Shown one piece after another: positions 1 to 64,000 of a stretch of DNA of 64,000 nt (positions are counted from its first letter, which is position 1; each line of letters opens with the position of its first letter). Below the pieces are notes generated by a model. That model was not told the DNA's origin. It worked only from the letters and a program-made list of their open reading frames with translations, and did not search any database. The stretch covers positions 434,001-498,000 of the forward strand of contig NW_015167536.1 in NCBI RefSeq assembly GCF_001447785.1. Direction: 5' to 3'. A program made the position numbers and the translations under genes. The DNA comes from Gekko japonicus (taxonomy: Eukaryota).

Positions 1-59
1 GAAGTTCAGGGTTTTTTGTTCTCTAAAGTGCAGAATTTATAGGTGGGGATTCTTCTTTT

Positions 60-200
60 CTTTATTCTATGTGCGCTGCCCAAATATGGAATGTTTAAAT
101 AGAATCACGTGACGGTGTTGGCCAGTCATAAATTTGGCTTGATGACCCCAGGAGGTTATTGATGGAAGCCCGTGAAACGTATGTGATATGTTGGCATAGC
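60..200 (-). promoter_or_regulatory. HOXC5: HOXC5 proximal promoter / start of 5'UTR (CDS lies left of the window)
   Basis: Minus strand reads GGTCATCAAGCCAAATTTATGACTGG...GTCACGTGATTCTATTTAAACATTCCATATTTGGG. It has a Hox/Cdx site, an E-box CACGTG (106-111) and a TATA-like TATTTAAA (94-101). It resembles the Hox5-group promoter block as I recall it and lies where expected, 3' of HOXC6. Confidence 0.7.
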
Positions 201-252
201 GAAGAAGAAGAAAAAAAGGCCCCACACTCAAAACACCGAGACAATGAGACTA

Positions 253-271
253 TAGCGTCACCTGGTGCCGG
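253..271 (-). promoter_or_regulatory. Candidate CTCF site between HOXC6 and HOXC5
   Basis: Minus strand CCGGCACCAGGTGACGCTA versus the CTCF consensus TGGCCACCAGGGGGCGCTA. The position fits the known Hoxc5|6 boundary. Confidence 0.55.
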
Positions 272-2403
272 GTCTGGGGTATGACGTTTCATAAAATACT
301 ACCCCTCCGTTTAACGCTCCAAGGCTTAAGGGTGTGAAACAACTCAATACGCAGAAACGCCCTTAAGCCTTCCTAAGACTGGAAGGCGAGAGCTCGGGTC
401 CCGTCCGCAGCTATTCGCAGGGATTTTTTTTGCCATTGATGTAGATAATGTGAAATATGGCCGTGAGCAGAAACGCGTGTTATCATATTTCCTCATGTGT
501 GTAGCCCGGATATGAGAAGAACTGTTTTGTTGTGTACATGTGTTGGGTGTGTGTTGAGCGCGCGCGCATCTCAGCTCCAGATAGGTGCCGTGATTTAGCA
601 CAGACATCATTCAGCAAGAGAGCTGGGTTCGAATTCTCTTTAGTTGAGGGAGAGGCCATAGGGACCTAGACATGGGCTGTGTCACCGGCAATGCTCTCAG
701 TAGGCTTTACGTGTGTTCAGATGTGGCTGGTTGTACATGCATGTGCAATGCGGGCTTCACATGCATGCATGTATAATTGATCAACAGATCTGCTTTTTTA
801 AAAAAAAAACACTCATCCATATGCAGCAGATGGAAACCCGGGCTAGATTAATCTTCTGGTCTCCGTGTGAAGTATCTGTGAGCCGTGTTGATATCTGTGT
901 GGCTGCGTGTGCGTGTATCCAATGGCGGTTGTGAATCAAATTGGCCCGGTCATAAATCAACTTTTGTGCCGTGGGTGAATCAAATAAACACACACCTTGT
1001 CTCTCCTCTATATGGTCTGTACGCGGGCACGTGAGAAGCCTGTTTATAAAGCTCCCCCCCCCCTTTCTTTTTTGGTAACACAGAAAAGGTATGTGTTCAC
1101 ATTTCCCTTGCCCCTTTCAAACCTGAGAGTGGCTTTACCCGGCAAATTTCGAGAAATCAAATGCCTTCCTTTTGAGTGTTTAGGAAAACGCCTGAAAACA
1201 TAACAGGATTCCCCCCCCCCCTTTAACTGTGGGGTTTTAACCCCTGGAGGGACCGAGTGTAAACCTAGTTCCGCTCACTTCTGCTCCGATTTTTACATAG
1301 CGTTCGAGGTGTGTGTGTGACTTTAAAACCTCCTCTAGCCCTGCATCTGAAATCTCTTGCACTCTTTTAGAGGCCTTTATATAATCTTTAGCTATTTCCC
1401 CCCCTTTTTTTCTTTTTTTAGACAGGCCTGTAGCCCAAACGTTTAACAGGGAGGAAAGGAACGTGTTTTTATGTACCTATATGTATATCTCGATAAAAGA
1501 TATATTTACTGTACATATTAGATAATCTCATTAAAAATTTTAGTTCTCTCTCTTATACACACGCAGGAAATAAGAAAGAAACAGGGACTCTCTCTCTCTC
1601 CCTCTGTCTATGTCTCCCTCTCAGACACACAGACACACAAACACACAGAGAGAGAATACAACATGTCTACTGATACATACACACCCTAAGACAAACTGGA
1701 AGGGGCTGGCGAGGAACAGAGACGAGAAATTAACAAACGACGTGTATGCTAACCGGGCTTTTGTTTAATTCAGTTGGAGCCTCGGTGGTTTACTGCAACA
1801 TATCAAGAGGCAGCCCGGGCTCCCTAGCCAGTGGGTATACTTAGAAACAAGGATTTCGCTTTCCGATTTGTATGTGTTTCTAAGGTGCCTGTGAGCTAAA
1901 CAGAAGGCGCAAGACAATTCCCGACCCAGCGTCACAATGCCACATGAATGGGTGCAATTGCACACTAGGGTATTTATGGCCAACTGAACTTTTTTTTTTA
2001 AGTGTCTACACTCCAGGGGAGGGGGGGAAGGTTTTCTCCCACTACCCTGTTTGTTACGCCGAAATACATTTCGAAAGGGCTGTAAGGGTTCNNNNNNNNN
2101 NNNNNNNNNNNNNNNNNNNNNNNNNNNNNNNNNNNNNNNNNNNNNNNNNNNNNNNNNNNNNTTTTTTTGGTCTCTGTAATATAGTTTAAAAGAAACATTT
2201 GACCTCGGCGATCAGGAAAGAAGACCTTTGCCTTGGCTACTTGAAATCAGAACGCCGGAAGGGATGGAAACAGGTTTCTCCAGGCAATTGTCCCCGCACA
2301 CAGTCAGCGAAGAGGATCTCTCCACCTTTTGGCGTCTTTCCGCGCCCAATAGACACACACACACACAGAGGCACAGAAAAAGATCCTGAGCGGACTGAAC
2401 CGA

Positions 2404-2445
2404 GAGTAAGCTCCACTGAACTCAGTGGGATTTACTTCTGAGTAA
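2404..2445. repeat. Short imperfect palindromic interspersed repeat
   Basis: Arms gagtaagctccactga / tcagtgggatttactt. The 14 bp at 2432-2445 are the exact reverse complement of 24746-24759. Confidence 0.55.
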
Positions 2446-2608
2446 CTAGGGCTAAGCTGGTAGGGACAGGCGCAGGAGGATACTGGCTCCTGGAGAAAAG
2501 GGAAACCAGGCGCCAGCATCTTGCGCCGGCCTTTCCAACTTGGGGGGTGGGGTGTTCCCCATGAAATTTCAAAAGCCATCCAGTCCATTTTAAAAATAAT
2601 ATCCAGTT

Positions 2609-2614
2609 TTTATT
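2609..2614 (-). terminator. HOXC6: Likely HOXC6 polyadenylation signal AATAAA
   Basis: tttatt on the + strand, about 1 kb past the HOXC6 stop, at the end of an AT-rich 3'UTR block. Confidence 0.6.
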
Positions 2615-3597
2615 AAATACTCAACCATAGTCCTCTGGACGTGACCTTTATACATGATGTTAGAGAGGAGTGTTAACACAATAATGAATTAATTATTATC
2701 ATTATCATTTTCTTCCTACTTGCTCTAATTCCATTCACTTGATACGGATTGAACGTTACAGTGCTAAACAGAAACATAAATACAAGAGACCACAAATACA
2801 GCTAAAAATATTCACACAGAAACTGTCACAGTTTTGTAGTTATGCATCATGACCCCAGGTAGTGTTTAAATACAATTAGTTTACTCTGGAAAGGAAAAAA
2901 AAAATGCTATATTTAGGTAGACATCGCTTAGAGGCTTGGAAGGGGGAAAGTTAATGAAGGAAAGTCTCTCTCTCCCTCTCTCTCTCGCAGGGCTAGGGGA
3001 GTCAATGGTGTCCACCACCCCAGGGATAATCAGAGATTTGGGGAGCGAAACTGCATAGAGTTCATACTGGCATGGTCGGTTTCCAGTGCGGCCAAAGAAG
3101 CAACCTGACAGGGCGCCCTGCCTTTTTGTCAGCACGGGCTCTGTCTTAGGAGAAGGAATGAAGGGGTGGCGGAGTAGGTGGGTGGGGGCGGTTGCATTCA
3201 ATACAGTCCGTATGCAAAGGTAGATAAATAGGCTTGGGGGGGGGATCGGGAGAAAAGGTGGGTGGGGCTGGAAGGTAAAGGGCTGGTGGGGCTTTCTAGG
3301 CAAGAAAGCGAAGGCGATTGGGGACCTGATGGACGAAGTGGGGTGCACCAGGGCTGGAGAGGGGGAGGTGGGGGAGGGGGAGAGGGCAAGGGAGCTCTCC
3401 TCGCGCCCACGCTTGTCTCTCGCTCTCTCTTTCACGCTCTCAGCGTCCGCCCCACGCATACACGGGTGGCAGTGGGAACAGAGGGATGGCACGGAAGGAG
3501 ACCCGCGACGTGGGGCTGAGGGCGGTGGGAGAAAGGGGGACCGTGTGTGTTGGAGGGGAGGGGAGGGGGGGCGAAGGGTGGCCGCGCCGTCCACGGC

Positions 3598-3942
<345 letters not shown>

Positions 3943-4872
3943 TTAGCTACGGACAGACGTGTCTTTTTCAAACAAAATCAGCCACAACAATAAAAAAATG
4001 ACCGGGGGGGGGGGGATGGATGCCCCTCATCTACCCCCCAAACCCCATCCTTCGGTGCCCTGTCTTCATTGTCATCCACCGACACTCCCCCCCACCCACC
4101 CCAAAAACCTAATTCTGTTCCTTAGCCCTGCTGCCCATTAAAACCCTGCAGCACAGGGGGAGAGGGAGGGGAGGCGGCTGGTGTTTAATTGAAAGCGTGT
4201 CCCCATCTTATTTGCAAAGATTCAGAATGTCTTGGCTTTAATTATTTCTCCAAACTTTAAAAAAAAAATCCAATTAGATCTTTACTTCAACGTGGCTTTA
4301 ATTACTAAGAAGAGACACTCCTTCTCATACACGATGAAGGCAAGCCACTCCATAAATCCCCATTTCCCGAACCTGTTATTGGACAAGACATTCTGCATTT
4401 TTTTTCCTCCCCCTTCATAAAAATGCCCTTGCTCACCTCTCAGGGATATATACATATACGTGGGGTGTGTGTGTATGTATACACAGATACAGAGGACACA
4501 ACATATAGAATATACTGGACTATGTATATAAACACACACAGAGAGACAGACACACACCATATATATATATATCCCAGTTCTACTCTGTCCTTCAATTCCA
4601 CCACACCCCCGTTCCAGGAAAAAAAAATCAAAGCCGAATGCACTTTATTATAGATATTTTACACTCTCGAAGTCTTTTAATTAGAAAGAGCATAACAAGC
4701 CATATTTGCTTGCAACAACTTAACAAATAAAAGGCCTGTAGCGGCAACTGTGAGGAAGCTATATTATTGTTTTTATGGGGCCATAAAAAGTAGCTGAGCC
4801 TGTTCTGCTAGGGAGACGGTCGTAAAGATGGTTCAGTTTATTTAATTTATCTCTGCAAGCTGTAAAACTTAC

Positions 4873-5272
4873 CACTGTGGGAGTTCATGCGCTGCATCCA
4901 CGGGTATATCTGAATGCTAGTTTTCTGTTCCTGGGATGTGCTCCTGTTTTGATCCCCTGTAAAATCCTGTGCAATGGAAGTTTGTGTATTGTGTCCCATA
5001 GAATTTTGCCTGCAGCTAGAAAGCATGTCTTTTTCTTGATAAAAGGCATTAGATCCGTAATCATAGGGTCCTCGACTGGAGCTAAAGACAACGTTATCTT
5101 GCGGTGAATAAAAAGGAGATGAATAGATCCTGTTTTGAGCAACCGCGGCTCCATAAGTTGAAAAATGCCTTACAGGGTCATAGGCAGTGGAATTGAGAGC
5201 CACATTGGGCAGCACCTCTTGACCACTGGTGAGGTGGCAAGACAGCGACGGGTTTGTGAAATAGGAATTCAT
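4873..5272 (-). CDS. HOXC6: HOXC6 exon 1
   Basis: [14 protein letters not shown]... with the IYPWMQ hexapeptide. Donor G|GTAAG at 4873/4872; the intron is 964 bp. Confidence 0.97.
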
Positions 5273-5339
5273 ATCTTCCCCCCTATACCTGGCTGTATGA
5301 TTTCTTTAATATTTATTTCTGTCTCCAGTTTGTAGTCTG

Positions 5340-5480
5340 AACTAGATTGTTATAGGGACGGCTCCACTCCAGGACAGACAAAATGACAAAGTCAGCTGAC
5401 CCGTTGTCAGCCAATAGGAAGCTAGATGTCAAGACACGGAAAAATTGCTTTTGCTTGTGTTGATTCCCCAGTTGAAACTA
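5340..5480 (-). promoter_or_regulatory. HOXC6: HOXC6 proximal promoter / 5'UTR
   Basis: Palindrome GTCAGCTGAC (5391-5400) and a CCAAT box (5411-5415), just upstream of the ATG. Confidence 0.55.
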
Positions 5481-8400
5481 AGTATGCATTGAAAGTAAGT
5501 CTCGAAATTCTAAATATAAGATGGTTTAGAAGAAGAGGGGGGGGAGTAAATAGGGTTGGGGGGAGGGGTGGGAGAAGGGGAGGAGGGAGGGGCACAGTTA
5601 AGAAAGAAAGAGAAAGAGAGACTTTCTTTTTTTTTTTTTTAAATCACAATTCGAGTATACTTTTACTTTTTAAAAATTAAATGATTATAGAGATCAGGAT
5701 ATTTGGTTTTCCCCACCTCCCAGTGCTTGCTTAATATCTAGCTACCTAAATAGCCCCGAAATTATAGCCATAAATCTCAAGTGTGCATAAAATATTAAAC
5801 CATAAATTCTCAAAAAAAACCTCCACTAATTTACTGTTGGTCAATAAATGTGGAATCAAGTGCTTGTGTTCCTTACAGGACCATCTTGAAAGGAGGGAAT
5901 GGAAACAGGATGACAACTGGGCAGATATTGTGTGTGTGTGTGTGTGTGTTTTAGGGCATTTCTGTACTTCACAATTTTAAGAACTTTGCAGTCTCTCCCC
6001 CCCTCCCCCACTCTCTCTCTTATATCCAACCACAACATTCTGAGTTCACCTTAAACCTTCTCTTTTAACACATTCCAACTGTTCTGTTTTAAATCTCCGC
6101 TTAGAATTTTTTTCATACAGTTTGGAAACTGCTGGTTGAATGTTTAGTGTCCACCATGAAGAGCTCGTGTTGTCCATTTGCAATGGAGGGTGTTCGAAAG
6201 AGCAGGTCGTGTTTACTTTTGCTCCCCCCCGAAAACCCTAAAAAGACCCCCACACACACCACCCACCCACCCACCCACTATTTATGGCTCCAGATCACTG
6301 TAGCTGATTAGACAACTTCCCTTGAAATGTTTCGTTAGATTAGAGAGGGGATTATATTCTCCTCCTGTGCGGATTTGCGCCGACGCACTAATTGAAATGA
6401 AGACAGCAAATCTAATTTTAATTTCAATCCAGCGCCATAAATTGTTCCTTCAACGTAAAATATACCTGCTGGTCTGTAAATACAGCTAGGCTCCTTCAGC
6501 ATTCCACTGGCTGGCTATTTAAAAATTCAATTAGGGCAAGAAAACCTTGGCCTTATTTCCCATGTACTTGTTCGACGACTTTTGTTTTGTTTTGTGATTT
6601 TAAAGATAGGAATCGGTGTGCATGAAATGAAATCTGATGGCTACCTGGCAAAATGAAGTGCATTTCTCAATGGGTTTTGGCTCGTAATGAATCAATACTT
6701 TTCAGATTCTTCTATGGGAGGGGAGTATCTCTAGCAGATTTTAGTTGGGAATGAAAAGGAACACATCCCCCCCTCACCCCCACCCCCACCCCCTGCTTTA
6801 ACAGAAACCCGGATGCCAAAGGATTTTATGATCTTTTTCCTCTGTGCAACAAAGCAATCAATGGTAGTCATAAAGCCATAAACGAGACTACAGCTGACAG
6901 AAAAGGGTCTCGAGGATTCATCTTGTACAACCTTAAGCATTGCTGGAGTGTTACTATGCAAAAAAACAACAACAACCAAAGTTTCCCCCTCTTTTTCCTT
7001 TTATTTATTTTTTTAAAATAAATGAGGGAAGATGGAAACACTGCAAGGAAGTATGCCGTTTGTTATGACGCTAAGCTCCTCTCCCACTGGAAGAGATCTG
7101 TCTGCTCTCCTGCAGCAGCTGTCATTCAAACTTGTACACATTGAAGACTGGAACACAGGGCGCCCAGGTCCTAGTATGCAGATTTGAGGAGATCCTGTCG
7201 GATTTGTTTTCGCTTCTTCCCTTTCTCAGCTCTTCACGGCATTATTGACAGGGAATTTATGCTTACACCCATACACACACACACCCCTGCTTTCCTAGGA
7301 GGGGGAAAGGCACCATAAGGTAACCCCCACCCCTTACCCAGTCAGAGAGATATACATAACAATGCGTTCAGTGTGCCTTTACATATAGGCATGTGTATAC
7401 GTAGACGGTAGGTCAGGAGACAGGCAGACAGACAAACAAACATAGGACACCGAGAAGACAATGGCATTCATTCCAATTCGAATTGCTCTGAAAACCAATG
7501 GTATTAATTGGACAGCTTAGAAGGTCTCTGTGCATAGTCAACCCGAACTGAAAGCCCCACAGACACCACTCCCCACACACAAAAAATGAATGTTTGAGAA
7601 ATCCCTCTCCTATATACCTGTGTGCTTGTTTGTATTTAGACTGGACAGCGACCAACAACAATAAGAAGACCCTGCAATGTAAATTAACCAGATATTAACA
7701 GACTGCAGGCCTTTGTTTGTGGGATGGTGGGGATTCTCTAGTTTGCTATACTTTTTAAGAAACAAACAACAACAACAACAGTCGTAATCTCAGGGATTCA
7801 GAGTCTTGGTCCAAGGGTGTGGAATCTTTTGCCCAGGTCCTGTTTCAGAGCGACCTGTGTTAACTACCAAGTGACTTGGAGTGGAGAAAGCTAAGTGTTT
7901 TATTACTTTTCTAAACAGAAGAGAAGATGTAAAAGTCTGGTGGAATTATAGGGAAGAGAAACAGCTGGCGTAAAGAAACTCCAGCGTAGGAATGTTCTGC
8001 TCTTTAAATTTGGTAGGGTGGGGAAGAAGGGGCAAGAGAATACATGGACGCAAACAGGGTCCTTACATTCTTCCACCAAGTGTTGTCAGCTAATGGATAT
8101 TTTGCGGAATTGGGGTTCTTTTAAAAATATATTTATTATTAAGATGGTGAGAATATAAATGCAAGGTACTCTCCTCCTTTGCCTTTCTACCTGGGGGGGG
8201 GGGATGTTCAGGGAAATGTGTAGGTCTCTTTCTGGTTAAATTGGTCTGCAAACAATTATGTAAACTCATCAGCAGAAGCAAGAACAGATGTTTTATTAAA
8301 ACTGCTACACAGCAGTGAAAATATGCGCGAGTCCTCTAGTAGTTCTTTAATAGCAGTTGGGTCTCTCTTCCCCCCCCCACGCCGCCCCCTGCAGTTAAAA

Positions 8401-11400
8401 AGCCCACAGAAAGCTGCAATAACATCCCCAGACTCATAAGCTGCTTTCCCTTTTTGTTTTTTACCCCGGATTTTACCCCACAGTGATGGTAAGGAGAAAA
8501 AAAAATCTCTCTCCCTCTCTCTCTCCCTCTCCTGTAATTAGCAAATTGATGAACTGATTTAAAGAAAGGCTTCAAAATGCACACTCAACACATGTGTTTT
8601 CTATCCCACTAATTGCTAGAAGGAAACAAGAGCAATCCTTGAGTGTCCCGTCCCCCCCTCAGCAGCTTGGCAGCTCCCTCCAGGAAGATGCTGTCCGATT
8701 TTGATTTTGTGATTTAAAAACCGAGAATCCAGACCTGTTTATTTGCTTGCCAGCCTGTTTGTTTGTTTGTTTCAAAAGAGAGGGGCTTGGGGACCTGGTG
8801 GGGTTGTCTCTTTATTGAGAAGGCGATCAGCTGAGACAGTTTAACACAAGTGGAGCCCCCCCCCCCCAGCTCCCTAATTTCTCGCCCAGTCTGTTGCCTG
8901 GGCGTAGGAAACTGCTTGTCCACAAATGCAGGTTCTGTGTCTGGTTGGGTTTAAATCTGCATCAAAAATTGCCCGGGGTCAACTGCATTTGTTGGGTTAA
9001 GCAGGCAAGCTGGTTGGGAATAGTTATTTTTCATTGATAGATTGCAAACAACTTCCTCCACTCGCACACCTCCCCTGTCTATCATATGTGCTCATGTTTA
9101 CCCGATGGATTTCACTTATGCACCTATGAGCGTACCACATGCAGAACGAAAAGGCAAAGTAGCTTGTGGACGCGTTTATGCGTACTTGAGCGCGTGAGTC
9201 AAATGAAATGTCTGCGTTTCCAAAGTGAGTAACAAAGTGATTCGCTTCTCCCCTTTAAAAAAAAAAGATTTATATTTATGTGTAAAAACACCAAAAAAGA
9301 GAATCTGCCGATAAAGCCAGATAACAAATAAGTCTGGAATGAGGTCATCTTCTCAACAGGACGGAAAACCCAGGCTATTTCCTTGGTGTCCTATGTAAAT
9401 ACACGTGGTGACTTCAACTGCATACCTCGTTTGAGCTGATCTCACCTTATATATGTTATCTCGGCCTTTTTCGACTTGACATTTATTACAGGCAGGAGCT
9501 TCTCGCCTTGTAATTATTTATTTAGAGCGTTTGCACTCGACTTCTCCCTGCTCCTACAGAACCACCTTCTTAATCAAACCTTGCTTCTGCCCGTAAATAA
9601 CCGGGGGGGGGGGAAGAGTAAAGCCAACTCAGAATACTGGCACAGAGAAACGCCACCGGCCAATTGTGCCCCGACGGATCTGTTTGCCTTGTTATGAACC
9701 GTCCCTTCCATTGACAGTCATTATGTCTCGATTATTTCCAGCATGAGGACTACCGGTTTCAATCAGAGTTTTGGGGTCCCCCACCCTTTTTAAAAACTCA
9801 GCCTTGCTGCAATTGGGATTTCAAGGCTGTTGACAAAAACGCTTTCCAGCGCAGGAAAGTTTAAGACGCCCAAACGAACCATTTTTGTCGACCAAGGTAC
9901 ACACAGCAAGAATTATCAATAATGTCCAGCAAGGGCTTACCCCAGTTCTGTCCCCCCGCCCGATCCTTCCACGATTTCCCTCTCTTGTCGTATAAACTCC
10001 GTTTCTGAGGTTCGTCCTGTAACTTTCTAATTAGTCTTGGCTGGAAGGCGAAAGAGCCCCAAACGGTCCATTTAAAATATGCTATGGTCTTCTAGGGCAA
10101 CGTGGAGCCCTGGTTTCTTTGCGGTCGCCCTGCTATGGCTACAGGAGGGATCTTAAAAACAACCGTTTCCTAACTTCCAGGCAGTTTGGGAAAACATTTT
10201 GCTGTCCATCCCATCCAACTTACCCACAATGCTGCGTGCACTCCCCAAAAGTATGAGGCTCCCAGCTCTAACCTTGATCATTGCAGAAATCGAGCATTTA
10301 CTCGAAAGGAATCCCAGTGGTAACCAGTGGGCTTATTGGAGAGTAGAGAAAAGAGCGTGGAAGGGTGGGGGTGGGCAGAATCGGGGTTTTATTTTTCGAG
10401 CTTGGAAACGCCACGTCCTAACCATAGGGCACGTTTTGGAAAGAGAAAGGGGGTGGGTGGGAATTCTGGAAATGGTCAAAACACACGTTTGCGAATGGAT
10501 GAAGGGACAGGAGTGGCAGGGGGGGGGGGGGGGGAGAGGGAGAGAAATGCGTTTAATACTCTTTCCAATCGATTCCCTTCCTCCTGCTAATAAGGATTCA
10601 AGTTCCTTTTCTGACGTTCCCCAGGAGTTATGCAGACCCCTCCCGCCCGCTTCCCTAATCGATAGGTTGCTGACGCCTAAGCCATCCGCGCCATGCGCAG
10701 GTTCTCTGGTTTATTTGTGGCTCTGCTTATTTATTTCTCCCTCTTTTTCTCTCTTGTCTTCTCATTTCAGATCTTTTGCTTCCTCCTCAACCCCCCAAGG
10801 TTCGAAAAAAATCTTCCGGCTCGCCGGCGGAACTTCACCAGTAACCCACGTATGGTTGCCCAAACATAGCCTCCTGCCTTTTTTAACTCGCCAGAATGCT
10901 GGCTCTCCAATGTTCCAAATCGATTAAAGCTCTTCGTCGGCCTCGAGAACTGTGAACGTGTTTCTGTGTAGTGAATTTGGATACTGGGAGGGGGGGAGGG
11001 TGATTCAAAGTCTGCATATTTAGTTGTTTTCTGTTTTTATTATTATTATTATTATTTTAAAAAATATTTATTGTGCTTTGAAAGGATACAGGGCCTAACA
11101 GTTCAAGGACTAACAATATTATTGGTTGATTTGAATCGTTGGAGGATTTTATTATTATTATTATTATTATTTTGTTAGCTCCTGTGGAATGTCTCTTATA
11201 GCCCAATAGCCTAGCAAACTTCACCAAAAGGATGTTCAGTTTCGAGAACTTTATGGTTGACTCAGATTACTCCGTTTTATGGCACGGAAATGTGCTCCGC
11301 AATGATCCCCCCTCCTTCTCTTTTGACATTCAGGAGAGTTGCGGTCGTGACGTCACGCCGAGTTGTCATGGAGAATAGCTACCGGCTTAAAAATTATAAA

Positions 11401-13307
11401 GCGTGATATTATATAGAGCTGTATAAAATATGGATATAAGGAACTACTTACGCCCGCGAACAGATTAAACAAAGAAGAATACGATTTTAATACGTTCAGG
11501 AAGAATAATTCAACGATGAGAAATGGTTGTCATTATCTATGAGTCCTTATTTTATTTTATTGTTTGCACATGGGGGTAGGGGAGAGGGAAAAATTAATCT
11601 TGGGACGCCGGGAGAGAGAGAGAAGAAACAATAAGTCAAGAGACGATATTATTTGCCTTAATGATGTGTGTTTTTAAAAGAAGTGATCGCTTAGAAAGAA
11701 TTAAACGATATATTTGAAGAGGCATTTTTTTCCACTTTGGAAAAATACAGTCCATTTGTATTGCCTTTAACGGAGTTAGGATTTAATATTTGGCGATCTG
11801 CTTCAACACACTCGTTTTTGCCCTCCAGGAATGGGGTAACAGTGGTGATCTCGGGCGGAGGTGCCTCCTGTATTTTTTTTAATGAATATTTCCACGCTGG
11901 AAAGGATTGAAGTTAGTGAGTTCACGAGTGGGGGGGGGGGGGGAGATCCCTTAAGCAAGGGAGGGGGAGAGGGTGAATAGACACCCCCTCAAACTGCCGA
12001 CGACCAAACAGCTTTGAGAGGCCAAACTTCCTAAAAAGTCCTAAGTGCTCGTCCAGCACCTTCATAGGGGGACTGCTGAGGCGGCGGCAAAAGGAACAGA
12101 GGGGAGGAGACGCCCCCCCCCCAGCTTTGAAAGTAGTAAAATGTCTGCACGAATCCGGCCTTTATGGCAGACCCCCGAACTGAAATAACCTTATTTTTGT
12201 CTTGCTCTTTCTCCCCCCCCCATCTTCCACCCTCCCTCATCCTCCGAAAGAAGGGGGGGGGAGTGAGACACCAAATTGGGAAAGTGTTGGCTTGCCAACT
12301 TTCAGTCACTTGGTGGCAGTATATAAAACAAGTAAACAACAAAAGAGAGAAATTAAACAGGGGGGAGAGAAAGATACTTTTTTTTTTGGCCCGAGTTCCC
12401 ACTCTCAATAAAACACAACATAAAGTTTGGGGTTGATGCCTGAGTCTGTGCCCGCCTGCCGTCTACGATCCTGCAAAAACAAGAAGGGAAATTTGCCAAA
12501 CAACCCGTGTCAATCGAGGCAGCAGAGCGAAGGGGACACACTTAGGCAAGGTCCAGGACGAATATGGCCCATTATTTTCTTTTTATGTTCGGGTGACTCG
12601 CAAACCAACAGCCTTTGACTCGACTGACCCAAAGTCACCCTGGTCAGTACCAACCGGCTTTGCTTATAACTTTGTAAGGGCTGGAACTGTGAGAAAGCCT
12701 TTCTGCTTAGGTTTAGACGCCGGCTGGTGGGTCTGTGTAGTCTTTGGGAGAGTCACTCCAGCCATCGACTTCAACGCGTTTAGACAGGAGCAAGTCTGCC
12801 TAGGATTAGACCGCAGCAACTCCGTTTGGGATCAGCGTCTCTTAAATTCTGTTCAGGACTGGGAAAATTGAGCTGCGGCCTGTCCCAAAGCGCTTGCCAC
12901 GATCATAGGTAAGTGTCGCAAAAGTAGCTCTGTCGTGGCAGTCCTGCAGTGTTTGGATCCAACGATAGGTAGTTTACACCCTATGAGTCCACTAGTTTGT
13001 TAGGAGGCACCTTCAATGTTGTATGCACAGGGGACTGACCCACACATACAAGTCCTGAAAATCAGGCTTGTTTACTGGTAAATCTCAAACTGACTATGAC
13101 CAGCAACCTGAGACATGATTTTGTAACCACTGGCTCTCCATACCAATGCTCTGAACCGCCCACCTTCGTTTCTTTTCGCCCTGGTCTCCGCTGGTAAATC
13201 AATACAGAATTGCCCGGGGAAGCAGCTGGAGCACCTGGACTTCTCAAGAGCAGAGACCCGTTTCTCCAGACTGCCTGCTCTCAAGCATTCAAGAGGACCC
13301 TTCCCAA

Positions 13308-13514
13308 CAATGCTCCCTCTAAGCTGTGGAGTCTTGTGAGCAAAAATTCTACTTTGTGAGCTACTGGCATTGAAGTTGTGAGCAAGCAATTTTGGCTACT
13401 ACATAAGTTAGTTTGCTCTGGAACCCTCCTTCCTGAGCTAAGACAAAAACGTGTGAGCCGGAGGCTAAAAAATTGTGAGCTGGCTCACACCAACTCAGCT
13501 TAGAGGGAACATTG
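13308..13514. mobile_element. Non-autonomous hAT-type DNA transposon (MITE), 207 bp
   Basis: Terminal inverted repeats CAATGCTCCCTCTAAGCTG (13308-13326) and CAGCTTAGAGGGAACATTG (13496-13514) match 18/19. A perfect 8-bp target-site duplication CTTCCCAA lies at 13300-13307 and 13515-13522. TGTGAGC recurs internally. Confidence 0.9.
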
Positions 13515-15752
13515 CTTCCCAATGCTGCCAAACCCAGAGAGGGCCCTGCAAAGCCCAAGCCAGTTTTTCTGCGGGACCCTCGAGGCCCAGATGGTTTCCC
13601 AGAGGAGAGCGAAAGGACCGGGAGCAGGGCGGAAACGCAGCGTGTCACGTCTGAAGGCAGAGATGAAACTGCAGAGGGCGAAGACATGTCAGACCCTTGC
13701 AGCCAAATATGACAGAAGTCCGGTGGCACCTCAAAGGCGACCAACTTTTATTCCACCATGAGCTTAGGCCAGCTCTGACTCAGGAAAGCGCCTGGTGGAG
13801 TCAAAGACTTCGAGGCGACGCTGGACTTCTGTTTTATACATGGAATTTGCAAACATAAAATGGCGAATTGTTTCCTTTAGCTCCCGAGTACAGTCCCTTA
13901 CACTCTTCACGGTCTCTTCTGCGGCTCTCTGAAAAATATGCTCCCTCCGGTAACTAATCTCTTAAAATTGGGAGGTTCACAGGAGCTTTGTTTTGTCTTG
14001 TTAAAAAAACAACAACAGCATAAGTGAATTTACTAATAAAAAAAATATATGGGTACGATCCGGCACACCGGACCAGAAGATCTAAGCACGTGCTTCAATA
14101 ATCTCCCTTTGAAACCTTAAATTGGGAGGAAACCATACCCCCCCTTTTCGAAATACCAGGCTCCTGGACTCAGAGCAGTTCCTAACAGCCAATCACTCAT
14201 ATTAAAAAAATCAAAAGTCCACGAGGAATAATGATGATGATGACGATGATGATAGCGACAACAGCAACGATAATAGTAACAACAACATTTTTAAAACCAC
14301 CAAGCCCAAAGTACACTGAAATGGGTGTCAATATCCCTCCATGCTTTTTAGCAATAACTCAAGGGGAATGCTTTTGATGTCGGCGGCTACTGCTGCTTTT
14401 CAATCCAATCCTAGTTTTCTCCCAGCAACCTGGCTCTTCTGTTGCAACCCGAATTGTTCCGAGTTTAACCACTGATGTAGGAAACTGTAATTATGTCCCC
14501 CCATGCCCCCATACACATGTTTCCCGTCCCCCCCTCCCTCTTCTCCACACCGGGGAATGAAACAGGGATATCACATGATTTCAAAGAGTACTACCATTAG
14601 TATGCTTTAAAAAACCACCTTTAACTAATGATATTCTATTTCCTCCGACTCCCACCCTTTCCCCTTCTCTCCGTGGAATGACTTAAGAAAAACTGGCCTA
14701 TTGCTAGGAAACAGATTGTCGCGGTTACAGTTACCGTCCTGACAATCCCTTTGCACCCCCTGGTTTTACCGTTATTTGTACCCTTGGTCCCATCTTAATA
14801 AACATTCATATGATTGCTACTGCCAAGTCAAACGTGTGGTCTTTCAGTGTTTCGTATTTGACGCAAGGTTTATGACGCCACTTCAGGGTTAAACGCCGCC
14901 TGCCAAAGCAGAATAACTTCAGCGGCAGTTACAGGATCGAATTTGGGTCGCAAACCATCAATTCTTCCCTTTCACAAGCGTGTATGTCAATAATACTTTG
15001 GCCTTTTCACTACGACCCCTGGTCTTACGGCGGCGTTCTGGATAAAAGAAGCCTGATCCACGTTCTTTTCGTGCAGTCCGTAAAAATCGCAGATAATATA
15101 AATCAGGACTTTGTTTCCTCTCTCTCGCTCTTTTCTCTCCTATATCTACCGAAATGCTTTGACTTTATGAACGACGGCAATATGTCAGTTTAAGGGGAAA
15201 ATCAATGCATTGCAATGTGTTTTTGGACGGGCGATCCTTTGCCATTCAGAGAGAGGCGATTGTGGCGGAGGTCTGGAGGCAACAGACGCAACAAATGAGA
15301 CATTGTAAACGCAGAAAAGGGCGAGCGAGTGAGGGTCAGTCACCAGAGCCAACCTAGCTCGAAGCGGAGAAAACAGACCTGCTAACCAAGAGAACATTTC
15401 AACGACCCTCTAGTGCAGACCATCCTCGTCTGCTCGCCAAAAGCTCTTCACCACGACCCTCATCACCAGACAACAGCAACAGCCCCCACACATATATAGG
15501 GTATCCTGGTCGGCTGCTCCAATCCTTCACCCATTTCCTTGCAGGTATATTACGTCACCCCCATATCAACACCAGAGACAACGAAGTCATATCCCATTGA
15601 CCCGAGTGGACCTTAACAGCCATTTTAATGCTCAAGGACTGCAGTCCCAAACCATTTACTCCCAAGTAAAGGTGTAGCTCGCAGAGGCGAGGCACTAGGC
15701 ATATGTCATGCCCCAGAAACCCGATCCTCAGCAACAAAACCAGAGACATATC

Positions 15753-15818
<66 letters not shown>
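15753..15818. repeat. (CTAT)n microsatellite
   Basis: About 16 perfect units. Confidence 0.95.
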
Positions 15819-15820
<2 letters not shown>

Positions 15821-16338
15821 AAACCATACATATACACGGAGCACTTACCATCTGCAGGGTTTGTGCTTTCCTTATTTACAAGAAGCCCATGGAGCTTGAC
15901 TGGAGCTGTTGTCTCCCCCAAGAATCAAATGGCAGGCACCACCGGGAAGCATTTGATCAGATATCTGAACGCCAACCCGCAGGATAAGGACAGCTTACTT
16001 TTGCCACTTTCCTTCCCCACCCCCGTTTCCAATATAAACAATAGTCATTCATTCATTGCAACCCGCGGAGCAATCCAATTAGAACAGCGTAACCCTTCGA
16101 AAAGCCCCGCACCCCTTATCCTCAGTGGCAAATTTAATAGCGGCGAGGCCTTTATAAACCTGGATGCGGAATGTGTTAAATATTTCATTAAGGGATCGAG
16201 CTGAAGGCCCTTAAAATGAGAGACAAACAGGGTGCAGTTGCAAAAGATTTGCATTTCCACATCTTGTATTAATATTGGCAAGGGGAAGCCATTTGTAATA
16301 ATTCAGGAAGGAACCTCGGTCTTTGTTCCCCCTCCCCT

Positions 16339-16371
<33 letters not shown>

Positions 16372-17651
16372 GACAGAAGTGCGATTGTCTCAGCCTTCGT
16401 TTTGTTATTGTTGTGTTTCGATTATTTCGTAATCATTGGAAGGTTGCCCTGAGCAACGTGAAGTGAGGAAACCCACGTTCTTCAGCCGAAACAGTCTAGA
16501 TAGGCCAATACATATATATAAAAAACCCTCTTTCCTTCGATGAGCCCGGGGTTATTAATAGATTAATATATGGTGGGGGGAAGACAGGCAGGCAGGCAGG
16601 AAGGAAGGAAGGAAGGAAGGAGAGCGAAAAAAGAAAGATATAATGTACTTTACTAAAGCACTGAGGGAAACATTCTGAATCAATTCAATAAAACTGCAGA
16701 TAAAAATGGGCCGAACACTGAAACTTGTAAAATGTTGGAAGGCAGAAACCTCAGGACAAGTCTATGATTCTGCAAAGCACGTTAGTTTGTATAAGAGAGT
16801 AAAACAGACCCCGGTTAGAACCGACAGCTACATAAAGGCAGGCATCCAGGTGGTTCGTTTGGACAGCACCTTTGCGCAAAAGGGCAGGGGGTGGGGTTAG
16901 GGCGTGAGTCGGACAGAGAACTGAGCACAGGGAAACTCGCCAAAAAATGGGGAGGATCGACTTAAAAAAAAAAAATCTTAAAATTCAAGCCGAACAGGGC
17001 AAGCTTCCAGCAGAAGCAACGGGAAGCAGAGCTGGGGGAGCAGAAAAGCAAAGGCCCCTCCCGATCCGCCACAAACAGAGGCGGCCCCTAATTGCTCATT
17101 AAAAAGGGCCCTCCCGCTTGCTCGCTCGCCGGCGGTACACCAGGGGGGGTGTCTACGCTGTTCCAGGAGGAGGCTCTGCACTGCGCATGTGCCGGAAGCA
17201 CCCAATGCACTCTTATGAAAAGTTGCTATTGTTTATTATTTTAAAAAAACATAAACGTTTTTTTTTTAAAAAAAATATCTATATACATTGGCTGCAGTGA
17301 TCTTTGCCCAGTATTATGTCCGACCCAGCCGCTTTAACCGGTGAAATGTGGACCCTCGCGGGCTCCTTCTCCTCTTGCTCCCCCCCTTCCTTTCCAGCCC
17401 TCCCCTCCCCTCCCCTCCCCACCCCAGTGACATCACCACCAGCAGCAGAAAACCCTCTCGCTCCCCCCCCCGGCTCCCACCCACCCCCGAATTAACCACA
17501 TTTGCGCCGATCCCTTCCTGATCATATTCTATCATAACCGGGCTACACCCTCTCTTCTCGTCTGCCTCGCGAAGCACGATGCATCATTATCTTTAACACC
17601 CAGCGCCATGGATCATTAGTTACACATTTTAGCCAATAAGGGAACACTTAC

Positions 17652-18314
17652 CCGACTCTCTCTCTCTCTCCCTCTCTCTCTCTTTCTCTCTCTCCCTCTT
17701 TCTCTCTCTCTCTTTTCTTTTTTTCTGCCTCTTTTCTGTTCCGCTGACGCTGCGTTCAGCTCCACAGAAATACATTAAAAAAAGAAGAGAGAAACAACAA
17801 CAACAACAAAAAAGAAAAGAAAAATAAACCCAAACGTAAAGCAGTCCTCGGATTTTTTTTTTTTAAACATGGGGGTTAGGATAGCAAGCTTAGGGTGAGC
17901 ATATATTTCCCCTTAAAAAAAAAAATCCAAAGGTATTTACAACTCCTTCTTCCCCCCTCGCCATTGCCTTCTCCCAAGGAAATGTGTTGCGTTTTTGCCC
18001 CTAGGGGTGGAGAATGGGAGGAGGAGGAGGAGGAGGCGACCCAGCCGCAGCCGTAAACTAATTATTCCCAAAATGCCCGGAGACACCAACAACCCCCAAC
18101 CCAAAGGAAAGGAAAGGAAAAGAAAGAAAGAAAAGGAACCGAGACAAATTCCTCCCCTCCCCCCCTTCCACCAAAAACACTAATAATAATCATCATCATC
18201 AAAGGAAACGGAAAAAAAAAATTACAGATACCATCGTACCCCCGTTTCACTGGCACTGCTTGGACTGTTAAAGGAAGGAGTACTGCGAAAGAGTCATAAG
18301 AGAAACCACAATAA
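17652..18314 (-). ncRNA. Non-coding upstream first exon (shared leader type for HOXC6/C5/C4 transcripts)
   Basis: Starts TTATTGTGGTTT and ends in a GA-rich tract followed by a consensus donor CGG|GTAAGT (17652/17651). It resembles my recollection of the human shared 5' exon. The 5' end is approximate. Confidence 0.6.
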
Positions 18315-18420
18315 AAAGTTCACGTTCATGGATGGAGTCCACATGACTTCCTGTGGCCAATCCAACTTGTGATTCAGTCGTAAACTTTTATTGCTCAGCT
18401 GTAAATTTTCTCCAAACAAC
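18315..18420 (-). promoter_or_regulatory. Promoter of the upstream non-coding exon
   Basis: E-box-like CACATG (18340-18345), CCAAT (18357-18361), Hox/Cdx sites GTCGTAAA (18377-18384) and TTTTATTG (18386-18393). Confidence 0.55.
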
Positions 18421-18668
18421 CAAGAATGCGTTGCATTTTTTTTTGGTGTGTGTGTGTGGGTGGGTGGGTGNNNNNNNNNNNNNNNNNNNNNNNNNNNNNN
18501 NNNNNGTGTTGTGGGTGGTGGTGGGGGTGGGTGCGTGACGAGGGCAAACGCTCTTCTCTGTCGCCATGTTTATACAATTCGCCTTTCTCTTATATATACA
18601 CATGTGTGTTAAGGGTGTGTTGTTGGGTGTGTGCATAGAGAGACGCACAGGCACATACACTTTCTCTT

Positions 18669-18700
<32 letters not shown>

Positions 18701-21700
18701 TTTGCTTTCCGAGTCTTCCTTTTGTCCCCCACATTTCCCCCCTCGTTAAAAGCCACGAATACCAGGATACATTTGACGAGATCGGAGGAGGCGTGACAAC
18801 CTTTTAAGCCAATTTATTCATTTTCTTTCCAAACAGGCAAATATGGGGCGGGGGGAGAGGAGGGGGAGAGGGGGGGGAAGGCGAGCGTCCGTCATACAAT
18901 GCTACTCTCTCTCTCTTTATTATTGTTGTTGCTAATTTGCTTATTGTTTCGATTTGGGCTCTTCTGGGCTTATTCCTGGGGCAAACCCACCAGTCCAAAC
19001 TCTCCCTGATTACGGCTTTTAATCGAACAAACCCAATGAGTGGCAACAAACGCAAGGCGAAGAAACAAAGACGGGACAAAACCCGGAATGTCCACAATTA
19101 TGATTAGGTGATTACGGAGCCACAAAGACCCGACAGCCAACTCCTTTCTTCGGTGCCCAACAGAAGGAATGATAAACACCATCTCCCGGAGAAGGGTTGC
19201 TTGAACTCCCTCCCAAACTGGAGTTCAACTCCAAAGGGATCTTTTTCCGAAGACGAGACAACCCTTCAGGGAAAGGTGCGTCTTCAGAGGTTACAAACCC
19301 TCTCCTTTTCATTTCCTTCTACCAGGACTGTTTCACTTCCTCGAATCCAGAGGCTGGAGGAGATCATGGAAGTGTAACAGGCAAAATACCACCCAAACCT
19401 CTAGCTCCAGTTCAATAGGACCTCGTCAGGTTCACACCAAGCACTTCGGCGACGCTGGGGCGTAGATCGGACTTTAAAAGAACCCCAAAGAACTACGGTA
19501 TCTGACACCTGATCGAGCAAATGGCCTCCAAGTCCAACGAGGGTCCTGCCCAAAAGTGGCCGGTTTCAAAATTAGTTTGGTTCCGAATTAATACGTAGCC
19601 GTACGATTCATCACGCAGAGGCCGGCGGAATATCTCAATATCTGGTCATAGTTTTAGAGTCAGTTGTTCACGCCAGGATATTATTATCATTATCATTACT
19701 ATCATTATCATTATTATCATTACGCAAATGGCTAGAAATATTTATTTGAATTAGGGGGGATAAACTGTGTTGGGTAGAACCATGAGATAACCAAGAAACT
19801 GCAGGAACCCCCCCCCCCTTTGAAGATTATAACTCAGAGTAAGCCGTTGCAGAGGCAGACAGACAAATAATAGACAGACAGACGAACAAACGTATTCCGT
19901 CTGTAAGTGCTTGAGGTGCTGACATTGCTGTCTTCAGAGGCACCCCCAGAACTGAGTCATAACCTTGGGAGAATTGGCGTGGCGGGGCTCGCAAAGAGAG
20001 CCGTCTTTTGTCCAAGTCTCTGTCCGACTTTACCTGAACTCCGGCGGGTGTTAATAGGGCTGGACTGTGCCCAGACATCTCTTTTTTAAAAAATTCCGTC
20101 CGGCAGTTAACTGTCCCTTTTATGTTTCAGAATTCTTCAGTGGGGAAAAGACGGGGCGAATTGGGTGTGTTTCTCTGTCTAAGTGCGTGGTGCGTGTCTG
20201 TCCCAAAAACTCATTATAGGTTGTAATCCAACCGGATGGGAAGGGGGAAATTCCTTCCCCCCCTCCCGCACTTTACAAACCGTCCATAAATTTTATAACA
20301 GGTAGTTAAAAGTTACGACGAGGAAGGAACCGTCACAACAGTGGCTCTGGAAGACAATGGGACTCCCCGTTTTCCAGGGAGAAAAAAGGGTCCATAAAGA
20401 GAACAGGACATTTTTTTCCATCTCTTCACCAAGCGCCTAACCTGTCCGCCAGGTTCTCATCCCTGGCGAAGGGTCGCGTTTCCCTCCTTTCCTTTTTTGG
20501 GGGAGGGGGGGTTATCTCTGCCTCATTCCCTTCAGACGACTCTCCTGCATTACCAAATGAGCCGCCGGCCCCCGTCACTGAGGTGATGTGGATTTCACCC
20601 ACCTCGCATCTGGAGGCGGGAGGGCGACTGGAAAGTAATGGAACGGCGACCCAACTTTCCCAAGCCGACAACCAAATATCTAACTTGAAATTGAGAACGA
20701 AAACGAGAGGCAGAGTGAGAAACAGAGGGCGACGGACGGNNNNNNNNNNNNNNNNNNNNNNNNNNNNNNNNNNNNNNNNNNNNNNNNNNNNNNNNNNNNN
20801 NNNNNNNNNNNNNNNNNNNNNNNNNNNNNNNNNNNNNNNNNNNNNNNNNNNNNNNNNNNNNNNNNNNNNNNNNNNNNNNNNNNNNNNNNNNNNNNNNNNN
20901 NNNNNNNNNNNNNNNNNNNNNNNNNNNNNNNNNNNNNNNNNNNNNNNNNNNNNNNNNNNNNNNNNNNNNNNNNNNNNNNNNNNNNNNNNNNNNNTCTTCC
21001 CCCCCCCCCCCACCCCCGCCCGCTTAATGGGTACATTATCACGGAACGGCTGCTGTGATTAGAATAATAAATTAAGCCAAAATGAGCAATATGCTCCGCC
21101 GCAGCATTTCGAGGGATGATATTTTTCACAAATCACAAATGAAGATTTGAAGGAATTGTGATGGGCTAATAAAAAAAAAAGGCAGCCCGGAATACGATGA
21201 TATTTCTTAACTCCAGGCGGGTGGAGGCGAATCTCATTTCGGTAATACTGAAGCAATGATCATTTCCGAAATCAGCCACTTTGTGGAAACCGTTATCTTC
21301 TTTCAAATTACTTAGCCCCATAAAAATGGCCTTTCTCTTCTTCTTCTTCTTCTTCTCCCCCCCCCATCTTTTCTTCTCGATCTTGAAATGATGGAGTGAT
21401 TACAAAAAAAATTGCATGTCATCTAAAGATGCGTCTCGGTTGTGTTGACTATAAGCTATAAACAGCCCCCCCCCCCAAAGTAACAGCCTTTTTCTTGCAA
21501 TTTCAATAATTTAACATCTAACCCTATGATGGATAAGTATCTTTCGGGAGATTCCTTCAAATCAAACCACTTAAGAATGTTGATTTAAATATGATGGATA
21601 GTGTGCAGAGACAGCTTTTTTCTCCCCATCCCACCCCCCTTGTCCTCTCTCCCACCTCGATTTCCCTTTATTTCGAAATTAACTAAGTTTTCTCGCCTCC

Positions 21701-24015
21701 CCCGTCCTTGCAGCTACTAAAAAAAAATCACCCAAAGAACTGTCTACTCAAGGGCTTCCTTGAACCTGTGGGGCGCGGGGCGGCGACGGGGGGGGGGGAA
21801 TAAGAGGCGCTTTAAAGCCAAGACTACTGACTTAGTTAACAGGATGCCAAGAGAGGTCCTAAGCTTGGTTTTGAAAGGTGGGGAGGTCAACTTTGAGCTC
21901 CTTCGCTCCAGGGTCGCTAGCCACCCTCCCAATGGCTAGTGAGGAGAAATAATACATTCCGAATATATATATATTCAGCATTGCAGTTAAGATAGGCCCG
22001 GCCTGGCCCTTATGACGAGGAGTAATAAAACAGCTTACCTTTCTACTCTGCGGCCTCATCAAGCTCGGGCTATGGAGGCTTTTATTGTCCATCCCTTTGC
22101 AAAGAGAAAGCGAATTGGTGGGATCTGGTATGTCCCCCTCAAGGATATGCCTGTTTAGTAATAGGGATGCGGGTGTGGGTGTCTATACCTAGGCAAGAAC
22201 CTTCACTTTGTGTTGTGGATTCGAATCCCAGCGGCGGGCGCAGCAACCTGCCTCCTCAGTGCCTGTATGACGGTATCGTTCACCGTTATGCCGGTAACAT
22301 TGTCTTGTTTGCCCCCCCACACACACACACACCCTTTTCCCAGTCTGAACTAGGATTTCGAAAGGAGCCTCCTACAGTCATGATCACTGAAAGTCCCCAT
22401 TGTAAAACAAAGAAATGAAAGCTCGTCTGTGGATGTGGAAAAGCCGGCTTATCTGCACCCAACCTGCCCCAGGACGGTGGTGTTTTCAGGTCCTTGAGTT
22501 CCTTATTGTATCTCGAGAAACACCTGGCTCGACAAGGTCTTTAATGTGCCTGCGTGTCCAGCGTCTGGAGCGGAATTCTGAAGCCGAACACAAGGACTTA
22601 GCTGGAATATTTTAAGGCCCTGAAATGCATAGGTGTACACACCCGCCCACGCACACACGCATGGAGTTGTATACACATGTGTGAATGGACACAGGAGTGT
22701 ACAGAGGCACGTGGACACGCCCAACGGAAATATGGACCCCATAATCCACCCACCCTATAGTTTCCTCCTGTAATCTTCAGAGCTTCTCTCTCCCTCGAGC
22801 TGTCTGTGCGTCTCTCTCTTTCACACGTACATACATACCTCTCATTTATAGGTTTAAGAACTTCAGAATTGCCATTTGGAGATCAGGAATGTTCCCAGCA
22901 CCCCCAGACTCCTGTCCAGATTCAGTTTACTAAGCCAGAATGTGTTTTAGGAATTCTGATAGGTCTTATCTGGGGTATCACTGTAAACAACCTGTCAATT
23001 TCCATACCAAATGCCGATGTGGGATGCAGTCCATTTCTCAGCATGCTAGATAGGAGAATACCTCCCCCCCCCCCCAACACCCACTTTCAGAAGCACATAT
23101 AAAAGGCACACAAAATAGCATTTTGACCTGAAGCATGTACGTTTGCCTGTGGACAATCACCTAGTGGAAAAATAATACTGTTCCTTCAGTTCACGGCTCA
23201 GTGTTCTAGTGCAGCCCAACTATGGCTTCTGCAGAGACTTCTGCGTGCAAAATAACATTTTCCTTCCTCCCATAATGCCCCATCTGCATTATAAGGGAGA
23301 CCTGCAAAGGGATGATTCCTTTCGAGCCATTTCCACCACCTTCGCATAGGTACACCAAGAGGCACCTTGTGAAATATCAGATATTGCCTGCGGATCCAGC
23401 CATCCTTTTGAATGCCATAGCTAGGAAGACATGTATTTTAAGCATGCTGATTTTTGTTTCATGCCAGAGGAGGTGAGGTGTGTGTGTGTGGGGGGGGGGG
23501 GGTTGAGAAAGAAGACGCATCTACCTATGCCACAGCTACTGAAGGCTAGTGGTAAAGACTTGATAGTAATTTGGAGGGTATCAGCAGAATACGGGATGGG
23601 TGGGTGAGTAACCGGTGAACCCTTAGGAGGGAATAATTCCATCCCAGAGCCCTGCGTAGGTCCTTGCATTGCCTGCCTTACATAAAGATCTCCTCTTATG
23701 GACCAATAACACTAGCCGTGGATAGGTAAGGAATGATCTTGATTTCCCCTCTCCTCTTTGTTTACTCAGTTGCTATCCAGATGCCAAACCTGAAGACGTC
23801 TCATATCCCACTGATTTCCACGTATCTAGGTTCCCAATTCACTCAGTTCATGATCTTCATCCCCGTGTATGTGTTAAAATCACACCTGGTTTTTAACGGT
23901 TTTGAATACTCCTGTAACGTGAACGTTTGAATTGTTCTCTACTAGTGGAGTTGGTGGTTCCCAGGAATTGTCCGGCTATCAAAAAACAACCCAACTCGAT
24001 TCTTTTGGGCTTCTT

Positions 24016-24028
24016 TTTATTGTTTATT
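24016..24028 (-). terminator. HOXC8: Tandem AATAAA, likely HOXC8 polyadenylation signals
   Basis: tttatt at 24016-24021 and 24023-24028, just beyond the last miR-196 site. Confidence 0.65.
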
Positions 24029-24296
24029 TACGTAATGTCTCACTTATACAATACAAATCCACGGTTGCCAGAATTGGGCTTTTCTGACAGAAATTGCTAC
24101 ATTCAGAGTTTGGAACACGCAGAGAACTATGGTGTACATAAAACAAATGACTTTTTTTCCTTTTTTTTTTTGTAATTCGAGCATGTTGCATTAACAGATA
24201 AGTCAAGACAAATAGATAACTATACATTCAGTGCAATTGAAGTCCTAAACTACATTATAAGCACAATAAAATAATACAATACTGTGCGTTCATATC

Positions 24297-24317
24297 TAGG
24301 CAGTTTCAGTTGTTGGG
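24297..24317 (-). promoter_or_regulatory. HOXC8: Extended miR-196 complementary site in HOXC8 3'UTR
   Basis: mRNA CCCAACAACTGAAACTGCCTA pairs with miR-196a UAGGUAGUUUCAUGUUGUUGGG, with one G:U pair and one bulge. Confidence 0.9.
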
Positions 24318-24724
24318 AATTAAATTTACCTCTCTTTTTCCAAGAAAAAAAATAAGCAGCAACATACGACAACAAAACCGCGTTACAAATACTTTCAAAG
24401 CATGACTCCTTCTATAGGTAGTGATAAGATACATTACAATGTGGGGTGGTTCCTTTTTTTGTATTTTTTATTATTACTTATTATTCTTATTATTTTCTGC
24501 TACTTAGTAGCTTGCATTGGGGCATTACACTCCTCTCGTTTTTTAAAAAATGATTTCCACGAAGTTTATTTTTTCCCTCCCGTCTGTGTAAGCCCCCACT
24601 TTGTTGCTAACAGAGTATTATTGCAGGTTTCCCATTAGGTAGTATGTTAAGAATTTCGAGCGCTCACACCAAGTCCTATAAGTAAACAACACCCATAGGA
24701 AATCGTTCCATGGGTCCACGTTCG

Positions 24725-24826
24725 TCGCAGCTCTCCTATGCAGGTTTACTCAGAAGTAAGCCCCCCCCCCTTTCCCCTGATTGGGGTGGGATTTCCTTCC
24801 AGGTGAAGATGCAATAGGGTCGCAGC
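24725..24826. repeat. Degenerate palindromic repeat inside the HOXC8 3'UTR
   Basis: tcctatgcaggtttactcagaagtaagcc...gggatttccttccaggtgaagatgcaatagggtcgcagc; shares 14 bp exactly with the 2404-2445 element. Confidence 0.5.
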
Positions 24827-25588
24827 TTTTGCCTAGCAGATAACAGGGCAATAGAATAGGTAGACTGTATGTACAGATATATTCATAGATAACTAGTAAG
24901 CATGTGGGTCTGTCTTCAGGCACATGTCAAGCCTCCTTCTCCCCCCCAGCCCCCCAGCCCCCAAATTGTCCTTCAGTAGGTACAGAGAGCTAAAAGTTTT
25001 TTAAAAAAGAAAAAAAGAAATAATCAAAGGACCTTAATGTGGAAGAATATATAGGTAGATAGGGTTTTTTTGTTTTTAAGACTAAGCATAAAGTATTATG
25101 ATTCATTCTTACCCTCCCTCCAGGCCCCCACTTGACATGATTAAACTTGGGGAGCAAACAAGGTCGAGAAGAAACAGGCATCACCCCCACTTCCAAACAA
25201 ATACATCAGAGCATTTGTGGTTTAGAGTTAGAATAGAGCCAGGAGCGGAGAAGGGGTGGGGTCATTGCTGGTGGTGACGATCGGAAGGTCCAGTTCTTTG
25301 CAAATAGGTAATGCTCAGTTCGGACTGGGCTGCTGTCAAACCCAGCTCTATATTTATTTTATTGAAAGCCAAAAAAAGGGGGGGGGATTGCTGCTATAGG
25401 AGGATGGAAGAAAAAAACCTAGGGGAAGTTCGATGACAATAAAAAAGGGGTTCTACAACTGTTTGACAGGTAGTTACTGTTGTGTGTGAGTCTCTCCATT
25501 CTATACTCTATAAAAGCGAATGACCGTCGTAAACATCTCGATTTATCATCTGCCATAAAACGAGGACTTCAAGGAGCTGAGAGGGGGA

Positions 25589-25881
25589 TCAGTCCTTGCT
25601 TTCTTCTTTCTCCTCTTCTTCTTTCTCCTCTTCCTCGTTGCCTTCCTCTTCCGCTTTCTCCTCTTCCCTGGCCCCGGGGAGTTTATCCTTGTTGTTTTCT
25701 TTCTTCCATTTCATCCTCCTGTTCTGGAACCAGATCTTGACCTGCCTCTCTGTCAGTCCCAGGGCATGCGAGACCTCGATGCGCCGCTTCCGTGTTAAAT
25801 AGGGGTTGAAGAGGAACTCTTTCTCGAGCTCCAGGGTTTGGTACCGGCTGTAAGTCTGCCTGCCACTGCGCCTTCCGGGAG
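25589..25881 (-). CDS. HOXC8: HOXC8 exon 2 (homeodomain)
   Basis: Acceptor CAG|CT at 25882/25881. Encodes (A)[69 protein letters not shown]...ESKD*. The 293 nt plus 436 nt give 242 aa. The ORF track misses this frame. Confidence 0.97.
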
Positions 25882-27533
25882 CTGGGGGACAGCAGCAGCA
25901 GCAGCAGCAAGCAACAACAACAACAAAAAGAAGAACGTGTTAGGCTCTCTTTCGCCCTTTGCTTTGATTCTGTCTTCTCCCCACCGAAGATAACGGACCA
26001 CTTTCTCCCTCGGTCCGTCCCCCCCCTCCAGCCCCACAACCTTCGTAGCATTCCAACAGTCCAATAAAAGAAACCATTCCCTTTAGACAACATAGCGCCA
26101 GAGCAGCCATCCTTCCGTTCAGCCCCCCCACCCCACCCACCCCCTCCTCGCAACATTTACTTTTTAACCTCCTGATGCAAATCTCAGTCTTTGAAATATA
26201 GCCCCCTCGCTTCTCAGTCTGGGTCGGTAGCCCTCAAGATAGAGATTTTCTCTGCCACTAATTTTTTTTAAAAAATACAGAGTTGGCTTTTGCCTTCGGA
26301 AGGAAGGTGCCTTTTGATGCATCCACACGTATGGCTGTAGGAAGCCCTGCATGTAAACATGGAGAAGGTACCCCAAATCCCCCCAAAATGTGATTTTATT
26401 CTATATAATTAACATACCATGATATCTGCATCTCTGTGCATATGAATATGTACACACATACTTCGGCGTGTATATGGTGTATGTGGGTAGGTGTATACAC
26501 GCACATATGCATATATACATACTCCAGTAACACCCTACATAAATCCTACCATATCAGTTTTCCTATTGGGGAAGTGTCTGGCTTACAAAAGCAACTTTTA
26601 AACCTTTTTACTTCTCCTCCTGTCTCTTATTTGAAGCTTTCCTGGGCCACATCCTTGCCTTGTTTACAGGATAGTTGTTCTCTAAAGAAGGAGCTGGGTT
26701 CCAAAGAAGGCTAATTCCCCACTTAAAACTACCTACCCTTCATGTGAATAAACAAACCTTCTGAATAAAGGCAGTGAAAGTTGTTCTGGGCAAGTATTAT
26801 TGCTTTCGAAAAGCTGCCTTAAGCAAAGCTGAGGTCAATCAATGGCATATTATTGATAAGTTATGTATATTAGTGCTATGACTATTTTTTATTTTCTTCC
26901 TGGTGCAGAACAGCCTAGGGTTTTTTCCCTCTTTTCCTTTTTTTAAAATAAAATAAAATAAAAACAAAAACACCCCACCAAGTTGCCCTTTCAAGTTTAA
27001 ACTTTTAATTTCGAGGATCTCTCAAAATATCCTAAATGGTCTTTAGCAAAGCATACGAGCCCCCCCCTTCCCCAAATCCTCTCACCTTTTAAGCTCAAGA
27101 CGTCAAGCCGTTAAGAAAAGCTGTATGACATTTTGGAGGTGGGGGGGGGGAAGGCAGCGTATTATGAACATGCTAATAACCTCGTGGGAGCTGTATCTTA
27201 TTGCTCTCCTCGAGGCAAGCCATTAAAAAAAAGTTTTACTTTATTGTGATTTAAACCCAGAAATCACCTTCCTGGCTTTCCTAAGCCAACTGCACCCTTG
27301 TTTACTTTTTAAAAGGATCCCCCCCCCCCGCAACAGGAAGCAGAAACATTATCACAATCGAACCTTCCCTCTGCCTTTCTCTGTCTCTCCCAAACACAAA
27401 TATATCCCCACCACCACTCCCCACACCCCTTCCTTCCTCTCTCTACTTAAATAATTTTATAAAACAAACAAAACAAAAACCCAAACACATTTCAGGAAGA
27501 AGGAAGAACAAAAAGAAGAAGAAAGATCCTAAC

Positions 27534-27969
27534 CGTGAGGTCTCATCCATGGGAACATGAGGCTGGGCGAAGAATTTTGATTTAAATGCCCTTGTCCCTC
27601 GCTAGAGTTACTGTTGGAAGAGGATTTACAGTCAGGATATTGTACCACGGCCGCCTCTTGCTGGGCACCATAAAGCGATTGCCTTGGTAGGGCTTCGTAT
27701 CCATAGAATTTGGAAGCGTCGCCGTGGCACGCCAGAGCGCAAGGGTTTTGCTGGTATCCCGAGTTCGAAATGCTGGACGTTCCGTGGTGGAAGAACTCTT
27801 GGACGTGGTGTGACGGGTGTTGGAAGCTGGGAGCCGTGGTGCCCGGACCGTACACGAGAGCATGGCTTCTGCTCACACTTTGTGGAAATCTGCAGTCGTA
27901 GTAAGTTGGTTCCAGGGACTCGCCGCCTTTGTACTTGGAGAAAAGAGGATTTACAAAGTAGGAACTCAT
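27534..27969 (-). CDS. HOXC8: HOXC8 exon 1
   Basis: MSSYFVNPLFSKYKGGES... with the MFPWMR hexapeptide. Donor G|GTTAG at 27534/27533. Confidence 0.97.
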
Positions 27970-29256
27970 GGCTTTCGCATGAAAAGGAGGAGAAGAAGCC
28001 AAGCGCTTTTAAAAAAAAAAGTCTTTAATGCTCTAAGAGATCAGTGCTAAGGACTCTCGCTCTCCCCTCTCCCTGGACTCTGGAAAGTCCTGGTTAGTGG
28101 CTGATTGTGGTTTTTTGTTTTTTTTTAATGCGCGCTCTCTCAAAGACGTTTCATAGTGGCTGAGTGGGTATGGCTGCTTATGCCTAATGCTCTTGACTTC
28201 TCTTATATCCGTCGATAGGTAGAGCTCTCTCTCAGTTTCTCTTACTTGTTCCCTTCCCTTTAACACCACAGGCAAATTCCTCAAAATCCCGGTGGTGAGG
28301 CTCTCTCTCTCTCTCGCTCGCTCTCTCTCACTCACACACACACACGCGATCTGGATTCATCAATCCAGCCCAGCAAGACAGGCTAAGGGAAGAAAATGAC
28401 AAGGGGAAAAATCGGGGGGTTCGAGGGGGTGACGGGGAGGTGAGAGAAGCAGCCCTTCAGAAGGAGGGAAAGGGGGGGGGGACACGCACACACACACCCT
28501 CGTAGCTGCTGAATGAAACAGGGTTATGAAAGGTGCGCAGTAATACCCTTAGGTGCTCTTCTCTCTTCCCCCCCCCTCCCTATGCAACGGAGCCTCTTCA
28601 CTTATCTGAGCAAATACATGCGCCGGCGAGGTCAATTTAGGTTACTTCAACAGGTAATAGGTAAAAAAGAGAGGCAAACCCGGATCAATGACTGTGTTTA
28701 GAGGGGGGGGTGTATTTTTAGATGGCCCTATAAGGGGCGCAGCAACGCTAAGGGGGGGGGACCCCACCCACCCAACCACCCACCCTTCACCTCAACTATT
28801 CCAGTTATGTGACTGTCGTGCAGGGAGGGAGGGGGGGGGAAATGATATGATGGGGCCAAAAACCCACCCCACCCCCGTTTTAAAAAAAGTGATGAAAACA
28901 ATCTGGAGAGTCCATTGATTTCCCGAGGTGCGTTGTGGCTGTTCCTTTTCTCTCTCTGTGTGTGTATATACATATGTAGTTGCCTTGAAAGAAAGAAAAA
29001 ATAAAAGATCTCAGGAACACGATTCTCTTTCCTTTCTTTCTGTAGGCCTGGGGGGGGGGGATATTCCCTTCTGCAGATCACTGGAAGGCGTCCCTCGAAG
29101 CTGTGTCCACAGGAAACGTCTTGGCGAAGGAATAGGAGGGGGGGGCGCACAGGATATGCTGGGATGGGCGAAGAGGGGTAGTAGTATCTATCTCATGCCC
29201 CCCCCCCAGTTGCTACTACTTAAATGCTGGAGAATTTGTCCACATATCTTGCTTGT

Positions 29257-29288
<32 letters not shown>

Positions 29289-31802
29289 GATGCATGTACT
29301 GGGGAGACGCCAGCTCTGTTCCAGCCTGTACTTTCCTAACTCTGGAGTGACCATTGGCTGAAACCATTTTTACGACCGCGTTAAGAGAGAGTTCGGGGCC
29401 ATTAAACAGAAGCCTCAAAGCCCAGGAGCCGTTCTTCTTTGTAAAGTTCGCAAATTAATATTTCCTGAGCCGCTTTTGGGAAGCTTCTGAAATCTGACAA
29501 AAAAATCAAGCTCACTTCTATAAATTAACTGTCCGCCAGGCCCCTTCGTAAACTCATCAGGAGCCCCCCCCCCCCCTCGCAATACCTTCTAGGGCACAAA
29601 TTTCATCGGGGGAAACAAACCCAGGCTGAGGAAATCCCCACTGTTAGGAAGTCTGCAAAACCGTAAAACACTCTTCAGAGTAAATCTGTGGAGCCTGGAC
29701 TTTTCCTCTCGGCCTCCTACCCCCCACCCCCGTGAACCAGCCTTAACTCCTGGATTCTGTGCCCACGTTGGGCAATAAGAACGCCCAAATCTGTCATTAA
29801 ATTGGATTCCCCCCACCAGCAAAAGACGTTTTCCGCCCAGTTCACCCAAATAAACAGTCTCTCCCTTTCCAAAGTGTTTCAAAAATTAGGCTTTCTCAGA
29901 TGTCCCCCCCATCCTCGAAACAGAGATGCCGAAGAGCTGTTGGTGTTCCCCTCCCCCCCCCTTCTTACTGTTTTGCATTTTGAAAAATGCAATTTAAAAA
30001 AGTCACACTCACGTTGAAAATGAAATTGTGGCCCTTTTATCCTTTTTTTAAAAAGGGGAAAGACTGGCTTGCCAAAGGGGGAAAACGAGGAAACGATGCA
30101 GCCAAGCTCACCAGCTCCTAAACAAACCGCTGCAACTCCTGACAGGGCTTAATTGGCAGATAAGAGTCAATGGGCCCATCTCTCAGAGACGCTGATCAAT
30201 AATGGCTCTCGAGTTTGGAAATCTAGTAGCGAACCCTGTCCTTTTTTTATTGCAACATAGTCAGCTGGAGGAGGGAGATTCTCGGGTGTGTTGTTGACCG
30301 TGATTCCATGAGTTGCGGGGAAGGCAGAAAGTTGCTAAATATGCATTTCCAATCTTCTGTATTCTACCCCCCCCCCAAACAAACAACCCTCCCCCTAAAA
30401 ATCAGCACATGGAGGGGTGGTAGCAGGTTTGCAACACTGAGACTATAATATATGCTATTTTAAAATGTACAGAACAAAGTGTCGCCCTCTGAACCCATAT
30501 AGAGAAAAGCATTTTAATACCAATCCAAGAGAGGCCACCATTTTGGCGTTTCAGGTAGCTGGGGGAAAAACCGTTCTTTGTTTCTGCTGGGGTTGTTTAC
30601 CTATGAATGGATGTGAAGTCATACCACTGTGTTATACCTCCGAGGGTGTCACATTGTTACTTTTTAAAAAATAATGTGTTGAACACATCACCCACATAGA
30701 GGATCTGCCAATAAAACGTTCTGGCTTAATTTTGATGTATCAACCAGGCTGGTCTCTTTTAGCCTTGCTCAGAGAAAATGGAGGTCCAGCAGATTTCGCT
30801 ACTCAACATTCATGCACTTCACCAGCCGAGGCTGCTGGACCGAACGCCTTCTTCCACTGCACGTATGCATTTCATTTATGCACAGGGCAGGACGGTGCAA
30901 ATATAATTTCGGGATGGTTTCCCCCAAGAAATTCATTTACACTAGCCATCGAAAAGTCGGTTCGCAGTCAAGTCCAGGTCTGACGTTCTTTTGCAAGTCA
31001 ACGCTAACGTGGTAGCAGGTGAGGTGACTTTATGTATGTATATTTATGGAGCCCCGTTTCCTTCCAGCCTCCAAGAGGGGCCTAAAGGTGCTAACCCGAG
31101 GCTTTGTGAGTAAAACGGCTAATCGCCTCTAAGATTGAGCAACAGCGCCATCTTGCGCCAGTTTTTCCCAAGACACAGGCCTTCCAAACAAAACCTTTTC
31201 GGTCAAAACAAGGGGAAAGATCTCCCAGCACCAAAATCACCCCCCTTGTTTTTATTATTATTATTATTCCCCCCTCCTTTCAAGCTTTCCAGGACGTGCA
31301 TCCGATTTGGTCCAGAGAGAACCGAAGGAAACAAAAAATCCGGATTTTGTTCAAGACGAGCCATTTGGAATCTGATGGTTACATACCATCCGGAATTAAT
31401 CAATCAAGCAAGGAATTTTTTTTTAATCAGCCAAAAAAGGGGGGGGGGGATTTTGACTAGATTTTTTTTTAAAGCCACCGCAGTGCAATTGCTCATTTTT
31501 GTTACACCCTCCCCTCACATACCCTAAATGACCACCCATTGTCCTATCGACGACCACGAGGCGCACACAACATGCGTGTACACACACTTACGTGAATACG
31601 CCAGCGAAATGTTGCAGCTTCTCTTATCTCTCCTGCCAACCACTCCCCCCCCCGCGCCGGACAATGTTTTAAAAGATTTCTCTCCTCTCTCTCCTCTGCC
31701 AAAGAGAGGGGAAGGGAGGGGGGAATGAAGGGGGGGTGCGCGTCTGTTGTTTCTTGCTGGTAGACAAAACATTCCAATAAGCCGGTTTCAAAGAGAAGAG
31801 CA

Positions 31803-31945
31803 CCCACCTTATTTAAACCATAAAACAATTAAGGCCAGACGTCTAGCCGGTTCTGTGGTCCTGTTTTTGTTCCATTCTATTCAGCGCCCACAGCAGTGAG
31901 ACAAACAAGAGCTGTAAAGCTGGCATTTTTGGGGCTGCGGAAATG
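31803..31945 (-). promoter_or_regulatory. HOXC8: Hoxc8 early enhancer orthologue
   Basis: Minus strand ...AAATGCCAGCTTTACAGCTCTTGTTTGTCTC...GAACAAAAACAG...GCTAGACGTCTGGCCTTAATTGTTTTATGGTTTAAATAAGGTGG, about 3.9 kb upstream of the ATG. It matches the A-E element layout of the mouse early enhancer as I recall it. Confidence 0.85.
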
Positions 31946-32061
31946 TACCTATGGGTTGCTTTCAAAGCCGCTGTATCCTGTCTTTTTGTTGTGTGTCGTC
32001 TACAAAAGGGTCGTTTTTAAGCTGTGAAAAAGAGGGCTTTCTTTTCTCCCCACTCTGAGCC

Positions 32062-32096
<35 letters not shown>
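32062..32096. repeat. (CTAT)n microsatellite
   Basis: About 9 units. Confidence 0.9.
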
Positions 32097-35000
32097 ATTA
32101 GGTGTTTACATCATGCACACTCATTTTACACATAAATCACGCAATGTGCATGCAACACAGGAACACACACACTCCCCTAGGTCATCCGCAAAGGATCTAC
32201 AGTTTGGGGAAGGAATGTGAGGGTAATGGTAAGATTTTGTCCATGTTTAATACACACACACACACACACGCACCAGCCAAGCCTGCCGGAATGCTTTTCT
32301 GCAGGGTGGGGGGAAGGGGGTGCAGTGATTTGGTCTTGTCTAAAGCTGTACTGTCACAACACACACTTGCCTGCGACTAAAACCCATTGGAGCAAACTGT
32401 GCAATAAAGGCTCGCAATCTGACACACAGCTTCCTGGAGGATAAATCCCCTTCAGACGGCCATGGGCCTCCTTCCGAGTAAGCGTTCCTAAGGAAGGGAC
32501 TACCTATGGAGCCACTGCAGAGCCCGCCTGCATTTTTATACGGAAAAGCCTTGTACATGAACTGAAACTGTATTCTGGCTTAAAACAAAGCCGAGCGAGA
32601 AAGACACAGAGAGCGGGAGGCAGAAGGGGAGGGGGAGAAAGAGAACAACAGCCTTATGGAGACAAAAGGAACATAACTTACATTCTTTTCGTCCCCATTA
32701 GCTCCAATGGGAGATCAGCCCTGCTGAAGACAGGGCGCCGGGGGGGTTGTGGGGGAAAGGGTGGGGGGGGGGGGGGAGAGGAAGGTGAAAGAGATTGGAT
32801 CTTTAGTCATCTTGAAAATGAGGTTTGTGAGAATCCGGGGGGGGAGGTTTGCTCCAAACAGGGTGAAGGATCAAAGTTATTGAGACCCGCATCATGGTGA
32901 ACCGTATAGGTGGTGGTGAGGGAAGTGGGGAGGAAGAAAAAGAGACAGGCGGAAAGAATAGAAGAAGGTCCTCTTCTTTTCACTTTGCCTTTCTTCACCT
33001 TTAAGCGGGCACACGCACAGAAACTGAAAATCCGAATGGTTTCGCAGCCATTATTATTCGTTTTAAAAATTCGGTTGTATGATGGGGCGGGGGGAGGGGG
33101 CAAAGATTGGCAAGGGGGGGAAATAACTGCTGGAGGGTTTTTAAAAATAATTTGGTCACTGTAAATCCCCCCCTCTCCCCAGTATCGCCTTCCTGTCCCT
33201 TCCCAATGCCTATTTGCCCTAGCCTAGATGCTCAATGAAGACTTTGGGAGGACCTTGCTCGATTGTGTCGACTGTAGCAAATCGCCTCCACCCATTTTTT
33301 TTTTGAAGGGGGGAGAAAACAACTACCACTCTTCAGTAAATTAAGCGAATAAAATTACAAGCCAGTATGAATGGACTCCAAACGCAGGACGTGATGGAAG
33401 GAATAAAGTTGAGGAGCAATCTCTTAACGACATCAGCGGGGATAATGGCGTCCAGGTTTTATTTATTTATCGAGAGGGTCGGATCCGATGGACAAGAAAA
33501 CAAACCAAAACAAAAAACAAAACCCCAAACCCCTCACCTCCATGATTATTTCGATCTGTTTATCATTAGAAAGATTTTAAAAAGCAACAACCTCTGTTGG
33601 GTTCATTCCATTAAAGAAAGGAGACCCATAACGAGTGGTTTTGGTGAAAACATCTCCCGGCGGCTCATTTGTTATCCCTTGACTTTCATTTTAACAAGCC
33701 TTGGAAAGGAACTTCGGACACTTCCACTCGCAGAAAAAGCGAAAATGCATTGTTGAGAAAGAGAGAGAGGAAGGGAGGGGGAGAGAGAGAGAGCCCCCTC
33801 GCTTTCCCCCTCCACTCACCCTGTGTCACTTAACTTGTTCCTAAGCAGTACAAACATCTGATTTATTTTTTTTCGGAGACAGTATTAGACTTGCCTTCGG
33901 CCTGCCAGAGCAAGTCAGGAAAAGCTCTTTGTGCAAAAAAGGTCGTTTTTCTTTTAAAAGGGGTGGGTGGCTTCCTTAGTCTCTCTTTTTTTTAATCTTC
34001 CCTTTTAATTTTCTTCTCGATCACCTTTCCTTTCCTTCCCCCCCCCACCAATATGAAAAAAAACACTGATGGATTCCCCCCCCTTCTTTGCGCCTGCGAC
34101 GTAATTAGGCGGGGCCCCCCCCCCCCCCACACAAGCACCCAATCCGTTTTTCGCACTTTATGGATAATCCCGAGAACTTTCTAATAGAGTTGTCTCCCGG
34201 CAGATAACCAAAGTGAGAATTTCTGCTGTAAGCAAAGGGTTGCCTACCACACATATTTAAGCTTGTACATATAGCTGGATTGCTCGGGAGGTCATAAATT
34301 AGTACAATTAATTACCCCAGACTAAATGCGCGGCGCACAGTTGCCCTTCCTCGAAGTTGTGCTTTTACGAGCCTACCTCCGTATAGATACAGATATAGAT
34401 CTATGGACAGGGAAGGAGAGAAAGAGAGAGAGAGTCTATGTTCCCAGCGGAAGTTCGATTCTTTCCCGGTTCCATCTGGCTTCTTGAAAGAAGGGGTTTC
34501 TCTTTTCTCCAAGGAATCCGAGATTATTATCACTACTAATTTCTATGGGTTTCTCTTCTGGGGCTCTCCCTTTCAGAATCCAATAGCTTTCCCACCCATT
34601 TGTGTGTGTGTGGGGGGGGGAGTGATTGTTCCTTCAGTGCAGTTTAAACAAAACAAAAAGACATCTCGATTAAGAAACGTGTTTTTTCCTCTTTTTTTGT
34701 GTGTGTGACGTTAGCTATATACAGAAAGCTGCCCCTAGCACAGCAAAACATAACACCAATACAAGAACGGTTCTGTGACAATCAAAAAAGACACTAATAG
34801 GTACACCGGAAACGCTCAACACTATGACAGAAACATTGTTTGGAGCCATCACCCCCATTTTTTTCTCTTTCATCTTCCTTTCCCCCACGTTTCCCCCCCT
34901 TTCCTTTTGTACAAAAGATGCAGCCTCGACGTCATGAAATTAAAAAAAAAAACTGGATAAATTTTAAGTTACGAAATAAAATACTAAAAAAAATATTCAA

Positions 35001-35269
35001 GTACTTGGTTGTTTTCTGCAAAGAACAAGAAATGTTTATTTTTTTAAGTTGCAATTATTGTTATTCTTTTTTGTTTTTGTTTTTAGAAAAGCACTTTTTA
35101 TCTTCTTCTTTTTTTGTCTTCTGCTCCAGAAAGGGTTGCTGGGTCGAACTAATCTCTAAAACACTCATCAGCACACTCAACAAAAGTCAGAAAGACTTCG
35201 AAACCCCCAAGGAAGTGCCAAGCAGCGCCTCGGTTTTCTCCTTTCACTTGGGAGGGGACTCGGCCAATT

Positions 35270-35517
35270 TCACTGCTGGTCTTTATTATCGGTTTTCTCC
35301 TTGTTCATTTTCTTCATTTTCATTCGCCTGTTCTGAAACCAGATTTTGACCTGGCGCTCCGTGAGATTAAGCACCCGGGCCACTTCGTAACGGCGGTCCC
35401 GTGTAAGGTACATATTGAACAAAAACTCCTTTTCCAATTCCAGATTCTGGTACTTCGGGTAGGGGCACCGTTTCTTCCTTGTCGAACGTGCATGGATCCA
35501 GTTTGCCACAGGATTGT
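35270..35517 (-). CDS. HOXC9: HOXC9 exon 2 (homeodomain, with T9P and T13N)
   Basis: Acceptor CAG|AC at 35518/35517. Encodes (N)[71 protein letters not shown]...*. The 248 nt plus 535 nt give 260 aa. Confidence 0.96.
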
Positions 35518-37436
35518 CTGGAAAAGAAGAGTCGAGGGCGTTTAATATAAATCCATTATCTGAGCATCACTAACCCCTCATTACAGTTAGTTGTGGAGTC
35601 CCCCAAGCCATTCCTACACAATAATTATCCTTGCTTTATTAGAATAGGCGTCCCAGCCTTTTTGGCAACATGAGCTGATCATTTCTGAACTGACCTTCAG
35701 GGTAGTTTAAGGGCGTTAAGTGATTCTTTGATAGGAAGTGAGAAGGTGCCATCTACATCCACGTTGAAGGCAGCCAGCCATTTCTCCTTGCAATTTAGCA
35801 GGCTTGGGCTGCACCCTATTTCTGAGAATTATTTTATTTTCCAGCTAGGTGACCATCGTGTCCTACAAGTCTCAGTTTAAAAACAGAAACCGGAACAAAA
35901 GGTTTCATAACAACATAGTGGTGCACGTGGAAACTAGCAGGAGTCATCCAAGAACATAGTCATAAAAAGTCAAAATTCCCACCACTTCACAGGCCCATAA
36001 ACTCTGTTTACAACCGTCACTCTCCAGTCCTCTCGCTGTAACCTTCCTACTCCTGGAACCGCGTGCATTTTTATTTTTATTTTAATATCTGGAGGATGCC
36101 CCAGGATAACCTTTCTGGCTCCAAGAACAACATTTTCTCCCCCACAATCCTCAACCACCAGCACCCTTTTAAACTAAACCTCTCGACACTTTGTTACAGG
36201 GGAATAAACCACATTTCCCACTAATTAACTCGTGGGTAAAATTTTTGGAAACCAGTGCATTTGTTCCTAATTCAAGGCTATCGAGCTTCATGCCTCAGAC
36301 CTCGGTCCCGAGTCTACGACCCTTGTGTGCCTTTCCCGGGCTTGCAAGAGGGTAAACTGTGCCCGTCCACAAAGACACAAAAAGTTAGTAGGACCAAACC
36401 AGCCTTCGATCAGATTGTTAGGCCTGAAGGCGTTGTAAACACCTGGCCATGGGGATGGGACGGTGGGACTGGGGGTGTGCATAGAAATGCATGCACACAG
36501 ACGTGCATATACACACGAATTGACACCAGTTCTTGGAGGACTCTAGTCTATATTGCTCAGAAACAATCACCCAGGCTGAAATTACTTCGGTCCCCTCAAA
36601 AGTCCACGTTTTACTATGCAGGAGAATGATGACTTTTTAAAAACCACGAAGGCACAAGTCCTTTCAACACCCTATCTGCTTTCTCCCCCCCCCCCCCAAA
36701 AACAATGTTCAAGGGTATTTATTCTTTTGCTGCTTTCTCTGACAAGTTGAACTGCAGTCCACTTTTTAAAAAATGGCATGGTCCACTGCTCTCCCTTACT
36801 GAATCCCACCCCCATCTATCAGACTCCAGTGTCTATTTATACTTTTCCCAGCCCGATTATTTAGCTTTGGATAATCTACATTAATTTTCTCCCCCCCCCC
36901 CTTTCCCAGGACATTCCCCTTTGGCAAGATGTACAGATTTTATGAATCATGACGTGACTGTGGGGTTTCTGCTAGATCCCTTCTCCCCTACACACACATT
37001 TGAAAATATACACATGAAAATTATTTTCTCCCCCCCCCAAATACCCCCCCCCCCCACACACTCTTGTATTAACTGCTAGCCCGACTGGTTCCTCAAAAAC
37101 TCGGAAGGATCCAAGTGAGGGTTTGGGAGGTTATGAATATTTTATCAAACCTCTGGATTTCCCCCTCTTCAAGACCCCCAAATAGTCATTAAAAAAAAAC
37201 AGACTACCTCCCTTCTCCTTCCGCCCCTCTCCCCCCCCCCAACCCAAACAAAACTACTAGCAGTTCGTATGATCTTCTAAGTTAGGTTTCCTCTCTTTTT
37301 TTAAGCCTGTACGTTTGGAGGTTCGAGGCAGGGACGCCAAGAATTCTAAACAGCAAGGTAATTCCTTTTTATTGAGTACTGTGCAGGGGCGGCTGTAATG
37401 CCCTCCCGGTTGTAAACAAGAATGACTTCGACTTAC

Positions 37437-50177: not shown

Positions 50178-53100
50178 CTGTTAAAAATAATATTATTATA
50201 TAAGTATCCTCGGAATAGTAAAGAGAGCTTCCTAGTGTAAAGTCTTATTTTTTCCTCCCCCCCCCCAAAAAAGCAGGCTCTTTTGTTAATACAAGAATCT
50301 CTGTCCTGCACCCATAGAGGGGTCGTCTCCACAGTTCCCTCTTTATTATTTCCAGATTTTAATGTTTGCATTAACCTCGTAAAGCTAAGAGGGTCGGATG
50401 TCTCTTAACAAAAAAGGGGGGAAATTAAAAATAATCACCATATTCACCTGGGCGTCAGAGACATAGCGCCAAATCTCAGCTGATCATGGTAAAGACTCAT
50501 TTCAGAGTAAGGGATATCCTTACTGAGACACAAATGGCGTTGAAGCTGTTTGCACTCTCCTCGGGTGTAGAGTTTTCCCACGTGTCAGATATGTCAACAG
50601 AATATAATTTTAGGGAATTATCCCTGGAGCGAAAGCTCTCTGTGCAGGCTTTTCAAAATTTTCATACCAGCCCTTTAAGATTACCCAGCCTGGCCGGAGC
50701 TGTTACTCCACCACTTCATTCTTACTCAAGACTTTACTGTAAAAGTATCAGCTGAGTCCAATCAAAGCAAGATCAGCAAAACTACTTTTTTGGAGTGAGA
50801 GAGAGAGAGAGTGTGTGTGTGTGTGAATTTTGCTAGACTGCCTATGGCATTTTCCTGGGATTAGCCAGTCTCTCTTTTTTATCCAACCTTTGCGAGGTAT
50901 CTATTGGCATTTTGAGTGAAGAACTTTCGACAGTGCTACTCATACCCGATAGCCCCTGGCTTTTCCTTTTGACAAACGGAGGATCTCCCTCCCTCCAAAT
51001 AACTGTTCTACATACAGGCAGGCATCCACAATTCCATATATGCAGCCCTGGCAAAGCGTACATAGACATAAACACCTCGGATCTGAATTTGGGCGTGCAA
51101 GGATTTTCTGGGCAGCGGTAGGCGGCTAACATTGATCTGGCGAAGGTGTGTGTCTTTGTTTGGGGAGGGAAGATGTTTCGCGATCCTAGAAGCCTATTTG
51201 TGTCAGAGTCACATAACGGTTTCCTAGATGCTCGGGTGGAAACGGTAGCAGACCAAGAACGCTTTCCAGCAAACAAACAAACAAACAAAACCCGTCTTTG
51301 CTTCCATTTCCCCCCTCTACATTCTCCGTTACATGCCATTGAACCCTGCAAATTCTTCGATGCCAAACTGTAAACTCTATTTCCAGATTTTACTGTGGAC
51401 ATTAGAAGAGAAACGGAAATTAAAAGACCATAGGCAAGGAAAGAAAAGGAGAGGGGGGCGAATAAAAACCAAAGACAGACCCAACATGGCCTTGAATATG
51501 AAATCTCGTATTGGTGGCAAAACAGATCTCCGGGGGGGGGGGGGGATTAAAAAGAAAAGTTTGAAAATCTAAACTGGACATAACCGAAATCCATCGTTTG
51601 CTTGAACTGGTGTATCCACATTAAAGGGAGAAAAATAACCTTTTTGTTCCCCTGTTTTCTTCCAATTCCAAATTCAAATGCAAATCATGTTTATGCAAAA
51701 AAAAACCCCCCAATTTGACTCTGAAGAAAATAGGACTTGATATGGCATAAAGACAACACTTTCTCTCTCTCTCTCTCTTTTTTTGCAGATACCTTGGTAG
51801 AGATTTTTCATAACCTTGACTTTGCAATTTTCCCCCATCCTTGCAATAGAACAGGCGGGGACTCTTTGATTCTTAGCTTTGCCGAAAACAAAGAATGGGA
51901 AATCCATTTTTTGACTTTTGAAAATAAATACATACAAAGAATAACCTTTAAGTGATTTTCCGTGCAATGTCATATCAGGTGAGAAACAGCGGATGAATTG
52001 CCTGCGTTCTCTTGGTGGTACCCAGACAGCCAGCGCATCTATGCATATGTATGGATGAGGGCATACACACGTACATACGTACCACAGGTATGTATGTATG
52101 AATCCTATGCACGTGCCTACACAGAGCTACAGATTTCCCAAGCGTACATCTCTCTCTTCTGCTTGTTTCCAAAGTATGGCCCGTGACCATCTGAGAGGAT
52201 CTCAACCCGCGCTCCAAAACAAATGTATTTCAACGACCTCGCTTTCATCGAAATTCGGTCTTAGTTGTCTGTGGGTCTAGAGACATTTCATGCCACACTG
52301 AAACGCATTTAGGCGCCTCCTTCCCCCCCCCCCCCCCCTGTTTTTGGCTCTGGATCTATTCGAACCGTTCTTTTCCCAAGTGGATTTAATTAGGCACAGA
52401 GAGCTTAGCGAGGAAAAATTGGCTGTTGATTGGAAAGGCACAAGCAAACATTCGATGCAACGCTCGTCATCACTAAAAGACTCATTTTCTCGCATCCCCT
52501 AACTTCAAACTGATGGTCCAGACACGTAAATTGGGTGGTGGGGTGTGTGTGTGTGTGGGGGGGGAGCGCTTCCAGCCCAAGCAAGACTCTGGATGCCGGG
52601 AACCGCCGGTTATCAAAGGGGAATGCAGCCATGATAATGAAACTCAACAATCAAGTCCAGCCTGAAGTGTTTAGCAAACCCATTCTCATCGCCCTCTCTC
52701 TCTCGCCCTCCCCCACTAAGCAATCCAGGCTCCGCAAGTTTAAAAATAATGATGATGATGATGATGATAAAAACAGCAACAGCAATTTTCTACCCAGGGA
52801 GAAGAGGGGAGAAAGGGGGTTAGGGGACCCAGAAACACCATCAACAACGACAGCAACAAGACCCCTGTCTACCCCAAACAACCCTGCCAAACACTCTGCC
52901 CGTCCGAAACGCCATTCGTTCGCGTTCAGATCGTTTGAGCGACCACCTGGCCACAACCTGAACTTAGCAGAGATCAACCAACGACGTTGCTGGCAACTTC
53001 GCTCTTAAGCACGCACAGTCTAACACAAACCACCTCTAGGAAAACAATGCAAATGGAGTTTAGACATTGGTGTCTGAACACATTTTGAGTGCTTCCCCTG

Positions 53101-53331
53101 CANNNNNNNNNNNNNNNNNNNNNNNNNNNNNNNNNNNNNNNNNNNNNNNNNNNNNNNNNNNNNNNNNNNNNNNNNNNNNNNNNNNNNNNNNNNNNNNNNN
53201 NNNNNNNNNNNNNNNNNNNNNNNNNNNNNNNNNNNNNNNNNNNNNNNNNNNNNNNNNNNNNNNNNNNNCTGGCGGATGGTGACTTGGGGAAAGCTCGATA
53301 ACGCAACCTATGGAGAAGAGTGCGCCCTTAC

Positions 53332-54184
53332 CTTTCGCTTCGTTGTCCGAATTGTCAGTGCTGGTGTCTGTGCATTTGCTCAGGTCCTTCTCAGATTCCG
53401 ACGGACTGATTTTGGCCACGGGGAGACTTTTTTCGGTTTTGATTTCGTTGGCCGGCGTGTTCTGAGGGTTCTCCGGCTTTGTGTTTTCAGGGAAGCTGAC
53501 TTTAGCTCCGGGTTGGGGAAGTGGAGTTGGCTGCTGCGGCGGCGGCGGCTGCGGCTGTGGTGGCTGAGATGGTGGCGGCGGTGGAGGTGGTGGCGGAGGT
53601 GGTGGCGGCTGCGGTTGCTCCAGATGCTCACTCCTCTGGCTGAGGCTCGCCCTGGGTTCGAAAGTTGCCTCAAACTCGGTCGGGTTGTTGCAGTTGGACG
53701 CCTTCTCCATGGAGGAATAACCTTGGCTGGCGCGGTAGTAGCTGGGCACGGGGACTTCATGGTCACTGAGGCAAGATTCAGGCATCTGACTGGGGTAGAG
53801 GGTCGCCTCGGTGGCGTTTTTAGCCCTTTTGTCTGCGTTGTACATGCAGCAGGCATTTTCTTCCTTGACATTGGTCGGGAAAGAGCAGGAGGGGAGTTGT
53901 CTCGCAACAGGTTGTTCGATTCGGTAAGTATTTTTGGGGTCACACCAGGTGTCTAGCTGAGAAAGGTAAGATGGATAGGTGCTGAGAGACAGGCTGGCGT
54001 TATTCACCTCGTCTCTTTTGGAAAGAGACGGGATGATTCCACAGTTCCTCATCATCCCACAGTTGAAGTCGTTCCCAGACTGCATGTACATTCCTTGGTT
54101 AGAGGAATAATTCTCCCCTCTGCAGGTACCGGCTAACGAGTCCATCAAAAACGAGTTAGAAGTCACATTGTTGGGACATGACAT
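53332..54184 (-). CDS. HOXC10: HOXC10 exon 1
   Basis: MSCPNNVTSNSFLMDSL...CSFPTNVKEE...VPVPSYYRAS...SDNEAK. Donor G|GTAAG at 53332/53331. Confidence 0.96.
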
Positions 54185-54264
54185 TTTCAGAGAGGGATTT
54201 TAAAGAGGAATACTACGGCTAGGGGCTGACATCTTTTTTTTAGGGAAAAATATCAGCACCATAA

Positions 54265-54360
54265 TTATCCACGCATTGGTCCCAACCACGTGACGGCCAG
54301 GCCAATGAGGATTGAAAATGGCCTTGATGATTCAGACGCCGGTGACGTCACCGGGGTCAA
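54265..54360 (-). promoter_or_regulatory. HOXC10: HOXC10 proximal promoter
   Basis: Two CCAAT boxes flanking an E-box CACGTG (54287-54292), a YY1-like AAAATGGC, and a CRE-centred palindrome at 54339-54354. Confidence 0.65.
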
Positions 54361-57300
54361 GTTGTTGGGAGAGGAGAAAACCAGCGTGGAGCAACAGCGA
54401 CATCTATCAGTTTGTGAAGGGTAGGGAACCCAGGACCTTCACGTTGAACAAAGGAGAGAGAGAGAGAGAGAGCGGGAGAGAGAGAGGAGCCCCTTTCCCT
54501 CCAGTTTGTTTACCAATGAACGAACGCGTGTCTACAGCAGAGTGGGGGGAAAATAAAAGGAAGCCAACGCGTAAATAGAGGCAAAGTCAAATTCAAATTA
54601 AAAGGTCAGCAAATAATCAACCTTCCTCCCCCCTTTTATTTCTTTCCCCCGTTTCCCTTCTTTATTCCATATCCCTCCTTTTGAAATAAGTCCAATTGCT
54701 TGAGGAAGTGATTAATCCGTCCCAAACCCTAAAGGAACTTTTTTCATTATTTCCACTTACCACAAAACCCTCTTCTTTGTTTCGTTATCTTTCGCCTCCC
54801 CCCCCCCCCAAACCTGAAATGCCGGCACCTTCAGAAATATTTGTGGTCCATCAGGAATACTTTTTGGGCAGATTCGGGGTGGATTTTTGTTTTAATTGGT
54901 GTTTTCAAAGTAGGTGATTGAGAATAATTCCCTGAATGTAGAAGCAAGAAGGTCTTTAGGATTCTTTTGATTTTTATTTTTTTTAAGCTGTCTGAATCAG
55001 ATAAATATAGGGTACAGTCAGGAGGTTAGTTTATTCATTTCAGGGATTGCCTACGCGAAAAAAGAGTTTAGGAATTGAAATGGGAGCTAGTTCGGATTGA
55101 ATTGGATTACCAGAGGTCATTCTTTGCTTTCTATTTTTTAAAGTTTCGTGTCTGTATTCCCTCCTACCTGCACGTCGAAAAAGGAACTTCCACGCCCCTG
55201 AATGAAACGGATTTTAATTTTTTTTTTAAAGCCCACGCCTTTAAAATCACTCGGCACTCTCGAACTCTGTACAGGTTGTCTCGTAACTTTACAGAACTGT
55301 ATCATAATAAATATAGGGCTGTGAGCCATTATGGAATTTTGGGAACTATCGGTACAAATCTGGATTTTTTTAAAAAAAAGTATCCGACAGATTGTTATAC
55401 CAGATAAAATAAAATGTCAAAACGGTGGTTTGATCAAGTGTTTTAAGGAAAGCTTTTTCTGGAAGCTGTCCGAGCAGGCAGGGATTTATTTGATTGGGGT
55501 TCCCCCCCCCTTGAAGGAATTCTCTGCCAAAACAGATATGTTTATTTCTTCTCAGTTAAATCCTCTCCTCTTTGTTTGACCCGCTTACCTTTTTACGAGT
55601 TTAGAACTCTCTCTGGTTCGCTTTCTCGCTCTCTCTTTAAAGCTAAGGAGCTCAGAATGATAACTGGGCATTTCGAATATAAAGGTATGTTAAACTAGGT
55701 GCTTCCCTCGTAGCCGTTTCCCTTTATTAGACGTTTTCTAAACCGCGTTGCAATTAAGTCAAATTGTTCTTCGGTGTATATGAAATTGACTAACGTGATG
55801 TAATCTCGCTTTGACAGCGCTGTCGACGGTGTGTCCCCCCCAACCCCCGGACAAGTATTAGACACTTCCCAGCCAAGGCCATGCAAAAGAGACGAGGACT
55901 AAATAACCAATGTGAACACTCACGCTAGTAACGAGCAAAGCGAGGACAGAATTGGCCAAAGGGAACTGGAATCTCAAGATCATTACGAAGGATTACAAAC
56001 CTTAAAGGGTTCATAGTCATTTTCAAGGGGTGGGAGGGAAGGCTTTTCAAAAAAAAAAAGGGGGGGGGGGAGAAAACTAGTGGAGAAAATTACGCCAGAA
56101 AGAGGATTGGGTTGGGGAAGTGCGGAACTTGACCAATTCCAGTGATATATAATGAACTGAAAGGGCAGTGTGCCCTGCCTAAAGCCGCCAGATCTTCTAC
56201 TAAAAAGAAAAAAGGGAAAGGGGGAAAAATGTTTTCCACAAAAGTGGCTTGCAATGCCATTCGGCAATTGCTTGGGGAAGCTATGCAGGCTGGGGCCCAC
56301 ACTTAACTCCCCCCCCCAGTCTTCAAGGGTGAAAAGTTTTAATATCTCAGGCCAAGGAAGTCTTAAACGACATCATTCTATTTGTCTCCGACCCCCCGAC
56401 CCCCCCCCCATCCCTCCAATCCAGCCGGCTAAGACAAGCCGGCTAAGAGCTTCTCCTGCACTTCCAACGCCCCGTTTGCTTCCCCCTTGGAAAGCTATTT
56501 GCGACTTTTACAGCCTCTATTTGTGTTATCTGCATAGGTCTTTTTAAAACAGTTTGATAGAAATCGTTCAGTTTTATGATATCCAACGAAAATTCCACAT
56601 AATATTTATAAGCAAAGAATAAAACTTTAGCATGGGAACCAATACTTCCTCATTTATAGGTGATGAAATTAAAGACCAAATGCAGTTTGGCATTATATGG
56701 CTTTCCCCGTACTCTCTCGCTCTCGCTCTCTCTCTCCCCACCCCCTTTCCCTCTTTATTTTTTTGCAGATCATGTGGCTAACTCCATAAGTTTAGGCTGT
56801 GAATCCCCTATGCGTTTCCTCACATGGTCTTTGGGGAGACCCAAAACTGGACCTCTTTTGCTGGATTCTCTGAGTGGGAGAGGGGAAAAATGCCTTTTAT
56901 ATCCTTATTTACTGCCATGCAGTCTTGCCTGTGTTATATTCTCCCTCCCCCTTAGGTAGCAGGAAGAGAACTGTATAAACCGCAGTGTGGTGAAACCTGT
57001 CAAATAATTTGATTTTTATCCTCTTCACAGAGCCACAGACGGCCAAGAAATTTGCAGCGCGTTCGACGTTGTACCCATATCCCTGAAGACAACACAAAGA
57101 GGGCTGCGAAAATGTGTAAAGCTGGTGCAGATTTAAAATAATAATAATAATAATGAAGCACGAATCGTGTTTACTGGTATTAGTTTCCTCTTGGGATGCT
57201 TTAGATGTTTCCAAAGAGCATGGGGTGTATCCGAAACGATTTATTTATACAAACGTGCAGAATCTCTAGCGGACTGACGTTCAAAGTCTCCCCCCCCCAA

Positions 57301-60300
57301 AAAAAGATGGAGGATCTGGAGGAAAGGACCCACTTTTAACTAAATGCGTTTCTGTAGTTCATTCCAGATCCTTCTCTAGTTTGGCAGGCCTTGTTGAGGC
57401 AGGAGCGCCGGGGAACAGTCTCCAAGAGAGCGAATATTGTTTAAAGTTAAAAATAATTAGAAGTATGATAAACATGGGTCATTAATGGGGAGAGAAATAA
57501 AATTCATCAGCCTAAGTAGGACCCCCGTTGGGAAAAATGCTTTCGTCTAATTGCAGAGAATAAATACCAACAAATGCTATTAAACTTGGGAAGGAGAACG
57601 CCTGTGCGGGGCATAAATAGACCACAGCAGCTTGTACAGGGCTTGAGCTCTTGGAGAAACCCAATGTGCACATCCAACATATAACCCACCTCTTTTAAAA
57701 AGAAACTGGAAAAGGGGGAGAAGTTTACACCCTTGGGATATTTGTGTGGGTTCACCTAGGGACCGGAGTTGCTCGCTGCCTTTATTCTCTTGTGTTGGGA
57801 CGGTCCGGAATGGGTTTACCCGAAGTAACGTTTGGACTGAAGGGAAGTAAAAAGTGACTTCTACTGAAGCAAAAGTCCACAGAAAACAGCCAGGGGAGGG
57901 GGGAGGAAATTGGAAGGTTACTTCCCATTCTTTCTTTCAATGTCTGGGTTATATGAAGCAAGCTGCAGACGGTCCCCTATTGTCTCTGGTGTCTGATTGC
58001 CCTTTCTGAATGCCAAAGGCAGACAGTTCAGTGGACCCAAGATAAGAAGTCCTCTCCATCCAGTTCCCCTTCGCTTCACTAGGGTGGGAGACGGGCGGGC
58101 AGGCGGCTGGGAAGGGGGGAAGTTGGGGGGGAAATGCACACACACATAACCAAGAGCCGCGCATTCCCCTTTAAAAAAAAACCCTCAAGGCATTTGTTTT
58201 TGTTATTTTTAAAAAATATGCACGTGTCTAATAACTCACACCAAGCCCATCCCAAACTTGCACATAATATTTTACCTGTTCCCTTTTTCCTTTCTAATTA
58301 TTTAACCGTGAGTTATGCTCGGAAAGAGCCTCTTGCGCCCACTGTATTTTTACCAACTTTTTTTTTTTTTTGCCCCCTTAACGTTTTTATGGCAAGCATT
58401 CATTTTCGCTTCTAGGAAGTATTTGGTAGCAACACTTTAATGATTACCTTAAATTTGTATTTTCTTGCCCGGTATTATGCCCTGTGTTGTGGCGGAAATA
58501 ATTCTGATTTATGGCGAAGTACACTAGAGTACAATAACAGTGATGCAAAAATAAAACCCACGCCTTTAGATGTTGGCTTAGAAACTGTAAACTATCACCA
58601 CAAGAAATCTATCAAACTTTACAGTCCCTCTTATACCGCTTCCTTCTTTCAGAGTAACTTAAGTCAAAGAATTATGGAACCATATCATGTTCCTGAGGTG
58701 GTATTGTGGGGGGGGGACGTGCTCCAGTTATTTCTGCCCCCAACATAGACTCACCAACCGACGGGGTTGAGTTGGGTCACTTGCCTTTGTGCCTGGGTAG
58801 TAGAGCCCAAAGTTGAGAAGAGAGAAACTCCGCATTCACACTAGGTGCCGACATCACTTATGTGGGGTTATATGTGTGGCTACCTAGACGTGGTGTGCGT
58901 GCGGGGTTGTATGGGAACTCTGGGTGCACAAACGGGATACTACTATTGGAAAAGTCACGGTTGGAATTGTTCGTGAATACAATTAGTGTATTAAGTTTCA
59001 CTTAAGCACATAGACTGTGAGCGGTGGGACAACCATGTACCTATCAAGTCTTAAGATGTATTCCTATACTATAGTCAATAACCCCACCCCACCCCCCAGG
59101 TTACAATTTTAGGAGAAACGTGGAAAAATAAGAGGCACTGAAACAAAACTACAAGTTAGGAAGTTTATTCCGGAAAACAGAACAGACATTAAAACAGTAT
59201 TAGAATTAGGTCACAGTGGGGTGGAAAGACATGGAAAATGGGACAAAACTGTGAAAACGTTCATAGAAGAGGAGTCGAACTGCTAGATCTCTCTCTCTCT
59301 TTCTTTCTGCTTCTCTCTCTCTCTTTCTTAATGCTGGATGTGTGACGAGCTTATAAATGCCAATTATTGAAATAAATTTGCGATCAAACATGAAAGGAGG
59401 ACCAGAGACAATTCTATAAAGTACTGAGCTATAATAATGTACCTTACCACATCTAAAGTTTTCTTATGCGCTTCGTTTCTTAGAGGGTATAAGGAAGCAT
59501 TTCGGACATACACCGGAGTGGGGTCGGTTCCTAGAAATTATTCAACTGGAATACGAGAAGGGACACTTCCCTAGGAAAGGGATAATGGAAATACTTTGGG
59601 GGAGGGTGAAAAAGGATAGGGTTAAAATATGTCAAATTAATTCCGTAAAGCTGGGGGGGGGGAAATGATAATTATGACAACCCCCCCCCCCCCCCCCCCG
59701 CACGCTGTGTTGACCACCAAGAACATCTTGGTAAATATGGCACAAAAACGGATTAAGCGGTCCTTTCGAAATCCGTATACCTCCCGGCGCTTTGCCAGCC
59801 GCCCCCTTTCCATTTTTTCTGCACAATGCCCTAGGTGTTGGGATCTCCTTCTCTAGGGCCAGAGGTTAAAACAATACCGCGCGTATAGGTCCCTCTAAGC
59901 TTGTTTCCTGCCTCGATCGGTTCCGAAGATTGGTAGTCCGCTGCTGCGATACATATTCCTGGTTTATTCAGGTAATTGGCATTTCAGCAATAGGTCTTTG
60001 CGCCAAGGCAGAACAAGCTCCGAGGGGTCTGGAAATCGGTCTGTCTCCCGTGAAACACCCGCGCCCTTCCCCACAAAGGGCCCCGCACCCCCGTTCCTGG
60101 GGCATATGCGTTTGATCCTGCGCTTGGAGTCTATACCATCGGATCAGTTGCTTTTAGCCAGTCCGGAAACCACCGCAGAGGGGTCGCGTTTAAAATATTC
60201 GAAAAAATAATAGCTGCGGGGCGGGGGGGGGGTCTGCGCAGGTACCTCTAAAATCATCTTTCATAAAATAAAATCATTTTTAAATAATCGCTTTAATCAG

Positions 60301-63300
60301 TTGAGCAGATTTGCACCCCGGCTTCCTTTCCGCCTACGAAAGGTACGCATGTTCGTCCGACCAGAAACAAGTAAAAGAAAAAAAGAAAAGAAAAGAAAAG
60401 AAAAGAAAGAAAAGAAAGAAAAAATCTCTCTCTGTGTGTCTCTCTGACTCTCTCTCTCTCTTGCCAAAAAGAAACGAGAACTACCTTTTGCCCCCACTAC
60501 CATCAACAACGCGATCAATTTTCAGGCGCTGCAGCAGGGAAAAAAAAGATTCAAAAGTCTTAGGAGGCTGCGAACCGCATTCTTACGGGTTCATGTTGTA
60601 ATTGAGGGGTTATCAAAAGCAGAGGGACGTGCTCGAGCCGAACATATGCTGAACATCCGTAGAGTTCCCAACTTTATTAAAAGCGTACAAACAGGGCCTT
60701 AATGAGACGCCATTTTGAGGCGTGTGGGTGGGTGGGTGCGTTTGGTGTGAGTGTAATAATCTAAAAGCCTTCTTGCGTTCCTGCTCCCCCCCCAAAAAAA
60801 AAGTTCGAATTTGTAGAATTCTCTTAACTCGATTGCGTCCCGAAAACCACAGTTGCCCCCATGTGCTCAAACAAATGCCACAATCCCGCATTTTTAAAAA
60901 GGCCTTATATCCTACCTCCCTTTTATCTAATCTTGTGCTCATCAGAGGTATTTTTTTAAAAGCAGGAGGTAAAATTAATCGTACATTCAATTATGCATAG
61001 TTAGGGGGAGGGAGGGAAACAGTTAACGACCCACAAGAGTCTCTCAGCGGCAGAGCGCTCCGGCAAAAACGGGACGAGGAAGGTATTTTATTTACAGATC
61101 TCTCCGTCGGAGCTCAGGGGTCCCTCCCGCAGAAGTTACTGGGAAGCAAGGGAGCAAAGTCGTTCCCCTCCCCTCCCCCAGTCCGCCGCCAAGCGAAGGT
61201 GGGCTGCCGGGAGCCGGTTAAGCTTGCATCAAGTCCACTTGCCAAAGCCACTGTCTCCGTCCCTCGGGGGGGCTTTCCAGTTCCGTCCTGGCCAAGTTTC
61301 CGAAGCCAGCATCGGGTCCCTGCGGAAATTTCAGCGGGCAGCTGGGCCCAAGGCGATGGTCTGGTGGGCCTTGGCTTGCATGGCCGGCCGGGGTTACGCA
61401 GCCTACGTGATGTCACCGAAGAGGACTCGCCCCCGGGAAAGCCTGGCCTGGCTACACAGTCAAGTTTATGGGGCCTCGACTCCAAAACTCGAGAAGAGGG
61501 GAGTGTTCACACACACGCAGCTGGGGAACCCTTCGCGGAGAAGCGCGGGTGTGGCCGGTCGCCTGTGTGCGTGTGAAGAGCCCTGTCCGACGGGGCTCCA
61601 GCCCTTCCAACCACAAGCAAAACAAAACTATATGGATGTATAGCACGCAGGCACACAAACACACACCCGCGCGCACGTTCTCCCCAATCTTGGAATCCCC
61701 ATCCACTACACAGAGAGGGGGACAGAAGACGCTAACCGAGCCCCCCACTCCCTGCGCTCCCCTCCCGAGTCCCGACACAGGAGCCTTCTCTCCAAAACCC
61801 GAAGAAGACCACGGCCGGCCCTCACCTTCCTCCCACTGAGAGCTACCATCTCCCCACCAAGTCACCTACTGGCAGCTTCCCATACGTTATGGAAGGACTC
61901 CAGGCAGGGACAGGAAACAGGTTGGCTTGCCGGGTGTTTGTGCGTCACCCGGAGAGGTCCTCCGCAATTAGCCCGGAGGATCATTAACGCGGCTTTACAC
62001 CGGCATCCCCCAGCCTATGAGGGAGCCCTGATCCGGACGGACCTTCCGAGCGAAAAAAATAAAAGTTGTCCTATGCAAAGCCTCGAAATGCCTGCTAGAA
62101 AATTTTAAAAGGGGGGGGGGAGGAGGAGGAGGAGGAGCAGGAGGAGAGAAAGAGAAACCCGGGGAAAGGGGGGGGGGGCTTGTAAAACTTTTATGCCAAA
62201 CAAAGTTATAAAAACTTTCCATGCGTTAAGATATCAAAAGGTTTATAACAATAATAAAGCGCGTATGCGCCTTGAGTTGGCGGCGGCGGCGGGGTGAATG
62301 CGTGTTAACCTCCTTGCAGATACACTAAACCCACGGCGCTGGCTGAGTTAAATATTAAGTGCCATAAACACCACAGCTTGGTTCGAAATTTTTATTTTTG
62401 TTTGCTGTTTTTCTTTTTTAAAATGCTCTGGCCTCCCCCCCCCCCCGCGCGCCACAGCANNNNNNNNNNNNNNNNNNNNNNNNNNNNNNNNNNNNNNNNN
62501 NNNNNNNNNNNNNNNNNNNNNNNNNNNNNNNNNNNNNNNNNNNNNNNNNNNNNNNNNNNNNNNNNNNNNNNNNNNNNNNNNNNNNNNNNNNNNNNNNNNN
62601 NNNNNCCCGCCCCCCAAAACAACCAGCATAATCCCGGCGTACAAAGCGCCCTTGGCTCTTGGCGCCTTCCGCCCCTAGACCCCCAAATTTCAGAGAGGAG
62701 AGAGCCGAAGAACTCCATTGCAGGGCTTTAAAATTACACCCTATTCCTAAGGAGAATGGTACCTTGACTCCCCCAGTGAAATACCCCCCCCCTCCGAAAA
62801 GAAAAACAGTCCAAGGCACATTAACGGGTTATCCCTACCTCGCACTCCTGGTTAATACCCTTGTAAAGTCCCACATGGTCTATAAACTTGGATTTTACAA
62901 CTGGCATTCCATTTTAGCTCGAGAAAACTTTGAACTAGGCCTCCAGTTTCATTGTGTCGCAGCCCCAGCAAAAGCCAGAGAAGGGGAGGGGGGAACGGGG
63001 AGGGGGGGGAAGCAGAGGGGGAAGTGAGAGCGTGTGGGTGGGTGGGGGGAGAGAGAGAGCTGGAAGAAAGCTCGGCTAAGACGCCCTGATTTGTTTACTA
63101 TTTACTGCGGAAGTCTTTTTCGATGGCCAGACGGGGGTAATTAAGGGAGGGGGGAAAATTAAGCTGTTTAGGGCCGCAGTCTTTATTACAATGTCTAGAC
63201 TTGTCGCCCCCTTTGTCCAGACAAACCGCCGCAGTTACGGGATATTTAAGTGGGCTTTTTGACCTGGCCGATACCTACCTCATTGCGCCTAGGTTTAACC

Positions 63301-64000
63301 GGCCTAACCCTAGAGAGGTTTCCAGAGCCCTTATTTCACGAGAGGCGGATGTCTCTGAACGACCAGCCATGCTACTTGCCCCCCCCCCTCAGATCTCCCA
63401 CGATACACCCACCACCATGAGTGGGATAGTGGGTCCCACGTCTCTTGGAAAGGCTGCTTTGGAAGGCAGCAGGTCTACCTGAAGGTCCCGCTGGCCCCCA
63501 ACCGTTCTCGCCTACTTGGGAGGGACAACAGCCATCAAAGGACCGTCCATTCTAAGAGAACACCTGGTTTAGGCCTTGCGCGCTCCATCCGAGGAAGAGC
63601 GAAGGGCGCGTGCAGGCCTGGTATTCTCCGGGTTCTCCGCTGTCTCCATTTAAAAAAAAGAAGAAGGGAAAAGATGGAAGGGGGAGGGAAATGGGGGGGG
63701 GAAGAAAGCAGACAGTTGCCATCCAGAAGGTCTAATCTTATCCCCGCATCTCGCGTAATGAGAAACACTCCTGTTAACATCACCCCTTTCAGAAAATATC
63801 ATGGCGAGACGGAAGACGGGTCTATCAAGAAGGCTAAACTCTCTCACTTCAAACCCCCCCCCCCGTTTCTTGCAAACTAAGCACATTTTTGTGGGTTTCC
63901 TCATTGCTGACAAATCAAACCAAAGAGACAACATCAAAGAGTGTTCATTGAACAGGATACTACTTTTAAAACCGTGCACAAAAAAAAGAAGAAGTAAAAA

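Follow-up and report, generated by a model that had tools for sequence, protein, structure and literature searches.

The HOXC9 gene of Gekko japonicus, as it stands in the window (the whole 64,000-nucleotide stretch that was analysed), encodes a homeodomain with proline at position 9 and asparagine at position 13, and we consider it very probable that these two codons are base errors in the assembled sequence of an otherwise ordinary HOXC9. The two residues are private to one assembly and lie at sites that are invariant in the comparable reptile HOXC9 proteins. We favour an artefact because the pair is absent from all of those reptiles and because two other Hox homeoboxes in the same assembly look garbled. 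A sequence-only reading of this DNA had identified the gene, pointed out both changes and warned of a local assembly error, and on these points it stood; its description of the proline as a radical substitution was overstated, for reasons given below.

The features of the gene are collected in the table. With homeodomain positions counted backwards from WFQNRR, the minus strand reads CCC TAC CCG AAG TAC CAG AAT CTG, or PYPKYQNL, and the letters for proline and asparagine are present at 35458-35456 and 35446-35444, as had been claimed. The rest of the gene is intact, again in line with the earlier description: two exons joined across a GT-AG intron give an open reading frame of 260 amino acids with canonical splice sites, and Pfam profiles recognise both Hox9_act and a group-9 homeodomain in the product. 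HOXC9 lies between HOXC10/miR-196 and HOXC8, and the three other group-9 genes are on other scaffolds. Among the best 120 of 237 matches, the named proteins nearest to exon 1 are 93-99% identical to it and are Hox-C9 from lizards, snakes and crocodiles; judged by its sequence, exon 1 is closest to HOXC9 and not to A9, B9 or D9. A contig from public run X2, putatively an RNA run, exits the window at 35517 and goes on with the end of exon 1, a loose end that we matched by eye, and this indicates that spliced HOXC9 exists in public data. The open frame, the canonical splice sites and the spliced contig rule out a pseudogene.

Features of HOXC9 in the window, with the two suspect codons
Feature	Position	Strand	Remarks
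Coding exon 1 (Hox9 activation region)	37971-37437	minus	PF04617, 230 bits; GT donor
Intron, GT-AG	35518..37436	minus	spliced form in contig of run X2
Coding exon 2, including stop codon	35517-35270	minus	AG acceptor
Homeobox, 60 codons	35303..35482	minus	PF00046, 70.0 bits, cut-off 22.9
Homeodomain codon 9	35456..35458	minus	CCG (Pro); suspect base 35458; presumed Thr codon ACG
Homeodomain codon 13	35444..35446	minus	AAT (Asn); suspect base 35445; presumed Thr codon ACT

The window protein equals the RefSeq prediction XP_015268987.1 (UniRef A0ABM1K5K0) over all 260 residues, Pro9 and Asn13 included. That record repeats the window observation and is not an independent confirmation. It is 8 residues longer at the N-terminus, starting from an upstream in-frame ATG at 37995 (8 codons, 37995-37972, minus strand), and the models of Gekko, Eublepharis, Paroedura, Sceloporus and Rhineura all share the same 8 extra residues. 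A miR-196 precursor was found in its expected position between HOXC10 and HOXC9 (47376-47449, minus strand, 85.5 bits).

In the window's three remaining homeodomains, position 9 is serine or threonine and position 13 is threonine (HOXC8 S/T, HOXC10 T/T, HOXC6 S/T), as the sequence-only reading had reported. It had also noted that each change needs a single transversion and that the two are close together, and this agrees with our analysis: if the ancestral codons were those presumed in the table, threonine would give each residue in one step, by ACG>CCG and ACT>AAT; both steps are exchanges between A and C (between T and G on the plus strand), and the suspect bases are 13 nt apart. When two changes are placed at random in the 780-nt coding sequence, they lie this close together in 3.3% of draws, and both land inside the homeobox in 5.2%. 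The pairing of the two changes exceeds chance within the gene.

The comparison with relatives was made on 327 proteins, from which 50 without a complete homeodomain and 9 outside group 9 were removed to leave 268 group-9 homeodomains. At positions 9 and 13 these carry T/T in 239 rows, T/I in 16, S/T in 11, S/I in 1 and P/N in 1. The sole P/N row is the Gekko japonicus RefSeq record; the other 267 all have threonine or serine at 9 and threonine or isoleucine at 13, so that Asn13 occurs in none of them, and the window protein departs from the residues expected of HOXC9 orthologs at both sites. Isoleucine at 13 was counted in 17 of the 268 rows and serine at 9 in 12, the named Ser9 rows being fish.

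Among reptiles, 29 of 31 HOXC9 homeodomains equal that of the window except for threonine at 9 and 13, and these rows span the geckos Eublepharis and Paroedura, the tuatara, turtles and crocodilians. The remaining two, the Heteronotia and Crotalus adamanteus models, were set aside as mis-spliced or otherwise not comparable. Over the full 260 residues, HOXC9 of the spiny lizard Sceloporus undulatus (XP_042303934.1) and that of the girdled lizard Hemicordylus capensis (XP_053152738.1) are each identical to the window protein at 258, differing only by threonine at 9 and 13. The two geckos Eublepharis macularius (XP_054859495.1; 255/260) and Paroedura picta (XP_077185177.1; 256/260) have three and two further differences, respectively. 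As nothing else differs from Sceloporus and Hemicordylus, even in the variable N-terminal part, there is no sign of relaxed selection. The human HOXC9 homeodomain in PDB 2MSY (2msy_A) is likewise identical at 66 of 68 residues and differs only at 9 and 13, and threonine occupies both sites in the solved structures 2MSY and 2LP0 (human HOXC9) and 1PUF (HOXA9).

Threonine at both sites in related species had been proposed beforehand as the result that would speak against a real change, and at the protein level it is what the 29 reptile rows have. Relatives alone are nonetheless insufficient against a change limited to one species. No second HOXC9 protein from the same species or from another Gekko was present among the best 120 of 237 and the best 120 of 161 matches, in 15 of the 34 squamate-cluster members or in 8 longer matches. 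The exact open frame of exon 2 was absent from the protein collection searched. In the literature covered, we found no account linking Gekko japonicus and Hoxc9 or describing a P9/N13 variant; the portions of PMC6791295, PMC11704414 and PMC4673495 that were covered contain nothing on such a variant, and the covered portion of the main text of a tokay gecko Hox paper (PMC11715542) has no Hoxc9.

We also surveyed the homeoboxes of the Gekko japonicus assembly itself, which consists of 191,500 contigs. It yielded 74 homeodomain matches, of which 52 were inspected in addition to HOXC6 of the window; 41 of those inspected are taken here to be Hox genes from their cluster order and signatures. Position 9 is serine or threonine in 50 of 52 homeodomains, the exceptions being HOXC9 of the window and a HOXC13 read in the wrong frame. 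Position 13 is threonine, leucine, valine or isoleucine in 51 of 52, and asparagine in none of the 51 others. Only four group-9 homeoboxes are found among the 74 matches, and T9/T13 is kept by each of the genome's six further paralogs of groups 9 and 10. HoxC3-like (C7826:328266-328436) and HoxC1-like (190570-190731) homeoboxes were observed as well, scattered beyond HOXC4 across more than 200 kb; lizards are known to retain such genes.

Two further Hox homeoboxes look faulty, bringing the number to 3 of 41 with HOXC9 counted; the other 38 are normal as judged by eye only. The homeobox at the HOXD3 position (C5592:138593-138760) is a mosaic: it matches HOXA7 exactly for 71 nt and HOXB6 exactly for 125 nt, the two blocks sharing the 45 nt that both genes have in common, and then passes into a HOXD3-type tail. 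Apart from these two, the longest exact match in the 1,326 homeobox pairs is the shared 45 nt, and 7 kb of surrounding sequence yielded neither a helix-1 nor a hexapeptide motif of HOXD3 type. The mosaic is likely a misassembly, such as would be expected where a path through a short-read graph passes from one paralog to another. HOXC13, on the window's own scaffold (C7826, about 540400), shifts frame right after RKKRVPYT and is about 5 nt short compared with its paralogs, which likely reflects an assembly error. HOXC13 has a role in claw and scale keratin control, and its loss, if real, would matter for that control. Both are themselves probable errors.

Several observations count against an artefact in HOXC9. 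The fault in the HOXD3-position homeobox is a mosaic and that in HOXC13 a deletion; neither is a point substitution. The nearest run of N is 8,760 bases from the site, so the suspect codons are not at a gap edge. Exon 2 of the adjoining HOXC8 equals that of another gecko over 89 amino acids, and the region is therefore not noisy in general. No second copy of the suspect stretch exists in the genome within 2 mismatches; thus neither a donor nor a threonine-coding alternative contig or haplotig was found. Finally, proline at position 9 is compatible with the homeodomain fold and the drop in the Pfam score is small: the two changes lower the PF00046 score from 75.6 to 70.0 bits, against a cut-off of 22.9.

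True mutations are mostly transitions. In the portions of the sources that we draw on, the commonest HiSeq substitutions are A/C (29.2%) and G/T (26.8%) (PMC3334598), and sequencing substitutions tend to cluster (PMC4787001). The A/C type of both changes and their clustering give modest support to an error origin. RNA editing was considered as a source of the two residues and is unlikely, A/C changes being an unusual editing type.

Public sequencing runs were compared with the window by shared words. Positions 35000-35900 are represented in twenty runs; of 90 sampled words, the fullest run contains 85 and six others 84, and no run contains all 90. None of these runs is recorded as RNA, a point to which we attach no weight. 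The seven runs at 84-85 words come from four studies. Words touching the two suspect bases make up 44 of 871, and mismatches there would remove about 4.5 sampled words if sampling were even. This ceiling fits weakly with private bases in the window, without localising them, and the missing words could also stem from polymorphism, from A/T-run length within the 3′ UTR or from the index. Run X2 matches 35488-35800 without any difference, so its six missing words sit in the other 588. When four runs were compared over 35420-35800, none covered bases 35458 and 35445: X1 and X21 had no coverage there, X19, which is from another organism, covered only 35556-35800, and X2 only 35488-35800. The X2 contigs start 30 bases past the proline codon because of the splice branch at 35517, and we give this start no weight.

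The same features can be read as real sequence in two ways. The sequenced animal may have carried a private or rare allele, a clustered double mutation, probably heterozygous, whose variant haplotype was kept by the assembler; its HOXC9 product would likely be weak or non-working and masked by the normal copy. A spacing of 13 nt is as compatible with one clustered mutational event as with one bad read, the upper limit on the words found in other runs suits this reading equally, and the site is free of gaps. We nevertheless regard such an allele as unlikely. It would require that an invariant helix took two non-synonymous transversions while nothing else changed relative to two distant lizards, both fall in the commonest class of sequencing error, a contig for the alternative haplotype is not found in the genome within 2 mismatches, and the assembly has other faulty homeoboxes.

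A change fixed in the species or genus, by which helix 1 would start with a TGIF-like proline and position 13 would be polar, is very unlikely in our estimation. The proposed consequence would be altered stability of HOXC9, or altered DNA and cofactor binding. HOXC9 is intact and spliced, Pro9-Lys10 is present in TGIF-type homeodomains, and the two sites are not frozen across group 9, as the Ile13 and Ser9 rows attest. Against this, none of the 29 comparable reptile rows, two geckos among them, has the change, and Asn13 is in no other homeodomain examined. Deep same-species runs should moreover reach the full word share if the change were fixed, and none of the 20 does, a point of little weight. 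The partial text of PMC3554521 reports that in mice lacking Hoxc9 every brachial Hox gene is released from repression at thoracic levels, and motor neurons gain limb fate, and from this phenotype strong purifying selection on HOXC9 is expected, which also argues against fixation.

What the alternatives imply differs. If the codons are errors, the public predicted gecko HOXC9 carries two wrong residues and its users should be cautious; a mosaic HOXD3, a frameshifted HOXC13 and this HOXC9 would together mislead Hox selection scans or claims of gene loss. If the change is real and fixed, it is a unique one in a homeodomain that otherwise does not vary among the compared reptiles and the human structure. 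As HOXC9 sets the limb/trunk motor-neuron boundary, a real change would give a limbed lizard with a remodelled first helix in the master repressor of limb-type motor-neuron identity, and a natural experiment on the amount of DNA binding by HOXC9 that the thoracic spinal cord requires. A chromosome-level Gekko japonicus assembly built from PacBio and Hi-C data and polished with Illumina reads is described in the part of PMC10776941 that we draw on.

Under the preferred explanation, an assembly or base-call artefact, the suspect stretch would derive from a single poor read or a few such reads, possibly in a setting where near-identical homeoboxes can tangle a short-read assembly graph. Two A/C miscalls (T/G on the other strand), 13 bases apart, would then have entered the consensus. 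The animal's own protein would be an ordinary Thr9/Thr13 HOXC9 and, by analogy with the mouse, may act to repress forelimb-level Hox genes in thoracic motor neurons.

Homeodomain position 9 presumably caps helix 1, and the residue at 13 is presumably partly buried. The description of proline at the cap as radical is too strong, since two homeodomains of the Gekko japonicus genome itself (C7820:1029240-1029620 and C12299:1261380-1261750), putatively TGIF-type TALE homeodomains, have proline at 9 followed by lysine. Pro9 in these proteins shows that proline at this position is compatible with the fold. Asn13 is without precedent among the homeodomain sequences examined (51 from the animal's own genome and 267 of group 9). 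A real double change would likely weaken the domain rather than destroy it.

Two further known systems resemble the HOXC9 of the window. The TGIF-type TALE homeodomains share its Pro9-Lys10; in contrast to HOXC9, they belong to another class, carry a three-residue loop insertion and have valine, not asparagine, at 13. The clustered base errors and paralog-walk mosaics of short-read drafts share with it A/C substitutions lying close together, and a homeobox that is a mosaic of three paralogs is present in the same genome.
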